Of a DNA stretch of 64,000 nucleotides, positions 1 through 64,000 are shown piece by piece. Position numbers and translations under genes: made by a program. Each line of letters begins with the position of its first letter. The first letter of the stretch is position 1. Source of the stretch: an uncultured Micavibrio sp. GTDB lineage: Bacteria; Pseudomonadota; Alphaproteobacteria; Micavibrionales; UBA1664. A model generated the notes under the pieces. That model saw only the letters and a program-made list of their open reading frames with translations, ran no database searches and was not told the origin of the DNA. The stretch is taken from assembly GCA_964531715.1 (NCBI GenBank), contig CAZHEE010000003.1, positions 34,989 through 98,988 of the forward strand. Reading direction: 5' to 3'.

Positions 1-1455
1 AATTCCGTTAATCTCTTCCTCGCTTAAACCCTTTTCGGCAAGGAGTGCGGCGAGGTATTTATTACGCACCGGGAATGACCCTGACAATGTTTTATGCGTA
101 TAGGCATTCGCGGCAATCGGCTCAATCCCCGGGGAAGCACCACCGCAAATGATTGAGATGGAGGCCGTTGGCGCAATCGCCATCTTATTAGAAAAACGCT
201 CCATAATACCGTAATCCGCCGCGTCCGGGCATGGCCCACGCTCATGCGCCAGCTTGACAGAGGCATCATCGGCTTGCCGCTTAATAAGTTGGAACATACG
301 ACGATTCCAGACCTTCGCCATCACTGATTCAAATGGAATCATTTTTGACTGAAGGAAAGAGTGGAAACCCATCACACCCAAACCGACAGAGCGTTCACGC
401 ATGGCGGAATATTTAGCCTTTGCAAAAGTATCGGGCGCCTTCTCAATAAAATCCTGAAGCACATTATCGAGCATCCGCATAATGTCCTCGATAAAGGTCG
501 GATGGTCATGCCATTCATCGAATTTTTCAAGATTGAGGGATGACAGGCAACAAACCGCGGTTCTGTCCTTACCGTCCTGGTCAATTCCTGTCGGCAACGT
601 AATTTCAGAACATAAATTCGACATCTTCACATTCAAACCGGCCATTTTATGATGATCTGGAATCGCTTTATTCACCGTATCAATATAAAGCAAATATGGC
701 TCACCTGTCTCAATACGCGCGGTCAGAATGCGAATCCATAAATCACGCGCACTGACCTTATCAATAATCGCATTATTATGGGGGGAGCGCAGCGCCCAGT
801 CATCATCATTGGCAACCGCATCCATGAAAGCATCAGGGATAAGCACGCCATGGTGAATGTTTAAGGCTTTCCGATTCGGGTCACCCCCTGTCGGGCGACG
901 CATCTCAACAAATTCTTCAATCTCAGGATGGGTCACATCCATATAAAGCGCGGCAGAGCCACGGCGGAGTGAGCCTTGAGAGATTGCCAATGTTTGCGAA
1001 TCCATCACTTTGATAAACGGCATCACACCGGACGTCTTTCCGTTACGTCCGACTTTCTCACCGATAGAGCGAATATTGGATACATTTGTGCCGATACCGC
1101 CACCACGCGCGGCAAGCCAGACATTTTCCTGCCATAAATCAACAATACCTTCGAGCGAATCTTGCATCTCATTCAAAAAGCAGGAAATCGGCATACCGCG
1201 ATTCGTGCCACCATTCGATAAAATCGGCGTTGCAGGCATGAACCATAAATTTGAGATATAATCATAAAGACGCTGTGCATGGGCATCATCATCACCATAG
1301 GTCATGGCAACACGGGCTATCAGCCCCTGAATCGTTTCACCCTCAAGCAAGTAACGATCATAAAGGGTCGCTTTCCCGAAAGTTGTGAAATTCTCGTCCC
1401 TCGCATCATCAATTTTGACCCGTGGGCCGCGTTCCATTTGTGCAACATCAAACAT
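1..1455 (-). CDS. nrdA: ribonucleoside-diphosphate reductase large subunit (class I), first 485 codons; the C-terminus lies beyond the window start
   Basis: My own minus-strand translation from the ATG at 1455-1453 gives MFDVAQMERGPRVKIDD...PATPILSNGGTNRGMPISCFLNEM...ARGGGIGTNVSNIRSIGE...NLCSEITLPTG...AVCCLSSLNLEKF. The frame stays open to position 1. It is missing from the ORF track because no stop codon falls in the window. These motifs are typical of RNR alpha chains. Confidence 0.85.
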   Translation of the reverse strand, partial: MFDVAQMERGPRVKIDDARDENFTTFGKATLYDRYLLEGETIQGLIARVAMTYGDDDAHAQRLYDYISNLWFMPATPILSNGGTNRGMPISCFLNEMQDSLEGIVDLWQENVWLAARGGGIGTNVSNIRSIGEKVGRNGKTSGVMPFIKVMDSQTLAISQGSLRRGSAALYMDVTHPEIEEFVEMRRPTGGDPNRKALNIHHGVLIPDAFMDAVANDDDWALRSPHNNAIIDKVSARDLWIRILTARIETGEPYLLYIDTVNKAIPDHHKMAGLNVKMSNLCSEITLPTGIDQDGKDRTAVCCLSSLNLEKFDEWHDHPTFIEDIMRMLDNVLQDFIEKAPDTFAKAKYSAMRERSVGLGVMGFHSFLQSKMIPFESVMAKVWNRRMFQLIKRQADDASVKLAHERGPCPDAADYGIMERFSNKMAIAPTASISIICGGASPGIEPIAANAYTHKTLSGSFPVRNKYLAALLAEKGLSEEEINGI

Positions 1456-1542
1456 AGTATATCCTTTCCCTCGTAACCTGCTTTTACAGTGGTTGTCTTA
1501 TCCCTATTTAAATACATGGAGGAGGGCGTTTTAAGTGCGAAA

Positions 1543-1590
1543 ACACAATCCCTAGTGCCTCTATACATACAAGGATACTATATCTCGTGG
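1543..1590 (-). promoter_or_regulatory. two candidate NrdR boxes upstream of nrdA
   Basis: ACACAATCCCTAGTGC (1543-1558) and ATACTATATCTCGTGG (1575-1590) both fit the ACAC-N8-GTGT type palindrome. Their starts are 32 bp apart, matching the tandem spacing known for NrdR operators. Each matches the consensus only partially. Confidence 0.4.
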
Positions 1591-1595
1591 TCAGG

Positions 1596-1624
1596 TCTAT
1601 AGGACTATATGCCTATTTGGTCAA
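1596..1624 (-). promoter_or_regulatory. predicted sigma70-type promoter of nrdA; the 15-nt motif sits in its spacer
   Basis: The minus strand reads TTGACC (1624-1619), then 17 nt, then TATAGA (1601-1596). The spacer contains TAGGCATATAGTCCT (plus coordinates 1601-1615). That differs by one base from the motif at 30269-30283 and 30807-30821. Confidence 0.45.
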
Positions 1625-1909
1625 TTTTATGGTTATGCACAGCGTGAAAAGGCGCGTTTCCGCCTGTAAGGGGATAAATAAAAAAATTTTATCCTCAAGG
1701 GGAAATCAGCATACTGTGATGACGAATCAGGAGAAATTAAAATTGTATGTTTTCACAAGAGGAAAATATTCAAAAAGTGTGATTTAAATCTCTCATATTT
1801 TCGGGAAGGATGCCTGAGTCCTTTTTAGTGTTAGTGGGGAAGAACATTAAGAGAAAGCAGGCACCCTACCGGAAAATATGATTGAAAATTAATGTAGCGC
1901 AAATTAAGT

Positions 1910-2176
1910 TTATGCCGACCTTCTTAACAAATGGTTATCAGCGTTCTCATCTGATGCATTATTTGCAGGTTTTTTCAAAATACTTTTTTCGACACTTAAT
2001 AAAGTGTCTTTTTCTGCGTCTAAGTAACGAACGACATCCATAAGTTCATCATAGCTCATAGACTTCACGTCTTGCTTGTAAGCTTTATCGGATGTCATCT
2101 CGAAATATATATTTTTATTACTCATAGCTATACTCAATCTTTTAAAATTTTCATAATAATATAGTAACTGAAACAT
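1910..2176 (-). CDS. hypothetical small protein in an AT-rich stretch
   Basis: ORF-track entry only. No recognisable motif and no clear RBS. Confidence 0.25.
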   Translation of the reverse strand: MFQLLYYYENFKRLSIAMSNKNIYFEMTSDKAYKQDVKSMSYDELMDVVRYLDAEKDTLLSVEKSILKKPANNASDENADNHLLRRSA

Positions 2177-2199
2177 ATTATCAAGTTTTATTTGTAACT

Positions 2200-2938
2200 A
2201 GGCTCAGGACTTACAAATATTAACCTTTAAGTATTTTTTACGGTTATAATTCACTTGTAAGAAAGAAGGATTTTATGAGTAATTTGTACCTGTTATCGGA
2301 CAGTCAAATGGATATTATATCAGGCTACTTGCCGCCCTCATGTGGTGTTGCACGTGTTGACTACAGGGTCAAGCCGTGCAACAGGTGATCGCCGTGTGAT
2401 TAGCGATATCATCTATGTTATAAAAAATGGATTGTGGTGGTGTGATGCGCCCAAAGACTATGGTCCTCATAAGACGCTTTATAACCGCTTTATCTGTTAG
2501 TTGCGCATAGGCGGTTAAATTCCAAACAGCTTGCGGTTGTTGATGGTTTGGGGCGACCTGTGTGCTTATATTTAAGCGCAGGGCAAGTCAGAGACCATAA
2601 AGGAGCGGAGGTTCTGCTAGATAAACTGCCCAAAACAACCGTCATATTAGCGAATAGAAGGTATGACAATGATGCGTTTCGAAATGAACTCAAATCAAAA
2701 GGTATCACACCCTGCATTCCTCCGCGCAAAAACCGCAAAATATAATATCAATACGATAAAAATCTCTATAACAACGCCACAAAAGCTTGTGCCCGCGAAG
2801 GCCGGTATCGAAAATATGTTCGGACGCCTCAAAGATGGGATGCGCATTTTCATGAGATACGACAGACAACCCCACACTTTCTTCTCCGCAATACAAAACG
2901 CCGCTACTCTCATCCTCTATTGTATGAGTCCTGCGCCT
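2200..2938 (+). mobile_element. degenerate IS5-family element (IS427/IS1031-like) with a broken transposase
   Basis: Terminal inverted repeats AGGCTCAGGACTTACAAA (2200-) and the reverse complement of TGTATGAGTCCTGCGCCT (-2938). Transposase pieces lie in at least three frames: MSNLYLLSDSQMDIISGYLPP..., DRRVISDIIYVIKNGLWWCDAPKDYGPHKTLYNRF, GRPVCLYLSAGQVRDHKGAEVLLDKLPKTTVILANRRYDNDAFRNELKSKGITPCIPPRKNRK and ENMFGRLKDGMRIFMRYDRQPHTFFSAIQNAATLILY. These are typical of DDE IS5-family transposases. The central part is missing. Confidence 0.75.
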
Positions 2939-3012
2939 GGATAAATATTTTAGTTATTAAATTGTTGCTAATGCCGTTGCTAGAATGTATATAGTATTGC
3001 TTATGTTGCAAA

Positions 3013-3099
3013 GGGCGTGTGGCGGAATTGGTAGACGCGGCGGACTCAAAATCCGCTGTCAGTAATGACTTGGGAGTTCGAGTCTCCCCACGCCCACCA
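3013..3099 (+). tRNA. tRNA-Leu (anticodon CAA), CCA encoded
   Basis: Manual cloverleaf. Acceptor GGGCGTG pairs with CACGCCC. Anticodon stem GCGGA/TCCGC with loop CTCAAAA. Long variable arm. T arm GGGAG-TTCGAGT-CTCCC. Discriminator A followed by CCA. Confidence 0.9.
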
Positions 3100-3110
3100 A
3101 AATAGCACAA

Positions 3111-3167
3111 GATTCAAAATCCAATTCATGTATGGGAGTAGGAGTTCGATTCTCCTCGGGGGCACCA
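3111..3167 (+). pseudogene. 3' fragment of a second, divergent tRNA-Leu(CAA); no 5' half
   Basis: GATTCAAAATCCAA..AGGAG-TTCGATT-CTCCT-CGGGGGC-A-CCA carries an anticodon loop, variable arm, T arm and 3' acceptor strand. The complementary 5' acceptor GCCCCCG is absent upstream. The fragment starts 12 nt after the intact tRNA. Confidence 0.7.
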
Positions 3168-3255
3168 AATTTTCTTTAATATTTTAAAACTCTTTTAAAG
3201 AATTTCTTTCATAATTTATATTCTGACATGAGTATTTAAAAAGGATTGAAGCATA

Positions 3256-3561
3256 ATGGATTTGAACGACAGATGTATGGCGCAGGAAGCTATTTATGCG
3301 CGTGGTGAAGAATATAATTTTCGTGTGAATATGCAGGCCTGCGCATTGCTTGCGCGATGGATTGCGGAAGAGAAATTAAAACTGGATGCACGAGAGACGG
3401 ATCGTTATTGCGGTGCGATTATTGCGGCCTCTGTGCGTAACTGTAACCCTCAAACATTATTTGAGTATATTCAAGGCAAGCTTGAAAAATATGATGTCAG
3501 CTTAAGCAATGAGGAGCTGGAATATCGTTATCTCCTCGCGCTTCAAACCGCAAGGGCTTAG
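3256..3561 (+). CDS. DUF1476-like protein (family of the alphaproteobacterial ATPase inhibitor zeta subunit)
   Basis: About 100 aa. The N-terminus DRCMAQEAIYARGEEYNFRVNMQACALLARWIAE resembles, from memory, the Paracoccus zeta subunit pattern F.DRE.A.EA.FA...E.NF....R...L..W.A. Confidence 0.5.
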   Translation: MDLNDRCMAQEAIYARGEEYNFRVNMQACALLARWIAEEKLKLDARETDRYCGAIIAASVRNCNPQTLFEYIQGKLEKYDVSLSNEELEYRYLLALQTARA

Positions 3562-3627
3562 CATAAGATTAAAATCATTAAAACATCGCACTTGTTTTAA
3601 GGCGGTTCATCACGCATAACTATTGAC

Positions 3628-6484
3628 ATGTCTGATGATGAGAATAAGGATATTTATCTGGTCGATGGCTCGGCTTACATTTTCCGTGCCTATCATGCTT
3701 TACCGCCTTTAACCAATAAGAATGGTGTTGTTATTAACGCTGTGCTTGGCTTTACTAACATGATGGTTAAGTTATTGCGCGAGATGAAGGCCCCCTATAT
3801 CGCCGTGATATTTGACGCCACGCGCAAGAATTTCCGCAATGATATCTATGATCAGTATAAGGTCAACCGCGATGATCCACCCGAGGATCTCGTTCCCCAA
3901 TTCCAACTAATTAGAGATTGCGTGACAGCTTTTGGAATGGAGCCGATTGAGATGGATGGGTTTGAGGCGGATGACCTTATCGCCACATATGCCCGTATTG
4001 CGACCGAACAAGGACGTAAAGTCACGATTGTCTCATCCGATAAAGACCTGATGCAGCTTATCAACGACACTGTCACAATGTATGACCCGATGAAGGGAAA
4101 AATGCTGGGCATTGCGGACGTGCAAGAAAAATTCGGCGTTTCGCCTGATAAAGTCGTTGATGTGCAGGCGTTGGCAGGGGATGCGATTGATAATATTCCG
4201 GGTGTACCTGGTATTGGGATTAAGACCGCCGCGCAACTGATTGAGGAATATGGTGACCTTGAAAGCCTTCTTTCGCGTGCCGAAGAAATCAAGCAACCGA
4301 AACGCCGTGAAACACTTATCAATCATGCCGAGGATGCACGTATTTCAATGAAGCTTGTGTCATTGGATGCGCAAGTTGATGTGCCGTATGACCTGAATGA
4401 TTTGGCCGTGCATGATACAAATACGGAAACACTGATTGCTTTTTTGGAAGAGCATGGGCTCAATTCTGTTCTTAAACGGCTTGGGCATGATGCACCGAGC
4501 CAGACAAGCAAACAAGACGCGCCCCAAAATGATTTTCCACCAATTGTGGATAATAAATATACGCTTATTCAAGACGTGAAAACGCTTGAAAAATGGCTGG
4601 CGCGGGCAAGCGAAACAGGCATATTATCCTTTGATACCGAAACAACGGCTTTGACCCCTGCCAAGGCAGACTTAGTCGGGATTTCGATTGCGAGCGAAGT
4701 CGGTAAGGCTGCCTATATTCCGTTTGCCCATAAAAGCGGCGAAGTCGATTTGCTTGGCGATGGCGGTGAAGAGATTCGGCAAATTGAGATGAGGCATGCA
4801 CTCTTGCTCCTCAAGCCTATCCTTGAAAATCCGGCCATTATTAAGATTGCACAAAATGCAAAATATGATGTTCAAGTTTTGGAGGGGGCTTATTCTTCCT
4901 TGTCATCCCCGCCCCCGAGCGGGGACCCGAGGGGAGAGGCCCCCGCTCAAGGCGGGGGTGACAATAGTATAAATATCTATCCCATAGACGACACCGATCG
5001 AGGTCGCGCCCTGCGACGACACCATGCTCCTCTCCTACACGCTTGAGGCAGGCCTACACGGGCATGGCATGGATGAGCTGTCCGAGTTGTATTTTAATCA
5101 CAAACCAGTCCCCTTTAAAGAAGTTGCAGGAACAGGAAAATCGCAGGTAACTTTTGATTATGTGAGCCTTGATAAGGCACTCGATTACGCTGCGGAGGAT
5201 GCGGATATAACCTTGCGCTTATGGCATATTTTACGCGAAAAACTCAATCAAACGCGCGGTGTGATTAGCGTTTATGAGCAAATGGAGCGTCCGCTTGTGC
5301 CCGTCATGGTGCGGATGGAGGCAAAAGGTATTATGGTTGACCGCGCATCATTGCGTGACATGAGCAATCAATTTGCAACAAAGCTTGCAACGCTTGAGGC
5401 GGATGTTCATGCTGAAGCTGGCTCGCCCTTTAATATCGGTTCACCTAAGCAAGTGGGACAGGTGTTGTTTGATCAAATGGGCTTACAAGGGGGTAAGAAA
5501 ACCAAAACGGGGGATTGGTCAACCAATGTTTCGATTTTGGAAGATTTGGCGGTGAGTAATGCTATTGTCCGTAAAATCCTCGATTATCGTGGTTTGTCAA
5601 AGCTGAAATCCACTTACACAGATGCGTTACAGGATCAAATTATCCCTGACACAGGGCGAGTCCATACATCCTTTTCGATGGCTGGAACGTCAACAGGGCG
5701 GCTGGCCTCTAGCGACCCTAACCTGCAAAATATTCCGATTAGGACAGAAGAAGGGCGCAAAATTCGGACGGCCTTTATCGCGCCTGAGGGCAAAAGCCTT
5801 GTTTCAATTGATTATTCCCAAGTTGAATTACGCCTTGTTGCCGCGATGGCGGATATTCCAAGGCTCAAACAAGCCTTCATAGACGGGCATGACATTCACG
5901 CGATTACGGCAAGCGAGGTGTTTGGCGTGCCGCTCGACAAAATGGATGGCGAAACACGGCGCAAGGCCAAGGCGATTAATTTCGGTATTGTCTATGGGAT
6001 TAGCGGTTACGGCCTCGGGCGGCAACTCGGGATTGAGGCAGGCGAAGCGGGCGAGTATATCAAGCTTTACTTCAATCGCTTTCCCGAGCTTGCACAATAT
6101 ATGGACGAAACCAAGGCGATCGCGCATGAACAAGGCTATGTTGAAACCTTATTCGGGCGCAAATGCTGGATTAAAGGGATTAAGGATAAGAATTATTCCA
6201 TCCGTTCAGGTGCGGAAAGGGCGGCGATTAATGCGCCGATTCAAGGGACAGCCGCCGATATTATTAAGCAAGCAATGATTAAAATTGACCGCGCAATTTT
6301 GGATGGAGAGATTGAGGCGGCAATGTTGCTGCAGGTTCATGATGAACTGATTTTCGAAATTGATGATGATAAGATTGAGAGTGAGTCGGCAAAGATTAAA
6401 ACCATCATGGAAAATATAATTGACCTTGATGTTCCTCTCATTGCCGATGCCGGCTCCGGCAAAAACTGGGATGATGCGCATTAA
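3628..6484 (+). CDS. polA: DNA polymerase I; reading frame broken between 4996 and 5023 (ORF-track pieces 3628..5046 and 5024..6484)
   Basis: 5'-nuclease N-terminus (YLVDGSAYIFRAYHALPPL), 3'-5' exonuclease region (LSFDTETTAL, AQNAKYD) and polymerase motifs (DYSQVELRL, RRKAKAINFGIVYG, QVHDELIFE). Frame 1 ends at 5046 and frame 2 continues from 5024. Confidence 0.92.
4881..4966. repeat. GC-rich palindromic element inserted in frame within polA
   Basis: Hairpin arms 4901-4924 and 4940-4963 form a 13-bp outer and an 8-bp inner helix. The element encodes EGAYSSLSSPPPSGDPRGEAPAQGGGDNS between the conserved AQNAKYDVQVL and INIYPIDDT. It is far more GC-rich than the surrounding gene. Confidence 0.7.
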
Positions 6485-6604
6485 ACCCTTCTCCCTCGGG
6501 AGAAGGTGCTGAGCATCGCGAAGCGGATGAGGGGTATAAAAACCAAATAGATTAAGCAACCCCTCACCCTAACCCTCTCCCCAGGGAGAGGGAACTAAGC
6601 GGTA
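6485..6604. repeat. composite GC-rich REP-like element filling the polA / 6605-6937 intergenic space
   Basis: Hairpins CCCTTCTCCCTCGGGAGAAGG (6486-6506) and CCCTCTCCCCAGGGAGAGGG (6573-6592), plus GAGGGGT (6529-6535) pairing with ACCCCTC (6559-6565). It shares the same core modules (CCCCTCACCC and CCCTCTCCCC..GGGGAGAGGG) as the element inside mtaB. Confidence 0.7.
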
Positions 6605-6937
6605 TTAATATTTCTCAGATATATAAACATCGCAGGCACTGTCGGCGGCCATGACCGCGATATGCGTGTTATGAAATGTTTTATGCCCGCCGATTGCAAA
6701 ATCATAATATAGCCCTGCAGGGAAATAATGGTCACTCGCGCTCGCGGTGACGTTTGATCCGCCGAAAGCGATATAGACAGGGCCGGTTGTGTAAAGACTG
6801 ACCACATGGGTTTCATTATTGAATGCAGTTGCGTTTCTGGATGAGGACAGTGTCGCGCTGATAGAATGCGCACCATTCGGGCGTAATCTTAAGGCCTGTA
6901 TAGCATTATCGTCATTATCGCGTGGTAATGTTGTCAT
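6605..6937 (-). CDS. hypothetical 110-aa protein, Ser/Thr/Ala-rich, probably beta-rich
   Basis: Clean ORF between repeat elements. No family recognised. Confidence 0.45.
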   Translation of the reverse strand: MTTLPRDNDDNAIQALRLRPNGAHSISATLSSSRNATAFNNETHVVSLYTTGPVYIAFGGSNVTASASDHYFPAGLYYDFAIGGHKTFHNTHIAVMAADSACDVYISEKY

Positions 6938-6979
6938 GGGTTTCTCCTGTAAAAATAAAAAAGATTTGGAAATAAAAAA

Positions 6980-7012
6980 CCCGCTTTCTCGGATAAGAAA
7001 AGCGGGCGCATT
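6980..7012 (-). terminator. intrinsic terminator signature on the minus strand with no upstream minus-strand gene
   Basis: CCCGCTTT..AAAGCGGG stem (6980-7006). The minus strand has GTTTTTTATTT after the stem, whereas the plus strand has an A-run before it and no U-tract after it. Confidence 0.45.
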
Positions 7013-7079
7013 TATGGCGTCAATAAAATCATAGTGTTCTATTTTTGTTCCAAAGTCAAGTGGGAATCTGATAGTATCC

Positions 7080-7121
7080 CGTCATTGCCTGAATCTCGAC
7101 AGAGATTCTAAGGCAATCCAG
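7080..7121. repeat. hairpin repeat of the CGTCATT...AATCCAG family
   Basis: CGTCATTGCCT-loop-AGGCAATCCAG. Confidence 0.65.
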
Positions 7122-7142
7122 TTCATGGCTTTATATCATTTC

Positions 7143-7186
7143 TAGATTCCCTTAGAATTTTATAAATCAAATTCAGGGAATGACGA
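7143..7186. repeat. hairpin repeat of the same family, in opposite orientation
   Basis: TAGATTCCCT...AGGGAATGACGAG. This is the inverted partner of 7080-7121, giving a BIME-like pair. Confidence 0.6.
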
Positions 7187-7204
7187 GTATTTTTAAACTA
7201 TGCT

Positions 7205-10200
7205 ATGCTCCCAACTAATATGACATCATTTTACGATTTAAAATTTCAGGATGAAAATGACAATGTTCAACATTTGCTCAGTGAAATTCAAGCCGCGAAG
7301 CTGAACGAAACTGAGATTGAACAACATGCCCATGTGATGGTTGAGGCGATGCGTAAAAGCCGTGCCGACCTGAAAGGCTTTAACGCGTTGATCCAAACTT
7401 ATAACCTGACTTCCGATGAGGGGTTGGCTCTCATGACCTTGGCAGAGGCTTTGCTTAGAATCCCTGACCCTGCAACCGCGAATGCGTTGATCAGTGATAA
7501 GTTATCCGATGGGGATTGGGCGGAATTATTTAATCAGGCGCAGGATATGACAGGGCGATTTTCAGGCTTTGGCCTGACCCTCTCGCAAAAAATGATGGAT
7601 ACGATGCTGGGTAAGGTCGGCATGCCTTTCATCCGCAAGGCCTGTATTGAGGCAATGCAGTTGATGGGAAAAACCTTTGTTTTAGGACGTGATATTGATG
7701 AAGCGATGAAGGCCGCGAAAGACGGGCGAGCCAAGGGCTATATCTATAATTATGACATGCTTGGTGAGGGTGCGCGAACATTTTCTGATGCCGATTTTTA
7801 TTACGAAAGTTACCGCCAAGCGGTTCAGGCCGTGGGCGAAGCGGTTCAATCAAACGCGCTTGATGCCCCTTATGCGCAAGGCGGTGTCTCGGTCAAACTG
7901 AGCGCGCTTTACCCGCGTTATGACTACGCGCATGAGAACGAAGCCTTGGCATTTCTAATCAAACGGCTGCTTACCCTATGCGAGTTGGCGGCAGGCTATA
8001 ACATTACGCTGACCATTGATGCGGAGGAATGCGATCGGCTTGCCATTTCTCTTAAAGTGATTGAAGCCGTGCTTCAAAATCCGATTGTCAAAAACTGGAA
8101 GGGGTTTGGTCTGGCAATACAAGCCTATCAAAAAAGGGCATATACCCTGATTGATAAAGTGATTGAATGGACAAAAATATATGAGTGCCGTCTGCATGTT
8201 CGGCTTGTGAAGGGTGCCTATTGGGATACGGAAATCAAACATGCGCAGGTTGAGGGTTATGAAGGCTATCCTGTTTTCACACGCAAGGACAATACGGATT
8301 TATCCTACCTCGCCTGCGCTTATAAGTTACTGCAAAACAGGGATGCACTCTATCCTTTATTCGGGACGCATAACGCGCATAGCGTTGCCGCAATTATTAA
8401 CATGGCGGGCGCGGATAAGGGCGGCTTCATGTTTCAGCGGCTGCATGGTATGGGCGTTCAGTTGTATGACCAAATTATCGCGCAAGACATCCCTGTCGGT
8501 GTTTATGCCCCTGTCGGTACGCATAAATATCTGCTTGCCTATCTCGTGCGGCGGTTGCTTGAAAATGGCGCGAACTCATCCTTCGTAAACCAGATTTATG
8601 ATTTGAAGATCCCGATTGATGAGCTTATCCAAAGTCCAATTCAAACAATCATGGCGCGTGAAGAGCAAGGGCAGTCGCACACCCATGAAAAAATTCCGCT
8701 TCCTGCCGATATTTACAGCAATCGCAAAAATGCAAAAGGCTATGACTTAAGTGAAGATGCGCCTTATCACAGGCTTGCCCGCGCGATTGAAAGTTATGGC
8801 GAACGGAATTATCAGGCGCATTCGATCATAAATGGTGAAAGCGTGCAAAAAGGCGCATTATATGAGATTAAAAGCCCGTCCAATCAACAGGATATTATCG
8901 GGCGCGGCAGTAATGCCGATGAAGCTCTTATCAATCAGACATATCAATCTGTCTCGCAAGCCTTTTATTCTTGGCGGGACAGACCGATTGAGGATCGTGC
9001 AATTATTCTCGAAAATATAGCAGATGCTTATGAGAAAAACGGCGATGAGATTATTGCTCTGCTCATAAGGGAGGCAGGAAAAACCATTCCCGATGCTGTC
9101 GCTGAACTCCGTGAAGCGGTTGATTTTTGTCGCTACTACGCGGTTCAGGCACGGCTTACTTTGGGTAAGACAGAAATGGAAGGCCCAACGGGGGAGCGCA
9201 ATATTTTATACCATGAAGGGCGCGGCGTATTCGTCTGTATTTCGCCATGGAATTTTCCTTTTGCAATTTTTACCGGGCAAATTGTCGCGGCACTGGTCAG
9301 TGGGAATTGCGTGATTGCAAAACCGGCGGAGCAGACACCTGCCATTGCAACCCTCGCGGTTCAACTCATGATAAAGGCAGGTTTGCCAAGGGATGTTATT
9401 GCCCTGCTACAGGGCGATGGCGCGATTGGTGAGACAATCATCAATCATAACCAAGTTGCAGGGGTGGCCTTCACTGGCTCAACCCAAGTGGCTAAAATAA
9501 TACAACGCCAACTCGCCGCGAAAGAGGGTGCAATCCTGCCGCTCATTGCCGAGACAGGCGGGCTGAATGCGATGATTGTGGATAGCACCGCTCTGCCTGA
9601 GCAGGTCACGGATGATGTTATCAATTCCGCCTTTGGCTCGGCAGGGCAACGATGTTCGGCTTTACGGATATTATGCCTGCAAGATGATGTGGCGGATGAG
9701 ATGATCACGATGATTAAGGGCGCAATCGCGTGTTTGATTGTTGGTGACCCTGCCTATCTTTCAACGGATGTCGGACCGATTATCGATGCCGAAGCCAAGA
9801 CTAATTTAGAGGTTTATCTCGAAACACTCAATATTGCGGATAGTGGAATGACCTTCGCGCCGATAGATGAGCGATTGGGATCTTATGGGCATTTCTTCCA
9901 ACCCGTCATGATCGAAATGGATTCGATTGAATACATTAAGCAAGAGGCTTTCGGACCGATTTTGCATGTTTTGCGCTATAAACAAGGCGAGCTTGATAGT
10001 TTGATTGGGGCGATTAATGCAAAAGGCTATGGGCTAACCTTTGGATTGCATAGCCGCATCCATAGGCGACAGGATATGATTATCCGCAAAATCAATGCAG
10101 GGAATATTTATATCAATCGCGGGCAGACTGGCGCGGTTGTGGGTGTTCAACCCTTTGGCGGTCGTGGACTTTCAGGGACAGGTCCAAAGGCAGGCGGTCC

Positions 10201-10288
10201 AAACTATCTCTATGCCTTTACCCATGAAAAGGCGGTGAGCGATGACATCACGGCTTCAGGCGGAAACGCGACGTTAATAAATCTATAA
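7205..10288 (+). CDS. putA: bifunctional proline dehydrogenase / 1-pyrroline-5-carboxylate dehydrogenase
   Basis: 1027 aa. PRODH barrel region (VSVKLSALYPRY, LTIDAEE, RLVKGAYWD) followed by an aldehyde dehydrogenase domain (FVCISPWNFP, ETGGLNA, GQRCSALR). Confidence 0.95.
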   Translation: MLPTNMTSFYDLKFQDENDNVQHLLSEIQAAKLNETEIEQHAHVMVEAMRKSRADLKGFNALIQTYNLTSDEGLALMTLAEALLRIPDPATANALISDKLSDGDWAELFNQAQDMTGRFSGFGLTLSQKMMDTMLGKVGMPFIRKACIEAMQLMGKTFVLGRDIDEAMKAAKDGRAKGYIYNYDMLGEGARTFSDADFYYESYRQAVQAVGEAVQSNALDAPYAQGGVSVKLSALYPRYDYAHENEALAFLIKRLLTLCELAAGYNITLTIDAEECDRLAISLKVIEAVLQNPIVKNWKGFGLAIQAYQKRAYTLIDKVIEWTKIYECRLHVRLVKGAYWDTEIKHAQVEGYEGYPVFTRKDNTDLSYLACAYKLLQNRDALYPLFGTHNAHSVAAIINMAGADKGGFMFQRLHGMGVQLYDQIIAQDIPVGVYAPVGTHKYLLAYLVRRLLENGANSSFVNQIYDLKIPIDELIQSPIQTIMAREEQGQSHTHEKIPLPADIYSNRKNAKGYDLSEDAPYHRLARAIESYGERNYQAHSIINGESVQKGALYEIKSPSNQQDIIGRGSNADEALINQTYQSVSQAFYSWRDRPIEDRAIILENIADAYEKNGDEIIALLIREAGKTIPDAVAELREAVDFCRYYAVQARLTLGKTEMEGPTGERNILYHEGRGVFVCISPWNFPFAIFTGQIVAALVSGNCVIAKPAEQTPAIATLAVQLMIKAGLPRDVIALLQGDGAIGETIINHNQVAGVAFTGSTQVAKIIQRQLAAKEGAILPLIAETGGLNAMIVDSTALPEQVTDDVINSAFGSAGQRCSALRILCLQDDVADEMITMIKGAIACLIVGDPAYLSTDVGPIIDAEAKTNLEVYLETLNIADSGMTFAPIDERLGSYGHFFQPVMIEMDSIEYIKQEAFGPILHVLRYKQGELDSLIGAINAKGYGLTFGLHSRIHRRQDMIIRKINAGNIYINRGQTGAVVGVQPFGGRGLSGTGPKAGGPNYLYAFTHEKAVSDDITASGGNATLINL

Positions 10289-10371
10289 ATGAAAGTTTTA
10301 TAGAGATTTTATTAAGGTTTTGACCTTTATACTTGAGTAACATGATAAAAATAAAATAATAAGAAAATCAT

Positions 10372-11604
10372 ATGCTTGATACATCGTCATACGTTAAACG
10401 CAAAACATTTAAAGCAGGAAAAATCATTTTTAAAGAAGGCGATATTCGCGAGAATGCTTATATTTTAGAGGCAGGCGAAATCCAAATTATCAGGGGCGAT
10501 ATCCATGATAAAGCCAATATTATGGCAACCTTATCCGAAGGTGACTTGTTCGGTGAAATGGCTTTAATCGAGCCTGGTTTGCGTTCAGCCACTGCAATGG
10601 TCACTGAGGATTGCGTCATTTATATGATTTCGCCTGATTTGTTGGAAGAACGCCTAAAAGGTCTCGACCCAATTGTTATGTCGATATTTACAAGGCTGGT
10701 TGAGGGCTATCGCTTCGGACGCATTGAAAAGGATAAAAGCGGTGACTTGTTTCGCAAGTTTTTAATGCAAGAGCAAGCCGAGGAAACAAAAAAAGCTCTG
10801 TCTGTTTTCTCATCTAAAAAATCGGAATTTTTAAAAGAGCTGGCGATGGAACAGGAAGTCCGCCGCGCCTTGAGCGAACGGCATTTTCAACCCTATCTCC
10901 AACCGATTGTCAGTCTGTCTGATAATCAAATTATCGGTTTCGAAACGCTTATCCGCTGGCATCATCCTGAAAAGGGCATGATTATGCCGGACAGCTTTAT
11001 TCCGGTTGCGGAACGCATGAATTTGATACAGGCGATTGACCGTCAAATGCTTGAGATGGCTTGTGAGGTTATTCCCAAAATGGCGCGAGTGGTTAAAAAT
11101 AACTCTCTTCCATTTATAAGTGTTAATTTATCAGGCGTTAATTTTGAAGACAACTCAATGGTTCTTGGTATAGCCGAAGTGTTAAATGCGGCTGATATCA
11201 ACCCTGCAAATATTAAGCTTGAAATTACTGAAAGTGCATTTATCGGTAATGCGGATAAGGCCGCGAAAATCCTCGAAGGGTTGAAAAAATTGGGCGTGAC
11301 GATTGCATTGGATGATTTCGGGGTCGGGTACTCATCGCTCGGTTATCTTCACAAATTCGCGATAGACGGGATTAAAATTGACCGCAGTTTTACCAAGCGC
11401 GCGCGCGATAATCGCAAAGGCATGGATATTGTAGAGGCGATCGTCAATCTGGCGAAAACTTTTGATCTGGGTGTGATTGCCGAAGGAATTGAGACAAAAG
11501 ACGATGTCGATGCATTGACAAAAATCGGCTGTGTCGAAGGACAAGGCTATCTTTTCGGCAAACCCCTTACAATCGATGATGCCTTATCTCTCTTATCGCA
11601 TTAA
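10372..11604 (+). CDS. cyclic-nucleotide-binding domain fused to an EAL c-di-GMP phosphodiesterase domain
   Basis: N-terminal cNMP-binding signature (FKEGD..AYILEAGEIQI..LSEGDLFGEMALI..RSATA). C-terminal EAL signatures (QPIVSL..IIGFETLIRW, EITES, LDDFGVGYSSLGYL, IKIDRSF, AEGIETKD, GQGYLFGKP). Confidence 0.85.
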   Translation: MLDTSSYVKRKTFKAGKIIFKEGDIRENAYILEAGEIQIIRGDIHDKANIMATLSEGDLFGEMALIEPGLRSATAMVTEDCVIYMISPDLLEERLKGLDPIVMSIFTRLVEGYRFGRIEKDKSGDLFRKFLMQEQAEETKKALSVFSSKKSEFLKELAMEQEVRRALSERHFQPYLQPIVSLSDNQIIGFETLIRWHHPEKGMIMPDSFIPVAERMNLIQAIDRQMLEMACEVIPKMARVVKNNSLPFISVNLSGVNFEDNSMVLGIAEVLNAADINPANIKLEITESAFIGNADKAAKILEGLKKLGVTIALDDFGVGYSSLGYLHKFAIDGIKIDRSFTKRARDNRKGMDIVEAIVNLAKTFDLGVIAEGIETKDDVDALTKIGCVEGQGYLFGKPLTIDDALSLLSH

Positions 11605-11950
11605 TTTTAACGCGAAGTTCACAAAGTAAAAGGAGTAGAGGCGAAGTTTAAAAGTATGCCTCATAACACGGCGTGCAATAGTGCGAACAACAAATAAAAA
11701 TGAGGGGGATTGAAGTAGGTAAGACCTGAGATAGCTTGTATAAATGGCTGCGATGTATGGACGAAAAAGTCGATTAGTGACATCCGCATTCCTTGTAACA
11801 CTATCGTTGCACACCCTTCGCAAAACCGAATTTAGTCTTCTCTGAACGCATACATTTTGGACAATTCATGATAACTCATACTTATTATCATCAAATCTAA
11901 ACATATTTTTTACCTATATAACTATAGTAATTTAGCAATCTTTAAAACTT

Positions 11951-12496
11951 TTAAACATTATATTTATCCATTAATTTTACGCATTTGTGATAGCGCCAGC
12001 GAATAAAAATAATTGATACGGCTAACGATATAAAAATCGATAAAGATACTAATGTTTGAGAATCTGGAGGATTAAGCTCATTAGTGGTATTCTGTATTTG
12101 ATTGCTTTGACCTTCGAAAAGCAATTCATTCATTATGCTATCCGTACTAGAATTATAAGAATCCATAAGATACGTTATATATGCAATTGAAAGAACGGCA
12201 CTTATGAAATAAATAATAACGAACAAAAGTAACGCTTTGATAGTAATTGGAAAAACAAGATAATTTAAGTTTTTTGTTAGATGTAAAAGATTTTTATTAT
12301 TTTTTAAAGATAAAGGAATAAAGCTGAAAAACAAAACTAACCATAAAATGCCGATAAAAGAACTTTGAAAACTTTTTATGAAAATAAGTGTTATTACCAT
12401 CGCTGAGAATAAACATAATAATATTTTTGCCAAAGTGCTGATGTCTTTGTCATTTAAATGTTTAGCAAGTTTATATTCGCTTAAATATAATAACAT
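11951..12496 (-). CDS. hypothetical multi-pass membrane protein (very AT-rich)
   Basis: ORF with several hydrophobic segments. No family recognised. Confidence 0.45.
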   Translation of the reverse strand: MLLYLSEYKLAKHLNDKDISTLAKILLCLFSAMVITLIFIKSFQSSFIGILWLVLFFSFIPLSLKNNKNLLHLTKNLNYLVFPITIKALLLFVIIYFISAVLSIAYITYLMDSYNSSTDSIMNELLFEGQSNQIQNTTNELNPPDSQTLVSLSIFISLAVSIIFIRWRYHKCVKLMDKYNV

Positions 12497-12558
12497 AAAT
12501 ACTCAAATTTCTCTTTTACATTTCCCCGACTTGATCGGGTATCTATTGATTTCAGCCT

Positions 12559-12588
12559 CTGGATCCCAGCTTTCGCGGGGAAGTCATG
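12559..12588. repeat. degenerate member of the TGGAT(T/C)CC...GTCAT hairpin repeat family
   Basis: CTGGATCCCAGCTTTCGCGGGGAAGTCATG. Confidence 0.4.
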
Positions 12589-12731
12589 TAATGACCATCC
12601 AATCAGGAAGGCCAAACCAAATTAGCCCCAGTGAGCGTATTCGCCGACTTGGGGGTACCGTTAAGCACTGAAATTATTCCAGTTCTTCATGAATTTGATT
12701 GTGTTATAATTCTTTTGGAGAGGTTTTGTCA

Positions 12732-13562
12732 ATGTTTAATGCCGCAAAAATACCATTTATTAAAATGAACGGACTGGGTAATGACTTTGTTATAATTGAT
12801 GAAAGATTAAAAACATACAATTTCTCTCATGAGGAACGTATTAAAATATGCGATAGATTTACAGGCATAGGCTGTGACCAGCTAATATTTCTTCGCAAAT
12901 CAATTAATTCAGAAGCTGATATCTTTATGAATATGTATAATTTTGACGGTTCGGAATTATATACTTGCGGTAATGCGACTCGATGCGTCGTTCACTGGTT
13001 TGGGGCAGATAGAACTATTATTGAAACAAAGGCCGGATTATTTGAATGTTTAAGAAATGCTGATGAAACCATAACGGTAAAAATGGTTCGCCCTGAATTG
13101 AACTGGAAGAAAATTCCTTTGTCACAAGATTACCAGTGGGATGAATTACCTGATATGGGCTTTGGATTACCTCAAGGCTATGTCGTAAGCGTCGGAAATC
13201 CTCATATTGTTTTTCCCGTTGCCGATCTATTCAGCATAGATTTGGAAAAAATAGGACCTCAAATTGAGCATCATTCGTTTTTTCCTGAAAGAATTAATGT
13301 TGAATTAATACAAATTGAAACCCATAGTAAAGCGCGAATGAGAGTTTGGGAACGTGGGGTTGGCATCACAAAAGCATGTGGTTCAGGTGCAACAGCCGCA
13401 GCATTTGTTTTGATTAAAAAAGGTTTTGTAAAAGAAAAAGAAATAACAGTTGCAATGGATGGTGGAGACTTAAAACTTTTATATGATGGTGAATTTATGT
13501 GGATGACAGGTTCTGCCTCATATAATTTTGAAGGCGAATATTATCGAAATATTTATCGTTGA
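12732..13562 (+). CDS. dapF: diaminopimelate epimerase
   Basis: MFNAAKIPFIKMNGLGNDFVIID, SVGNPHIVF, ERGVGITKACGSGATAAA. The ATG at 12732 follows a GGAGAGG RBS; the ORF track instead starts at an upstream TTG. Confidence 0.9.
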   Translation: MFNAAKIPFIKMNGLGNDFVIIDERLKTYNFSHEERIKICDRFTGIGCDQLIFLRKSINSEADIFMNMYNFDGSELYTCGNATRCVVHWFGADRTIIETKAGLFECLRNADETITVKMVRPELNWKKIPLSQDYQWDELPDMGFGLPQGYVVSVGNPHIVFPVADLFSIDLEKIGPQIEHHSFFPERINVELIQIETHSKARMRVWERGVGITKACGSGATAAAFVLIKKGFVKEKEITVAMDGGDLKLLYDGEFMWMTGSASYNFEGEYYRNIYR

Positions 13563-13604
13563 AAAAAAACCGCTAGGGAGTAATCCTCAAAGCGGTTTGT
13601 TATA
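13563..13604. terminator. bidirectional intrinsic terminator between convergent genes
   Basis: AAAAAAAACCGCT..AGCGGTTTGTT: a stem flanked by an A-run and a T-run. Confidence 0.6.
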
Positions 13605-13628
13605 AGTTAAACATGGGTCAAGGCTTTC

Positions 13629-13862
13629 TTACATTGTTTCGCGTATCTCTACACGCTTAAAGTCGGCGAAACCGTGACGTGCAAGTGTGTTTAATGACTG
13701 AAGCTGACGCAAAAGCTCCTCCATATCATTATCATTTTCGGCATTTAAAAAGTCAGGGCGTTTCTTCTTTGACTGAACAACCAGCACGCGGTCGAGTGTA
13801 CCATCGGCCAAACGCGCCTCCTCTACATGCACTTTGTTAACATAGGGGTGTGTTACGAGCAT
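13629..13862 (-). CDS. hypothetical 77-aa protein
   Basis: Clean ORF with a GGAGGA-type RBS upstream. No family recognised. Confidence 0.45.
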   Translation of the reverse strand: MLVTHPYVNKVHVEEARLADGTLDRVLVVQSKKKRPDFLNAENDNDMEELLRQLQSLNTLARHGFADFKRVEIRETM

Positions 13863-14074
13863 TTCTATCCTCCTTCCAAAAGTCTATAAATGTGAAACCA
13901 TTATTCATCGCAATATAATTGATCTGAATAACTTTAACTTATTTTAAAAAAGCGTAAAATGCAAAGTTTTTATGCCTCTAACTTCAATAAAACAATAATA
14001 TTTTAAGCTTATGAAAATTTTGAAGTGCGAATTTCGTTGTTTTTCATTTTTAAGATGCGCTATAGACTATTCTC

Positions 14075-15415
14075 ATGACCGCTACGCCTGAAATCCTGAC
14101 CTTCGGTTGCCGCCTGAATGCTTATGAGAGTGAGGTCATGCGTAAGCATGCCGAAAAGGCAGGGTTGGCAAATACCGTTATCGTTAACAGTTGCGCAGTC
14201 ACGAAAGAGGCTGAACGCTCTGTCCGTCAAGCCATCCGCCGAGCGCGTAAGAAAAACCCTGCCGCCAAGATCATCGTCACGGGCTGTGCCTCGCAGATTA
14301 ACCCTGAATCCTATGCCGCAATGGATGAGGTCGATCTGGTGGTCGGTAATGATTTGAAACTACAGGAGAGTGTTTGGGGGAATCTTAACCCCTCACCCGA
14401 TGTTGCTCACGCTCCATCACCCTCTCCCCGGGGAGAGGGAAAGCCGACCGAAGAGAGGCAGGGTGAGGGGATCAGCGATTATAAAAATAAAATCCTCATC
14501 AATAATATCATGGAAGTCGAGGAAACGGCGAGCCATCTGGTCGATGGTTTTGACGGGAAAGCGCGGGCTTTCCTGCAGGTTCAAAATGGGTGTGACCATC
14601 GCTGCACCTTTTGTATTATTCCATATGGGCGCGGTAATTCACGGAGTGTTCCGCTGGGCCAGATTGTCAAGAATGTTCGTCATCTGGTTGCAAAAGGCTT
14701 TAACGAAATTGTTTTAACGGGCGTTGATGTTACGTCATACGGCCCTGATTTACCCGGTAAGCCGACATTAGGACAGATGATAAAACGGCTTTTCGCGTTA
14801 GTGCCTGAATTGCCCCGCTTGCGCCTCTCCTCCCTTGACCCTGTCGAGATTGATGCGGATTTATGGTGGTTAATTGAGCATGAACATCGCTTTATGCCCC
14901 ATCTTCACCTGTCGTTACAAGCGGGGGATGACATGGTTTTAAGGCGGATGAAACGCCGCCATTTACGCGATGATGTGATTAAGGTCTGCGATAAGGCTCG
15001 GCGGCTTCGCTCTGATATTGTGTTTGGTGCGGATATTATTGCCGGTTTTCCAACCGAAACGGATGCTATGTTTCAAAACACGCTGAATATTGTTGAGAAA
15101 TGCGATTTGACATTCCTGCACGTCTTCCCTTACTCGGAACGTGAGGGGACACCTGCCGCCAAAATGCCGCAAGTTGACCCCGCTGTTCGAAAAGAACGCG
15201 CGAAATTACTCCGCGAGGCAGGCAAAAAACAAATATTGGAGTTTAATCAGGCTCAAATCGGCAAGATAACGAGTGCGATTATTGAACAAAACGGCCATGG
15301 CAGAACAGATCATTTCGCAGAAGTGAAACTTGATAAAAAGTTAGAGGCAGGGCGTTTAGTTCAGATTAAAATCACTGACTTTATTGACGGACAGTTGATG
15401 GGTGAGGTTTTATAA
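14075..15415 (+). CDS. mtaB: radical-SAM methylthiotransferase, MtaB-like (tRNA t6A37 methylthiotransferase), carrying an in-frame repeat insertion
   Basis: EILTFGCRLNAYESEVM N-terminal MTTase domain. Radical SAM cluster motif VQNGCDHRCTFCIIPYGRG. TRAM-like C-terminus. Confidence 0.85.
   Translation: MTATPEILTFGCRLNAYESEVMRKHAEKAGLANTVIVNSCAVTKEAERSVRQAIRRARKKNPAAKIIVTGCASQINPESYAAMDEVDLVVGNDLKLQESVWGNLNPSPDVAHAPSPSPRGEGKPTEERQGEGISDYKNKILINNIMEVEETASHLVDGFDGKARAFLQVQNGCDHRCTFCIIPYGRGNSRSVPLGQIVKNVRHLVAKGFNEIVLTGVDVTSYGPDLPGKPTLGQMIKRLFALVPELPRLRLSSLDPVEIDADLWWLIEHEHRFMPHLHLSLQAGDDMVLRRMKRRHLRDDVIKVCDKARRLRSDIVFGADIIAGFPTETDAMFQNTLNIVEKCDLTFLHVFPYSEREGTPAAKMPQVDPAVRKERAKLLREAGKKQILEFNQAQIGKITSAIIEQNGHGRTDHFAEVKLDKKLEAGRLVQIKITDFIDGQLMGEVL
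14389..14470. repeat. GC-rich palindromic element in frame inside mtaB
   Basis: The outer stem CCCCTCACCC (14390-14399) / GGGTGAGGGG (14461-14470) encloses CCCTCTCCCCGGGGAGAGGG (14420-14439). It translates as NPSPDVAHAPSPSPRGEGKPTEERQGEGI in the linker before the radical-SAM core. Confidence 0.7.
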
Positions 15416-15466
15416 ATTCTTCATGCATTTCTTTAAACTTTGCAATCTTCGTGTTAAGAACATGAC

Positions 15467-16165
15467 ATGACAAACACACATCACCCTCAAATTTTCTGTG
15501 CGATTGATACGAATGATTTTGATAAGGCAAAAGCGCTTATTGAAGCGGTCAAAGACATTTGCGGAATTAAATTAGGATTGGAATTTTTCAATGCTTACGG
15601 TTCTCAGGGCGTTCGGGATGTTATGGCGCATGCGCCTGACACACCGCTTTTTCTTGATTTAAAGTATCATGATATTCCAAACACTGTAGCGGGGGCTATT
15701 CGCGCAGTGACACATCAGGTTCAGCCCGCTTATATAAATGTGCATGCAAGTGGAGGCTCGGCGATGATGAAGGCCGCGAAAGAGGCTTGCCCATCTGGTA
15801 CAAAGCTTCTCGCCGTAACAATTCTGACATCACTCCATGCGCAAGATTTGGAAGAAGTCGGGTATAGTAACGATATATCGTCTCAAGTGAAACGCTTGGC
15901 AATGCTAGCGAAAGAAAGCGGGCTAGATGGGGTTGTTTGTTCACCTCATGAAATTGAGATGATTAAGGAGGCTTGCGGGCACGATTTTATCACAATGGTG
16001 CCTGGTATCCGCCCCGAAGGCTCAGCCATGAATGATCAAAAACGGGTCATGACACCGAAAGAGGCTATCACTCATGGCGTTGATCATATGGTAATCGGCA
16101 GGCCGATTACACAAGCAACCGACCCTGCCGAAGCCGCAAAAGCAATCATGCTCTCGCTTTCTTAA
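15467..16165 (+). CDS. pyrF: orotidine 5'-phosphate decarboxylase
   Basis: IFCAIDT, FLDLKYHDIPNTV and IGRPI motifs; 232 aa. Confidence 0.9.
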   Translation: MTNTHHPQIFCAIDTNDFDKAKALIEAVKDICGIKLGLEFFNAYGSQGVRDVMAHAPDTPLFLDLKYHDIPNTVAGAIRAVTHQVQPAYINVHASGGSAMMKAAKEACPSGTKLLAVTILTSLHAQDLEEVGYSNDISSQVKRLAMLAKESGLDGVVCSPHEIEMIKEACGHDFITMVPGIRPEGSAMNDQKRVMTPKEAITHGVDHMVIGRPITQATDPAEAAKAIMLSLS

Positions 16166-16166
16166 A

Positions 16167-16388
16167 TTAATGTTTGACAGTGTCATGATTGCCAGTGTCA
16201 TTATGTGCATGACCATTGGCAAGTATTTCTTTTGTCTCAAGCGTGACAGGCTCAACCTTCACTGACTTTTTTGTCGTTGCGGATGCAAGATCCTCATCTG
16301 ACATTCTGGCTTCCTCACGCTTTTTACGCGCATTGTGTAAAACCCAATAGGCCCCTGCGGCGGCAACTGCTGCTTTCCATGAAAACAT
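16167..16388 (-). CDS. hypothetical small membrane-anchored protein
   Basis: MFSWKAAVAAAGAYWVLHNARKKREE... preceded by an AAAGGA RBS. No family recognised. Confidence 0.35.
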   Translation of the reverse strand: MFSWKAAVAAAGAYWVLHNARKKREEARMSDEDLASATTKKSVKVEPVTLETKEILANGHAHNDTGNHDTVKH

Positions 16389-16515
16389 AATTTTTTCCTT
16401 TCTGTTATCGTTCATTATCTCCAACGATTAAATGCATGAAAAGTTCTCGATGCTTGACAGTCACCCCTCCAATCTGGGATAAATACGGCTGTTTCAATAA
16501 ATAAGAAGATAAAGC

Positions 16516-17508
16516 ATGAGCTGGCTCACCAATTTTATCCGCCCAAAAATTAATCCTTTCGGTAATCAAACCAAGGATGTTCCCGATAATTTATGGGATA
16601 AATGCCCATCTTGCGAGGGGATGCTGTTCCATCGCGATTTGAAGGCGGCTCAAAATGTTTGTTATCATTGCGGGCATCATTTACGCATTGATGTGGTCGA
16701 ACGGCTGGAGCTTTTGTTTGATGACGGAAAATACAGACGCCACGCCGTGCCGAAAGTGGCCGAAGACCCATTAAAATTCAAGGATAAGAAACGCTATACT
16801 GACCGTTTAAGCGATGCGCAGAAAAAACGCGGACGTAAAGATGCGATTATCGTTGCCGAGGGCGATATTTACGGGCAAAGGGCGATGGTTGCGGCGTTCG
16901 ATTTCGGCTTTATGGGTGGATCTATGGGTGCAGGGGTCGGTGAAGGCATTGTCACCGCCGCGATGAAAGCGATTGAGAAAAAACTGCCGCTTCTTATTAT
17001 TCCATCATCAGGTGGCGCGCGGATGCAGGAAGGCGCGATATCTTTGATGCAAATGCCGCGAACGACCGTGGCGGTGAATATGGTGAAGGAGGCAGGGCTA
17101 CCTTATCTTGTGTTATTGACAGACCCGACAACGGGCGGTGTCTCGGCATCATTTGCAATGCTGGGCGATATTCATATCGCCGAGCCTGGTGCAATGATAG
17201 GCTTTGCAGGTAAGCGCGTGATACAGGAAACCATCCGTGAAGAATTGCCCGAAGACTTTCAAACAGCGGAATATCTTCTTGAGCATGGTATGGTTGATAT
17301 GGTCGTGCCGCGCACCGATTTGCCTGAAACAATCGGGCGGATTATCGACCTGTTAATGAATAAAAGACAAAGTAAGTCCACCTCACCTGATCAGAATAAA
17401 AACAGTGATAAGGATAATGCAAAGATTGTGACAAATGTGCCTTTGCCTGATGTTGCACGTGGCGGAAACCACGCCCGTTTGATTGCAAAGAAGAAAGCCA
17501 AAAGTTAA
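16516..17508 (+). CDS. accD: acetyl-CoA carboxylase carboxyltransferase beta subunit
   Basis: Zinc ribbon CPSCEGMLFHRDL..CYHCGHHLR followed by the carboxyltransferase domain (GGSMG, SSGGARMQEG). Confidence 0.95.
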   Translation: MSWLTNFIRPKINPFGNQTKDVPDNLWDKCPSCEGMLFHRDLKAAQNVCYHCGHHLRIDVVERLELLFDDGKYRRHAVPKVAEDPLKFKDKKRYTDRLSDAQKKRGRKDAIIVAEGDIYGQRAMVAAFDFGFMGGSMGAGVGEGIVTAAMKAIEKKLPLLIIPSSGGARMQEGAISLMQMPRTTVAVNMVKEAGLPYLVLLTDPTTGGVSASFAMLGDIHIAEPGAMIGFAGKRVIQETIREELPEDFQTAEYLLEHGMVDMVVPRTDLPETIGRIIDLLMNKRQSKSTSPDQNKNSDKDNAKIVTNVPLPDVARGGNHARLIAKKKAKS

Positions 17509-17510
17509 CA

Positions 17511-18746
17511 TTGCTGGATACATCCCACCCGAATAAAATTCTGCAAGCCAAGCTTGAGGCGATCTACAATCTCCATCAAAAAAAAATGGATTTTCGACTT
17601 GATAAAGGGCCGTATCGTGACCTTTTGGCAAATCTCGGCAATCCGCACTTATCACTACCGCCGACTATTCATATAGCCGGCACAAATGGCAAAGGTTCAA
17701 CGCTTGCATTTCTTAAAAGTCTGTTGGAAGCGCAAGGGAAAACAGTTCACACCTATAGCTCGCCGCACTTGATAAAATTCAATGAACGCATTGTGATTGC
17801 AGGGCAGATGATTGATGATAAGACGCTGGAACATTATATCGATTTAATTTTTGAGGTGAATAATGGCGGCGCGTTGACCTTCTTTGAATTTACGACTGCG
17901 CTGGCTTTTAAGGTTTTTGCTGATCATGAGGCAGATTATTGCTTGCTTGAAACCGGGCTTGGGGGGCGTCTGGATTGTACAAATGTAATTGAACAGCCGC
18001 TTGCGACAATTATTGCGGCCATCGGCTATGACCATATGGATTATCTTGGAGACAATATTTGCCAAATTGCGGCAGAAAAGGCAGGCATTATGAAAGAAGG
18101 CGTGCCTTGCTTCATCGCGCCCCAAGCCTATGCCCAAGTCTATGACGTGTTTGAAAGCCATGCGGTAAAGCTGAATTGTTCACTTCATAAAGTGGAACGA
18201 TTGGAGGATTTGCCGCCGCTCGGCTTGGCAGGGGAGCATCAAAAAGATAATGCCAGTACGGCTCTTGCTGCTATAGCATATCCCCTGAATGATATGACGA
18301 AAAAAGCCCTTCAAAACACATACTGGCCGGCGCGAATGGAAAAATTATCCGACACGCCCGAAATTTGGTTTGATTGCGGTCATAATGCCGATGGCGCAAA
18401 GGCGATTGCTCAACAGCTGAAATCATGGACAGAAAAACAACCTGATCGGCCTATCCACCTTATTATAGGCTTGGCAGCGGATAAGGAGCCTGATGATTTT
18501 CTCGCGCCGCTGACGCCCTTTTGTGACAGCGTTATATGCATTGACCTTATGAATGCGCGAAACCCTCAAACAGGTTTGGAACTAAAGAAACGTATAGCGT
18601 TCGAACAAGATAAATTTCAAATGGCAAAAAATTGTGAAGAAGCAATTCAAGTGATTTTAAGGAAAAGTAAGTCTGAAAACCCGATTATTCTTATCACAGG
18701 GTCATTATATCTTTACGAGCAAGCGACAGTATTCATAAAATCTTGA
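17511..18746 (+). CDS. folC: bifunctional folylpolyglutamate synthase / dihydrofolate synthase
   Basis: P-loop IHIAGTNGKGST and Mur-ligase-like layout. Conserved accD-folC adjacency. Start is TTG (uncertain). Confidence 0.88.
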   Translation: MLDTSHPNKILQAKLEAIYNLHQKKMDFRLDKGPYRDLLANLGNPHLSLPPTIHIAGTNGKGSTLAFLKSLLEAQGKTVHTYSSPHLIKFNERIVIAGQMIDDKTLEHYIDLIFEVNNGGALTFFEFTTALAFKVFADHEADYCLLETGLGGRLDCTNVIEQPLATIIAAIGYDHMDYLGDNICQIAAEKAGIMKEGVPCFIAPQAYAQVYDVFESHAVKLNCSLHKVERLEDLPPLGLAGEHQKDNASTALAAIAYPLNDMTKKALQNTYWPARMEKLSDTPEIWFDCGHNADGAKAIAQQLKSWTEKQPDRPIHLIIGLAADKEPDDFLAPLTPFCDSVICIDLMNARNPQTGLELKKRIAFEQDKFQMAKNCEEAIQVILRKSKSENPIILITGSLYLYEQATVFIKS

Positions 18747-18824
18747 GCTTAATGACTCCAGTTATCTTGGATATATTTTAAAACATAACAAAGTGAAAAA
18801 TATTAAGTAAATAATACAGTATTT

Positions 18825-20162
18825 TTAATTTTTAGAAACATGCATCGTAATTAAAAAGCTCACACCTAAGGTCATAAAACTCACCGATTGAATGATTACA
18901 AAAGCCCATGTAACCATCTCGATCGTTTGACCATTGAAAGTTGGGAGTATGATTGCAAACGCTGTAATATTTATTAAAGAATAAGCCATGACAAGCCATC
19001 TTTTATGCACAGCATAGGCTTGCTGAATAAAATAATTTCCGAGAGCCGCGAAGGGAATGAAGATGAGGAATATCTTAAAAATCGCCAGTAAATTATCGGC
19101 TTTTTTGATCTCCAAATTGGAAAGATAGGAAATGATGCCGATAATGACATCTGCAAAAATATAGCACATAACCGCTATCGCGATTGAGACTATAAATAAT
19201 CTTAAGCTCATGACTAAAAAGCTTTTCATGATAAATTCTTTTGTCTCGGCAGTGGTTTGATTGCTCATAGACGGAAAGAAAACAGTTAGAAAGCTTCGCG
19301 TCGGGATGGCGGCAAGCATTAATAATTTAAACCCAAGCATATAGATTGCGGCGGAGCCTGCCTCCATCGTTGATAAAGTGCGATTAATCACTATCGGCTT
19401 CATCAATTCAGAGGCGAGCATTAACATTTGCGGTATGATGAGCGGCAGAATAATCAAAGCAAAAGTCAGCGGTTGAAGTTTAAAACTCTTACCCTTCACA
19501 TTTGCAATTTGTGCATAAAGAAACAAGGTCAGCGCGGTCATCACACCAATTCCGACCATGAGTGACAGGCCAATCATTTGGTATGCATCTTCAAAAAATG
19601 CTGCATTATAGCCAAAAAGTATAAGACCAATAACAACCGCAACATTAATCAGAATTTGCCCTAAAGGTTGCGCCCAGAAATTTCCGTAAAAATTGAGGAG
19701 AGCCGACACCGCACCCGCCAATGTAGTACAAACAAAACCGACAATAATAATTTGCATGAGCGGTATAGCCTGCACAAAAGCTTCCGTGCTTAAACCTGGC
19801 GCTAAAAAGGCCAGTATGTGTTGCGGATATATCACCCCATAAAACAAAACAGGTATTAGCAGAAGCATAATAAACGCCATAAAATGATGAGTGAAGGTAA
19901 TGCATTCACTGTCTTTCCCCTCTGCGCAGTATTGTGATAATTTTGGAATAACAACATATTTAAAAAGTTGCTGCGCGATCACTGTATTGCCCAAAATCAT
20001 GAAAGCCATGAGGATGCGAAACACATCCATAACCTCCCCCGCGCCAATTACGCGAATAAAGATTATATCAAGGAGCAAGCCAAACGCAGGCGAAAGATAA
20101 AGCAGAATAGTCAGCCCGAAAATCTTATTAAACAGGGGATGGCGGGTAAGATCTTTTATCAT
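18825..20162 (-). CDS. polysaccharide flippase (MOP/Wzx-like) membrane protein
   Basis: 445 aa with many TM segments. Last gene of the glycosyltransferase operon, with a 4-nt overlap to the upstream gene. Confidence 0.7.
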   Translation of the reverse strand: MIKDLTRHPLFNKIFGLTILLYLSPAFGLLLDIIFIRVIGAGEVMDVFRILMAFMILGNTVIAQQLFKYVVIPKLSQYCAEGKDSECITFTHHFMAFIMLLLIPVLFYGVIYPQHILAFLAPGLSTEAFVQAIPLMQIIIVGFVCTTLAGAVSALLNFYGNFWAQPLGQILINVAVVIGLILFGYNAAFFEDAYQMIGLSLMVGIGVMTALTLFLYAQIANVKGKSFKLQPLTFALIILPLIIPQMLMLASELMKPIVINRTLSTMEAGSAAIYMLGFKLLMLAAIPTRSFLTVFFPSMSNQTTAETKEFIMKSFLVMSLRLFIVSIAIAVMCYIFADVIIGIISYLSNLEIKKADNLLAIFKIFLIFIPFAALGNYFIQQAYAVHKRWLVMAYSLINITAFAIILPTFNGQTIEMVTWAFVIIQSVSFMTLGVSFLITMHVSKN

Positions 20163-21313
20163 TTTGCATCTATAAAATGCTGCAACCCATCAATCATTTG
20201 TGTGGCGGCATTATCAGGATTATAGGGTTCAATATGATTGAGACAATTTTGAGCAGTTGCCTCAAAATTTGTAAAATGTTTTGTTGCTTTCATCATAATT
20301 TGCGCAATATCTTCCGCTTTATAAGGGTTCAAACGAAACCCCGTCTCGCCTTCAATGACAAGTTCGGGAACGCAACCACATGTCTTGCTCACTAAAACAG
20401 GGCAACCATAATGCAGGGCTTCATTAACAACCAATCCCCAAGGCTCGCTTATGCTTGGAAGAATGAAAAAATGCGCGCTCATATAGCTTTGTGAAAGTTT
20501 ATCCCCGCTTTGACTGTCGAGAAAATGGATATGATTGGAGAGGTTCAATGCGTTGACTTGTTGTTTTAAGCGTTCTTCCTTAGACCCGCCACCAATTATA
20601 TTCAAATGTGCCTGCGGCATATCTTGCACAATGAAAGAGAAAGCCTCAATCAAGCGCGACAGGTTTTTTTCTGGTGATATCCGCCCGACATAAAGGAAGG
20701 TCAGAGGAATATCACTTGCCTTTAATGCGGCACGGCTGTTCAAGATTAGAGCTGTATTGTAAGCCTCTGGCAAGGACGCGGCTTGCACGCGTTGATGCCA
20801 TTGTGACGGTTTGATACCAAGAGATAATGCATAGTCTTTAGCCCGTTCACCGTAACCAAATACACCATCGGCAAATTTGAAAATCGCTCTCTTAATCAAT
20901 GTTTTAAGAGCATTTGAAGTATTGTCATGAAGCGTTGAATCACAAAATAAAATAAATTTTTTACGTTTGATTTTGACGAGTAGCATTTGTAACCAGATTT
21001 CAGGTTTTTCAAACCCTGTAAGGACAAAGATATCCGCCTTTGATGCCCATGTCAGTGCAGCAATTTTGCGCATCCGTGTTAATAACGAAACATCCTGATA
21101 AGCCCCTTTGAATAAAAGATGATAAGGATAGGCGTGACAGGAATGGTCAACCCCACTTAAAGATTTACGACGGCCTTCCGTCTCGGCAATATGATAGATG
21201 GTCACATTAATATCGGCGGCTTTCGCTTGGTGCGACAGAGCCGTAAACACCGCCGCCTTATAGCGCGACCAGAGAATGTTATGCCAGATATCAACCTTAA
21301 AAGACCTAGACAT
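20159..21313 (-). CDS. glycosyltransferase family 4 (GT-B fold)
   Basis: C-terminal EPWGLVVNEALHYGCPVLVS..G..E.V type motif. Start moved to the ATG at 21313, which overlaps the upstream stop by 8 nt. Confidence 0.85.
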   Translation of the reverse strand: MSRSFKVDIWHNILWSRYKAAVFTALSHQAKAADINVTIYHIAETEGRRKSLSGVDHSCHAYPYHLLFKGAYQDVSLLTRMRKIAALTWASKADIFVLTGFEKPEIWLQMLLVKIKRKKFILFCDSTLHDNTSNALKTLIKRAIFKFADGVFGYGERAKDYALSLGIKPSQWHQRVQAASLPEAYNTALILNSRAALKASDIPLTFLYVGRISPEKNLSRLIEAFSFIVQDMPQAHLNIIGGGSKEERLKQQVNALNLSNHIHFLDSQSGDKLSQSYMSAHFFILPSISEPWGLVVNEALHYGCPVLVSKTCGCVPELVIEGETGFRLNPYKAEDIAQIMMKATKHFTNFEATAQNCLNHIEPYNPDNAATQMIDGLQHFIDAK

Positions 21314-21875
21314 TTTTTTGCCTGTCGCGGATTTCTTTTGCAGGATTGCCTGCAACAATTTTGGCTGGTGCAACATCATTCAAAACAACTGCTTTCGCCC
21401 CAATCATCGCGCCTTCCCCGATTGTCACACCCGGCGCAATAAATACCCCTGTTGCAATCCAAACCTCATCTTGAATTGTGACAGTCTTGTTAATTAGGGG
21501 AAAATCTATGCATTTATAATCATGGGTCGCTGCGCAGATATAGCTGCCTTGCGAAATGACACTATGATTGCCGATATTAATTGTACCAAGGCTATAAAGC
21601 TCCGCCCTGTCGCCAATCCAGACATAATCGCCAAGAGTGACATTCCACGGATAAGTCACGCGCGCGGATGGTCGAATGAGAACATTTTTACCGACTTTCG
21701 CCCCGAAAAGCCGCCATAAAAAACGCCGCCAGCCATGAAAAAATTGCGGGCTAGGCGCAATTAACAGGGCCTGCACAATCCACCAAAGCTGCACAATAAA
21801 AGCAGAGCGGCCGCGAAAGCCTTCCTTAACTTTAAATTGTGATAAATCCATATAATGGTTTTTGGTTTTAGCCAT
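21306..21875 (-). CDS. hexapeptide-repeat O-acetyltransferase (WcaF-like)
   Basis: Left-handed beta-helix repeats (IGDRAELYS.GTINIGNHSVISQGSYI..., VWIATGVFIAPGVTIGEGAMIGAKAVV) with an N-terminal membrane helix. Confidence 0.85.
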   Translation of the reverse strand: MAKTKNHYMDLSQFKVKEGFRGRSAFIVQLWWIVQALLIAPSPQFFHGWRRFLWRLFGAKVGKNVLIRPSARVTYPWNVTLGDYVWIGDRAELYSLGTINIGNHSVISQGSYICAATHDYKCIDFPLINKTVTIQDEVWIATGVFIAPGVTIGEGAMIGAKAVVLNDVAPAKIVAGNPAKEIRDRQKNV

Positions 21876-22962
21876 CCATCAGACTTTCGATTGTTTTTAA
21901 AGCTTGCGCCCTGTCGGTTTCAAAAGCTTCAACTGTTTGTTTTTTCAAGATTTTAAAATCATTCAGGTTTTCGATATAGCCTTCAATTTTTTCAACGGCA
22001 TGGCTCACAAAATCCATGTCTTGTTCGAACACCGCGCCACATAGTCCGATTTGGTCACTGATACATCCCCGATTATAGGAAAGGACAGGAATGCCGCATG
22101 CCATAGCCTCGGCAATAACGGTCGGTTGCGCCTCGTTAAAATAGCGTGTCGGAAACAGAAACAAATCAATATCTTTATAGAATTTCATCTTTTCGTCATC
22201 GTAAACTGCACCACGATAATCAAGTTGCGCACCAAATTTTTGTTGCGCATCCTCAATCACTTGACGGTCCGAATCCGATACGGGCGGCCCTGCCAATATG
22301 GCCTTAATACTCAATCCTTTATTCGCGCAAGCCTCAATCGTCTGAAGAAAAAGACGCAATCCTTTTTCCTTATTAAGGTTACTGAGATGACCTATTGTAA
22401 ACGGTTTGATCACTGCACGCTTAAGGTTGGTTTGCTTAGGCAAGGTTACGAAAGCACTATTCGAAATGACTTTGCTTTTAACATTGCCATATTGATCCTG
22501 AAACCTTTGCGCCATGAGGTTGCAAAGAAAAAAATGCGTGGTTCGTTTCGGTAAAATCTTTACTAATATTCTTATCAGCGTTAATGAATTATCAATATAA
22601 TGGAAGCTATGATGATGGAGTGTGACAGGAGATTTTTTAAATCGTGTGGCGATAGCCAGAATATTTGTATAAATTAAACCGATTCCACCTTCACAAGCAA
22701 TATAAACAGCCGTATTTCGGCGTGATTTTAAAATAGCCAGCGCGGCCTTCACTGTAAGAAACAGTCTTACCAAATTATAAAGCACTGGCCTCCTGAAAAA
22801 TTCGCTTTGAGGCACTAAATTATGTCTTACCACTATGTATTTATGTGATAAGAGGTTTGACATTTGCAGTGTTATAAAGGAAAAACCATGAACAGGCGGC
22901 GGAAATTGCCCTATGACCATTATTACCGGCTTTTTCTGGTTACTATTTTTATCACTCATCAT
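21868..22962 (-). CDS. glycosyltransferase (GT-B, family 4-like)
   Basis: FPTRYFNEAQPTVIAEAMACGIPVLS motif; operon context. Confidence 0.8.
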   Translation of the reverse strand: MMSDKNSNQKKPVIMVIGQFPPPVHGFSFITLQMSNLLSHKYIVVRHNLVPQSEFFRRPVLYNLVRLFLTVKAALAILKSRRNTAVYIACEGGIGLIYTNILAIATRFKKSPVTLHHHSFHYIDNSLTLIRILVKILPKRTTHFFLCNLMAQRFQDQYGNVKSKVISNSAFVTLPKQTNLKRAVIKPFTIGHLSNLNKEKGLRLFLQTIEACANKGLSIKAILAGPPVSDSDRQVIEDAQQKFGAQLDYRGAVYDDEKMKFYKDIDLFLFPTRYFNEAQPTVIAEAMACGIPVLSYNRGCISDQIGLCGAVFEQDMDFVSHAVEKIEGYIENLNDFKILKKQTVEAFETDRAQALKTIESLMDG

Positions 22963-23014
22963 TTATAGTAAGTATGCTTAGTATTTCATCAAAAGGCTAG
23001 GTAGTATTGTTTCT

Positions 23015-24433
23015 ATGAATGAAGTCGGGACATTTAGGTTGAATAAAATCGAACCGATTTTAAAGAGCCGAAATAATGCTTTTGATACGATATTTTCGGG
23101 GATTTTAATAACGCTTCTTATGCTGTGTATCGGTTATGCCCTCGGGCGTTTCGGTGATCATCCCTTTGCGCTTATACTCTTATCCCTTAACGGGTTTATG
23201 GCGATTGTCGGTATGATTAAAGCAATAAGGCGGCAAGCCTCGATTCATTTTATCGCTTTTATGTTTTGCTACTTATTTTTTTCGCTTGCACCGATTGCAC
23301 AAGTTGGCGCGGCAAGTGACCCTGTTTTTGAAATCGGGTTTATTCTTTTAAAGGCATCATTTGCAACCTTTATCTTTACATTTTTAGGCTTATTGACCTT
23401 GATTGCATCAAGTTCGTTTATCAAAAACACCATACAAAAAGATACGAGAAAAGATACAGATTCAGGCCATTTTGGTTTGTTATATATCATGACTCTTGTT
23501 GTGGCGCTTATCTCGCTAGGGTTATTTAGGGAAGGATTATTCACATCGCGCGAGGGGTTTAATATTATTCTCACATCCATATTTAAGGATCAGGCAATTG
23601 CCTTGGTCGCCATGAATATTTTGAAGCTCACACCATTTTTTGGCGCGGTTATAGGCCTTCGCGCCGCAATGCGTATGAAAAGAAAAGATATGATTGCTGC
23701 CTTTTTATTTCTACTGTTGCTTGCAGTAGTTATTAACAACCCGATGACCAGCCCGCGATATTATCTGGCAGGAATTGCGTTTTTCTTTATCGATTACATG
23801 TTTGCAGGACAGCGAACCCGCTTACTCTCACTCCTGCTGATTATCGGCATTTTGACCGCGCCGCTTTTTCATGTATTCAGGCGTGATGCGCCAATCGAGA
23901 TGCCCGTACCTGAAAAAACCTTGATGGAAGATACACTTTTATCAATGGATTATGACGGGTTTCAACTGGGCAGCTATACATTGTTAAATGCTGATAAAGA
24001 GGGGTTAAGTTACGGGAATAATTTACTGGGTGCCGTTCTTTTTTTCGTGCCGCGAAAGTTATGGGAGGATAAACCGCCGCCGACATCGCATATTATCTAT
24101 GAAACAATGATTGAATACAGATTGGTTGGTACAAATAACCTCTCGACCCCTCTTGTTTTTGAAGGCTATTACGCATTTGCATGGATAGGTGTCATAGGGA
24201 TCAGCCTTATTTTCTGGTGGCTGATTGCTATAATCACAAGATATTCATGGGCGGATGACACATCCTTTATGTTTTTAACAAGATGTATTATGGCAGGGTT
24301 AACCTTAATTTTGCTTAGAGGTACGCTCATGGTTGCAATGTCTGCCATTGTGGGATTTGTGATAGCGGCCGCATTACCTTATATTATTTTTAATCTGAAA
24401 CGTATCTTTAAACCAAAATCTGTTTATTCATGA
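23015..24433 (+). CDS. oligosaccharide repeat-unit polymerase (Wzy-like) membrane protein
   Basis: 472 aa with at least 10 hydrophobic segments and a large loop. Lies divergent from the glycosyltransferase operon. The call rests on context and topology only. Confidence 0.55.
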   Translation: MNEVGTFRLNKIEPILKSRNNAFDTIFSGILITLLMLCIGYALGRFGDHPFALILLSLNGFMAIVGMIKAIRRQASIHFIAFMFCYLFFSLAPIAQVGAASDPVFEIGFILLKASFATFIFTFLGLLTLIASSSFIKNTIQKDTRKDTDSGHFGLLYIMTLVVALISLGLFREGLFTSREGFNIILTSIFKDQAIALVAMNILKLTPFFGAVIGLRAAMRMKRKDMIAAFLFLLLLAVVINNPMTSPRYYLAGIAFFFIDYMFAGQRTRLLSLLLIIGILTAPLFHVFRRDAPIEMPVPEKTLMEDTLLSMDYDGFQLGSYTLLNADKEGLSYGNNLLGAVLFFVPRKLWEDKPPPTSHIIYETMIEYRLVGTNNLSTPLVFEGYYAFAWIGVIGISLIFWWLIAIITRYSWADDTSFMFLTRCIMAGLTLILLRGTLMVAMSAIVGFVIAAALPYIIFNLKRIFKPKSVYS

Positions 24434-25656
24434 AAATCCTCTTTTTATCCATCAATCATGCCCCTGAAAAGACGGGCATTGGCAAATATCAGGGTGAAAT
24501 GGCGCGTTGGTTCATTGAACAGGGACATCAGGTTCATTGCGTGACCGCGCCGCCTTACTATCCAGAATGGGCGGTTCAGTCTGGCTATAAAGCATGGGCG
24601 TATAAGACTGAAACATTAGATGGGGCAAAGGTCACACGCGTGCCGCTTTATGTGCCTAAAAACCCGGGTGGGTTAAAACGCCTCATTCATCTTACAAGCT
24701 TTGGCATAAGCTGCCTGCCTGTCATGTTATGGCGGGCTTTTAAAGATAAGCCTGATGCGATTCTCATGACTGCACCGCCGTTGATGGCCGCCCCTGCCGC
24801 GCTCCTCGCCGCGAAGATTGGCAGGGCTCGTTCTATTCTTCATATTCAGGATTTTGAGGTTGATGCGGCGTTTGAGCTTGGGCTTCTCAAAAACCCGAAA
24901 CTTAAAAAACTCGCTTTATGGTTTGAGCGCAAAGCCCTTGGCGCATTTGACATTGTCTCAACCATCTCGCCAAATATGCAAAAACGCCTGATGGATAAAG
25001 GATTACCAGAAAATAAGACCGCGCTTGTGCCGAACTGGGCAAATATTGATATGTTTGATGCCTTGCCAAAAGATACAGCGAACCCATGGCTTCAAAAATA
25101 TAAGGGCGAAAATCCCGATGCGATTCTCGCGGTTTATTCGGGTAATTTGGGGCAAAAGCAAGGCCTTGAAACCATTGTAGAGGTCGCGCAAATTTTAAAC
25201 ATAAGCGCACCATATATTCAATTTATTATTAGCGGTGATGGTGCAGGGCGCGAGGCAATGGTGAAACAGGCCGAGGGTTTAAATAATATCACCTTTGTAC
25301 CGCTCCAACCCTTTGAGGATTTTCTCCATTTGATGGTCGCGGCGGACATGCATCTTCTGCCTCAAAAGGCAGGCGCCGCCGATTTGGTTATGCCGTCAAA
25401 GCTGGGGAATATTTTGTCAAGCGGGCGCCCTGTGATAGTCGGCGCACCGCAAGGCACACAAGTTCATAGCGCGATTGAGGAATGCGGTTTGGCGGTTGAA
25501 CCTGAAAACGCGACTGAGTTCGCAGATGCGATTTTGACACTCGCCAAAGATGAAAAAGAGCGCGAGTTAATGGGTAAAGCCGCCCGCGCCCGCGCTGAAC
25601 GCGATTGGGGGAAGGAAAGCTTACTCAAGAGAATGGAAAGCTTACTGAAAAATTAA
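24430..25656 (+). CDS. WcaI-family glycosyltransferase
   Basis: MKILFLSINHAPEKTGIGKYQGEMARWFIEQGHQVHCVTAPPYYPEW closely follows the WcaI N-terminal pattern. GT-B C-terminal domain. Confidence 0.85.
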   Translation: MKILFLSINHAPEKTGIGKYQGEMARWFIEQGHQVHCVTAPPYYPEWAVQSGYKAWAYKTETLDGAKVTRVPLYVPKNPGGLKRLIHLTSFGISCLPVMLWRAFKDKPDAILMTAPPLMAAPAALLAAKIGRARSILHIQDFEVDAAFELGLLKNPKLKKLALWFERKALGAFDIVSTISPNMQKRLMDKGLPENKTALVPNWANIDMFDALPKDTANPWLQKYKGENPDAILAVYSGNLGQKQGLETIVEVAQILNISAPYIQFIISGDGAGREAMVKQAEGLNNITFVPLQPFEDFLHLMVAADMHLLPQKAGAADLVMPSKLGNILSSGRPVIVGAPQGTQVHSAIEECGLAVEPENATEFADAILTLAKDEKERELMGKAARARAERDWGKESLLKRMESLLKN

Positions 25657-26323
25657 CTCGCTTCATAAATTTCGCTCAGGAACGAAAATTCTGGGGACAG
25701 GAGCGCGGTGTAGAGAAAAAACGCACCGATTAAAATGAAACCCATCGAGGTTATGATATTCAATCGTTTAACAATTTTAGTATCTGAAAGGGCTTGTTTA
25801 ATTTGTGTTGTTAATGTGATTAGCAAGATATCACTTTGTATATAAACAACGGCAATAATCCCCAATCCTAACAAAACATCTGTGGTTTCGAAGTCGCCGA
25901 CAGGAATAAGCGTCGGCATTATCCCTAAGAAATATAATATCGGATATGGATTGGCGAGAGTGAGTAATATACCTGAGACATAATTTTCAATGAAACCAGA
26001 TTTACTTTCATGGTCTAGACGACCTGTCCAAACGCCCTCATCTAAATTGCTTAAACCCTTATAACCAATATAAAAGAGGTAACCAGCACCAACTATTTAA
26101 AAATAATATCATAGGACTCAAAAAAGTTAGTGACAATTTCCAATCCTAAGGCTGCAATGATGAAATAGGACATGCATATTGTTAAAATACCCAGCGATAA
26201 ATATAAGGCAGGCAGGAAACCGTCATTAAGCGCCCGTGTTATTTTCAATGCTTGCCCGGGTCCGGGCTTGATCCACAGCAAAGCAAGCGAGATGAAAAAG
26301 ATAAACGCGCTTTCAAGCGTCAT
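25653..26323 (-). pseudogene. LysE/RhtB-family translocator broken by a 1-nt frameshift
   Basis: N-terminal piece ...LWIKPGPGQ...FESYDIIFK* . In the adjacent frame the sequence continues IVGAGYLFYIGYKGL...LTLANPYPILYFLGIMPTLIP.... The break lies at TTTTAAATAG (about 26093-26100); one extra A would restore a roughly 220-aa protein. Confidence 0.75.
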
Positions 26324-26751
26324 GATGGCTCACCCTCCTGATCGGACAGATTTATGATAAAATGCCATTCTTCCTCGCGGACAGGGCTGACCGAAAGGCG
26401 CGATTGCTTGAGAAGCGCCATATTTTCAAGTTCAGGAATTTGTTTGATTTTCGCCAATATGACAGGATTTTTTACGGGTCTAACAGCCTTAAAATCTACC
26501 ATACCGAACCGCTCTGTTTCATCCGTATGGTCAGGGTAATATTCGCGCACGACCTCAACAATGCCGACAATCTCTTTGCCTTCATTGGAGTGATAGAAAA
26601 AAGCCTGGTCGCCGATTTTCATCGCCTTCATATTATTTGCGGCCTGATAATTGCGCACACCATCCCAATGCTCGACACCTTTTTGAACATGGTCGTCCCA
26701 ACTCCATTTATATGGTTCGGATTTTATCAGCCAATATTGCATTGCATTCAT
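26320..26751 (-). CDS. EVE (PUA-like) domain protein
   Basis: MQYWLIKSEPYKWSWDD...HWDGVRNYQAANNMKAMKIGDQAFFYHSNEGKEIVGIVEV is the EVE/DUF55 signature. The start is uncertain (26751 or 26742). Confidence 0.85.
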   Translation of the reverse strand: MNAMQYWLIKSEPYKWSWDDHVQKGVEHWDGVRNYQAANNMKAMKIGDQAFFYHSNEGKEIVGIVEVVREYYPDHTDETERFGMVDFKAVRPVKNPVILAKIKQIPELENMALLKQSRLSVSPVREEEWHFIINLSDQEGEPS

Positions 26752-27112
26752 GATGCGGGGTGTGGGCGTAAAGTCAAGATACTTCGTCATTGCATTTTTC
26801 ATTTAGGAATAAGTGTAATTCAGACTTTAAAAATATTGAAATGCTAGGGTCTACCCTTATAGATAAGGATATAATTTAATGGTTTAATAAATTAAAGAAG
26901 GAGTTGTTAAAACATGTCCCGCTATTTTTATCTTTCCGACACATAATGGTCAGCAGGGGATTTGGGAATACAGCTCGGGCTTCAACGCTATTTTGACTTG
27001 CCCGACCGACCGAATGAGAAAGAAACACTTTTTATGCAATCGCATTTTGAAGGCAAAGAAACTGCGGCTTCCTTCCTCCTCTGGGCTCTCAAGGGGGATA
27101 AATTACATTAAA

Positions 27113-27768
27113 CTAAAATTCAACATAGCTCTTATAGTCTCGCTCTATTCTATATCGTGGCGAACGAATTATAGCCCAACCATGGTCTTTAGAAGTCTCA
27201 CCTCTTTTTTCCAATTTATAGCCTAAGTTTGATATAAAGAATGATACGCCTTTTTCTATGGCAGGCATGTGGTAATCATCAACAAAAATTGCCCCCTTTG
27301 GTTTAATAAGCTTGTCATATAAAAAAGATCTATAAAAAAGTTATCAAATTTATGACTGCCATCTATCATAGCAAAATCATAGCGGCATTTTTCACTTAAT
27401 AATCGAGGCAAGCAAATTTCAGAAAGTTCCTCGATAAATATAACTTTGTTTTTATGTTCAGTTTTTTCGATCAATTCTCTACCAATATTAAAAAATCCCT
27501 TTTGAAAGGGGTCAATGGTAGTTAGTGAAAATTCCTTGTCTTCTAATGCTTTTAAAATATGAAGCGTAGCATAACCATATGCTGTACCTATTTCTAAAAT
27601 TGATTTCGGATCTTCTACTTTTACAACATTTGCTAAAATTTCACCTTCCTTAGCATCAATCGATATAGGAAATATTTTGTGTATTTCGCCTGTGGTAATG
27701 GATTTGTATCCTTCTGGATTTGATAATAATTGTATGGCTTCTGTAGCTTTCATAATATCACCCCACAA
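27113..27768 (-). pseudogene. class I SAM-dependent methyltransferase with a frameshift at a T-run
   Basis: ILEIGTAYGYATL (SAM motif I) ... MIDGSHKFDNFF. The frame then switches near 27325-27345 (CTTTTTTAT). The alternative frame continues YDKLIKPKGAIFVDDYHMPAIEKGVSFF... down to a stop at 27113. Confidence 0.7.
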
Positions 27769-28522
27769 ATTGTTCTTTCATAACGCGTTCCTCGAGGGCA
27801 TGGTCGGGGTCGAAGAGGAGGGTGACTTTCACCTCATCATCTTTTTGCACTGTTACGGTCTTCACATCACGAATTTCAGTAAAATCTGCCGAGACACTAA
27901 CAGGGCGTTTTGCGCAATCGTGACTATCAAATCGCGTCACATTTTCCTGAGGCAAAAGTGCACCACGCCATCGCCGTGGGCGATAGGGGCTGATCGGTGT
28001 CAGGGCAAAAAGCGGTGCATTTAAAGGAATTATCGGCCCATGCGCCGAGAGATTATAGGCGGTAGAGCCGGCAGGAGTTGCAATCATCACCCCATCGGCC
28101 ACAAGTTTTTCAAGGCGGCTTTTACCGTCTATTGTAATCGCAATATGAGCCGTCTGCCTTGTTTGACGGAAAAGCGCAACCTCATTAAAGGCGATCGCTT
28201 CATAAATGACGCCTGTTGTTGTTTCCGCAATCATTTTTAAAGGTTTAAGTGTCATTGCGTGACTTTTGGGAATGCGCTCGGACAAGCGTTCCGAAATAGA
28301 CTGGTTTAATAAGAAGCCTTCCGAGCCTTTATTGACGCCGTAAAAAGCCTTTCCTTCTTTGTGATATTTATGAATGGATTCAAGCAAAAACCCATCACCG
28401 CCAAGCGGTACGATAATATCACAATCCTCAAGCGAAGCCTGCCCATAATGCGCGGTCAGCCCGTTAAGCGCATCTTGAGCCTCGTCCGTTTCACTTGCGA
28501 TAAAATGTAATTTTGTATCCAT
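27758..28522 (-). CDS. nadK: NAD kinase
   Basis: IIVPLGGDGFLL motif and TPAGSTAYNLSA motif; 254 aa. Confidence 0.9.
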   Translation of the reverse strand: MDTKLHFIASETDEAQDALNGLTAHYGQASLEDCDIIVPLGGDGFLLESIHKYHKEGKAFYGVNKGSEGFLLNQSISERLSERIPKSHAMTLKPLKMIAETTTGVIYEAIAFNEVALFRQTRQTAHIAITIDGKSRLEKLVADGVMIATPAGSTAYNLSAHGPIIPLNAPLFALTPISPYRPRRWRGALLPQENVTRFDSHDCAKRPVSVSADFTEIRDVKTVTVQKDDEVKVTLLFDPDHALEERVMKEQFVG

Positions 28523-28540
28523 GGTTGATATGGCTATGAC

Positions 28541-29233
28541 CTATTCCTCACCCTTGCCGCCATGCTCAAGCGACCATTGCACAGGGTCATTCAGAAACTC
28601 ACGTACGGAGGCAATCGTTTTCGCATCAAAATAATTCATCGCTTCCGCGGTTTCGAGAACTAGCGGCCAGGTTGTCAGCGCATGAAGTGTAATGCCTAGC
28701 TCCGCCATATTTTTTGTGCTTGCCTCAAACACGCCATAGTGAAAAACAACAAAGGCATGATCGACAATGCCGCCAGCCTGCCTTAACGCATCAACAAAGA
28801 TTTTCTTTGAACCGCCATCGGTTTGCAAATCCTCGGCGAGGAGGACATGTTGCCCTTCCTCCAAATGCCCTTCAATTTGAGCCATGCGCCCGTGCCCTTT
28901 GGGTTTTTTGCGAACATAAGCCATAGGCAGATTAAGCCGTTCTGACAAGAACGCGGCATAGGGAATGCCTGCCGTTTCACCCCCTGCAATACAATCAAGT
29001 CTGTCCGCGCCAACCTCCTGCATCAGGAGAGAGACTGCCATATCCATCAACATGCCGCGCGCTTGCGGGAAGGCGATTAATTTACGGCAATCAACATAGG
29101 TCGGCCCAATCCGTCCTGATGTATAGGTGAAAGGGTTTTGTGTATCGACTTTAATTGCCTTTGTCATCAGGAGGATTTTTGACGCCTCGCGCGCAATCTC
29201 GTTTTTAGAATAAAAGGGAATTGAAAAAGTCAT
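28541..29233 (-). CDS. pyrE: orotate phosphoribosyltransferase
   Basis: PRPP-binding motif VLLAEDLQTDGGS; length and N-terminal pattern of the long alphaproteobacterial PyrE. Confidence 0.88.
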   Translation of the reverse strand: MTFSIPFYSKNEIAREASKILLMTKAIKVDTQNPFTYTSGRIGPTYVDCRKLIAFPQARGMLMDMAVSLLMQEVGADRLDCIAGGETAGIPYAAFLSERLNLPMAYVRKKPKGHGRMAQIEGHLEEGQHVLLAEDLQTDGGSKKIFVDALRQAGGIVDHAFVVFHYGVFEASTKNMAELGITLHALTTWPLVLETAEAMNYFDAKTIASVREFLNDPVQWSLEHGGKGEE

Positions 29234-29364
29234 AATATATCCTAATTAAATCAATATCTTTTTTTATATACAAACAAACCAAATAAAAAAGCCATATTTA
29301 TATTGACATAGCAAAATAAAAGGGTTATGTGTCATAATTAATTAACTAAACACATTGTTTTTAT

Positions 29365-29577
29365 ATGAAATTTTATTATTATAAACCTAAAAATATTGCC
29401 CGAATTTTCGGTGCTGTGGCGGGTGTTGGCGTTGCCCTTGTTTCCGGCTACGTAGCAATGGATTCATCTAATCTTACTATGTTTGGTCTTGCCATTTTAT
29501 CCACCGCATTCAGTGTAAAGATGCTGTATAATTACAGGCGAAGTATAGGCCGCCACAAATTGTACGGGCCTTTATAA
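29365..29577 (+). CDS. hypothetical small 2-TM protein
   Basis: ORF with two hydrophobic segments. Confidence 0.3.
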   Translation: MKFYYYKPKNIARIFGAVAGVGVALVSGYVAMDSSNLTMFGLAILSTAFSVKMLYNYRRSIGRHKLYGPL

Positions 29578-29579
29578 GA

Positions 29580-30233
29580 TTACTGACTCACCCAAAGCAC
29601 GCGTGCGATCCAAACCACCTGTTCAGGCTCGAAAACCAAATCATCATGCGTAGGATTTAAAGACTGAAGCTCTATTTTCGTATTCGTGCGGCGTTTGAGT
29701 TGCTTCGCCATGACTTGCCCATCTCTTGTCTTGACAATCACGCGGTCACCACGGCGTATGCCTGAAGAGGGTGAAACGACCAGAATATCCCCATCACGAT
29801 AGAGTGGCTCCATCGAATCACCGCTCACCTCAAGGGCGTAATTCGTATCATCTTTCGGCGTGAAGCCGGGCAACTCAACAAAATCCCACCCTTCCCCTTG
29901 AGGAAATCCTGAATCGGTGAAATAGCCTTGCGCCCCTGCCTGCACACATCCGATAACAGGAATCGCCTTGGCAGAGCGTGAAGTCGTATTAATTTCCGTG
30001 GTTTGAATTTGGATGAATGTCATAAATTCACTCATCGTGATATTGGTCACGGCAAGGATTTTTGATACGGATTCGGTGGATGGCCATCGCGGTTTACCTT
30101 CAGGGCTCATCCGTTTGCTTTTATTAAACGAGGTGGGGTCAAGCCCTGCTTTCCGCGCCAAGCCTGAAGTTGAAAAACCCGCGCTATCGGCCAGCTTATC
30201 AATCGCGGCCCATATATCTTGATGAGAAAACAT
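29580..30233 (-). CDS. CI/LexA-like transcriptional repressor (XRE-type HTH plus S24 self-cleaving peptidase domain)
   Basis: N-terminal HTH region (FSTSGLARKAGLDPTSFNKSKR). C-terminal S24 catalytic Ser motif (GDSMEPLYRDGDILVV) and Lys (VMAKQLKRR). The N-terminus is not the canonical LexA winged helix. Confidence 0.85.
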   Translation of the reverse strand: MFSHQDIWAAIDKLADSAGFSTSGLARKAGLDPTSFNKSKRMSPEGKPRWPSTESVSKILAVTNITMSEFMTFIQIQTTEINTTSRSAKAIPVIGCVQAGAQGYFTDSGFPQGEGWDFVELPGFTPKDDTNYALEVSGDSMEPLYRDGDILVVSPSSGIRRGDRVIVKTRDGQVMAKQLKRRTNTKIELQSLNPTHDDLVFEPEQVVWIARVLWVSQ

Positions 30234-30268
30234 AGGATAATAATCCCATACTCCGCCCGTAAAAGATA

Positions 30269-30286
30269 TAGGAATATAGTCCTTAA
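30269..30286. promoter_or_regulatory. candidate operator, copy 1 (TAGGAATATAGTCCTTAA), in the repressor gene leader
   Basis: An identical 18-mer occurs at 30807-30824. It contains the imperfect palindrome AGGA-N6-TCCT. It lies 12 nt downstream (minus sense) of a perfect TATAAT at 30304-30299. Confidence 0.55.
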
Positions 30287-30329
30287 CTAAATGACGTCAT
30301 TATATAGCTTGTTCTTGTAATCTTAAAAA

Positions 30330-30344
30330 GAACCACAGATGAAC
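30330..30344. promoter_or_regulatory. GAAC-N7-GAAC (GTTC-N7-GTTC on the repressor gene strand), the alphaproteobacterial LexA-box pattern
   Basis: GAACCACAGATGAAC. Caveat: it sits inside ACCACAGATGAACAC, which resembles a common repeat motif. Confidence 0.3.
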
Positions 30345-30455
30345 ACAAATATAAAAACTGTCATCTCGACCAAGCGTAGCGCGCGGAAGGATCTGAATAT
30401 TTTAACGCGAAGATAAGAAGTTTAAGGGAAGTAGACACGAAGATTTTCAAAAAAT

Positions 30456-30682
30456 CCGTTATTGCATGGCTTGACCATGCAATCCAAAAAATAAAACGCA
30501 AAGTCACGCAAAGTTCTTATTCGTCATTACACGGCTGGACCGTGTAATCCAGCTTAGTATTTTCTGGATTGCACGTATTCATAAATGAAACGTGCAATGA
30601 CGGATATTTTAAAGCACCTCCATGTTCTCTGTGCTTTCTGTGGTAAAAAGCAATGGATTACGGCCTTCGCCGTAATGACGAG
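30456..30682. repeat. cluster of four hairpin repeats of the CGTCATT-stem-loop-stem-AATCCAG family
   Basis: CCGTTATTGCATGG-CTTGA-CCATGCAATCCAAA (30456-30486); CGTCATTACACGG-CTGGA-CCGTGTAATCCAG (30522-30552); inverted copies CTGGATTGCACG...CGTGCAATGACGG (30565-30603) and TGGATTACGGC-CTTC-GCCGTAATGACGAG (30654-30682). Confidence 0.75.
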
Positions 30683-30806
30683 CAAAAACTTAGTGCCCTC
30701 AGTGTTTCAAATGACTATAGATTACACAGTCCTTTAATTATAAACCCCACAACTGGTGCGGGGTTGCGATGAAATAATATCCATAAGTAACCTATCTCTA
30801 ATATGG

Positions 30807-30824
30807 TAGGAATATAGTCCTTAA
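30807..30824. promoter_or_regulatory. candidate operator, copy 2, immediately upstream of the -35 of the phage-derived operon
   Basis: TAGGAATATAGTCCTTAA, identical to 30269-30286. Confidence 0.55.
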
Positions 30825-30831
30825 ATAATGC

Positions 30832-30889
30832 TTGACGCATGCTTTAATCCATGGTTTATATTAGAACATAATAAGAACAAGTAAAGAAC
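30832..30889 (+). promoter_or_regulatory. predicted promoter plus a triple GAAC-N7 array in front of the phage-derived operon
   Basis: TTGACG (30832-30837), 17 nt, TTTATA (30855-30860), then GAAC-ATAATAA-GAAC-AAGTAAA-GAAC (30864-30889). RBS GAAAGAGG lies before the ATG at 30904. Confidence 0.5.
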
Positions 30890-30903
30890 AAAAAGAAAGA
30901 GGC

Positions 30904-31308
30904 ATGATTATGAGGGATGGTATTACATTATTTGATAACGCGGAAGAGGCTTGGTTCTGGTTCATCAATGCCACAACAGCGCGAGAAAGCGGTGCAAAAA
31001 TTCGCGCCAATGAAGGGCTTTATAAACGCCCGTGTGAGCCATCCGATATCATGAAGATACTTGAGCGGCTTCACCGCCATCGCCGTCTTGATATGCATCA
31101 TTTCCGCGTTCTCAAACATTATGGCCTACGCATGATTGCACCTGATATCACTCGCGCCCGTGAGGTTTTGGCCGCCCGACTTTGGAATGAAGCGATGGAT
31201 ATCTTAAGCGATGTTTTTATCTCAAAAGGCATAATTGAGCGTTCTTTCGGGGCAGAGATTATTGACTTTCCGATTCAAAATCACGCAATGGAGGCGCAAG
31301 CATGGTAG
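30904..31308 (+). CDS. hypothetical protein, first gene of the phage-derived operon (possible DNA-binding protein)
   Basis: ORF with RBS. Contains AEEAWFWFINA..RPCEPSDIMKILERLHRHRRLDMHHFRVLKHYG. No family assigned with confidence. Confidence 0.55.
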   Translation: MIMRDGITLFDNAEEAWFWFINATTARESGAKIRANEGLYKRPCEPSDIMKILERLHRHRRLDMHHFRVLKHYGLRMIAPDITRAREVLAARLWNEAMDILSDVFISKGIIERSFGAEIIDFPIQNHAMEAQAW

Positions 31309-31718
31309 AGCGCCCCTTACTGACCCCTGAGACGGACGGATTATCGCCGCAAACTATTTGGATTGTGTTTTCGAATGATACGGATATCCGCCCGCTCAAA
31401 ATCCTGAAAAAAGGCTTTCGTCATTGTTTCGTGATATTGCAACAGGATGCGCGATGGATGCTGATTGACCCGCGATGCGATATGACGGAGGTGAAGCTCC
31501 TCCCCCATCCCGTGCATTTTAACTTTCCACGCTATTTTCAACAGCAAGGCAAAATTGTCCTGAAAGTACCGCGGCAAGCAACGCCGCGTAAGGTTGCGCC
31601 GCTTTTCCCGATGTCCTGCGTGGAAACGGTGAAAAGGATGATCGGTCTGCACCGCCGTTTCATTCTGACCCCGCATCAGCTTTATAAATATCTTACACAC
31701 TCTTCAATGAAAGGATAA
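31302..31718 (+). CDS. hypothetical protein (translationally coupled to the upstream gene)
   Basis: ATGGTAG start/stop overlap with the upstream gene. No family recognised. Confidence 0.5.
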   Translation: MVERPLLTPETDGLSPQTIWIVFSNDTDIRPLKILKKGFRHCFVILQQDARWMLIDPRCDMTEVKLLPHPVHFNFPRYFQQQGKIVLKVPRQATPRKVAPLFPMSCVETVKRMIGLHRRFILTPHQLYKYLTHSSMKG

Positions 31719-31724
31719 AATCCC

Positions 31725-32033
31725 ATGGGTTCGCTTTTCTCACCCCCAACGCCCAGTTATAACCCCGTCACCTATCGACCGCCAGTGACACAAGTGCAAA
31801 GCACAAATACAGGGGGTAACAGTATGACTATTCCTGACAGTGGTAATAGTGGCAATACGCTTTCGCAACCGCAACCTGATACGAGTGGAACAAACACTAT
31901 GGATGAACAAATTCGTAATGTCATTCAAAGGGCACAGCGTGGACGTAATTCGCTGATACAAACGAGCTATCGCGGTGTTTTGACCGATGTGACGTCGCTT
32001 GCCCCTCAACGTAAAAATCTTTTAGGGGAGTAA
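31725..32033 (+). CDS. small Pro/Thr/Asn/Ser-rich protein with a basic C-terminus
   Basis: It sits directly before the portal gene, as the small internal virion proteins do in T7-like phages. This is a positional inference only. Confidence 0.45.
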   Translation: MGSLFSPPTPSYNPVTYRPPVTQVQSTNTGGNSMTIPDSGNSGNTLSQPQPDTSGTNTMDEQIRNVIQRAQRGRNSLIQTSYRGVLTDVTSLAPQRKNLLGE

Positions 32034-32035
32034 TC

Positions 32036-33544
32036 ATGACAGAGACAAATATTTTAACGGACTATGCAGAGGCAAAATCACGCCGTAATGCGTGGGAGGC
32101 ACTCTGGAAAGATTGCTATAACTATGCCCTGCCTCAACAAGAGTCTTTCGGGCTTTATGGCTCGGGGCAGTCGAAAACCGCGCATATTTATGATGGCACC
32201 GCGATGGATGCGGTTGAACATCTGGCCGCGAGCTTGCTTGGCAATCTCACACCGCCATGGTCGCAGTGGTTCGGGTTTTCGCCCGGACCTGAAATGACGG
32301 CGAATGATGCCGCGCTCCTTGCCCCTGCCTTGGAAAAGGCGGCAATCCTTGTGCAATCTCATTTAGACCGTTCGAATTTCACAACGGAAATGCATCAGGC
32401 CTTCCTCGATTTGGTGACAGGCGGCACAGGCACATTATTATTTGAAGAAGGTATGACAGGCGATTTCTCCGCCTTCCGTTTTAAAGCAATTCCTCTTTCT
32501 CATGTCGCCTTTCATGAAGGCGCAAGGACAGGGCGGCTGGACAATATTTATCGTGAAACCGCAATGACTTTGGCAGAATTGCAAACGCGCTTCCCCGATA
32601 TTGAATTACCGATGAAAATTGTGCAACAAGGCACGAAAGATTCTCAAGAACGCTTTGACGTTTTAGAAACTGTACAGCCCGATAATCTCGTCTACCGCTA
32701 TCAGGCTTATTTGATGACAGGCGAAAGTGAGCCGTTATTGCTTGGCAATGGTATTTTCAAAGGCTCGCCTTTTATTGCTTTTCGCTGGATGAAATCGGCA
32801 GGGGAAATTTATGGGCGAAGCCCCGTGATGAAGGCTCTGCCCGATATAAAGACCGCGAACAAAGTGGTCGAACTTATCCTTAAAAATGCCTCGATTGCTG
32901 CAAGCGGGATTTGGCAGGCCGATGATGACGGGGTGATTAACCCTGCGAATATTGAGCTGACCCCCGGGACGATTATCCCGAAAGCCGTTGGGTCAAAGGG
33001 TTTAACACCGCTTCAAATGCCGTCCAATTTCGATGTTTCGCAAATTGTATTGGAAGATTTGCGCGCGCGCATTCGCCACTCTCTATTGGTCGACAGGCTC
33101 GGCATGGTCGGGCAACGGCAAATGACGGCAACGGAAGTCCTCGAACGCTCGGCAGAGATGGCGTTGCTCCTCGGGGCAACTTATGGGCGGTTGCAGTCGG
33201 AGCTGTTAACGCCGCTCCTTCAACGGGCTTATACTATATTACGCAGGCGTGGCGAGGTTCCCGATATTGATATTGACGGGCGGTTGGTTGCGATTGATTA
33301 CCGCTCACCACTCGCCCTTGGGCAGCGGCAGAACAACGTTCAAAATCTTATTTACTGGATGAACACAACGCTGTCCATGGGGGGTGAAGCAACCGAGGCT
33401 ATTGATTTGCCGGCCACTGCGCGGCATTTAGGGCGCGCGCTTGGCGTACCGAGTGATCTTATTCGTGATGAGCAAGCTCTGAGTGCGGTGACCGCACCGC
33501 TTGATGAAAATTTACAACCAAACCAACCGACTGAAAAGGAGTAA
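32036..33544 (+). CDS. T7-type head-to-tail connector (portal) protein
   Basis: Compared from memory with T7 gp8: ours YGRSPVMKALPDIKTANKVVELILKNASIAASGIW vs T7 YGRSYIEEYLGDLRSLENLQEAIVKMSMISSKVIG. Also ours MTATEVLERSAEMALLLGATYGRLQSELLTPLLQRAYTIL vs T7 VTAEEIRYVASELEDTLGGVYSILSQELQLPLVRVLLKQL. About 500 aa. Confidence 0.85.
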   Translation: MTETNILTDYAEAKSRRNAWEALWKDCYNYALPQQESFGLYGSGQSKTAHIYDGTAMDAVEHLAASLLGNLTPPWSQWFGFSPGPEMTANDAALLAPALEKAAILVQSHLDRSNFTTEMHQAFLDLVTGGTGTLLFEEGMTGDFSAFRFKAIPLSHVAFHEGARTGRLDNIYRETAMTLAELQTRFPDIELPMKIVQQGTKDSQERFDVLETVQPDNLVYRYQAYLMTGESEPLLLGNGIFKGSPFIAFRWMKSAGEIYGRSPVMKALPDIKTANKVVELILKNASIAASGIWQADDDGVINPANIELTPGTIIPKAVGSKGLTPLQMPSNFDVSQIVLEDLRARIRHSLLVDRLGMVGQRQMTATEVLERSAEMALLLGATYGRLQSELLTPLLQRAYTILRRRGEVPDIDIDGRLVAIDYRSPLALGQRQNNVQNLIYWMNTTLSMGGEATEAIDLPATARHLGRALGVPSDLIRDEQALSAVTAPLDENLQPNQPTEKE

Positions 33545-33549
33545 TAACT

Positions 33550-34266
33550 ATGACTGATACAAATTTATTAAATGACCAGCCAGGCAGTGCAAAACCTGCC
33601 GAGGGTATTCCCGCCAAATTCTGGGATAGCGAGAAAGGTGAGGTGCGCGTTGATGCTCTCCTCAAATCCTATCTTGAGCTTGAAAAGCGGATGGCGAATT
33701 CTTTGCCTGAACCGACAGATGAGGAAACACGCGCCCGATTTTTAAGGGCGGCAGGTGTGCCTGCAACGCCTGATGAGTACAGCGTGACAGTCAAAGATGC
33801 GCTATTTGAACCTGATGTGGAGCTAAACCGCCGTTTGCATGAGAAAGGCTTTTCGTCCGATCAGGTTCAGGAAGTTTATGACCTCGCCGTGGATCACATG
33901 GTGCCGCTTATTCTTGATTTAACGGCCGAATTTCAGGCAGAGCGTGAGATTGAACGCCTAGTGACATTCTTTGGCGGGGAAGACCAGTGGCGTGAGGCTT
34001 CACGTCAAATGTTGGCTTTTGGAAAGAAAAACTTGCCGGCCACTGCCCTGCAAGGCATGAGCGCATCTTACGAAGGGATCATGGCGCTCCATAAAATGAT
34101 GCAGTCGGAAGAGCCACAAACTATTACCGCACGAACAAAGGGTGTCTCCTCCAACGCAGAAAAAGATTTACAATCCATGATGAATGACCCGCGTTACTGG
34201 CGCGATAAAGACCCGTCATACATCGCGAAAGTCACCGAAGGCTTTAAGAATCTTTATGCTGAATAA
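33550..34266 (+). CDS. T7 gp9-like capsid assembly (scaffolding) protein
   Basis: Position directly after the portal gene and acidic composition. The C-terminus KDLQSMMNDPRYWRDKDPSYIAKVTEGF resembles T7 gp9 SEMIKAMSDPRYRTDANYRRQVEQKV. Confidence 0.7.
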   Translation: MTDTNLLNDQPGSAKPAEGIPAKFWDSEKGEVRVDALLKSYLELEKRMANSLPEPTDEETRARFLRAAGVPATPDEYSVTVKDALFEPDVELNRRLHEKGFSSDQVQEVYDLAVDHMVPLILDLTAEFQAEREIERLVTFFGGEDQWREASRQMLAFGKKNLPATALQGMSASYEGIMALHKMMQSEEPQTITARTKGVSSNAEKDLQSMMNDPRYWRDKDPSYIAKVTEGFKNLYAE

Positions 34267-34276
34267 AAAAACCAAT

Positions 34277-34310
34277 GGGGGACACCTTCACGAAGGTGTC
34301 CCCGTTGCTT
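34277..34310 (+). terminator. strong hairpin ending the phage-derived operon
   Basis: GGGGACACCTT-CACG-AAGGTGTCCCC, an 11-bp stem, followed by GTTGCTT (a weak U-tract). Confidence 0.5.
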
Positions 34311-34357
34311 AGCTTTCCCTCTTGCGGTTTTAAAAAAACCATCTATTTTGAATTTTG

Positions 34358-35356
34358 ATGATAGAAAAAGATCGCACGCCGATTATCCGTAACTGGCTTT
34401 ATTTTAACGCCTTTATGGTGTTTTGTATGGCAATTATCGGCGCGATAACCCGCCTGACCGAGAGCGGGTTAAGCATGGTCGAGTGGCGGCCTCTCATCGG
34501 TGCAATTCCGCCTTTGACCGATGCGGAATGGGTGCGTGTTTTTGAGCTTTACCGCCAAACCCCTGAATATCAGAAAATTAATACAGGTATGGCGATGGCG
34601 GAGTTTAAAACCATCTTTTTCTGGGAGTGGTTTCACCGTGTTTGGGGCCGGCTCATCGGTCTTGTCTACGCGCTCCCCCTCCTGTTTTTCTGGGTTAAGG
34701 GATGGATTCCGAAAGGGTATAAGCTCCCGCTTTTCGGACTTTTGATCCTTGGCGGGATGCAGGCGGTTATCGGCTATATCATGGTGCTAAGCGGATTGGC
34801 TGACCGCCCATTTGTCTCTCATTTTAAGCTTGCACTTCATCTCTCCATGGCGTGGTTTGTATTTTGCGGCCTGCTCTGGCTTGCCTTCAGCCTGACCAAA
34901 ATAGAGCCGTTACAAACCAGCTTTTGTAAACGCCGCCATGGGTGGAGCAGCCTTGCGTTGCTGTTCATCACACTTGTCTGGGGTGCATTTATGGCAGGCA
35001 TGGATGCAGGGCTTGTCTCCCCACACTGGCCGCACATGTACCAGGGACAGATTTTGCCTGACACGGCTTTTACCCTATCCAATATCTTTGCGAATGCGGA
35101 GATGGTGCATTTCATCCATCGCTGGATTGCCTTTATCACGCTGATATTTATTATTGCATTCGCGTGGCGGGTAAAATCATTCGCGCTTGGCGGCATGGTT
35201 GCCCTTCAATTCCTGCTGGGTATTGCAACGGTGATGAGCATGGTTGCGATCCCGATTGCCGCCATGCATCAGGGCGGTGCATTTATCCTGACCGTGATAT
35301 TGCTTTATAACATCTATGCCTTAAAGCCGAGAGATGTGATACCCTCACAATCATGA
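34358..35356 (+). CDS. ctaA: heme A synthase (COX15/CtaA)
   Basis: IGAITRLTESGLSMVEWRPLIGAIPPL..EW..F..Y...PEY signature; multiple TM segments with conserved His residues. Confidence 0.9.
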   Translation: MIEKDRTPIIRNWLYFNAFMVFCMAIIGAITRLTESGLSMVEWRPLIGAIPPLTDAEWVRVFELYRQTPEYQKINTGMAMAEFKTIFFWEWFHRVWGRLIGLVYALPLLFFWVKGWIPKGYKLPLFGLLILGGMQAVIGYIMVLSGLADRPFVSHFKLALHLSMAWFVFCGLLWLAFSLTKIEPLQTSFCKRRHGWSSLALLFITLVWGAFMAGMDAGLVSPHWPHMYQGQILPDTAFTLSNIFANAEMVHFIHRWIAFITLIFIIAFAWRVKSFALGGMVALQFLLGIATVMSMVAIPIAAMHQGGAFILTVILLYNIYALKPRDVIPSQS

Positions 35357-36267
35357 CATTTAAAAAATCAGGGCGAATTGCGAAAACGGTTTTTCGTAAT
35401 TGGTTTAATGATACGTTATTTACACATGCCGCGGCGGCAGGATATTACGCCGTTTTTTCCGTTCCAGGGCTAATTCTTATTGCAACGGCTATTGCCTCAC
35501 TCGTTTTTGATGAGGTCACTGTTCAAGATGAAGTCAACCAGATTACACGCGCGCTTATCGGGCGAGAGCTGAGCTTCAATATTTATGATAGTTTGGCACA
35601 GGCCCAAATATTCGGGCGGCAATGGCTCGCTTTTTTGATAGGCTTTGCCATCATCCTTTATGCCGCATCCCGCTTTTTTATGCAGCTTCATAAATCTCTT
35701 AACCATGTTTGGGGTGTTATACCGAGAAAACGCCAAAACTTAAGCATTCTTATCCGAAAGCGATTTATTTCAGTCGTGCTTGTTTTGGCCTCCGGTTTGG
35801 TCTTACTTACCCTTATGGCAATAACATCATTGCTCGGCTTATTGTCTGATTATATTGCCCTCCAAATCCCCATAATTGATATCAGTGTTATGGTGATTTT
35901 AAACTTGGTTATTTCATATTGTATTGTCGTATTGCTGTTTACCCTGCTCTATAAAATAGTACCGGACGTTAAGATCAGATGGCGTTCGGCCTTTTTTGGC
36001 GCGATAATATCGGCGGCAATGTTTATTATCGGGCAAAGTCTCGTCAATTATTATTTTACTATTGCCGACCCTCAATCCATCTTCGGTGCGGCGGGTTCTC
36101 TCATCCTTCTGATGATTTGGGTGTCTTATGCATTTATCATCATCATGCTGGGCGCGCATGTCAGTAAAGCACACATGCAAGATAGCGGTCAGATTGCAAG
36201 TCCCGACAGCCATATTGCAAAATCAGGTACACCTATCGATTACGCGCTGCGTGAACCAAAGATTTAA
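35353..36267 (+). CDS. YihY/BrkB-family membrane protein
   Basis: HAAAAGYYAVFSVPGLILI N-terminal signature and a 6-TM layout. Confidence 0.8.
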   Translation: MTFKKSGRIAKTVFRNWFNDTLFTHAAAAGYYAVFSVPGLILIATAIASLVFDEVTVQDEVNQITRALIGRELSFNIYDSLAQAQIFGRQWLAFLIGFAIILYAASRFFMQLHKSLNHVWGVIPRKRQNLSILIRKRFISVVLVLASGLVLLTLMAITSLLGLLSDYIALQIPIIDISVMVILNLVISYCIVVLLFTLLYKIVPDVKIRWRSAFFGAIISAAMFIIGQSLVNYYFTIADPQSIFGAAGSLILLMIWVSYAFIIIMLGAHVSKAHMQDSGQIASPDSHIAKSGTPIDYALREPKI

Positions 36268-36916
36268 AAACTCGGCGACAGTCAGCGCGATAGATCATCG
36301 CCTCTGGATGAAATTGCACGCCAAGATAATAGGCTTTGCGTTCATCCTCAACCGCCTGAATAACGCCGTTATCCTCAATCGCCGCCGTTTTTAAATTCTC
36401 ACCGATTTTGTCAATCGCTTGCTTATGCATGGAATTAACACTGACGCGGTTTTTTTGAAACAGGCTTGAAAGCAACGTGTTTTCAATTATCGTCATCGGC
36501 TTTCGAAAGAAAATATTGGCTAGCAACCCGCTTGGATAATCCGCCTTTTCGATCGCTTTTGATATATCAATATGGAGTGTACCGCCGCGGGCAACATTCA
36601 TCATCTGTGCCCCTCGGCATATTCCGAGTGCAGGAATATCTTGCTCCTCCGCAATTTCTAGCCAGCGCATTTCCATCACATCGCGCGGATGGTCATAGCG
36701 ATAATCGGGCTTAGGGTCAGAGGAAAACAGTGTCGGGTAAACATCCGTGCCGCCACCGATAATCAAACCATCTATATTTGTATCAAAATGTGGATTTTCA
36801 GAAGTCAGCTTGAGCGGCTTTCCCCCTGTCACCCAAATTGCAATCGCAATCAAATGATGCAACGGCGAAAAACGTTCAAGCGGCGCGCTATAGCCTATAA
36901 CCGGTTTTTCTCTCAT
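36233..36916 (-). CDS. class I glutamine amidotransferase-like gamma-glutamyl hydrolase (peptidase C26, PuuD-like)
   Basis: LIIGGGTDV, catalytic GICRGAQMMNVARGGTL, and GVQFHPE. Confidence 0.85.
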   Translation of the reverse strand: MREKPVIGYSAPLERFSPLHHLIAIAIWVTGGKPLKLTSENPHFDTNIDGLIIGGGTDVYPTLFSSDPKPDYRYDHPRDVMEMRWLEIAEEQDIPALGICRGAQMMNVARGGTLHIDISKAIEKADYPSGLLANIFFRKPMTIIENTLLSSLFQKNRVSVNSMHKQAIDKIGENLKTAAIEDNGVIQAVEDERKAYYLGVQFHPEAMIYRADCRRVFKSLVHAARNR

Positions 36917-36921
36917 CGCCT

Positions 36922-38238
36922 TTAATGTGATAATTCAGGGGGTAATTGACCATGTTTCATCAGATGGCTGAGAACAAAAAGGACGCCTAAGCCAACAAAG
37001 GGATCATCCTCAGGCGCGGCAGATTGCGCCGATGCGATTTCCCGCCGCATAATCTTAAGTGTATCAAATGCCTGCGCGATAGAGAGACTGCCGTCCAAGG
37101 CCTTATTCAATGATCGATAGGCCTGCATAAACTCGCCCTTCATGAGCGTGTCTTTAATCTTTGGCCATTCTTGTTCAAGCGCATCGAAATTAATGGCCTC
37201 ATCACGGAAAGCATCCAGCGCACCAAGTAAAGACACGCCTGATAGTTGCGTTTTATGCCCTATTTCGGCTTCGGACTTGTCAGTTACTTCGCCATTTACA
37301 AAAAGCTGATACAACTGCCATGGGAAATCGAGCCCGGACATTACAGAATGGTCAAGCCCTGACCAGAAGCGCGGATTGACCTCAATCATCATCGGGGTTT
37401 CATTCTCATCTCCATTCCACATGAAATCTATCTCGCACACGCCGTGCCAGCCGACCTGTTGCATCAGGCTCTCGGCAATCGGGTCAAAGAGGCTGTTATC
37501 GACCGTTTCGCGAACCGAGCCGGCACCCGTTTCAACCGGAAATTTTTGATTATTATAATAAACCATAGAGCTTACCAGTTTGCCCTGATCAAATAAGCCG
37601 CAAAAACAATAATCATCACCCGTGACTGCTTCCTGTATCACGATTTGTTTATCGGGATAGTGTTGCGTGAGTTTTTGATAGGCTTCAATCAGTGTTTCGG
37701 CAGAGCTAACCTTCTCAATCCCACGCCCGCCTACCTCATCAGGCGGTTTAATGAAGACAGGATAGTCCGTTTCCCCGGCGATATCACGAACCTCATCTTC
37801 AGATTGAGGGAGCCAGATTTGCGGGCTTTCAATCTCATAATCACGAAGTGTTTTTGCAAGATGGTCTTTCGGGTCAACAGCGTTAATTGCCTCAAAGGAC
37901 GGAACAGTGATTGTAATATATTCGGGAAACTGATCCGCATGTTCGGCAATCAACCGTGCCTCATAAAAAGAGGGCATCAGGACATATGGCCTGTCATCCT
38001 CTGGCTTAAAACGCTTAACGATATCTATAAGGTCTTTGATAAATTTTTCAGGGTTTTTTGATGGCTTGGCATAAAGCGCATACTCACTGACATGTTTGGA
38101 GAATGATAAAACAGTCATCTTCACATCATCACACCCGATAATTTCCGCGCCCTTTCGCCCAAGGGAATGGGCAATACGTAATGCAATCAGGCTTCGCCCA
38201 TGGGTAACAATCACACGTGCATTGAGAGGTTTAGTCAT
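36922..38238 (-). CDS. ATP-grasp family ligase of unknown substrate
   Basis: Pre-ATP-grasp N-terminus (VIVTHGRSLIALRIAHSLGRKGAEIIGCD). ATP-grasp core (YPVFIKPPDEVGGRGI, VIQEAVTGDDY, EIDFMWNGDENETPMMIEVNPRFW). Confidence 0.75.
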   Translation of the reverse strand: MTKPLNARVIVTHGRSLIALRIAHSLGRKGAEIIGCDDVKMTVLSFSKHVSEYALYAKPSKNPEKFIKDLIDIVKRFKPEDDRPYVLMPSFYEARLIAEHADQFPEYITITVPSFEAINAVDPKDHLAKTLRDYEIESPQIWLPQSEDEVRDIAGETDYPVFIKPPDEVGGRGIEKVSSAETLIEAYQKLTQHYPDKQIVIQEAVTGDDYCFCGLFDQGKLVSSMVYYNNQKFPVETGAGSVRETVDNSLFDPIAESLMQQVGWHGVCEIDFMWNGDENETPMMIEVNPRFWSGLDHSVMSGLDFPWQLYQLFVNGEVTDKSEAEIGHKTQLSGVSLLGALDAFRDEAINFDALEQEWPKIKDTLMKGEFMQAYRSLNKALDGSLSIAQAFDTLKIMRREIASAQSAAPEDDPFVGLGVLFVLSHLMKHGQLPPELSH

Positions 38239-38275
38239 TTAAAATCCTTTATCATTCCAATAGCTTAGCCGATTT

Positions 38276-39421
38276 TTAGTTCGCTTGTTCAAAAAATTGA
38301 TTGAGCGCATCGGCAATTACTTGTGCAATTTTCATTTGGTAGGCAGGATTTTGAAGCTTCTGCGCCTCATCCGTATTAGAGATAAAGCCTGTTTCAAGCA
38401 GGACTGACGGTGTATCAAAAGCGCGAAGCACAACAAAATTGGCGGAACGATGCGGATCATTCACCATCGGTATCTTATTTTTTCTAAAATTTTGAGTGAT
38501 TAAATTTGCAAAAGATTTTGATTTCTCACTATTTTCTCTCAATGCAATATCGGCAAGCATTGTAAATATTTCATTGTCCGAAGCCTGTATATCACCCTGC
38601 CCGCTCGCATTTTCTCGCGCGGCCAAGGCTGCCGCTTTCGGGTCGGAGGCCGTCTTGGCAAGTGTATAGACGCTTGCACCGGTGGTGGTGTCATTGCGCA
38701 TTGAATCGGCGTGTATGGACAGGAATAAGTCGGCCCTTGCATCCCGCGCCATTATTACCCGCTCATCCAAAGGAACAAAACGATCATTTTCCCGCGTTAG
38801 CCGAACGTCATAGCGATCTTGCGCCTTTAAAATCTCGGCGAGTTTAAGGGACAGACTCAGCACAATATCTTTTTCAAACAACCCTTGCGCATTCACCGCG
38901 CCTGGGTCATATCCGCCATGCCCGGGGTCAATCATAATGACGGGTTTATTCATTGAAAACGGCGTTTCCGTATGATGATTATGGTTTAAAACAAGCGTTC
39001 CGAATATATGATCTTTACCCCCACCAAAGTTATTATCTCTTGCTTTTAAGTCTATGATTAAATTGTAAATATTATCTTTTTGAAGTGTAAAAGCTTGCGT
39101 GATTGCATACGGCTCATTCAAACCAAATGACAGCTTCATCAACTTACTATCTATCGTTTCGCGTGCAAAAGATGTCACTGGCACTCTGACCTCAAAGGCT
39201 TGCGCCATTGCCAATGTCTTATGATTAACTATAATCTCAAGCTTTTGATTATCTTCATTCATCTCCGCTCGAAACTCAGGCGAACCTGTCATTTCTATCG
39301 TAAGCCTGATATCCCCATCGCCGCCCTCACGCGTATCAATTGACAGCAGGCTATCCGCCTTAACGGGCAAGGCAAACAGCCAAAGCAGAAAAAATAAAAT
39401 GGGTGCATGTATCTTTTTCAT
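38276..39421 (-). CDS. amiC: N-acetylmuramoyl-L-alanine amidase (AMIN domain plus amidase_3)
   Basis: Signal peptide MKKIHAPILFFLLWLFALPVKA. IMIDPGHGGYDPGA, SIHADS and ETGFISN motifs. Confidence 0.88.
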   Translation of the reverse strand: MKKIHAPILFFLLWLFALPVKADSLLSIDTREGGDGDIRLTIEMTGSPEFRAEMNEDNQKLEIIVNHKTLAMAQAFEVRVPVTSFARETIDSKLMKLSFGLNEPYAITQAFTLQKDNIYNLIIDLKARDNNFGGGKDHIFGTLVLNHNHHTETPFSMNKPVIMIDPGHGGYDPGAVNAQGLFEKDIVLSLSLKLAEILKAQDRYDVRLTRENDRFVPLDERVIMARDARADLFLSIHADSMRNDTTTGASVYTLAKTASDPKAAALAARENASGQGDIQASDNEIFTMLADIALRENSEKSKSFANLITQNFRKNKIPMVNDPHRSANFVVLRAFDTPSVLLETGFISNTDEAQKLQNPAYQMKIAQVIADALNQFFEQAN

Positions 39422-39764
39422 TGTGTCCTTTTCGATTTCAACGTAGTGTAGTTTCATCATTCGTGTAAAGCGACTTGTCAGTCAAAAAATTTGACCGGCA
39501 ATACATGGCAGATAAGAATTTAAAGGGTTTTTAAAACCGCCTGACCATTAAGATGCAGCTGTGCTGGTGCTCAAGTACGATTAATGTAAGCACTGATTCC
39601 ACGTTGCCGCTCTTGTAAGCAGGAAATAAATATGACATTTAAACCGAGGCGGGTGCATCCTATCCGTCGGTTGATTTGAAATACATGTTCGTCGCTTGCG
39701 TGGCTCACTCGGCCGGCAAATGCATCCCCCCTTATATTGAAGATATAAAGGAGTACGCGATATC

Positions 39765-42233
39765 ATGGCGGACCAACAAACAAAAACAAATCAAAGAAAA
39801 AATAACTCTAACAAAAATAACAAACAAAAATCCGACCATCACCGCAATGACAATAAGCTAAGGCTTTTTATTGACGCCTCAAAAAAGGAAGAAACGCGCG
39901 TTGTTGTTGCAAAAAACGGGCGTATAGAGGATTTAGAGGTTGAATCGCTTGTCCGCAAGCAGATTAAGGGTAATATCTACCTTGCCAAAGTGACACGGGT
40001 TGAGCCATCTTTGCAGGCCGCTTTCGTGAATTACGGTGGCAACCGTCATGGCTTCCTACCCTTTTCAGAAATTCACCCTGACTATTACCGTATACCGGTT
40101 GCAGACCGCGAACGTTTAATGGAAGAGCAAGCCGAGCTTGAACGCAAAGCCGCAGAGGAAGCGGCAAAAATTGCCGAGGAAGAAGATCGCAAGGCTGAGG
40201 AAGAAAATGCTCCCGCGTCATCCACTCAAGATGATGATGATGACAATGTTGTTGAAATTGAAGATGACGAGGCGGTCATTGAGGCCGGCGTTGAGGCGAG
40301 CGACTCCAATGATGACGCATCATCTGATGACTCTGAGAATGATGGGGACAATGAGAACGACTCAGACACTGACGAGAATAAAATTAATGGTCGCGGACGG
40401 CGCGGACGCTATGGCCGCCGTCGTAACGGGCGCAATAGTAACCGCAAACATGCCGCAGCACGCAATAATGGTGACAGCATCAGTGAAGATGACGATGAAC
40501 TGAATGTCGAGCCATTCTGGAAACGGATGCGCCGCGCCTATAAAATTCAGGAAGTTATTAAACGCGGGCAAATCGTCCTTATTCAGGTGGGTAAAGAAGA
40601 GCGCGGCAATAAAGGGGCCGCGGTCACGACTTACATCACTCTGCCGGGTCGCTATTGTGTGCTTATGCCTAACACACCTCAATCAGGCGGGGTGAGCCGT
40701 AAAATCTCAAATTACAAGGATCGTAAGCGTATGCGCGATATCCTGAAAGATTTGAATGTTCCACAAGGTATGTCAGTGATTTTGAGAACGGCAGGAACCC
40801 AGCGGACAAAGGCAGAGATTAAGCGTGATCTCGATTACCTGATGCGGCTTTGGAATAATGCACGCGATCTAACCTTGCAATCAACGGCCCCTGCCTTAAT
40901 AAATGAGGAAGGCAGCCTCATTCGCCGCGCCATTCGTGACATTTATAATAAAGATATTCATGAAGTTATCGTGAGCGGGGCAGATGGGTATAAAACAGCG
41001 CATAACATGATGAAAATGTTAATGCCATCGCACGCGAAAAAGGTTGTTCAATATAAAGAAGAAACACCGCTTTTCATCACAGAACATCTGGAAAAGCAAA
41101 TTGAGGCCATTCATTCCCCTCAAGTTGAGCTGAAATCAGGCGGCTATCTTGTTATTAATCCAACGGAAGCTTTAGTTTCGGTTGATGTGAACTCGGGTCG
41201 TTCAACGAAAGAACGCAATATTGACGATACGGCACTCAGAACAAATATCGAGGCGGCGGAGGAAATTGCACGACAATTAAAACTGCGCGACCTTGGCGGC
41301 TTGGTTGTAATTGATTTTATCGATATGGAAAATCGCCGCTTTAACGGAAAGGTTGAACGCGCCATGCGTGATGCCCTTGCCGGTGATCGTGCACGTATTC
41401 AAATCGGGCGGATTTCGTCCTTCGGCCTGATGGAAATGTCGCGCCAGCGTCTGCACCCGTCTTTGACCGAAACTCATTTTGAGACCTGCCCGCATTGTCA
41501 CGGTATGGGGATTGTAAAAACGGTTGATACGCTCGCGCTTTCTATTCTTCGTGGTATTGAGGAGCAAGCCTTAACGCAAGGTGATAGCTATATGACGATT
41601 ACTTTGTCCAATAAGGCGGCTCTATATCTTTTCAATCATTATCGCCATGCGATAACGAGTTTAGAACAGCGTTATAATCTCTCCATTACATTTGATGTCG
41701 GCGAGGTTGAGGATGAAAGTGGTTTCACACTTGAGCATAAGCCAAAACCCGCCGATGACATTCAGGCTGATGAGGATGATAACGATGAAGCAATAGCTGA
41801 GGATACTCAAAACACTATTGTTGATAAGGCTGAAGACTCAAACGAGAAAGAGGAGAAAGACGACAAGCCGAAATCCTCAAATTCTCGTGGTCGCCGTCGT
41901 AAGAAGAAAACGGACGATGAGCCTCAAGCCGAAAAGCCAGAGGAGAAAAAGCCGGAAGAAGAGGCAGAGATAAAAGAAACCAAAAAGCCTGTTGCGAAAA
42001 AACCGCGCAAATCTTCTGCCAAACCTCAAAAGATAGCGATTGAAGAGAAGGCTGACGCATCTCAAAAAGAGGAGAAAAATTTAGAGCCAGCGAAACCTGT
42101 TGAAACGGTTGAGGTCTCAACCGATGCAACGAATGACAACGGGAATGAGGATGCTTCCGATAAAAAAGAGGAAGTCGTGAACCAAAAACCCGAAAAAAAG
42201 AAAAAAGGTTGGTGGAATAAACTCTCAAGCTAG
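39765..42233 (+). CDS. rne: ribonuclease E
   Basis: S1 domain [36 protein letters not shown]. Catalytic core ([20 protein letters not shown]). Zn-link CPHCHG. Acidic/Arg-rich insert and a Lys/Glu-rich tail. Confidence 0.93.
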
Positions 42234-42249
42234 AGAGTTTATTTTTTTT
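42218..42249 (+). terminator. rho-independent terminator of rne
   Basis: TAAACTCTC-AAGCTA-GAGAGTTTA followed by TTTTTTTT. The stem overlaps the stop codon. Confidence 0.8.
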
Positions 42250-42301
42250 ATCGCTTTATTAGCAGGTATAGAATTTATCATTTCGAGGGAGTAACACGAT
42301 C

Positions 42302-42344
42302 GCGGCAATCCATACGGTCTCTCCAGCATCGTATGGATTGCCGC
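42302..42344. repeat. perfect 15-bp-stem hairpin carrying the GCGGCAATCCATAC motif
   Basis: GCGGCAATCCATACG-13 nt-CGTATGGATTGCCGC. The same GCGGCAATCCATAC string occurs inside hisS at 59387-59400. Confidence 0.7.
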
Positions 42345-42426
42345 CAACATAAAAGCGCCATTCACACCCCTAGGGGAACCAATAGAAATTAGCGGGATGA
42401 TCAACAAACATGAAGGAGGGCTGGAC

Positions 42427-43998
42427 ATGCCTAAAGTACTGATAAGCGATAAAATGGCGGCGGCGGCCGAACAGATTTTTAAAGATAACGGCATTGACGT
42501 AGACGTTATCACAGGCCAATTACCTGAAGAATTAAAGGCCATTATCGGGCAGTATGACGGGCTTGCCATTCGTTCCTCCACCAAAGTCACAACCGAAATT
42601 CTTGATGCCGCGACTAACCTCAAGGTTATTGGCCGGGCCGGTATCGGTGTCGATAATGTTGACATACCCCAAGCCACACAAAAAGGTGTGATTGTCATGA
42701 ATACACCCTTCGGCAACAGTGTCACCACGGCGGAGCATACGATTGCCATGATGATGGCGCTCGCGCGTTCCATCCCTCAGGCAAACGCATCAACCCATGC
42801 AGGTAAGTGGGAGAAGTCAAAATTCACAGGCGTTGAGCTTTCAGGCAAAACTCTTGGCGTGATCGGATGCGGTAATATAGGTGCGATTGTCATTAGCCGC
42901 GCCCAAGGGCTCGCCATGAAAGTTATCGGCTATGACCCCTTTTTAACCGAAGAACGCGCAACGGAATTAGGTATTCAAAAAGTAAGCCTTGAAAAGCTTT
43001 ATGCCCGTGCAGATTTTATTACGCTTCATGTGCCAAAGACGGAAACAACCGCCAATATGATCAACGCTCAAGCCTTTGCAACCATGAAAGATGGCGTGCG
43101 CATTATCAATGTTGCACGGGGCGGCTTAATTAATGAGGTTGACCTGCTGGACGCGCTGAATAATGGTAAAGTCGCAGGCGCGGCGCTGGATGTTTTTGCC
43201 GAAGAGCCGGCGAAAGAGAACGCTCTTTTTGGACATGAAAAAGTGATTTGTACGCCTCACTTGGGCGCAAGCACTGTTGAGGCTCAGGATAATGTCGCGA
43301 TACAGGTGGCGGAACAACTTTCTGCCTATTTAAATAATGGTGTTGTGACAAATGCGCTTAATATGCCTTCAGTCAGTGCAGAAGATGCGCCGAAACTGAA
43401 ACCATACATGTTGCTTGCCGAGCAACTGGGCGCGATGGTTGGGCAAATCACGGATACGGCAATCAAGTCCGTTACAATAGAATATAGTGGTGCTGCGGCG
43501 CATGTGAATAATAAACCGCTCACCGCCCTTATTATTGCCAACATCCTGAAAGCCTCCATGGAAGAGGTAAACATCGTTTCCGCCCCTGCCATTGCGGAAA
43601 GTCGCGGCATTAAGATGGCAACAACCACGCTTGAGCAGACAGACCTGCCGACATCTATTCGTGTTATGGTGAAAACCGAACAGCGCAACAAGGAAGTCAC
43701 AGGAACATTATTTGCAGGTCAGCCGCGTATTGTCTCTATTGACCATGTGGGAATCGAGGTTACGCTTTCGCCAACCATGCTGTTTATTCGTAATGACGAT
43801 AAGCCGGGATTGATTGGCGCGGTCGGAACAATCCTCGGCGAAAATGATATCAACATTGCGGATTTCCGACTTGGGCGCGTTGATGGGAAAGAAGAGGCCG
43901 TTGCAATTGTCGCGGTTGATGGTGATATTGCAGATAACGCCCTAGCAAAGCTCAAGGCCTTACCATCGGTGCAACAATTAAAGCAACTCCGCTTTTAA
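42427..43998 (+). CDS. serA: D-3-phosphoglycerate dehydrogenase (long form with ASB and ACT domains)
   Basis: MPKVLISDK start after a GAAGGAGGG RBS. NAD motif [10 protein letters not shown]-terminal ACT region ([21 protein letters not shown]). Confidence 0.92.
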
Positions 43999-44009
43999 GG
44001 TTTGATTTA

Positions 44010-44627
44010 ATGATGGGTATTATTACGAAAATTCAGGATGTAACGCATAATATCCGTATCCTGACCATTCAAATGGATGGGGCGGAACCTTATCGTTTTA
44101 CGGCAGGGCAATATACGACACTCTCCGTTGATGGGTTTGAAGCGCGCCCCTTCTCGATTGCCAGCGCACCGCGAGATGACAACAGTTTCGATATTCATAT
44201 TCGTAATTCTGGTTACAATATTAGTGACAGGCTTTGCACTGATGCGAAAATATGTGATGCGGTTGAAGTCGGACAAGCGCAAGGGTCTTTGGCACTTCAT
44301 AAGAATAAAAACCATCATATTTTTATTGCTGGCGGCACAGGAATTACGCCCTTTCTCTCTATTTTAGAAGCTCATCCGAATATAAGAGGGCAACTTTATT
44401 GGGGCATGCAAAGCACACATGACTTTTACATTCAACCGACTTACGACAATTTAGAGATCTTTTATTGCACCGATATTTATCCGATTGACGCGTTTTTGGA
44501 TAAAAAAGATCAGATAATAAAAGATTATAGTGTCTATCTCAGTGGACCACCTGCGATGGTTCAAGATTCAAAAGCAAAGCTTTTGGCTTTTGGGTATGAA
44601 GAAGAAAATATTATTTATGATAGGTAA
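44010..44627 (+). CDS. ferredoxin-NADP reductase-like FAD/NAD(P)-binding oxidoreductase
   Basis: FAD motif RPFSIAS and NAD(P) motif IAGGTGITP; 205 aa. Confidence 0.75.
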   Translation: MMGIITKIQDVTHNIRILTIQMDGAEPYRFTAGQYTTLSVDGFEARPFSIASAPRDDNSFDIHIRNSGYNISDRLCTDAKICDAVEVGQAQGSLALHKNKNHHIFIAGGTGITPFLSILEAHPNIRGQLYWGMQSTHDFYIQPTYDNLEIFYCTDIYPIDAFLDKKDQIIKDYSVYLSGPPAMVQDSKAKLLAFGYEEENIIYDR

Positions 44628-44723
44628 GATATTTAAGGGACTTATATACTTAACTAGCCAAAAATAACTTGACTATCCATTAAATTTTGGCTAGTATATT
44701 ATTATATTAACAAGGATATAATA

Positions 44724-45650
44724 ATGGATAAGCCCGAAACACTAAGTCTTTACGAATTTTTTCAACAATTTCCGAATGAGGAATCAGCAAGACAATACTT
44801 TGAAACAAAGCGTTGGGGTGACACACCGCATTGTGCTCATTGCGGTTCTGTTGAAGTATCAGAATGTAAAGATCTCAAGCCAATGCCATATCGTTGTAAA
44901 GCTTGCCGTAAACATTTTAGCGTTCGTACTGGCACAGTATTGGCGGAATCACGCTTGCCATTACACAAATGGTTAATGGCTATCTATATGCTTACAACGG
45001 CTCGTAAGGGCTTACCATCCACACAAATGGCAAAAGAATTGGGCGTTACTCAAAAAACAGCATGGTTTTTAGCGCAAAGAATCCGTGAAACTTGGACGAA
45101 TAATAAGGACAATAACAAAGGCAATCACATTCAAGTTGATGAAACATATGTAGGCGGAAAAGAAAGCAACAAACACGCATCTAAAAAATTGCGTCAAGGA
45201 CGTGGTTCTATTGGCAAGACAGCCGTTATCGGTTCAATTAATGAAAACTGCAAAGTAAATGCAAAGGTGACACAGGATGTTAAACGTCAATCATTACATG
45301 GCTTTGTATCTGATAGCGCGAATAAGGGCGCAACGGTTGTAACTGATAACTTTCCTGCATATCGTGGTTTAAATAACCGTGGTTACGCTCACAAAGTTGT
45401 AAATCACTCCGTAGGCGAATACATTCGCAATAATGCACATACAAACGGCATTGAGAGCTTTTGGGCTTTATTGAAACGTGGTTACTATGGTGTTTATCAT
45501 TACATGAGTGCAAAGCACCTAAACAGATACGTTAATGAATTTTCGTTCCGCCACAATACAGCACAAATTGGCACTATGGACTTCATCGGAATGACAATCG
45601 AGAGAATGAACAACAAACGACTAACATACAAGGAATTGATAAATGGCTAA
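44724..45650 (+). CDS. IS1595-family (ISXO2-like) DDE transposase with an N-terminal zinc ribbon
   Basis: CAHCGS...YRCKACRKHFSVRTGT zinc ribbon, HTH (STQMAKELGVTQKTAWFL), QVDETYVGGKE, TDNFPAYRGL, and HTNGIESFWALLKRGYYGVYHYMSAKHLNRYVNEFSFRHN. Confidence 0.9.
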   Translation: MDKPETLSLYEFFQQFPNEESARQYFETKRWGDTPHCAHCGSVEVSECKDLKPMPYRCKACRKHFSVRTGTVLAESRLPLHKWLMAIYMLTTARKGLPSTQMAKELGVTQKTAWFLAQRIRETWTNNKDNNKGNHIQVDETYVGGKESNKHASKKLRQGRGSIGKTAVIGSINENCKVNAKVTQDVKRQSLHGFVSDSANKGATVVTDNFPAYRGLNNRGYAHKVVNHSVGEYIRNNAHTNGIESFWALLKRGYYGVYHYMSAKHLNRYVNEFSFRHNTAQIGTMDFIGMTIERMNNKRLTYKELING

Positions 45651-46689
45651 AAAAGATGGAATTGAACCTATTGACGACGATTTTGATAACGTTGTTGAAG
45701 CGGTAGTAACACCAGAGAAAGGCTTAAAGGAAATCACCTCTAAAGCTAGCAAAATAAAGGCTTTAGCACCAAAATCAGGCAGTAAGGAAATCAGCTCACA
45801 AGCTAGCCTAAATTTAGGCATCGATGTTGAGCGAGAAGTTAATGGAATAGGCATGGGTGTTCTAGGTGATGGGACGCCTTACCTAAACCAACGTGGTCTA
45901 GCGGCTTTATGTGGTGTTCAAAACGCTCACATAGGAACTATTAGTTCACAATGGAATGAAGAGCCGTTAAAACCTCGAATCGCCTCAATTAAAAAGGTGT
46001 TAGAAAAAGCAGGATATTTTACTAGTTCAGCGCATATTGAAATTGAGCATAAAGGAATTACGCATTTTTGTTACCCAGCAGAAGTTTGTTTAGCAATTCT
46101 TGAATATTACTCCTTTGATGCGGGGGCAAATTGCCAACCTCAGGCAAGAGATAACTATAGAATTTTGGCTGGCACACAGTTACGCGAAATGATTTATAGC
46201 CAAGTTGGCTATGACCCAACTGGCCGCTATAAAGACCGCTTTGAAAAATGGCACGAAAGAATTGAGTTAAATCATCAATCTGCTCCAAAGGGCTTTTTCT
46301 CCGTATTCAACGAAGCGCACACAATAATCTATGAAATGATCCAAGCAGGTGCCGACATTGGCGAAAAAACAATCGTTGATATATCTATAGGAAAACATTG
46401 GGGACCGTATTGGGATAAAAATGGTTTAGCCACTCAATATGGGGCAAGAATTAAATACCCGCATAGATACCCAGACTCGCATCCGCAGGCAAAAAGCAAT
46501 CCGCAAGAGGCTTGGTGCTATCCTTTGGCAGCTCTAGGGCATTATAGGGAGTGGTTGCAAAACACTTACATTGAGCAAGGAAAATTTGCGAAATATATTG
46601 ATGGCAAGGTTAAGAAAAAAGAATTACCGCCATCTGTGGCGCAATTAGCTGTTGCGGCAGTAGAGCAAAATTTAATCGAGGGGTCTTAA
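45643..46689 (+). CDS. IS passenger protein; tentative P63C/Bro-like phage-type DNA-binding protein
   Basis: Overlaps the transposase stop by 8 nt. GVLGDGTPYLNQRGLAALCGV resembles the GVLSDGTRVLTQRG pattern I recall from P63C-domain proteins. This assignment is from memory only. Confidence 0.6.
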   Translation: MAKKDGIEPIDDDFDNVVEAVVTPEKGLKEITSKASKIKALAPKSGSKEISSQASLNLGIDVEREVNGIGMGVLGDGTPYLNQRGLAALCGVQNAHIGTISSQWNEEPLKPRIASIKKVLEKAGYFTSSAHIEIEHKGITHFCYPAEVCLAILEYYSFDAGANCQPQARDNYRILAGTQLREMIYSQVGYDPTGRYKDRFEKWHERIELNHQSAPKGFFSVFNEAHTIIYEMIQAGADIGEKTIVDISIGKHWGPYWDKNGLATQYGARIKYPHRYPDSHPQAKSNPQEAWCYPLAALGHYREWLQNTYIEQGKFAKYIDGKVKKKELPPSVAQLAVAAVEQNLIEGS

Positions 46690-46701
46690 CCCCTCTTTTT
46701 T
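46678..46701 (+). terminator. rho-independent terminator inside the IS right end
   Basis: GAGGGGT-CTTA-ACCCCTC followed by TTTTTT. It overlaps the passenger stop codon. Confidence 0.75.
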
Positions 46702-46741
46702 AACTTAAATGGCTAATTAAGTATATAGATCCCATATTTAA

Positions 46742-46812
46742 CTATGAGTAGGATGAGGAATATGATTTTTAATGACTAAAAATACTCCTCATACACTTTA
46801 TTACTCATAGTT
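46742..46812. repeat. long imperfect hairpin adjoining the IS insertion site
   Basis: CTATGAGTA..ATGAGGAATAT ... ATACTCCTCAT..TACTCATAG. Confidence 0.45.
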
Positions 46813-46863
46813 TAAAAAATCACTAAGACTTTCTATTTCACTTAAAACACTTATCTTTACATC

Positions 46864-47469
46864 ATGCAACAAAGCCCCGATGCCATTGAAAACCTGATCA
46901 AACGTCTCGCGAAACTTCCCGGTATGGGAAAGCGGTCGGCGCGGCGCGTGGCACTTTATCTTTTAGCGGATAAGGATTGCAATCTCGCCCCGCTTGAGCA
47001 AGCCTTGGCCTATGCCCGTGAACGCGTTGAGTCCTGTAAAATTTGCGGAAATCTGGATATATCCGACCCTTGCCGTATTTGCACCAGCCCGCAAAAAAAT
47101 GACAGGAAAATTTGCCTTGTTCAAAATGTCGGCGATATCTGGGCGATCGAAAAAACCGGTATTTATAACGGACATTATCATGTGCTTGGCGGTGTATTGT
47201 CGGCTCTGGATGGTATTACGCCTGATAAGCTCGCGATCAGCTCTTTCCTCAATCGTTTGGACAAAGTTGATGAGATTATTATGGCTTTGGGCGCAACAGT
47301 CGATGGGCAGGCGACCGCTCACTATATTGCCGCGCGTGTACGCAAAAACCATGACATGATCGAGATTTCAAGGCTTGCCTATGGTGTGCCGATTGGCGGA
47401 GAAGTCGAATATCTGGATGAGTCAACACTTGTTACCGCGCTCAAATCTCGTGCGGCTTTTAAAGGTTAA
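46864..47469 (+). CDS. recR: recombination protein RecR
   Basis: LIKRLAKLPGMGKRSARRVALYLL (HhH), a C4 zinc finger (CKICGN..CRICT) and a Toprim domain. Confidence 0.93.
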   Translation: MQQSPDAIENLIKRLAKLPGMGKRSARRVALYLLADKDCNLAPLEQALAYARERVESCKICGNLDISDPCRICTSPQKNDRKICLVQNVGDIWAIEKTGIYNGHYHVLGGVLSALDGITPDKLAISSFLNRLDKVDEIIMALGATVDGQATAHYIAARVRKNHDMIEISRLAYGVPIGGEVEYLDESTLVTALKSRAAFKG

Positions 47470-47586
47470 TTATATTAAAAATCACATGTAACTCACTAAT
47501 ATTTAATCATTTGGAACAAAAATTCAAGTCAGGTTGTTAGCGAAGTGCATTTGATAAAAATGACAAAATTTGAAAGGAAATATAAA

Positions 47587-47937
47587 ATGACTAATACAGG
47601 AAAAATTTTAACGGGTGTTGCGATTGGCGCAATTGCCATTTTTGCATTAACAACATTGATTGATGTTGATGTGTCAGGCGATATTGATGTCCCTGCCGTT
47701 GATATGGTTGGTGGCGATATAACATTGCCGACAGTCGATGTATCAGGCGGTAATCTTGATATGCCTGAGATTGAAACAAGTGGCGGTGAAATGCCGGAAG
47801 TTGAAGTTGACGGACCATCCGTTGACTTTGGTAGTGGTTCGGTTGAAGTCCCTTACCCGACAATGAGTATAGATTTGCCGGAAGAAGAGACAGAAGCGGA
47901 TGTTGAAAATAACCTGAACCGTAACAATAACAATTAA
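47587..47937 (+). CDS. membrane-anchored acidic protein with degenerate 11-12-aa tandem repeats
   Basis: TM helix, then VDVSGDIDVPA / VDMVGGDITLPT / VDVSGGNLDMPE / IETSGGEMPE / VEVDGPS. RBS GAAAGGAAA precedes the ATG at 47587. Confidence 0.55.
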   Translation: MTNTGKILTGVAIGAIAIFALTTLIDVDVSGDIDVPAVDMVGGDITLPTVDVSGGNLDMPEIETSGGEMPEVEVDGPSVDFGSGSVEVPYPTMSIDLPEEETEADVENNLNRNNNN

Positions 47938-47960
47938 TAGAAATTATAAGGAGAAAACTC

Positions 47961-48152
47961 ATGCCTTTAGCAAGAACAGGTGACAGCGTTATTGGTGATT
48001 TAATTAAAATTATTATTGCCGTCTTTTTACCACCAATTGCAGTTTTATTGGAAGTTGGATTAGGAAAGCATTTTTGGATTAACTTAGTCCTCGTATTCTT
48101 TTTCTTTATCCCTGCTGTTATTCATGCAATCTACATTGTAGCGACACGATAA
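47961..48152 (+). CDS. YqaE/Pmp3-family small proteolipid
   Basis: IIAVFLPPIAVLLEVGLGKHFWINLVLVFFFFIPAVIHAIYIV matches the UPF0057/Pmp3 pattern. Confidence 0.8.
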   Translation: MPLARTGDSVIGDLIKIIIAVFLPPIAVLLEVGLGKHFWINLVLVFFFFIPAVIHAIYIVATR

Positions 48153-48165
48153 TTTAAAGATAATA

Positions 48166-48594
48166 ATGACTAAAATTAACGACAGGCCTTATTCATCAAC
48201 TGACAGTCATATTGAAATGGATGACCAAACGGTTGTCATGCTTCAATCACTGGCTCATTTGATGGATAAGGCTTTTACCATTCCTGGCACAAATATTAAA
48301 ATGGGTCTAGATTCCATTATCGGTCTTATCCCGGGCATTGGTGATACGATAGCGGTCGGTATATCGGCTTATATCTACAGCTTCGCTAAGAAAGCAAATG
48401 TGCCGTGGCATTTACGCACAAAGATGCTGTGGAATATATTTATTGACTGGTTGATTGGTCTTATCCCGCTTATTGGTGACATTTTTGATATTGGTTGGAA
48501 GGCCAACTCACGCAATATTAAAATCATAACCGATTACTATGAAAAACAAAAAAATGCCGATATCATAGATGGTCAGTATACAAAAGCGGATTAG
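48166..48594 (+). CDS. DUF4112-domain membrane protein
   Basis: F.IPGT..K.GLDSIIGLIPGIGD.......Y........R.M..N...D.L.G.IP.IGD.FD...KAN.RN pattern. Confidence 0.7.
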   Translation: MTKINDRPYSSTDSHIEMDDQTVVMLQSLAHLMDKAFTIPGTNIKMGLDSIIGLIPGIGDTIAVGISAYIYSFAKKANVPWHLRTKMLWNIFIDWLIGLIPLIGDIFDIGWKANSRNIKIITDYYEKQKNADIIDGQYTKAD

Positions 48595-49439
48595 TTCATA
48601 CTAAAAAGCTCGTCAATATCCTGACTGTCATTCGGTTGATACCAATCCGCCTTGTAATACCACAGCAATTTATTTTCATCGCTATTCGGGCTCCATAATC
48701 GCAGTTCTGCAACCCTGTTAAACATAAGCCAATAAGACGTATCATTAAATATGAAAGGCTCTTGCCTGTCAGAATATTTGGGAACAAGGATAAATTCTGC
48801 TAAAACATAATCCGCTCCATTCAAATTATCAAAAAAATGGGTTGCTTGCTCTTTTCCAAGATGGATTTTGTGAAATTTTTCTATATTTTCAGGCACAAGA
48901 GCAATATTTTCGTCATAAGATTTATATTTAAAAATTGTCTTTTTATCAATTTCGTCAAAAACCATTATATCCTGAAGTGAACTATATTGTTCTGTTTTCA
49001 GATATGTATGAATGACAATTGGCTCATTCGGCTCTGACAAATTAAAATTTCTCTCCAGTCGATTATATTCGGACAAAATCATGATCGATTTATCAATATC
49101 GGACGCTTGCGCAACAACAGGGCTTAATTTTGCAAAATGGTCAAAATCAGGTTGCTGAGCTGCCAGTTTATAACTGGTCATGATAATATGTTCAGGATGT
49201 GTTTTTTGACGTAGCCCTACATTATAAAGAATATCAGAGCCCTTTAAAGGCGTTATACTACTTTCAACGGGAGGGAGATAATCCATTTCTTCATCAAGAA
49301 TACTCTCGGTTTGAGCCACAGCTATTGAGCCGTAAAAAAATATCAGTAACGCAAGGAAAATGATAATATATGCTGTTTTCAAAATATATTTGCCCTTATT
49401 GAGTGATAACAGTTTTATAATATTACAGAAAAAAGTCAA
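48591..49439 (-). CDS. hypothetical exported protein (signal anchor)
   Basis: Hydrophobic N-terminus ...IIIFLALLIFFYGSIAVAQ. No family recognised. Confidence 0.5.
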   Translation of the reverse strand: MTFFCNIIKLLSLNKGKYILKTAYIIIFLALLIFFYGSIAVAQTESILDEEMDYLPPVESSITPLKGSDILYNVGLRQKTHPEHIIMTSYKLAAQQPDFDHFAKLSPVVAQASDIDKSIMILSEYNRLERNFNLSEPNEPIVIHTYLKTEQYSSLQDIMVFDEIDKKTIFKYKSYDENIALVPENIEKFHKIHLGKEQATHFFDNLNGADYVLAEFILVPKYSDRQEPFIFNDTSYWLMFNRVAELRLWSPNSDENKLLWYYKADWYQPNDSQDIDELFSMN

Positions 49440-49442
49440 ACT

Positions 49443-49976
49443 ATGGATGATGAAGATAATAAAAATTTATGGAAGGCTTTCACGCTAAACATCAAACCGA
49501 TGAAGCGTGATATGCCCTTAGTAAAAGATACAAAAAGAGAAGCATCCTTTGAAAAAACAGTTGATTACGATACTCGTTTTTTCCCTAAAACCCAAAATGA
49601 CATTAAACCGCCTTTCACAAATAACAAAATAAATAAAAAAGGTTTGATAGATGGCCATATCGAGAAAAAACTGAAGAAGGGAAAACTTCCGGTTGAGGCC
49701 ATTCTCGACCTTCATGGTATGACACAAAATCAGGCGCAACAAAGACTTATCGGCTTTGTCAATTTTGCCGTAGCAGAGAACAAACGTTGCGTTCTTGTGA
49801 TAACGGGCAAAGGCAGGCGATCTCACAGTAGTCAAGGAATTCTCAAAACAAAGCTACCGCTTTGGCTTGCGATAGAGCCGCTGAAATCACAAGTTATAAC
49901 GCATTATGCGGCGCATTTAAAACATGGCGGAAGCGGTGCTTATTATTTATATTTAAGAAATCAGAAGAAAGTTTAA
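49443..49976 (+). CDS. Smr-domain protein
   Basis: LDLHGMTQNQAQQRLIGFV......CVLVITGKG is the Smr signature. Confidence 0.8.
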   Translation: MDDEDNKNLWKAFTLNIKPMKRDMPLVKDTKREASFEKTVDYDTRFFPKTQNDIKPPFTNNKINKKGLIDGHIEKKLKKGKLPVEAILDLHGMTQNQAQQRLIGFVNFAVAENKRCVLVITGKGRRSHSSQGILKTKLPLWLAIEPLKSQVITHYAAHLKHGGSGAYYLYLRNQKKV

Positions 49977-49978
49977 TT

Positions 49979-51109
49979 CTAAATTTTTTCCAAAATGATT
50001 GCCGTTCCCTGTCCACCGCCAATACACATGGTGGCAAGGCCGTACTGAACATTTTCACGCATCATAAGGCTTGCAAGCTTCCCTGTAATTCTGGCACCCG
50101 ATGCCCCTAAAGGATGCCCGAGCGCAATCGCACCGCCATCGAGATTGATATTATCTTGCCCCTCAATTCCTAAAGCTTTCATCACTGACAGAGACTGCGC
50201 GGCAAAAGCTTCATTTAATTCAATCAAGCCAATGTCGCTCATCTTAAGACCTGCCCGTGCCAAGGCTTTTTCAGTTGCAGGCACAGGACCATAGCCCATC
50301 GTTTCCGCCTTACAGCCTGCCACCGCAACCGATTTAATCCGCGCCATAATCGGTAAGTCATTGGCACGCGCATATTCCTCCGTTGCAACTAAGACAGCGG
50401 CACAACCATCGGTTAATGGCGAGGATGTTCCCGCCGTAACAGTGCCGTTTTCATCGAAGGCTGGCTTCAAGCCTGCGAACCCTTCGGCGGTGGCATCATG
50501 GCGGATACAACCATCCTCGGCCACATCCCCTACGCCAACAATTTCATCATCGAATTTGCCTGTTGAGACAGCCTCCGATGCTTTTTTATGTGAGGCCAAG
50601 GCGAAAGCTTCCTGCTCGTCGCGCGAGATATTAAATTCTTTTGCTAGATTTTCCGCTGTTACGCCCATAGACATATAGGCCTCAGGATAAATTTCACCAA
50701 GCCTTGGGTTTGGCATCGGGTTAAACCCGCCCATCGGAATGCGCGTCATAGATTCAACACCACCCGTTAAAAATAACTGTCCTGCATCCATCTGGGCATA
50801 GCCTGCCGCCATTTGAATCGTTGTCATGGATGAGCCGCAAAACCGATTGACCGTTGCGCCCGCGATATTATTAGGAAGCGCGCTTAACTGCGCCACAATC
50901 TTGGCTAGGTTAAAGCCTTGTTCAGCCTCGGGAAAGGCACAACCCAAGAGTAAATCCTCAATATCATCCTTTTTTGCATTCGTGGCAGAGAGAAGCGCGC
51001 TCATAACTGTCGCGGCCATATCGTCCGGTCTGACCTTCGCCAATCCGCCCTTATTGGCAAAGTGAAAAGGCGAGCGTTTATAACCGCAGATAACAATATT
51101 TTTATGCAT
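49979..51109 (-). CDS. acetyl-CoA C-acyltransferase (thiolase)
   Basis: Active-site region NRFCGSSM and C-terminal NLDGGAIALGHPLGASG / CIGGGQG motifs. Confidence 0.9.
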   Translation of the reverse strand: MHKNIVICGYKRSPFHFANKGGLAKVRPDDMAATVMSALLSATNAKKDDIEDLLLGCAFPEAEQGFNLAKIVAQLSALPNNIAGATVNRFCGSSMTTIQMAAGYAQMDAGQLFLTGGVESMTRIPMGGFNPMPNPRLGEIYPEAYMSMGVTAENLAKEFNISRDEQEAFALASHKKASEAVSTGKFDDEIVGVGDVAEDGCIRHDATAEGFAGLKPAFDENGTVTAGTSSPLTDGCAAVLVATEEYARANDLPIMARIKSVAVAGCKAETMGYGPVPATEKALARAGLKMSDIGLIELNEAFAAQSLSVMKALGIEGQDNINLDGGAIALGHPLGASGARITGKLASLMMRENVQYGLATMCIGGGQGTAIILEKI

Positions 51110-51216
51110 TTGATTTCCTTAATCCAGACAAGAGAATTTTCTATTGATATTATTGTTTAAAAAGTTTAATTCAAGTTTAACAATTATGAAAGAGCAGAAA
51201 GGTTTAGGCATATCAT

Positions 51217-51582
51217 ATGGCTGATCGCGGTTTAAAAAGAATTTGTGCATCCTGCGGGACAAAATTTTACGATTTCGGCAAGATGCCGGTTATTTGCCCG
51301 AATTGCGGTGCCGAATTTACCGGCGACGTTCAGGTGAAGCCACGTCGCAGTCGCTCAACTATTGCCCCTGATACGGTCAAGCGTGAGGATATTGAGGAAA
51401 AAAATAAATCCAAAATCGCCATTGAAGATGCGGATGATGACACGATTTCACTCGACGACCTTGATGAAGCCGATGATGATGATCTTGACATAGATGATAT
51501 TGGAGATGACGTTGATAGCGATGATGACCTATCCGACCTCGATGGCGATATTTCCATCGATATCGACGAGGATGATAAGTAG
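51217..51582 (+). CDS. TIGR02300-family (FYDLN_acid) zinc-ribbon protein with an acidic tail
   Basis: KRICASCGTKFYDFGKMPVICPNCGAEF followed by an Asp-rich C-terminus. Confidence 0.85.
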   Translation: MADRGLKRICASCGTKFYDFGKMPVICPNCGAEFTGDVQVKPRRSRSTIAPDTVKREDIEEKNKSKIAIEDADDDTISLDDLDEADDDDLDIDDIGDDVDSDDDLSDLDGDISIDIDEDDK

Positions 51583-51642
51583 GACATAGAGTATTTATTA
51601 CAACCTTTCTCAGGTCTTAGCTACTTCAGCCCCTATATTTAA

Positions 51643-53772
51643 CTAATTATCATTCACCACGACACCGAGAAGATTTGTTTTCTTTAATATATCGAGACTA
51701 CGCTCTATTTCGCTCGCTTGCGTTACGCCTTCACGCACGACAAAAAGGAAGGCATCAACATGCGGTAAAAACACGAGTGGGTCATCCTGCTGCAGCAACG
51801 GCGGCATGTCGTAAATAATAATACGGTCTTCATAACGCTCGCGAAGTTCTTTGGCGAGAATTTCCATTTGCGGCGAACCGATAGTCTCGGACGAATTATC
51901 AATCGCGTTTCCTGCCGGAAAAATTGTTATACGCTCAAAAGGCGGGCGGATCAGGCAATCTTTGACCAAGGCATCGCCCTTCAAATAATTTGTTAAACCA
52001 ACTTCAGCATTCAAGCCGAATATATTTGCCAATGATGCTTTACGCAAATCAAGGTCGACCAGCAAAACCGTCTGCTTCAAATCCTGTGCAATACTTACCG
52101 CCAAATTCGAAGCAATCGTTGTTTTCCCATCACCATATCGTGCAGAACTGATTGCCAATGATTGATATTTATTATTCTTTAGTTTTTGCAGAATTTGTGT
52201 TCTTAAAAAACGAAAAATATCCGCTTGTTTATTATTTATCTGATGCGCAACAATTTTATTTGCTGCAAGTTTAGGATAATTTTGTGAGCCTTTTGCTTTC
52301 TTTAATTTCGGTATACGAACAAGCGGAATGATACCGAATACTGATTTCAGGTGAGAAACACCGTTAATTGCGCCCGATAAATAATGAAGTGTAAAAATAC
52401 TTCCAAACCCTGTAATTAATGCCAATATAAACCCGCAGGCTATGATAAATTTTTTTGATGGTTCTGTTACAAAAGGTAAACTTGCAGGCTCCGTAATAAT
52501 CAGCCGTTGCCCGACTTGGCTATTCTCTATGGTTTTATTCATATCTGCGGCAAGCTTACGCGATTTTAAATCGCGATAGAGTGTCATCATATTCTCGTAA
52601 TCGCGTGTTAAAGATGCTAAACGTTGTTCAGCCTCAGGGTTTGCAGCAATCGCACTTGAATATGTCATTTTCTGTTGCTCTAATTTATGTTTTTGCTGCA
52701 ACAAGGCTTGCTGTTGTTCTTGTGCTGCGCTCAACTGCGTTATAATTTGTAAGTATGACGGATTATTTGCATCGCTATAATTTTCTTTTTGCTGCACATC
52801 TTCTTGGCTTTTTAAATTTTCAATTTGGCGGGCGGTTCTGCGCACATCCGGATGGTCGTGGCTGTAGCGTGATAACAAGCGATTATAATCTGCCTCAAGA
52901 TTTCGGAGTTTTACTGCTGCCGGTACTGTAATTTCTCCCCTGTTTCTATCAATCAGAGTTAAGTATGGTTCGGTTACAGCAAGCTGACTTTGCAAGGCAC
53001 CGATACGTCCCAAATTCGCGGTAAGGTCACTCTCAATGGCTATTAATCGCGCATTGGCGGCCGCGCTTGCTTGTTGGTTGAAATTTAAAAGATCCGGGCG
53101 AATATTGCCGTTTTCGGCGCGAAATAATGCTATTTCAGCCTCGTGAGCTTCTAAAGATTGCGTTAAAATGTCAATCTGACCTTGCAAAAACACAAGTGTT
53201 TTTTCGGATGTTTGGCGACGCTCTTTCAAATCTTCCGCTAAAAATCGTGATGCTAATTCATCAACGGTTTGTTGCGCTTTTAATGGATCTTCATAAGTAA
53301 ACTCAATCGTAAATGCGATTGCAGATAATTCTTGTGCGCTTGCCTTTTGTGCAGAGATTGGACTGGCCAGTGAAGATGATAGTAAACGGATTTTTATGTC
53401 CGACCTCATTCTTGACGCCAATAGCTTTAAGGATTTTGATTGGACATTGTCATCATATAAATTCAAATCTTTAATAATCTGAGAAAGTGACTCAGACGAC
53501 AAAACAATTTGTTTCAGACGATTAATTCTCAAGTCAATCAATGGATTATCCAGGTCATTAAATTGAGATGACGGCGCGCTTATTTCGGGTTGAACAACCT
53601 GAATAGTTATTTTGGATCTATAATAAGACCAGTAGGACGCAAATATAACGAACGCTGCAAAAACAGCCGAAAAAATAATTAAAAAGAGCCGATTTTTTTG
53701 TTTAAAAACATTTAAATACTCCATGTAAGCAGAGGATAAAAATGCCGGATTATCTGATATACGCGCAATCAT
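51643..53772 (-). CDS. polysaccharide co-polymerase / BY-kinase-like protein (Wzc/ExoP/GumC type)
   Basis: Two TM segments flank a long coiled-coil periplasmic region. C-terminal P-loop domain with Walker A SARYGDGKTT, A' LLVDLDLRK and B IIIYDMPP. No C-terminal Tyr cluster. Confidence 0.8.
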   Translation of the reverse strand: MIARISDNPAFLSSAYMEYLNVFKQKNRLFLIIFSAVFAAFVIFASYWSYYRSKITIQVVQPEISAPSSQFNDLDNPLIDLRINRLKQIVLSSESLSQIIKDLNLYDDNVQSKSLKLLASRMRSDIKIRLLSSSLASPISAQKASAQELSAIAFTIEFTYEDPLKAQQTVDELASRFLAEDLKERRQTSEKTLVFLQGQIDILTQSLEAHEAEIALFRAENGNIRPDLLNFNQQASAAANARLIAIESDLTANLGRIGALQSQLAVTEPYLTLIDRNRGEITVPAAVKLRNLEADYNRLLSRYSHDHPDVRRTARQIENLKSQEDVQQKENYSDANNPSYLQIITQLSAAQEQQQALLQQKHKLEQQKMTYSSAIAANPEAEQRLASLTRDYENMMTLYRDLKSRKLAADMNKTIENSQVGQRLIITEPASLPFVTEPSKKFIIACGFILALITGFGSIFTLHYLSGAINGVSHLKSVFGIIPLVRIPKLKKAKGSQNYPKLAANKIVAHQINNKQADIFRFLRTQILQKLKNNKYQSLAISSARYGDGKTTIASNLAVSIAQDLKQTVLLVDLDLRKASLANIFGLNAEVGLTNYLKGDALVKDCLIRPPFERITIFPAGNAIDNSSETIGSPQMEILAKELRERYEDRIIIYDMPPLLQQDDPLVFLPHVDAFLFVVREGVTQASEIERSLDILKKTNLLGVVVNDN

Positions 53773-54918
53773 TTATCCCCCCTTTCCCAAATGATAATTT
53801 AATCCGACTTTAATAATATTGCGTTGAGCATCCTCATTATTTTTATAATTTTCGTGGCGATATTTTTGATTGATAAAAAATTCCAGGCTATCCGAAAGAT
53901 GATGTTTAAAAGCGAAATATTGCTCAAAGCCGTCTTTAAAACGATTGCTGAAAACTTTGTCGCGAACATTCCTTTCATAGTGACCGCCATAATCAAACAA
54001 GGTTTTTTCATTAAATTTAAATTGTTGTCCAACCTTAAAAGTAAGCAGATTAGTTTCACTTCCGTTAGCAAAAGCTTGCCTTGATTGTGCTATTTTTAAA
54101 ATAGTCTCTGTTTTTTGACCTATGTAATTGATCTGGGCATCATAGGCCGGATTATACGCCCAGTCATTTTCGTTAATACCGCTAAAATTTTCATAGCGCG
54201 TGGCGAGAAAGCCGGCATTAAGGCTATATTCCATATTACGGCTTAATTTATTTGTAAAGCTCTAGCTTGGCCCAAAACTTAAGGCTTCCCGTTCACTTTG
54301 CAGAGATTGATAGAGCCGCGTTTGTAAATTGAAGCCAAGCCTTTTATTCTGCGATAATTTATAGAATAAGGATGGTTCTGCAGTTATAATCCTATAGTCA
54401 GTTAAGGATGCATTGTCATATCGTGTTTTTTTCCATAGGGTCATCAGATTAAAGCTTAATCTCTTATTCAGCTGATATTGTATATCGGGCTTAAGCTGAA
54501 ATGATTGCCAGCGGTCAGTTTGTGTTACAAGACCGAGTACAGGGTTTTGAATTGAACGGGTTGTGTCATATTGATATGCGCCACTCACGCTCACTATGCT
54601 TCGTTTAAATTCTTTTCGATAATCGACCGCACCGGATAAATCAGTGGAATTGAAATCAGATCGGTCAAAGCGATTATGATTAACCTCTAGTAATGCCGCA
54701 AAAGGACTATTATCCGGGTTATGGACAGAAGCCTTTAAACCTGTTTCAAAACCCTTTATAGCAATGGCATTATCAATCTGCATCAGTGGATTATCATCCC
54801 ATAATGGGGTTGTATTAATCTCTAATTGCCAAGAAGGTTGGGCATGGGCGGTGGGTATGCTTATTATAACAACCAGACAAATAAAACTTAGCCGTAGTAA
54901 GAACCTGTAATAATTCAT
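53773..54918 (-). pseudogene. outer-membrane beta-barrel protein gene of the export locus, interrupted by a single in-frame TAG
   Basis: ORF-track pieces 54262..54960 and 53773..54234 are in the same frame. They are separated only by a TAG (54264-54262) and nine sense codons. Signal peptide MNYYRFLLRLSFICLVVIISIPTAHA. Alternating beta-strand pattern with an aromatic C-terminal strand (GLNYHLGKGG). Confidence 0.65.
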
Positions 54919-54943
54919 GATGTTAATTATCAAAAATTGCAAA

Positions 54944-55519
54944 CTATTCGGGTACAACAACTACATCACCTGGTTGTAACTCTATATTACGGTCTAACTT
55001 TCGCCCCCTGATAATATCAGCATAAGGGTAATCAATTTTTACTTGCTTGCCCGTGTCCGATGTTCGTAAGATAATTATATCATTTTTATCCGCAAAGGCG
55101 GTCAATCCGCCCGCTTGGCTTAATGCTTGTAAAACATTCATACGATTTGACAGTATCAGCGAACCGGGCTTTTGTACCTCGCCTATAACATTTATCGTTT
55201 GTCCGGATGGTGATAAAACCGATGCCGATACTTCTGCATCCGGAATAATGGTTTCAAGACCGAGCTCTATCGTTTTTTCAAGCTCATTAAGTGTCATGTT
55301 TTTTGCATGAATGATATCAATTAAAGGAAATGATAATGTTCCGTCTGCCAGGACTAAGACCTCATGATCAAGGTCCTCTTCACCCCATACACTGATTTGA
55401 AGGACATCACCCGGTAAAATTTTATAATTGCTGATGACCGGATTATGACTATATGCTTCAGAAGCGTTCGCTGTGACAGATATCAGAAACACTAAAAATA
55501 CTATAAAACTTCTTAACAT
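54944..55519 (-). CDS. polysaccharide export periplasmic protein (Wza-like, Poly_export plus SLBB)
   Basis: Signal peptide MLRSFIVFLVFLISVTANA. YKILPGDVLQISVWGEEDL, then GEVQKPG...LSQAGG and PGDVVVVPE. Confidence 0.85.
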   Translation of the reverse strand: MLRSFIVFLVFLISVTANASEAYSHNPVISNYKILPGDVLQISVWGEEDLDHEVLVLADGTLSFPLIDIIHAKNMTLNELEKTIELGLETIIPDAEVSASVLSPSGQTINVIGEVQKPGSLILSNRMNVLQALSQAGGLTAFADKNDIIILRTSDTGKQVKIDYPYADIIRGRKLDRNIELQPGDVVVVPE

Positions 55520-55695
55520 CCCTGATCCTACATTTGTATGTTTTATGTAAGTAAACAGTAAGTCTGTGTGAGAAGAAATACTCAGCCAAAAGTTAAACAC
55601 ACATAAATAAGCAGAATGATATCTTTGCTGTTTTTTAAGAAATTTAAGCGTATTATAAAGAATTAATTTTTAATAATCGTAAGCCAAACCTAAAA

Positions 55696-56670
55696 ATGTC
55701 AAATCAAAATATAATAGCCGATGAATATATGGCGATTTCAATCCCCGAGGCCGATGTCGATACAATGGAGATGTTCGGGTTGAACATCCCTTTTCCGGTC
55801 AAAAGATTCGGGCTTCAAACCGAGTTTGTGCCCCCTTTGGATGAGGCCTATGTGTTTGATTACGATACGACACTTGCGATTTTATCGGGCTTTATGTTTA
55901 ACCGTCGCGTGATGATTCAAGGGTTTCACGGTACAGGTAAGTCCTCGCATATTGAGCAGGTCGCCGCCCGCCTTAATTGGCCTTGTGTACGCATTAACCT
56001 TGATTCGCATGTGACCAGAATTGATTTGATGGGCAAAGATCAGATTATTCTAAAAGAAGGTCGCCAGGTCACGGAATATAAGGAAGGCCTGCTGCCCTGG
56101 GCCATGCAGAACCCTGTTGCGCTTGTTTTCGATGAATATGATGCAGGTCGCCCTGACATTATGTTTGTGATACAGCGTCTGCTGGAAACCGAGGGTCGTC
56201 TGACTATGTTGGAGCAAAATAAAGTAATCCGCGGCCATCGGTCTTTTAGGCTGTTTGCAACGACGAACACAATCGGATTGGGTGATAGTTCAGGCCTTTA
56301 TCACGGTACGAATCAGATTAATGCCGCCCAAATGGACAGGTGGAACATTGTTCAGGCCCTGAATTACCTGCCGCATGAACGTGAAGTTGCCATTGTTCGC
56401 TCCCGCTTCCCTGATTATGAGATGAATGAGGTGAGTCGTATGGTTAACCTCGCCGATATGACGCGCACTGGTTTTATGGCGGGGGATCTATCGTCCCTTA
56501 TGTCACCCCGCTCGGTCATGAGCTGGGTCGAAAATGAAATGATTTTTAAAGACCGCGAAACCGCCTTCCGCCTTACATACCTTAATAAATGTGACGAGAC
56601 GGAACGCCCTATTATCAACGAATATTATCAGCGCATTTTCGGCGTTGATATCATGCCGACCCTTGCCTGA
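55696..56670 (+). CDS. cobS: CobS-like AAA+ (MoxR-type) ATPase
   Basis: Walker [10 protein letters not shown] and Walker B LVFDEYD. Overall pattern of the aerobic cobaltochelatase CobS. Confidence 0.85.
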
Positions 56671-58561
56671 CCAAACACCACCATCAAAAAGCAACCTTGA
56701 TGCCGAAAATCGCACAAGGTCGGCCTATCGTGCTGTCTCAGGCGATTATGCCGGTGATGCGGATTTCAGCGGCGGCGGGAAAAGCGCGTTAGAAAGCGGG
56801 GATAAGCGCCTTTATCAAAAGCGTAAAAAAATTACGGCGCGCCTGCCTATGCCCCTTCCTGCCGAGACAATGGAACGGCAAGGTTATTTAAGAGGTGCGG
56901 CGGATTCCATTGCCCTTTACCGCCGCTATCATAAGCAACAGATTAATACGACAGTTAACACGCCTCAGGCTCAAGCGATTTTTGACCTGCTAGAACAAGC
57001 GCGATGCGAAGCCCTCGGCATTCGGCAAATGGTCGGCGTTGCCAAAAATCTGTCCGATGCATTAGAGGAAGCCTGCCTTAAAAAAGGCTATGACAAGGCC
57101 GAAGAAGTCTCGCTTGAAGACGGACTTTACGCCCTTGCTTTTGAAGGGTTAAGCCGTCAAAACCTACCGCCAACCGCTCGGCGCGCGGCTCATAAATGGC
57201 GGTTAACGATAGAACGGAAGCTCGGTTTCGGGTCATTCATCAAATTATTTACATTGATTGATAATCAGCAGGATTTCGCCGTTGCGGCCGATGAATTTAT
57301 CGCGCGATTGCTGGACGTGCATCAGGATAATCCGCTGAATACAATGGATGATGTTTCACAAGAAACGGATGAACGCGAAGCTTCTGTCTCCACTCATGAG
57401 GACAATGAAAACGATGAGGAGACTGATTCGCAAGGCGATAATACAGAAGACAGCTATCCCGAAAATTCATCTGGAGGAGGGCAGCAAAGCGGTAGCGATA
57501 AGGGCGGCGATGACACCATGCAAAACCAAACCCCATCAGGTGGTAATGATGAGGGGGACGGGCAAGGCACGGCGGATGACGAAATCACCAGTCAGGACGG
57601 GGTTCTTCCGCAACTTAAATCCGAACTGGACACGCGCAATGCCAATTACGCGGTTTATGCAAATGACTATGATGAAATGACCGACCCGCAAAAGCTTATC
57701 CCTGCGGCGGAATTAAAGGCCTTGAGGGCTCAGCTGGATTCACAACTCCAACCCCTACAAGCAATGATTGGAAAGCTGGCGATTCGATTACAACGCCTAT
57801 TACTGGCACAAAAACAGATGCGATGGGATTATAATCTGGAAGACGGGATTTTGGATACGAGCCGACTGACGCGTATTGTTGTCGACCCGAATCTTGAGCC
57901 GACATATAAAAAGGAAGTGCAATCTAACTTTAAAGATACGGTAATCAGCCTTTTGATTGATAATTCAGGCTCAATGCGCGGGAGGCCCATCACCGTTGCC
58001 GCGCTGACCACCGATATCCTCGCGAAAACTCTGGAGCGTGTCGGCGTGAGTGTTGAGATTCTCGGCTATACCACAGTGAATTGGAAGGGCGGGAAATCGC
58101 GTGCAGAGTGGGTCAAAAATGGTCGCCCGCCAAAGCCTGGTCGCCTCAATGATGTCCGCCATATTATTTATAAAAGCGCGGACATGCCGCTTCGCCGTGC
58201 CAAAAATAATCTCGGTCTGATGCTCAAAGAAGGTATTTTAAAAGAAAATATTGATGGTGAGGCTCTCCTTTGGGCTGCACAAAGGTTAATGCGCAGACGG
58301 GAAGAACGCAAAATCCTGATGGTTGTGTCCGATGGCGCACCGGTTGATGATTCAACGCTTTCGGCAAATAGTTCAGGTTATCTTGAACGGGATTTAACGC
58401 GTGTTATTAATTATATAACGGGACTTAATCAAATCGAGCTGACCGCGATCGGTATCGGGCATGATGTCGGCAAATATTATGACCGCGCGGTCACTATCCG
58501 CGATGTGGCAACACTCCCCGCCGTAATGATGAATGAACTCGCCGAATTATTTGATGAATGA
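56663..58561 (+). CDS. cobT: CobT-like protein with an acidic central region and a C-terminal vWA domain
   Basis: vWA/MIDAS region [14 protein letters not shown] and [14 protein letters not shown] start at 56663, overlapping the cobS stop, is proposed. The ORF track's upstream ATG at 56591 lies inside cobS. Confidence 0.8.
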
Positions 58562-58603
58562 TTCTATCTTTAATTATTTACTCTTATTCGTTATATATTT
58601 TAA

Positions 58604-59944
58604 ATGACTAAAGATAAAAAGCAGATATATAAGCCGAAACCCGTTTCAGGTTTTCCCGAATGGTTGCCGGAGGAGCGATTGGTAGAGCAAAAATGGCTCG
58701 ACCATATTCGGCGCGTTTTTGAATCCTATGGCTACACCAATATAGAGACCCCTGCCGCAGAAGAAATTAATGTCCTGACCGCCAAGGGGGAGACGGATAA
58801 GGAAATTTATACACTCACACGCCTGCAAGCGGATGAAAGTGACACGAAAGAAGCGCGAATTGGGCTTCATTTCGACCAGACAGTACCGCTTGCCCGTTAT
58901 ACGGCCATGCATTTTAATGAGCTGGACTTCCCGTTCAAACGCTATGCCATGCAAAAAGTCTGGCGTGGGGAGAGACCTCAACTTGGGCGCATGAGGGAGT
59001 TTTATCAGTGCGATATTGATGTCATTCATGTTGATCACTTGCCGCTGCATTTCGATGCGGAAATGCCCGCCGTCATTTATGAAGTTTTTAAGGGACTTGA
59101 TATCGGGCGGATTCAGATACGGATTTCAAATCGGAAGATTTTGCTTGGGCTGTTAGAGGCTCTGAACATAAATGATGTTGTGCCGATTACACGCACCGTT
59201 GATAAGCTTGATAAACTTGGGAAGGATGAGGTCAGCCGCCTCTTGGTTAAAGAATGTGGTCTAAGTGAAGAGCAAGCCTCATGCATTTTAGAGCTTGTTA
59301 CACTTCAAATAACAACGCAATCATTCGATGTATTGCTTCACGATTTCATTGCTCGCAATGACGTCATTGCGAGGAGCGATAGCGACGCGGCAATCCATAC
59401 AATGCAAGAAGGCATAGAAGAACTCTCTTTCATACTCGACCAACTCTCACACCTGCCCGAGGGGGCGGTTGTTGCAGATTTATCTATCGTACGCGGCTTG
59501 GATTACTACACTGGAACCGTTTATGAAACGCGTCTGCTCGATATTCCCGAATTCACCTCCAGTGTGTGTTCAGGCGGTCGCTATGATGATTTGGCAGGAA
59601 GCTATATTAACAAGCACCTGCCTGGCGTTGGTATTTCAATCGGATTTACGCGCCTGTTCGATGTATTGCGTCATAATGGATATATAAAAACGGATAAGAA
59701 ATGCCCGACAGATATCCTTGTGATTTTACCTGAAGAAGACATGCGCACAAAAGCGCAAGACCACGCCGCAACCCTGCGCAAACAAGGTAAAAATGTTGAG
59801 GTATATCACGCCCCTCAAAAAATCGGGAAGCAAATTGCCTATGCCGAAAAGAAAGGTATTCCTTATGTTTACTTCCCTGACTTAGGCGAAATGAAAAACC
59901 TTGAAACAGGTGAACAATCAGAATACAACTTGAACAGTCGATAA
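58604..59944 (+). CDS. hisS: histidine--tRNA ligase
   Basis: GFPEWLPEE N-terminus, class II motifs (MQKVWRGERPQLGRMREFYQCDID; GGRYDDL) and an anticodon-binding C-terminus. Confidence 0.9.
   Translation: MTKDKKQIYKPKPVSGFPEWLPEERLVEQKWLDHIRRVFESYGYTNIETPAAEEINVLTAKGETDKEIYTLTRLQADESDTKEARIGLHFDQTVPLARYTAMHFNELDFPFKRYAMQKVWRGERPQLGRMREFYQCDIDVIHVDHLPLHFDAEMPAVIYEVFKGLDIGRIQIRISNRKILLGLLEALNINDVVPITRTVDKLDKLGKDEVSRLLVKECGLSEEQASCILELVTLQITTQSFDVLLHDFIARNDVIARSDSDAAIHTMQEGIEELSFILDQLSHLPEGAVVADLSIVRGLDYYTGTVYETRLLDIPEFTSSVCSGGRYDDLAGSYINKHLPGVGISIGFTRLFDVLRHNGYIKTDKKCPTDILVILPEEDMRTKAQDHAATLRKQGKNVEVYHAPQKIGKQIAYAEKKGIPYVYFPDLGEMKNLETGEQSEYNLNSR
59352..59400. repeat. hairpin-repeat sequence embedded in frame in hisS
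   Basis: Perfect 22-bp palindrome CTCGCAATGAC|GTCATTGCGAG (59352-59373), followed by GAGCGATAGCGACGCGGCAATCCATAC. It translates as ARNDVIARSDSDAAIHT. Confidence 0.65.
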
Positions 59945-59951
59945 TTTATTC

Positions 59952-60689
59952 ATGCAAAGCCTGTCAATCATTGGGGTCGGCGCTTTTGGTGAACTGGCCT
60001 ATACACATTTAAAAGCGCATTTTAAATTAACACTCTACGATGCGCATAAAAATTTAAGCTGTTTTGTAGACTGTCATATAGCCAAAACAATTCAAGAAAC
60101 TTGCGGCAATGATATTATTCTTTTTTGCATACCAGTTCAGGCAATGGAGGGAACATTACGAGCAATCGCGCCGTTTTTAAAAAATGGTCAATTGGTTATG
60201 GATGTCGGCTCAGTCAAAACGAAGCCTGCACAATGGATGGCGGAGATCTTACCGGACACTGTTGATATAATTGCCACTCATCCTGTTTTTGGTCCAGAGA
60301 GTGCTAAAAAAGGGCTTGAGGGTGCTAATATCGTGCTTTGCAACATCCGCGGAGATCGTAAAAACTGCGTTCGAAACTTTCTTGAACAAAATTTTGCCTT
60401 CAATATTATCGAAAGCAGTGTTGAAGAGCATGATCGCGAAATGGCTTATGTTCAAGGGCTTACTCATATGATTGCCAAAATTTACAAGCTGATGAATGTC
60501 CCTCAAATGACGCAGACCAGTCGGACTTATGACCATTTGCTTGCGATGGTTGAACTTATCAAAAATGATAGTGACGAATTATTTCGTACTATACAAACCG
60601 AAAATCCTTACGTTGATCAGGTCAAGGCGGATTTCTTCGCCCATGTAAAATCTCTTGAAAAAACTTTACATGAGCCTCGGGAGTCTTAA
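59952..60689 (+). CDS. prephenate/arogenate dehydrogenase family protein
   Basis: NAD motif IIGVGAFG and the THPVFGPES motif. Confidence 0.75.
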   Translation: MQSLSIIGVGAFGELAYTHLKAHFKLTLYDAHKNLSCFVDCHIAKTIQETCGNDIILFCIPVQAMEGTLRAIAPFLKNGQLVMDVGSVKTKPAQWMAEILPDTVDIIATHPVFGPESAKKGLEGANIVLCNIRGDRKNCVRNFLEQNFAFNIIESSVEEHDREMAYVQGLTHMIAKIYKLMNVPQMTQTSRTYDHLLAMVELIKNDSDELFRTIQTENPYVDQVKADFFAHVKSLEKTLHEPRES

Positions 60690-60722
60690 ACTGTCCCAAA
60701 ATATAAATTGAAGGACTCATAA

Positions 60723-61670
60723 ATGAAAACAGCTTTTATTTTCCCTGGGCAAGGCAGCCAGACACTCAGCATGGGACGCGAATTGGCAGATGCTTTTCCT
60801 TTGGCGCGTGAGGTCTTTGAAGAGGTCAATGACGCACTGGACATGAACCTTACAAACATTATATGGGGGGAGGATCAGGAAGCGCTCAATTTGACTGAGA
60901 ATACACAACCCGCGCTTATGGCGTCCTCTCTAGCCGTCACTCGCGTTTTGGAAAAAGAAGGCGGCTTTAAGCTTCATGATAAGGCAACACATGTTGCGGG
61001 GCATTCCTTGGGCGAATATTCCGCGCTGACGGCTGTTCATGCCTTCACATTGGCGGATGCAGCAAGATTGCTGCAACTCAGGGGGCAAGCGATGCAACGC
61101 GCCGTCCCTGTCGGTGTTGGGGCGATGGCGGCGATTATTGGGCTGTCATTTGCAGAAGTGGACGCCATTACTAAGCAAGTCGCAAATGAGGATTTTGTAT
61201 GTCAGGCGGCGAATGATAATGCGGATGGGCAAACGGTGATTTCAGGGCATAAAGAAGCGGTCGAGGCCGCGATGGCTTTAGCAAATGAGAAAGGCGCGAA
61301 ACGCGCGCTTCTCCTCCCCGTGTCTGCGCCGTTTCATTGTGCCTTGATGGAACCGGCGGCCAAAGAAATGGCGGAGGCTTTAGCACAAATAGATATTCAT
61401 GCGCCTGCCTTGCCTTGTATTGCCAATGTCACGGCAAAGCCAGAAAATGAGCCTGATACCATCCGCAATTTATTGGTTGAGCAAATGACAGGCCGCGTTC
61501 GCTGGCGGGAGTCGGTTCACACGCTTGCAAATTTAGGCGTTGAACGCGCGGTTGAACTCGGCACGGGTAAAGTGCTATGCGGTTTAATTAAAAGAACTGA
61601 TAAAACAATCACGACGATGAATGCCGAGACGCCAAAGGATATAGAGGCTTTACTAGAGGTTTTGACTTAA
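60723..61670 (+). CDS. fabD: malonyl-CoA:ACP transacylase
   Basis: AFIFPGQGSQ and active site GHSLGEYSAL. Confidence 0.93.
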   Translation: MKTAFIFPGQGSQTLSMGRELADAFPLAREVFEEVNDALDMNLTNIIWGEDQEALNLTENTQPALMASSLAVTRVLEKEGGFKLHDKATHVAGHSLGEYSALTAVHAFTLADAARLLQLRGQAMQRAVPVGVGAMAAIIGLSFAEVDAITKQVANEDFVCQAANDNADGQTVISGHKEAVEAAMALANEKGAKRALLLPVSAPFHCALMEPAAKEMAEALAQIDIHAPALPCIANVTAKPENEPDTIRNLLVEQMTGRVRWRESVHTLANLGVERAVELGTGKVLCGLIKRTDKTITTMNAETPKDIEALLEVLT

Positions 61671-61673
61671 AAT

Positions 61674-62222
61674 TTAATCCAGAATTTTGTAGAAATATTT
61701 ACCTGCAACATAATGCCCATTGATATAAGCATAGGCAGGATGCGTTGCATAGTTTTCATAACTGAGCGATTGATAAAGCTTAATCGCGGCTTCTTGCGTT
61801 TCACGAACATCCAGATTAATAACAGTTTTACCCATCACGCGCGCTTGCTGCTCAACCCTATTGACAAGCATTCGGGCAAGTCCATATTCCCGCGCCCATG
61901 GGGCGACGAAATGGCTGGTCAAATGAACGGCATGGGATTGTGCCTGATTATGTTGCGGTGAATGAACCATTTGAACCGTACCGCAAATCACACCATCAAG
62001 CCGCGCCAGAAAGACATCACGATTAGGCATTATAATCGCACCCTGCCAATACCTCTCCATAATTTCACGGGCAGGTAAATCGACCCAGCCAAACCCACCG
62101 CCATCGGCAATGGCATCATCGGTCGCATCGCATAAATCATTCAGATCATTTTCGGACAATTTTTGAGTCACATAATCGATCGTTAATTCAGGTGGAAGTT
62201 GTTTTTTCAGCGACTGTGACAA
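61674..62222 (-). CDS. GNAT-family N-acetyltransferase
   Basis: V.P..R..GLAR.L......QA...G motif A region (VAPWAREYGLARMLVNRVEQQARVMG). Confidence 0.75.
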   Translation of the reverse strand: MSQSLKKQLPPELTIDYVTQKLSENDLNDLCDATDDAIADGGGFGWVDLPAREIMERYWQGAIIMPNRDVFLARLDGVICGTVQMVHSPQHNQAQSHAVHLTSHFVAPWAREYGLARMLVNRVEQQARVMGKTVINLDVRETQEAAIKLYQSLSYENYATHPAYAYINGHYVAGKYFYKILD

Positions 62223-62499
62223 TCAATCTATCCTTTATAAAATACAAAGTAAAAATTATATTAGCTTGCTTATATCAGAAGATCATAAAAAAGTGAATAT
62301 TTTTATAATCTTTATTCAAATTCGTAGTGAATTATTTTTAAAACGTTTTTTATAGTCATAGAGTTTTATCGTAAATATAATAAATTTTGGGTTTAAGTAT
62401 TTAAGAATTAACATTTTAAGTGTTTATAGAGAATTTTGTAACATTGAGCTTTATTTTACGACTTTTGTGAGGCGGTATACATGGCAATATACTTCTTGA

Positions 62500-62612
62500 C
62501 TTGAGTTTGTTTCGAAACGCATCGCTATGTGATATGATAGGCAAGCCCACACTTTCCTCTCTGCAATACAAATCGACGCCACCGTTATCTTTTATTTATG
62601 AGTCCTGAGCTT
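62500..62612 (+). mobile_element. 3'-terminal fragment of a second copy of the IS5-family element
   Basis: ATGTGATATGATAGGCAAGCCCACACTTTCCTCTCTGCAATACAAA...TTTATGAGTCCTGAGCTT aligns with 2851-2938 (ATGAGATACGACAGACAACCCCACACTTTCTTCTCCGCAATACAAA...TGTATGAGTCCTGCGCCT). Confidence 0.7.
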
Positions 62613-62615
62613 AGA

Positions 62616-63275
62616 TTATTTTACAGGCTTATCAACACGGACGGGGAGGTCAGTGACAAGCGGGTCGTCTTCCATCATTTCAATCATACCAGATGGCTGA
62701 ACCGCAAAATTAGACAGGAACAGCGCGTTTGAATAAAACACAATCGCATCACATAAATAATGCCCGTCGGCGTTCTTCCCCTCATAGGATGCCGGGCGTA
62801 GAACACCTTCAATCGCTTTCATCGTGGTGTCATCGGCTTGCGGCAGACCGTAGCTTTCCATCGTTTCGGAAATCAGGAATGGACCTTCATCCCCACGCAC
62901 GAAAAAGCAGAAAAATCGTAAGTAATCCAGTACATTATCCTCTGTTACCTTTATCGGCGCCTCAGCATTCATCATATGAATAGGCGGGCTTGTCCCGTCA
63001 AGGCGTGTCAACTCACCTTTATTTGTCAGGTAATAAATACTCATATGGGATGGATCCCAGTTCGGGTCACGCAAACGGACAAGTGCCACCTGCTTATAAA
63101 AAGGCAGCTGCCGCCAATGAACTTCTGTCGTATCAACAGAAGGCGTATGCTTGCCGTCAATCGGACCGCTCGTTGTGACCTTATCGAAAAATCCCTGCTT
63201 TTCGTTATCTTTGACCGTATGCCATAAATCATCATCATGCAGGGCAAAACTGATCTTCGTTTTTGTGTCGCTCAT
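62616..63275 (-). CDS. hypothetical 219-aa protein
   Basis: Clean ORF with typical codon usage. No family recognised. Confidence 0.55.
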
Positions 63276-63397
63276 ATGAAAGAGTATCCTTTTTTAAAAG
63301 TATAATAAGAAACCTGTCGCGGAAGGGCAAGCAAGTATTTGACAAATCCTGCATCAATGATTATAAGAACACAAAGTTTAAAAAAGGATTAAATATT

Positions 63398-63532
63398 ATG
63401 AAACGCACTTTCCAACCTTCAAACCTCGTTCGCAAGCGTCGCCACGGTTTTCGTGCGCGTATGGCTGACCGCCATGGTCGTAAGATTTTAAACGCCCGCC
63501 GTGCAAAAGGGCGTAAGCGTTTGAGTGCCTGA
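63398..63532 (+). CDS. rpmH: 50S ribosomal protein L34
   Basis: [44 protein letters not shown]. The ORF-track entry starts too far upstream. Confidence 0.97.
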
Positions 63533-63893
63533 TACAGCTTCGCAAGCAGATATAAAGTTAAAAACAGGCCGTTTGAAGAAGCGGCCTGAATTTTTATATG
63601 TGTCCAGAAACGGAAAAAAATGGGTATCGAATATGGTTATTATCCAAATGGTTGAAACTGATAACGGACAAATCCGCGTTGGCTACACGGCAACAAAGAA
63701 AATCGGTAATGCGGTTGCCCGTAATCGCGCGAAAAGACGATTGAGAGCCGCTATGGATGAGATTGTAAAGAACCATGATTTAAAGCCCGCAGATATTGTC
63801 CTCATCGCGCGGGATACAACGGCGAGCTGTGAGTGGAGCGACCTCCTCAAAAACCTAAAATGGTGTTTGAAGAGGTTGGATTTGTTGTTATAG
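63525..63893 (+). CDS. rnpA: ribonuclease P protein component
   Basis: RLKKRPEFL...[22 protein letters not shown] motif. GTG start overlapping the rpmH stop. Confidence 0.88.
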
Positions 63894-63931
63894 TCTTAGC
63901 TTCGAGACTCACAGGTTATATCCAATAGCAT

Positions 63932-64000
63932 ATGATGGCTGCCAAGAAATTACGGCTTAGCTTCATCGTATTGACCAGTTTCGTGTTGCGACCCTTCTCC
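63932..64000 (+). CDS. start of an unidentified ORF running out of the window (yidD/yidC expected from position only)
   Basis: ATG at 63932, open to the window end (MMAAKKLRLSFIVLTSFVLRPFS). Too short to identify. Confidence 0.2.
   Translation, partial: MMAAKKLRLSFIVLTSFVLRPFS

Follow-up and report, generated by a model that had tools for sequence, protein, structure and literature searches.

A probable operator of a lambda-CI-like repressor, duplicated around a hairpin insert, and a probable LexA box array at a phage-derived operon

In the window (the whole stretch of 64,000 nt that we analysed), an intergenic region of 670 bp separates the gene for a CI-like repressor from a divergent operon of phage-derived genes. 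This region contains two exact copies of an 18-nt sequence, TAGGAATATAGTCCTTAA, both on the plus strand, at positions 30269-30286 and 30807-30824. An earlier note on this DNA had reported the duplication, which we find to hold with 0 mismatches, and had treated the copies as operator-like sequences in two divergent promoters, with possible control by LexA superimposed. The locus thus raises the question of which proteins act on this region, and of how the same sequence came to stand in it twice. We judge that the 18-mer is very probably a binding site of the neighbouring repressor, herein called Rep. An array of GAAC repeats ahead of the operon very probably represents a LexA (SOS) box. Given that the operator motif and the GAAC array are found again at fixed positions in approximately 60 related loci, we consider the arrangement to be a real but conventional genetic switch. 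The counts of loci given below come from phylogenetically related loci, and therefore they do not represent independent events.

The rep gene (29580-30233, minus strand) codes for a protein of 217 amino acids with an N-terminal HTH domain of the Cro/C1 type and a C-terminal S24 autopeptidase domain. Rep matches PF00717 at 5.5e-26, and its match to the Cro/C1-type Pfam family HTH_26 is weak (E = 0.002, short of the Pfam cut-off). Residues 10-216 match the PHROG family phrog_4, 'transcriptional repressor', at 2.6e-28, and the best solved relative is the lambda repressor (3bdn), with identity to phage CI proteins of approximately 25-30%. Ala99-Gly100, Ser140 and Lys177 are invariant across 20 Rep homologues, a profile alignment sets Ala99-Gly100 opposite the VQAG segment of lambda CI, and residues 1-60, which form the HTH domain, are nearly invariant. 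Rep therefore carries the Ser-Lys dyad, the Ala-Gly cleavage site and the N-terminal HTH of a CI/LexA-type S24 repressor. It was rejected as a candidate for the canonical LexA, since it scores 43.5 bits against TIGR00498 (cut-off 110.95), through the S24 part only, and its N-terminus is of the Cro/C1 type. Neither a canonical lexA gene nor a second S24 protein was found within the 64 kb.

The 18-mer contains the dyad AGGA-N6-TCCT, as the earlier note had pointed out, and it fits a dyad-symmetric motif, TAGGAAnAnnnnCCTA. Motifs of this type are located upstream of the same HTH+S24 repressor gene throughout the Alphaproteobacteria, including at loci where no phage-type operon is detected alongside. 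When sites are scored out of 10 against TAGGA-N6-TCCTA, 71% of 84 loci have a site of at least 8/10 within 200 nt upstream of rep, compared with 3.4% of random control segments, and the positive loci include some from Rhizobiales where tblastn found no operon in the examined flank. The density of the palindrome is 6.6/kb in 28 orthologous intergenic regions versus 0.147/kb elsewhere, an enrichment of approximately 45-fold. Thus, dyad sites are conserved together with rep in the promoter region of this gene, which is the pattern shown by the operators of CI/LexA-type repressors.

Three sites of this kind can be placed in the control region. The site called O1, TAGGATAATAATCCCA (30233-30248), was absent from the earlier description; it scores 9/10 and overlaps the ATG start codon of rep. 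In most relatives, a counterpart of O1 stands directly against the ATG, and the closest relative (locus L085) carries the identical sequence AGGATAATAATCCCA at this place. The first copy of the 18-mer, O2 (30269-30286), retains the ancestral position relative to rep, in that at least 12 loci have an O2 beginning at nt 36 from the rep ATG, and a spacing of 36 is seen in 19 of 31 pairs of successive operator sites. The second copy, O2' (30807-30824), has kept its ancestral place with respect to the operon promoter, where the end of O2 is found 6-9 nt before the -35 element TTGAC in 42/42 scorable loci. The flank of O2' is orthologous to the promoters of relatives (z 10 to 13). For the downstream flank of O2, considered as a possible decayed duplicate of the operon promoter, homology to the promoters of relatives is less clear: the corresponding values range from z 0.2 to 4.7 and are significant only with L006 (4.7), not with L085 or L088, and part of this similarity, TGACGTCAT, belongs to a hairpin repeat unit that is described below.

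The promoter of the operon (30832-30861, plus strand) is predicted to comprise a -35 element, TTGACG (30832-30837), a spacer of 17-18 nt, and a -10 element, TTTATA/TTATAT (30855-30861), which was placed by spacing and is not called by a simple promoter scan. Across 32 aligned loci, the -35 is retained as TTGAC(A/G/T). O2' does not abut this element, as had been stated in the earlier note, because seven bases (ATAATGC) stand between the two. The array GAAC-N7-GAAC-N7-GAAC that the same note had recognized is present at 30864-30889 on the plus strand, over the predicted transcription start, and is conserved in position among the operon promoters of relatives. The sequence GTTCN7GTTC is the published SOS box of Caulobacter (PMC9578287), and occurrence in both orientations is expected for an alphaproteobacterial LexA box. 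A GAAC/GTTC-N7 box, in either orientation, is found in 36 of 45 loci, with a start 24-26 nt downstream of the -35 in 29 of these 36, just past the -10 and over the likely transcription start. Its density is 3.59/kb against a background of 0.034/kb (approximately 100-fold), and the closest relatives, L085, L088 and L006, carry the same triple GAAC array. In loci that lack the box, the core promoter tends to hold an additional site of the Rep type instead (Fisher p = 0.009). Thus, the array at 30864-30889 exhibits the direct repeat, the core-promoter location and the conservation among orthologues that characterize an alphaproteobacterial LexA (SOS) box.

The whole window holds five GAAC-N7-GAAC pairs versus 1.37 expected, and three of these lie in the 670-bp intergenic region (30330-30344, 30864-30878 and 30875-30889). 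All three read GAAC on the plus strand, and seen from the two divergent genes they are therefore of opposite sense. The other boxes are located at 7036-7050, between a hypothetical gene and putA and behind a terminator-like hairpin, and at 15600-15614. No recognizable SOS gene was found, and these boxes therefore lend no independent support to LexA specificity.

The presence of two copies of the 18-mer appears to be explained by an insertion. The control region normally spans approximately 140 bp, and here it has been split by an insert of approximately 0.5 kb (about 30287-30806), with O2 retained on either side. Thus, the two copies represent a flanking duplication of one ancestral operator, rather than two independent operators. 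Most of the insert consists of an array of five hairpin units of ~33 nt (30294-30681; three forward and two reverse) with the consensus (T)CGTCATTrCAnGG..CCnTGyAATCCA, and units 2 and 3 differ by compensatory changes in their stems. Only the identical contigs L001-L004 were found to carry the insert. At the Rfam gathering threshold, the only match in the window is a tRNA (3013-3096), the intergenic region yields only a chance-level match, and no Rfam family matches the hairpin units. An origin of the insert as a decayed copy of the operon genes g134 or g138, or of another neighbour, was rejected (Smith-Waterman score 11 versus a shuffle mean of 11.5, and no tblastn matches).

Several features on the repressor side must be read with this insert in mind. 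The minus-strand hexamer TATAAT, which had been assigned to the repressor gene, is indeed present at 30299-30304, and together with a -35-like TTAAGA (30321-30326) it forms a promoter-like element, TTAAGA-16-TATAAT (30299-30326, minus strand), that scores 10/12 in a consensus scan. However, this element overlaps the first and weakest hairpin unit (30294-30323), at the left boundary, itself uncertain, of the window-specific insert, and has no counterpart in relatives with intergenic regions of 130-200 bp. The repressor-side GAAC-N7-GAAC pair, GAACCACAGATGAAC, is likewise found by pattern search at 30330-30344, but it lies within the insert, no counterpart exists on the rep side of L007, L088 or L090, and its assignment as a LexA box gains no support from conservation in orthologous regions. 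A sequence that was thought to be common to both promoters in the sense orientation, AAGAACAAG, proves to be a 9-nt inverted match, of which approximately one is expected by chance according to a rough estimate from the size and composition of the region. Thus, the idea of two layers of control retains strong comparative support for an operator of the S24 repressor and for a LexA layer on the operon, and loses its LexA layer on the repressor side. Another candidate promoter of rep is an extended -10 (TGG GATTAT; 30240-30248, minus strand) that would give a leaderless transcript. Across 32 loci, the rep-sense consensus reads TGnGAcnAT and the ATG comes 6 nt after it; this consensus is inseparable from the conservation of O1.

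The operon opens with g134 (30904-31308, plus strand), whose likely start at 30910 gives a protein of 132 amino acids. This gene is conserved beside rep and finds no match in Pfam, NCBIfam or PHROG; a structure model with four helices (pLDDT 84) yields no significant match in a fold search. It is followed on the same strand by two small conserved genes, g138 (31302-31718) and g102 (31725-32033), and by genes for a T7-type portal, or head-to-tail connector (32036-33544; PF12236 at 1.4e-131), and a T7-type scaffold, or capsid assembly, protein (33550-34266; PF05396 at 2.5e-10). The nearest cultured phage for the portal is a Pelagibacter podophage, at 37% identity. The scaffold gene is the last of the cluster in the window and is followed by ctaA, and the 64 kb yielded neither capsid nor tail genes. 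In relatives, the operon is the start of a T7-like cluster of approximately 20 kb for virion, terminase and lysis functions, of which the window keeps only the first five genes. One relative, L233, where the far end of the element is undefined, has virion, packaging and lysis genes, and no replication or integrase genes among those annotated. Synteny with pyrE-nadK is seen across Micavibrio-like loci.

We consider it likely that these features are to be combined into a single model of Rep operators, a LexA box and a split control region, which is the explanation that we favour from the comparison of loci. In the ancestral compact divergent region of ~140 bp, Rep dimers would occupy two TAGGAAnAnnnnCCTA sites, with O1 over the rep start codon and O2 36 bp away, its end 6-9 bp upstream of the operon -35. 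The canonical LexA of the host would bind GAAC-N7-GAAC(-N7-GAAC) and thereby cover the operon promoter from just past the -10. If the operon promoter is under both Rep and LexA, its expression would need relief from two SOS-sensitive repressors, through cleavage of LexA and self-cleavage of Rep at Ala99-Gly100. In the window, the hairpin array of ~0.5 kb would have been inserted between O2 and the -35, with O2 and a degenerate copy of the spacer and -35 kept on both sides of the insert. Since O2 is kept on both sides, rep would have O1 and O2, and the operon would have O2' and the LexA array. One element of this model requires some caution: the centre of O2 falls near -53 of the operon promoter, where Rep bound alone would not obviously occlude RNA polymerase, and no good third site (O3) exists in the promoter spacer of this window, so the direct effect of Rep on the operon is unclear.

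This geometry leaves some room for a different division of labour, in which O2 serves mainly for positive autoregulation of rep, as OR2 does for lambda PRM, and the operon is switched essentially by LexA, together with O3 where present. If rep is leaderless, O2 would be centred at -43.5 of the rep promoter and O1 would lie on the -10/+1 region, which resembles the geometry of PRM, and O2 overlaps neither the -35 nor the -10 of the operon, whose start site is covered by the LexA box. We regard this proposal as doubtful, although worth keeping in view, because the leaderless promoter, itself only a prediction, coincides in part with O1, and because O2 holds its distance of 6-9 nt to the operon -35 even where rep is located 300-800 bp off (L007, L088, L090 and the window), which speaks for an action of O2 on the operon promoter. 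These loci have also retained sites on the side of rep. A related concern is whether the duplicate is a mere scar of the insertion, formed as a junction or target duplication around the hairpin array, with one or neither copy a working operator. Both copies flank an insert that is specific to the window, relatives carry a single O2, and the identity (22 nt with one mismatch when extended) covers the non-consensus spacer TATAGT, as would be expected of a recent duplication. Against this, each copy falls exactly on a functional position that is conserved (nt 36 counted from the rep ATG, or 7 nt before the -35), and the independent insertions in L007/L090 and in L088 likewise keep sites on both sides. 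Moreover, the sequence beyond the 18-mer has diverged to 10/15 identical over the next aligned positions, compared with 18/18 in the 18-mer itself (p = 0.013). We therefore consider it unlikely that the duplicate is only a scar.

The identity of the ligands can also be questioned. The GAAC-N7 repeats could be bound by Rep or by another factor instead of LexA, given that the half-sites of Rep often read (T/G)GGAAC and thus contain GAAC, and that no lexA gene is present in the window. However, the repeats are direct with a spacing of 7 nt, in contrast to the inverted repeat of Rep, and they match the published SOS box. Many loci also have GTTC-N7-GTTC at this position outside any TAGGA context, and the repeats are anticorrelated with extra Rep sites, all of which makes a ligand other than LexA quite improbable. 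A further reading makes the 18-mer a piece of a dispersed genomic repeat without a regulatory role, and the earlier note had recognized that its proposal would fail if such a repeat were present at many non-promoter sites. A near-copy (15/18, or three mismatches) at 1598-1615 could be taken in favour of such a repeat, but the exact 18-mer occurs just twice in the 64 kb, and 0/100 shuffles reached three matches at three or fewer mismatches (shuffle mean 0.09). Metagenome contigs gave 25 single-copy matches on unrelated contigs, none with rep or a portal gene; the source contig was not among these, so the matches bear only on other genomes. It is the motif, rather than the exact 18-mer, that follows rep across the class. 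The many non-promoter copies expected of a REP- or MITE-like element were thus seen neither in the window nor in the metagenome contigs, and we hold this origin to be very improbable indeed.

The favoured arrangement of Rep operators and LexA boxes has evident precedents. As in lambda CI with OR1-OR2-OR3, a repressor of the HTH+S24 type that has an Ala-Gly site and the Ser/Lys dyad is encoded divergently from a phage operon, several dyad-symmetric sites lie between the genes, one of these covers the repressor's own promoter or start, and the mRNA may be leaderless like that of cI. The system in the window differs from that of lambda in its operator sequence, TAGGA-N6-TCCTA, in its site spacing of 36 bp rather than ~24 bp, and in having its main site upstream of the operon -35 instead of over it. 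Furthermore, no cro-like gene is present here, the first operon gene having no family assignment, and rep, instead of travelling on a mobile prophage, is conserved in synteny throughout a bacterial class. The CTX-phi promoter PrstA is jointly controlled by the phage repressor RstR and the host LexA. In both cases, one phage-derived promoter combines a site for an element-encoded repressor with a host LexA box (predicted here), which would tie expression to the SOS response through two proteins; the host class, the LexA motif and the repressor family are different, and the local repressor here appears to be self-cleavable. Compared with the SOS box GTTC-N7-GTTC of Caulobacter, Rhodobacter and rhizobia, the array shares the direct tetranucleotide repeat, the 7-nt spacing, the occurrence in either orientation and the placement at the core promoter or the start site, whereas the window and its closest relatives have three tetranucleotides in register, which form two overlapping boxes.

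A final comparison is with the GTAs RcGTA and BaGTA, which have SOS/LexA links. Like these, the cluster of the relatives comprises virion, terminase and lysis genes with no annotated replication or integration genes, and it is found widely among Alphaproteobacteria, in synteny with host genes. Unlike them, it is of T7/podovirus-type ancestry, has a dedicated CI-like repressor and is represented in this window by only five genes. The literature that we searched held nothing specific on the repressor family, its cluster or a T7-like GTA; a paper on the Bartonella GTA concerns a different element.

The mechanism itself is a conventional phage-type switch. Its description yields a precise operator motif, TAGGAAnAnnnnCCTA, and a promoter architecture for a widespread family of CI-like repressors, and it would link to the SOS response, via two repressors, a widespread cluster of T7-like genes for structure, packaging and lysis. 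This link would provide a handle on whether, and when, the cluster makes particles. A more speculative proposal, which we offer tentatively and think unlikely as a whole, is that Rep and LexA gate a vertically inherited, replication-less particle cluster of T7/podovirus type, representing a new GTA-like 'viriform' lineage spread across Alphaproteobacteria, and that Rep has been co-opted as a DNA-damage regulator of the host. Co-option is suggested by the retention of Rep and its operator at loci from Rhizobiales around which no cluster is detected, and by the location of the matching site at 1598-1615 inside a promoter-like element upstream of a ribonucleotide reductase gene. A Rep site is present upstream of ribonucleotide reductase in two of six further loci, one of them weak, which is suggestive only. 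The Rep family itself occurs in at least 556 species-level alphaproteobacterial genomes, and the cultured carriers recovered by a genome scan include Magnetovibrio blakemorei MV-1, Magnetospirillum sulfuroxidans J10, Rhodovibrio sodomensis DSM 9895 and Defluviicoccus vanus Ben 114.

The repetition of the 18-mer TAGGAATATAGTCCTTAA in both divergent promoters, as described in the earlier note, is real. Direct reading and a pattern search place exact copies, in the same orientation, at 30269-30286 (O2, beside the repressor gene rep) and at 30807-30824 (O2', beside the phage-derived operon that begins at 30904 on the plus strand), and the identity between them reaches 22 nt with a single mismatch. 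None of 100 shuffled versions of the window held three matches at three or fewer mismatches (mean 0.09), and neither the 64 kb nor a scan across metagenomes supports the possibility that the 18-mer is a dispersed repeat. Two details require correction. The operon-side copy does not abut the -35 element, as seven bases lie between it and TTGACG (30832-30837). Likewise, AAGAACAAG, said to be shared by both promoters in the sense orientation, is a 9-nt inverted match of which about one would be expected by chance in the region, by a rough estimate that is not a computed control.

When orthologous intergenic regions were lined up, a conserved dyad with the consensus TAGGAATAnnnnCCTA became evident, and we scored operator sites against TAGGA-N6-TCCTA with a threshold of at least 8 of 10. 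Such sites occur at a density of 6.6 per kb in 28 orthologous intergenic regions versus 0.147 per kb in the remainder of the same loci, and one is located within 200 nt upstream of rep in 71% of 84 loci compared with 3.4% of random segments. In related loci, a site termed O1 abuts or overlaps the rep ATG; in the window this site, overlooked previously, is TAGGATAATAATCCCA at 30233-30248. In at least a dozen loci O2 begins 36 nt after the ATG of rep, and 19 of 31 pairs of successive operator sites are spaced by 36; with the operon -35 sequence TTGAC as reference, O2 ends 6-9 nt upstream in all 42 scorable loci. Copy 1 of the 18-mer sits exactly at the O2 position with respect to rep, and copy 2 exactly at the O2 position with respect to the operon promoter. 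Rhizobiales loci in which tblastn detected no operon in the 4-kb flank of rep (L010-L083) also carry an operator site upstream of rep, of the TAGGAATTATAGCCTT or ACAGGAAAAAATACCTGT type, and thus the motif tracks the repressor, not the operon. The rep gene of these organisms (Xanthobacteraceae, Nitrobacter, Tardiphaga, Aminobacter and Nitratireductor) may encode a CI-like repressor that is an orphan and regulates itself, or one with targets elsewhere.

The rep gene (29580-30233, minus strand) codes for a 217-aa protein, Rep, that combines an HTH of the Cro/C1 type with an S24 peptidase domain. By all sequence-level criteria Rep is a CI-type S24 repressor, and lambda CI is its best solved relative. 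Assignment as a canonical LexA was rejected, with a score of 43.5 bits by the LexA equivalog model against a cut-off of 110.95. Among 20 homologues (58-76% identity), hardly any variation occurs in the N-terminal ~60 residues. Given that Ala99-Gly100, Ser140 and Lys177 are invariant in the same set, Rep looks competent for self-cleavage. Relatives of Rep are present in at least 556 species-level genomes, and the genomes closest to the window are uncultured Micavibrio-like MAGs. A limited literature search, whose silence is not proof of novelty, yielded no account of this repressor family or of the gene cluster it accompanies.

The earlier note further raised the possibility that this local repressor and LexA form two superimposed layers of control, an interpretation that is well supported by comparative evidence. 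The GAAC-N7 array following the operon promoter was recovered by pattern search as the pairs 30864-30878 and 30875-30889. Together with 30330-30344, these make three copies of GAAC-N7-GAAC near rep and the operon among five in the 64 kb, where 1.37 are expected. This motif or GTTC-N7-GTTC, the latter described in the literature as the SOS box of Caulobacter (PMC9578287, table 1), was detected in 21 of 32 genome loci, and in 36 of 45 when all loci are counted, at 3.59 per kb in intergenic sequence versus 0.034 per kb elsewhere. In 29 of the 36, the box begins 24-26 nt after the -35 hexamer, which places it just past the -10, covering the expected start site. It appears in both orientations at one position, and its GTTC form lacks the TAGGA context, which fits a protein other than Rep. 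An additional Rep-type site, O3, located within the promoter spacer or directly downstream of it, is found in five of nine loci without the box versus four of 36 with it (p = 0.009), suggesting that either Rep or LexA could cover the core promoter. Three GAAC units in register are common to the window and three related loci (L085, L088 and L006). The repressor-side pair at 30330-30344, also advanced as a LexA box, falls within an insert particular to the window and has no counterpart elsewhere.

The divergent arrangement of rep and operon is shared by 27 of the best 80 loci and by ~30 further contigs classed as viral by IMG/VR. The intergenic region normally spans 130-250 bp but occupies 670 bp in the window, where the sequence between the 18-mer copies is matched only in identical contigs (L001-L004). 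The bulk of this insert is an array at 30294-30681 in which a ~33-nt hairpin unit, (T)CGTCATTrCAnGG..CCnTGyAATCCA, occurs five times (three copies forward, two reverse), and compensatory stem changes distinguish two of the five. The units match no Rfam family and have no dispersed copies in the rest of the 64 kb; they could represent a REP-like element, a protein-binding array or a structured RNA. Comparison of the insert with neighbouring genes, of which it might have been a decayed copy, was negative. Orthology with the operon promoters of the closest relatives is clear for the sequence flanking copy 2 (z 10-13) but not for the downstream flank of copy 1 (z 0.2-4.7). In L085, the closest relative whose region is compact (137 bp), O1 is identical to that of the window, O2 occurs once, and TTGACG and the triple GAAC array are likewise present. 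In the simplest history, an insert of ~0.5 kb would have entered between O2 and the -35, and the ~31 nt comprising O2, the spacer and the -35 would have been duplicated. Within the flanking repeat, the 18-mer is identical at 18 of 18 positions versus 10 of 15 over the next aligned positions (Fisher p = 0.013), which is weak evidence that both operator copies are under selection. Independent expansions in other lineages, including an inserted gene of 97 aa in L088 and a different insert in L007 and L090, also retain Rep-type sites on both sides.

The TATAAT assigned to the rep promoter is on the minus strand at 30299-30304. It overlaps the first and weakest hairpin unit at the uncertain left edge of the insert, and therefore it is at best an extra promoter specific to the window. 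Across 32 loci, the rep-sense consensus reads TTCCTAnTGCa, 17 nt, TGnGAcnAT, 6 nt, ATG (30233-30268 in the window), with no obvious Shine-Dalgarno sequence at normal spacing before the ATG. TGnGAcnAT suggests an extended -10 that would yield a leaderless rep mRNA, like that of lambda cI from PRM, although this signal is inseparable from conservation of O1 itself. If the mRNA is leaderless, O1 would cover the -10/+1 and O2 would be centred at -43.5, resembling lambda PRM with OR3 and OR2.

We propose that Rep dimers would occupy O1, O2 and O2', that LexA would bind at 30864-30889 and block initiation, and that RecA-stimulated cleavage upon DNA damage would remove both proteins. The centre of O2' falls near position -53 relative to the operon promoter, which has no good O3 in the window, and the role of Rep there may be direct repression, assistance through cooperative binding or looping, or mainly autoregulation. 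The system would work like a lambda-type immunity region with the host LexA box as an added feature. CTX-phi likewise combines phage-type repressor control with a host LexA box, and the rep/operon locus would be a further case of this already known kind of switch.

Besides a T7-type portal and a T7-type scaffold protein, the operon encodes three small proteins that match no family. For its first gene, the second ATG (30910; 132 aa) is the probable start, in agreement with the NCBI record P0121; the AGAGG ribosome-binding site (30898-30902) is just 1 nt from the first ATG (30904). In relatives (L085, L090, L091 and L171/L233), the operon extends into a ~20-kb cluster with genes for a portal, a Bbp19-like protein, a scaffold, a PF19821 major capsid, tail tubular proteins A and B, an internal virion protein, a tailspike, the large terminase TerL, an endolysin and a holin. 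No integrase or replication genes are among the annotated genes of the cluster loci examined. The cluster adjoins pyrE-nadK in Micavibrio-like genomes, IMG/VR calls its regions viral, mostly at ~18 kb, and the nearest cultured relatives of the portal belong to marine T7-like podophages (30-37% identity). On limited evidence, this may be an SOS-gated, domesticated T7-type particle cluster. The window retains only the first five genes, with the host gene ctaA following the scaffold gene (34266-34355) and no capsid or tail genes within 64 kb. In the relatives named above, a PilZ-domain gene on the opposite strand forms a conserved insertion between scaffold and capsid.

A third operator copy, TAGGCATATAGTCCTA at 1598-1615 on the minus strand, matches the 18-mer at 15 of 18 positions, spacer included. 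It lies inside a promoter-like TTGACC-17-TATAGA (about 1595-1624), just before two NrdR-box-like repeats and ~145 nt upstream of a ribonucleotide reductase large-subunit gene (ATG 1455-1453) that runs off the window start. Of six other nrd upstream regions, two carry a palindrome scoring 8/10 or better, one of them at the same distance and the other weak, and four carry none. Evidence that the CI-like repressor has host targets, ribonucleotide reductase among them, is limited. Exact 18-mers also occur in three loci with GC contents of 0.49-0.61 (L095, L098 and L113), two of them high-GC metagenome contigs, in the shared context GGGACGGGA..ATAGGAATATAGTCCTTAA..TTTGTCAA. The sequence searched at these loci contains no rep homologue, and the motif there could be a conserved element with no connection to rep, or a site recognized by a related HTH protein. 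DDE transposase fragments (PF01609) at 2485-2950, by a tRNA gene (3013-3096), lie in ~1.5 kb without long ORFs (about 1460-3000), probably the remains of an insertion sequence or island that has decayed.

Follow-up and report, generated by a model that had tools for sequence, protein, structure and literature searches.

The 2.1-kb insertion sequence described here is best read as a modular "transporter IS" which mobilises a defence gene along with the immunity site of that gene, an interpretation to which we assign a probability of about 0.65. It is an intact IS1595-family IS present as a single copy in the window (the whole 64-kb stretch of DNA that was analysed), it measures 2,097 bp (44637-46733), and it encodes two proteins: a transposase and a second protein, ORF2, which is predicted to be translationally coupled to it. 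Judged from its sequence, ORF2 is not a simple passenger; it is a chimera composed of a leader encoded by the first 23 codons, which belong to the IS backbone, and of BstA. By its profile matches the ORF2 body is a BstA-family abortive-infection protein, and the 5' end of its module holds two repeat boxes whose sequence arrangement matches that of the self-immunity element aba.

Structure and ends of the element

The features of the element are collected in Table 1. Its 24-bp terminal inverted repeats agree at 21 of 24 positions and are the sole two matches in the window (chance expectation 0); the IR consensus, GGGNNYTATATACYTAACTAGCCA, also delimits related elements. The left copy of the perfect 8-bp target duplication begins 1 nt past the TAA stop codon (44625-44627) of a gene encoding a 205-aa FAD/NAD-binding oxidoreductase, and the element, with its bstA gene inside, lies between this gene and recR. 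The inverted repeats, the duplication, the insertion 1 nt past the stop of the upstream gene and a terminator belonging to the element had all been described in the original prediction and were all confirmed. The window contains one tRNA and no rRNA.

The site between IRL and the transposase start is a putative promoter. A GGCTAG (44689-44694) overlaps its -10 and is inverted relative to a CTAGCC within IRL. The TTGAC...GGCTAGT layout is kept among the IRL-to-start regions of the lineage that were inspected, and TGGCTA[GAT] or TGGTTAG is found at most 76 nt from IRL in 54 of 89 lineage elements. At the other end, a hairpin analogous to the terminator-like one also lies 3' of ORF2 in the relative L250.

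Table 1. Features of the IS1595-family element and its cargo (positions in the window)
Feature	Positions	Strand	Basis or remark
Left target-site duplication ATATTTAA	44629-44636		same 8 bp as 46734-46741
IRL GGGACTTATATACTTAACTAGCCA	44637-44660	+	21/24 positions shared with IRR; unique in window
Promoter-like site, -35 TTGACT, 17-nt spacer, -10 TAGTAT	44669-44697	+	consensus scan
IS1595-family transposase, 308 aa, N-terminal zinc ribbon, HTH and DDE domain	44724-45650	+	Pfam, NCBIfam
ORF2, 348 aa, leader, aba-encoding linker and BstA	45643-46689	+	PADLOC, PHROG, Pfam record
Backbone-encoded leader MAKKDGIEPIDDDFDNVVEAVVT, residues 1-23	45643-45711	+	ORF2 alignment, codon analysis
Exchangeable cargo module (aba-like element, BstA body, terminator)	45712-46709	+	sister-element comparison
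aba-like element, two AAGGAAATCA boxes 57 bp apart	45727-45793	+	5' end of BstA module
Terminator-like hairpin GAGGGGTCTTAACCCCTC and T-run	46678-46701	+	intrinsic type; overlaps ORF2 stop
IRR, reverse complement GGGATCTATATACTTAATTAGCCA	46710-46733	-	24-bp partner of IRL
Right target-site duplication ATATTTAA	46734-46741		perfect 8-bp match to left copy

The transposase and its coupling to ORF2

The transposase, which had been predicted to be an intact zinc-ribbon/DDE enzyme of the IS1595 family, is a full-length ORF that keeps all the invariant residues. It matches DDE_Tnp_IS1595 (PF12762, 3e-39) and Zn_ribbon_IS1595 (PF12760, 3e-10) in Pfam and transpos_IS1595 (NF033547) in NCBIfam with 189.6 bits, the cut-off being 75. 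The four cysteines C37, C40, C58 and C61 (CxxC...CxxC) and the residues D208, E244 and K251 are the same in all of 64 relatives. In the ISNwi1 subgroup of the family the IR consensus is ggnnatTAT and there is a DDEK motif; the start of the IR of this element, GGGACTTAT, and K251, which lies at E+7, are consistent with both.

The ATG of ORF2 lies within the last transposase codons, with an overlap of 8 nt with the transposase stop (ATGGCTAA), and its Shine-Dalgarno sequence, AAGGA, sits in the final codons of the transposase (TAC AAG GAA ...), where the residues YKE are conserved. The junction between the two genes is predicted to be unstructured, and the 8-nt overlap is retained in 59 of the 64 relatives. 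The second gene had been proposed to be co-mobilised and translationally coupled with the transposase, and its position inside the inverted repeats together with the overlap agrees with this proposal. The further claim that such a coupled passenger is unusual for an IS does not hold for the lineage, in which all relatives of sufficient sequence length have a coupled ORF2. A transposase-ORF2 fusion made by programmed frameshifting was also considered, ORF2 being in the +1 frame and AAAAAAG lying at the junction, and it was judged unlikely because the overlaps of the relatives are of 4, 8, 11 or 14 nt, the junction sequences differ and the junction is without structure.

ORF2 is a BstA-family protein

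ORF2 matches the PADLOC profile of BstA (PDLC02356) with 5e-120, residues 51-342 being aligned to positions 4-289 of the 292 of the profile, and PHROG 6287 (BstA) with 2.5e-89. Moreover, PF26567 (BstA_C) is on record for the ORF2 protein and its homologues as a precomputed annotation; our own comparison of ORF2 with NCBIfam and with a Pfam set that did not contain PF26567 gave no match. The AlphaFold model has an N-domain of high confidence (residues ~60-180, with a pLDDT that is mostly over 85) and a separate C-domain, and residues 1-57 are of low confidence.

The passenger had tentatively been related to P63C/Bro-type proteins, and the full-length PADLOC and PHROG matches identify it instead as BstA. 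The guess was close, because the N-domain of BstA has been reported to be KilA-N-like (Owen et al. 2021, Cell Host Microbe; PMC8585504) and because P63C, Bro-N and KilA-N are alternative cargos in sibling elements. For the ORF2 N-domain itself a KilA-N fold was sought without success: there was no Pfam KilA-N match, and Foldseek against the PDB gave nothing significant. In the sibling L083 a genuine KilA-N domain replaces the N-domain and is joined to a BstA C-domain, which supports such a fold indirectly.

BstA proteins encoded by prophages of Salmonella, Klebsiella and E. coli sense and block replicating phage DNA and abort infection (PMC8585504), and 21% of BstA homologues were classed as prophage-independent in the same study. 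About 45% of the judgeable alphaproteobacterial BstA loci (25-26 of 57) lie inside IS1595-family elements, which are of three architectures. In 32 genomes the same BstA clade is found at loci that have no IS1595 transposase nearby (6 kb), the bstA gene is kept in L040 in spite of an internal deletion of the transposase, and both L059 and L040 have degraded transposases and intact bstA genes. The transposase-free clade members and L040 suggest that BstA works without the transposase. It had been asked whether homologues of the passenger occur only outside IS contexts: they do occur there, and they are also present inside IS contexts. Among the roles that had been offered for the passenger, that of a hitch-hiking phage-interference gene is the best supported, and a defence activity would be expected for this BstA clade by analogy.

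aba-like repeat boxes

The two boxes (45727-45736 and 45784-45793) correspond to ORF2 residues ~28-51 and lie wholly inside the coding region. They belong to an internal repeat of two 44-nt units (45707-45750 and 45764-45807), 75% identical and spaced by 57 nt. The original prediction had placed an internal repeat, KEITS/KEISS, in a disordered N-terminus; the repeat is real, and what it reflects is a pair of direct repeats conserved at the DNA level and matching aba. In fact, the Glu codon of the box is GAA in 68 of 68 listed repeat boxes, whereas most control Glu codons of the same genes prefer GAG, and third-position entropy is mostly 0.3-0.8 in the boxes against mostly 1.4-2.0 at invariant residues of the N-domain.

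The strongest direct repeat stands at exactly 57 bp in 68 of 79 BstA genes, and the box sequences are clade-specific. None of the 34 ORF2s with non-BstA cargo has its best direct repeat at 57 bp, which rules out that such repeats are a feature of all cargos. The AAGGA in the boxes was rejected as an internal ribosome-binding site, since neither box precedes a start codon. The aba of BTP1, which was defined by experiment, is 63 bp long and located at the 5' end of bstA; the CCCGCC direct repeats at its termini, 56 bp apart, are essential, and aba shows cognate specificity (PMC8585504). One chromosomal copy of aba does not suppress BstA (Owen et al., PMC8585504), so that the selective reason for carrying aba on a chromosomal IS can only be inferred.

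The leader peptide and the cargo slot

The ORF2s of seven unrelated cargo families have in common a leader with the consensus M-P-K/D-K-x-x-IEPIDAxFDxVAxAMV, which is kept as a peptide, and not as DNA, over more than 85 related elements. Codon positions 1 and 2 of the leader are nearly invariant and position 3 is near saturation, which argues for selection on the peptide. For the same reason, the saturation of third positions while residues are conserved, the leader was rejected as a DNA element, be it a recombination arm, a transposase-binding site or an RNA signal. A related leader, PPFxLDMxFxEALxRFA, is found in a second transposase lineage, ~40% identical to the first, where it is fused to BstA, RhuM and Dam bodies and is also present as stand-alone ORFs of 52 and 71 aa; leader-only small ORFs with basic tails occur in L169 and L170. 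The type of leader tracks the transposase lineage and not the cargo.

Sister elements with other cargo have 82-87% DNA identity with this one over a stretch that starts at IRL, takes in the transposase and reaches 12-82 nt into ORF2. There homology breaks off, to return only at ~24-34 bp of IRR. The closest relative by transposase, L250 (at least 90% identity), carries P63C in the place of BstA, and DNA homology to it ends at 45711, the last position of the leader; L250 adjoins SIR2 and HipBA genes. The bodies found in the ORF2 slot of related elements are BstA, P63C, RhuM, KilA-N, Bro-N, a Dcm methylase and a ParA-like ATPase, and on the transposase tree the members of these families are mixed with one another. 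In some sibling elements ORF2 is followed by toxin-antitoxin or Cas2-like genes.

No member of the lineage without ORF2 was found among more than 85 elements with enough sequence; more distant IS1595 relatives are often bare. As to whether other copies lack the passenger, all lineage members keep an ORF2, and the nearest relative, L250, has none of BstA. This cargo swap in the nearest relative refines the idea of a passenger into that of a swappable module and does not refute it. That all cargos are DNA-binding or DNA-acting, and that no element lacks ORF2, is also compatible with a role of ORF2 in transposition.

Mobility and copy number

The transposase and bstA are enclosed by inverted repeats and by perfect 8-bp duplications at unrelated sites in eight genome loci (L010, L014, L020, L024, L035, L057, L071 and L062). 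Perfect AT-rich 8-bp duplications flank 45 of 66 related elements, and the insertion sites are plain AT-rich 8-mers regardless of the type of cargo. The copy number of the element had been singled out for a check: there is one copy in the window, the identical insertion stands at the same locus in four sister metagenome assemblies, and neither a second copy nor an empty site was found in the window or in these assemblies. The element is an intact member of a mobile lineage and may itself still be mobile.

Proposed mechanism and alternatives

In the mechanism we propose, a single mRNA would serve both the transposase and ORF2, whose translation would be coupled; the Abi protein, which is potentially lethal, would in this way be held at levels as low as those of a transposase. 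By analogy with the prophage BstAs, the ORF2 protein would sense and block replicating phage DNA and abort infection, and the aba-like boxes would spare any high-copy replicon bearing the element. The IS would then be a vehicle by which the defence gene and its immunity site spread to chromosomes, islands and prophages alike. Judging from its conservation and from its following the transposase lineage, the most likely role of the leader is to dock ORF2 on the cognate transposase, perhaps during translation; this is the weakest step of the proposal.

A different reading, which we consider unlikely, is that ORF2 is primarily a transposition accessory factor: the leader would dock on the transposase, and DNA targeting or regulation would come from the variable body, be it one of the seven DNA-binding or DNA-acting cargos or just a basic tail; in one possible variant insertion would be steered to replicating phage or plasmid DNA, as by the target selectors of Tn7. 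The presence of ORF2 throughout the lineage with no bare IS, the strictness of the overlap, purifying selection on a leader that differs by transposase lineage and not by cargo, the leader-only ORFs of L169 and L170 and the action of every cargo on DNA all point in this direction, as does the reported localisation of BstA to replicating phage DNA (Owen et al., PMC8585504). However, seven non-homologous bodies cannot have one specific biochemical role in common, the BstA clade is common without a transposase and is kept in the transposase-deleted L040, and the sites of insertion are AT-rich 8-mers whatever the cargo. Moreover, the distant IS1595 relatives are often bare, so that the chemistry of the transposase can do without such a factor, and the defence function of BstA has been demonstrated (PMC8585504).

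It is more doubtful still that docking by the leader, in tying any DNA-recognition protein fused to it to the element's own transposase, serves as a plug-in coupling the sensing of phage or foreign DNA to transposition. If this were true, docking could steer insertion into replicating phage or plasmid DNA, so that the IS would hitch-hike and make a replicon that is armed with BstA and immune by aba, or alternatively could release or activate the transposase upon infection; BstA, P63C, KilA-N, Bro-N and RhuM would then be sensor heads that can replace one another within a single transposon-borne system.

We give very little weight to the view that ORF2 is an ordinary hitch-hiker whose leader is only a re-initiation context after the transposase stop, having no function at the protein level. 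Passenger elements of the IS1595 family, including those with methylases and regulators, are catalogued as tIS, and first codons rich in Lys and A at an unstructured junction would favour initiation; but conservation over ~24 residues at codon positions 1 and 2, with position 3 saturated, indicates selection on the peptide, the leader motif persists between transposase lineages that are only ~40% identical, and the leader exists as a stand-alone small ORF. That the element is a fixed, immobile relic, intact through selection on BstA only, is improbable as well: a single copy in the window with the same insertion in all four sister assemblies and no empty site, and the intact bstA genes beside degraded transposases in L040 and L059, would fit it, but the transposase is full length with all invariant residues, the inverted repeats (21/24), the perfect duplication, the promoter-like site and the terminator are intact, and among close relatives there are many insertions that arose independently and have perfect duplications.

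Relation to known systems

In 2009 Siguier, Gagnevin and Chandler reportedly described IS1595-family elements with passengers (tIS), in the subgroups ISNwi1+ and ISNha5. In ISfinder the tIS passengers include methyltransferases/methylases and regulator-like proteins. The element resembles these in its zinc-ribbon and DDE transposase, in its 8-bp duplication, in an IR that begins GGnnnTTAT and in a passenger placed 3' of the transposase and inside the IRs. In contrast to them, the passenger of the present lineage is obligatory and joined in frame to a 23-residue leader that is conserved and under selection as a peptide, cassettes are exchanged between the leader and IRR, and the cargo of this element is an anti-phage Abi gene with an immunity site.

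Tn7-like elements carry defence systems as cargo, and polymorphic-toxin-style loci combine a constant N-terminus with swappable C-terminal modules. With the former our element has in common the use of a transposable element as a vehicle for immune genes, the vehicle here being a minimal element of 2-3 kb. With the latter it has in common a constant N-terminal part and interchangeable effector modules replaced by recombination; here, however, the constant part is only ~23 residues long and has no known trafficking role, and the proteins are cytoplasmic and DNA-binding, not secreted toxins.

The comparison with prophage BstA and aba (PMC8585504) rests on the full-length profile match, the two-domain build with a putative DNA-binding N-domain, and two repeat boxes 56-57 bp apart right at the 5' end of the gene; the boxes that differ between clades here parallel the cognate specificity there. 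ORF2 differs from the prophage proteins in being inside an IS and coupled to a transposase, not in a prophage downstream of a cI-type repressor, and in its extra IS-encoded N-terminal leader, and its boxes, AAGGAAATCA, are wholly coding. Owen et al. (PMC8585504) do not mention transposases. A literature search, which did not cover the 2009 survey of IS1595, returned no paper linking BstA, P63C or defence genes with IS1595, and in annotated plasmid and phage collections the entries retrieved were all named generically, as "IS1595 family transposase", with none being a close relative whose ORF2 is annotated. An obligatory leader-tagged passenger, cassette exchange, and an Abi gene with an immunity site as cargo are undescribed in the searchable literature.

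Implications for the spread of BstA

With this element, BstA would have a concrete vehicle by which to spread beyond prophages. The lineage to which it belongs has a built-in, obligatory cargo slot, with an element-encoded peptide tag fused to any cargo present; such leader-tagged cargo blurs the distinction between passenger gene and transposon component and suggests a testable interaction between transposase and cargo. The boxes would extend aba from three tested prophage loci to a signature, two clade-specific boxes at 57 bp in the 5' end of bstA, which could be used for finding cognate BstA/aba pairs and the DNA-binding site of BstA.

The proteins that take the place of BstA in this slot, namely P63C, RhuM, KilA-N and Bro-N, are candidate single-gene defence proteins. 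The RhuM, Bro-N and KilA-N cargos match the PADLOC candidates PDC-S05, PDC-S13 and PDC-S22, and other cargo comprises a Panacea antitoxin pair, a Cas2-like gene and DUF3800, which is the PADLOC candidate PDC-M04A.

The element and its insertion site

The IS1595-family insertion sequence in the window, hereafter the element, measures 2,097 bp, and its original description was borne out in structure: inverted repeats at both ends (IRL and IRR), a perfect 8-bp target duplication, an intact zinc-ribbon/DDE transposase, a terminator of its own and a second gene, ORF2, which overlaps the transposase stop by 8 nt, were all recovered. IRL and IRR are the only two matches to the repeat in the window, where none is expected by chance. 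The left copy of the duplication starts one base past the stop codon of a gene, as predicted, which encodes a 205-aa FAD/NAD-binding oxidoreductase; recR is the downstream neighbour. The features tested place the element in the IS1595 family: the transposase matches Pfam DDE_Tnp_IS1595 (3e-39) and Zn_ribbon_IS1595 (3e-10), scores 189.6 bits against the NCBIfam profile (cut-off 75), and keeps D208, E244, K251 and four zinc-ribbon cysteines, which are unvarying in the 64 relatives compared. The start of its inverted repeats (GGGACTTAT) and its DDE-K spacing would fit a placement in the ISNwi1 subgroup; passenger-carrying members of this subgroup are recorded in ISfinder.

The Shine-Dalgarno sequence of ORF2, AAGGA, lies 8 nt upstream, within the conserved Y-K-E codons of the transposase, and computation gave no structure in the RNA of the junction. 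No second copy and no empty site were found, the contigs of three sister metagenomes representing the same locus.

Features of the element, and extra cargo inside related elements (L-numbers are loci from scans of genomes, metagenomes and viral contigs)
Feature	Position	Sequence or size	Remark
Element	44637-46733	2,097 bp	
IRL		GGGACTTATATACTTAACTAGCCA	left terminal inverted repeat; 21/24 positions identical with IRR
Target duplication	44629-36 and 46734-41	ATATTTAA	identical copies at both element ends
Promoter-like site	between IRL and transposase start codon	TTGACT-17-TAGTAT	
Transposase ORF	44724-45650	308 aa	IS1595 family
ORF2	45643-46689	348 aa	8-nt overlap with transposase stop (ATGGCTAA)
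Direct-repeat boxes	45727-36 and 45784-93	AAGGAAATCA	57 bp apart, inside 44-nt repeat units
Hairpin and T-run	overlapping ORF2 stop		GC-rich
Extra cargo	L035 2402-3284; L071 7056-7956; L014 7309-7578; L010 7136-7435		
Extra cargo	L020 7213-7980; L021 5967-6740; L057 7272-8003		

Two further features were noted. When 44652-44697 of the window and the regions from IRL to the start codon of related elements are compared, CTAGCC, at the inner end of IRL, reappears past the -35 box in many relatives, and its inverted copy GGCTAG sits over the -10 box; the pair may form a transposase-binding site overlapping the promoter, which would make autoregulation possible. Directly after the right target duplication a long imperfect hairpin (46737-46815; about -22 kcal/mol, z = -3.9 against shuffles) is followed by TTTAAAAAA. 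Before the insertion this hairpin probably served the oxidoreductase gene as its intergenic terminator; the insertion point lies between the stop codon of that gene and the hairpin.

ORF2 as a BstA protein

Searches of ORF2 with Pfam and NCBIfam gave no match. PADLOC assigns it to BstA (5e-120, residues 51-342, nearly complete profile coverage) and PHROGs to its family "BstA abortive infection system" (2.5e-89). At E ≤ 0.001 its homologues number 989; PF26567 (BstA_C) is found on ORF2 and on all 120 of them that were listed. The structural comparison originally suggested for the passenger gave a confident N-domain in the AlphaFold model (residues 60-190) and, with Foldseek, no match in the PDB.

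BstA is a prophage-encoded protein that sits on replicating phage DNA and blocks its replication, leading to abortive infection, and a KilA-N-like N-domain has been ascribed to it (Owen et al. 2021, PMC8585504). The same work places 21% of BstA homologues in a "prophage-independent" class and makes no mention of transposases. The P63C/Bro-type reading of the passenger was thus a near miss: the protein is identified as BstA, for which a KilA-N-like N-domain is reported, a fold that the Foldseek comparison did not confirm. In sequence and in aba architecture ORF2 agrees with BstA; it is not located in a prophage downstream of a repressor. In one related locus (L083, 4920-5810) ORF2 is a natural chimera of the leader described below, a Pfam KilA-N domain (1e-25) and a BstA C-terminal domain (PADLOC BstA, 3e-16), which supports the BstA N-domain and KilA-N being interchangeable modules.

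Aba-like boxes at the 5' end of bstA

The prophage encoding BstA is protected by aba, a 63-bp DNA element that starts 29 bp before bstA and extends 34 bp into it, and which neutralises BstA for its own prophage; it is specific to the cognate BstA, and in BTP1 it is terminated by CCCGCC direct repeats that are essential and spaced 56 bp (PMC8585504). The boxes of the window share the location at the 5' end of bstA and have nearly the same spacing, 57 bp. They correspond to the internal KEITS/KEISS repeat of the original prediction, which is real and appears to be an aba-like DNA element.

In 68 of the 79 distinct BstA genes examined (window 45727-45793; loci L010-L078 and L082-L152), a blind search for the strongest direct repeat 5' of the N-domain returned a spacing of exactly 57 bp, always about 120 nt ahead of the N-domain, and the pattern was absent from the non-BstA cargos (0/34). 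The boxes differ between clades (AAGGAAATCA, AAGGAACTCG, CCGGCACCCCC, TCCGGCCACC, TTCGATCACC, TCGCCACCCCT, GGGTGCCAC and AGCCCGCC). Among alphaproteobacterial BstA genes, with 5' regions from 40% to 62% GC, they are conserved at synonymous positions, which reveals a constraint on DNA. Each of the 68 repeat boxes listed has GAA for Glu, while GAG is preferred by most control Glu codons of these genes; the entropy of third positions is mostly 0.3-0.8 within the boxes and mostly 1.4-2.0 where the N-domain has invariant residues. Since the boxes resemble aba in position and spacing and were not seen in the 34 other cargos, the IS-borne bstA has probably retained its immunity site, and the 57-bp two-box pattern is a general sequence signature matching the experimentally defined aba. 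We found no description of this signature across the BstA family in the searchable literature.

ORF2 as a slot for exchangeable cargo

A metagenome scan with the transposase of the window returned 80 loci with 55-76% identity, including 66 elements with both ends identifiable, all of 2.0-3.3 kb and 45 with perfect 8-bp duplications. A passenger had been considered unusual for an IS; within this transposase lineage, however, none of the 66 complete elements is reduced to the roughly 1.1 kb of a bare IS. An ORF2 of 296-404 aa lies directly downstream on the transposase strand in 63 of them, the 8-nt overlap is present at 59 of the 64 junctions measured, and loci with incomplete ends have the same layout wherever downstream sequence is available. 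BstA accounts for only 29 of these ORF2s (L083 included). A group of 27 contains P63C-domain proteins, and there are also four RhuM proteins (PADLOC PDC-S05), two Dcm C5-methylases and one each of ParA-like ATPase, Bro-N (PDC-S13) and KilA-N (PDC-S22).

Cargo types are thoroughly mixed across the transposase tree. Sister pairs with different cargo have 82-87% DNA identity from IRL through the transposase to 12-82 nt into ORF2; homology is then lost and returns only in the last roughly 24 bp, which are IRR. The nearest relative of the window's element (L250, MAG GCA_964350795.1), whose transposase clusters with that of the window at 90% identity, carries P63C and not BstA, and homology ends at 45711, 23 codons into ORF2, to come back only for the final 34 bp. 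The exchangeable module spans 45712 to about 46709 (aba-like boxes, BstA and terminator), and ORF2 is best read as a built-in, modular slot. In L250 (1-3773) the relative adjoins SIR2_2, DUF2971 and HipA/HipB genes, surroundings reminiscent of a defence island.

Every ORF2, whatever its body, opens with a common peptide of about 24 residues, M-P-K/D-K-x-x-I-E-P-I-D-A-x-F-D-x-V-A-x-A-M-V (MAKKDGIEPIDDDFDNVVEAVVT in the window), past which the aligned sequences diverge completely. In 58 distinct sequences the conserved residues of this leader have an entropy of about 0-0.6 bits at codon positions 1 and 2 and 1.1-2.0 bits at position 3, so selection acts on the peptide and neither on DNA nor on RNA. 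Where bstA lies outside these ISs the gene has no leader, and its product begins at a point equivalent to about residue 28 of ORF2 in the window. A second transposase lineage has a related leader (PPFxLDMxFxEALxRFA) on BstA, RhuM, Dam-methylase and unassigned bodies, and in two of its viral contigs the leader is a stand-alone ORF of 71 aa (L169, 6903-7118) or 52 aa (L170, 6909-7067) with a Lys/Arg-rich basic tail, the cargo following as separate genes; this suggests that the leader was at first a small protein of the IS itself, with cargos fused to it later. Among IS1595 relatives at a greater distance (about 40-48% identity), which are abundant in IMG/VR viral contigs, about half are bare; others carry N4/N6 methylases with an MDFDELLTAAV-type leader, or P63C, Bro-N or KilA-N genes that lack a leader and overlap the transposase stop. 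Related leaders across transposase lineages, on unrelated bodies, indicate an old, element-intrinsic feature that follows the transposase rather than the cargo. AlphaFold predicts a short helix (residues 14-22, low confidence), then disorder to residue 57. The leader is a putative dock on the transposase, possibly co-translational because the two genes are coupled.

Passenger-carrying insertion sequences have been described before, and so has BstA. The searchable literature yielded neither an ORF2 slot that is obligatory and joins an element-encoded leader to interchangeable cargos, nor BstA with aba as cargo of a minimal IS.

Transposase-bstA units in other genomes

A scan by BstA alignment, one genome per species, returned 69 loci, almost all from Alphaproteobacteria. 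An IS1595 transposase lies immediately upstream on the same strand in 16, and in one further locus (L040) it is internally deleted; eight have a short bstA followed by a DUF3800 gene and a convergent IS1595 transposase, in one a transposase lies close by but is oriented differently, in 32 no such transposase is present within 6 kb, and 12 were not classifiable, their flanking sequence being too short. The upstream transposases form two lineages, with 65-77% and about 40% identity to that of the window. In L010, L014, L020, L024, L035, L057, L071 and, for the second lineage, L062, transposase and bstA are bracketed by inverted repeats and perfect 8-bp AT-rich duplications; the sites are unrelated, and these are independent insertions. 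The convergent type (L004-L009, L015, L034, L043, L044, L049, L053, L056, L252 and L253; transposase identity 31-35%) is a third lineage, likewise bounded by IS1595-like repeats (GGCGATTATATAYTTGACAAACCCA) and duplications, among them AGACCAAA, TTTTTTTT and CCCTATTT; it encloses a leaderless bstA and a gene of about 1 kb, which is DUF3800, a match to the PADLOC candidate PDC-M04A, where annotated (L004-L009, L252 and L253). Consequently, IS1595-family elements have taken up BstA in at least three ways.

Several elements, of 2.5-3.05 kb, carry further genes after bstA and inside the inverted repeats: a Panacea-domain antitoxin next to a small ORF, the two likely forming a toxin-antitoxin pair, a Cas2-like protein on its own, an HTH_37 protein and unannotated proteins of about 250 aa. 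L040 (5515-7105) is a 1.6-kb derivative with recognisable inverted repeats, a T-rich duplication, a mostly deleted transposase and an intact bstA that retains its leader; it is a non-autonomous, MITE-like element still bearing the defence gene. In a Maricaulaceae MAG, a copy with perfect 24-bp inverted repeats and no target duplication (L011, identical to L002; 4993-7093) comes immediately behind genes for a phage terminase and portal, possibly part of a prophage or of a gene-transfer-agent cluster; such a copy points to a rearrangement between copies of the IS or to insertion into DNA of phage origin.

Proposed function

We propose that a single transcript would arise from the element's own promoter, and that coupling of ORF2 translation to the transposase would keep a dangerous Abi protein scarce. 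BstA would then abort infection by phages replicating in the cell, while the aba boxes would spare any replicon bearing the element at high copy, so that a prophage or plasmid acquiring the IS could gain weapon and immunity together. Cargo would be swapped by recombination between related elements, on the leader/transposase side and on the IRR side.

The main alternative is a role for ORF2 in transposition, as an accessory or as a target selector. The leader, the absence of bare elements and the action of every cargo on DNA speak for it; we nevertheless regard it as unlikely, since ORF2 bodies are non-homologous, many BstA loci are without transposase, L040 has kept bstA after losing its transposase, and AT-rich targets are alike for all cargo types.

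IS1595 transposases also matched IMG/VR viral contigs, 240 for transposases related to the second lineage and six for the window's own lineage (L161-L246). Many of these elements carry coupled P63C, Bro-N, KilA-N or methylase genes, and it may be through such ISs that phage genomes commonly acquire accessory ("moron") genes of this kind.
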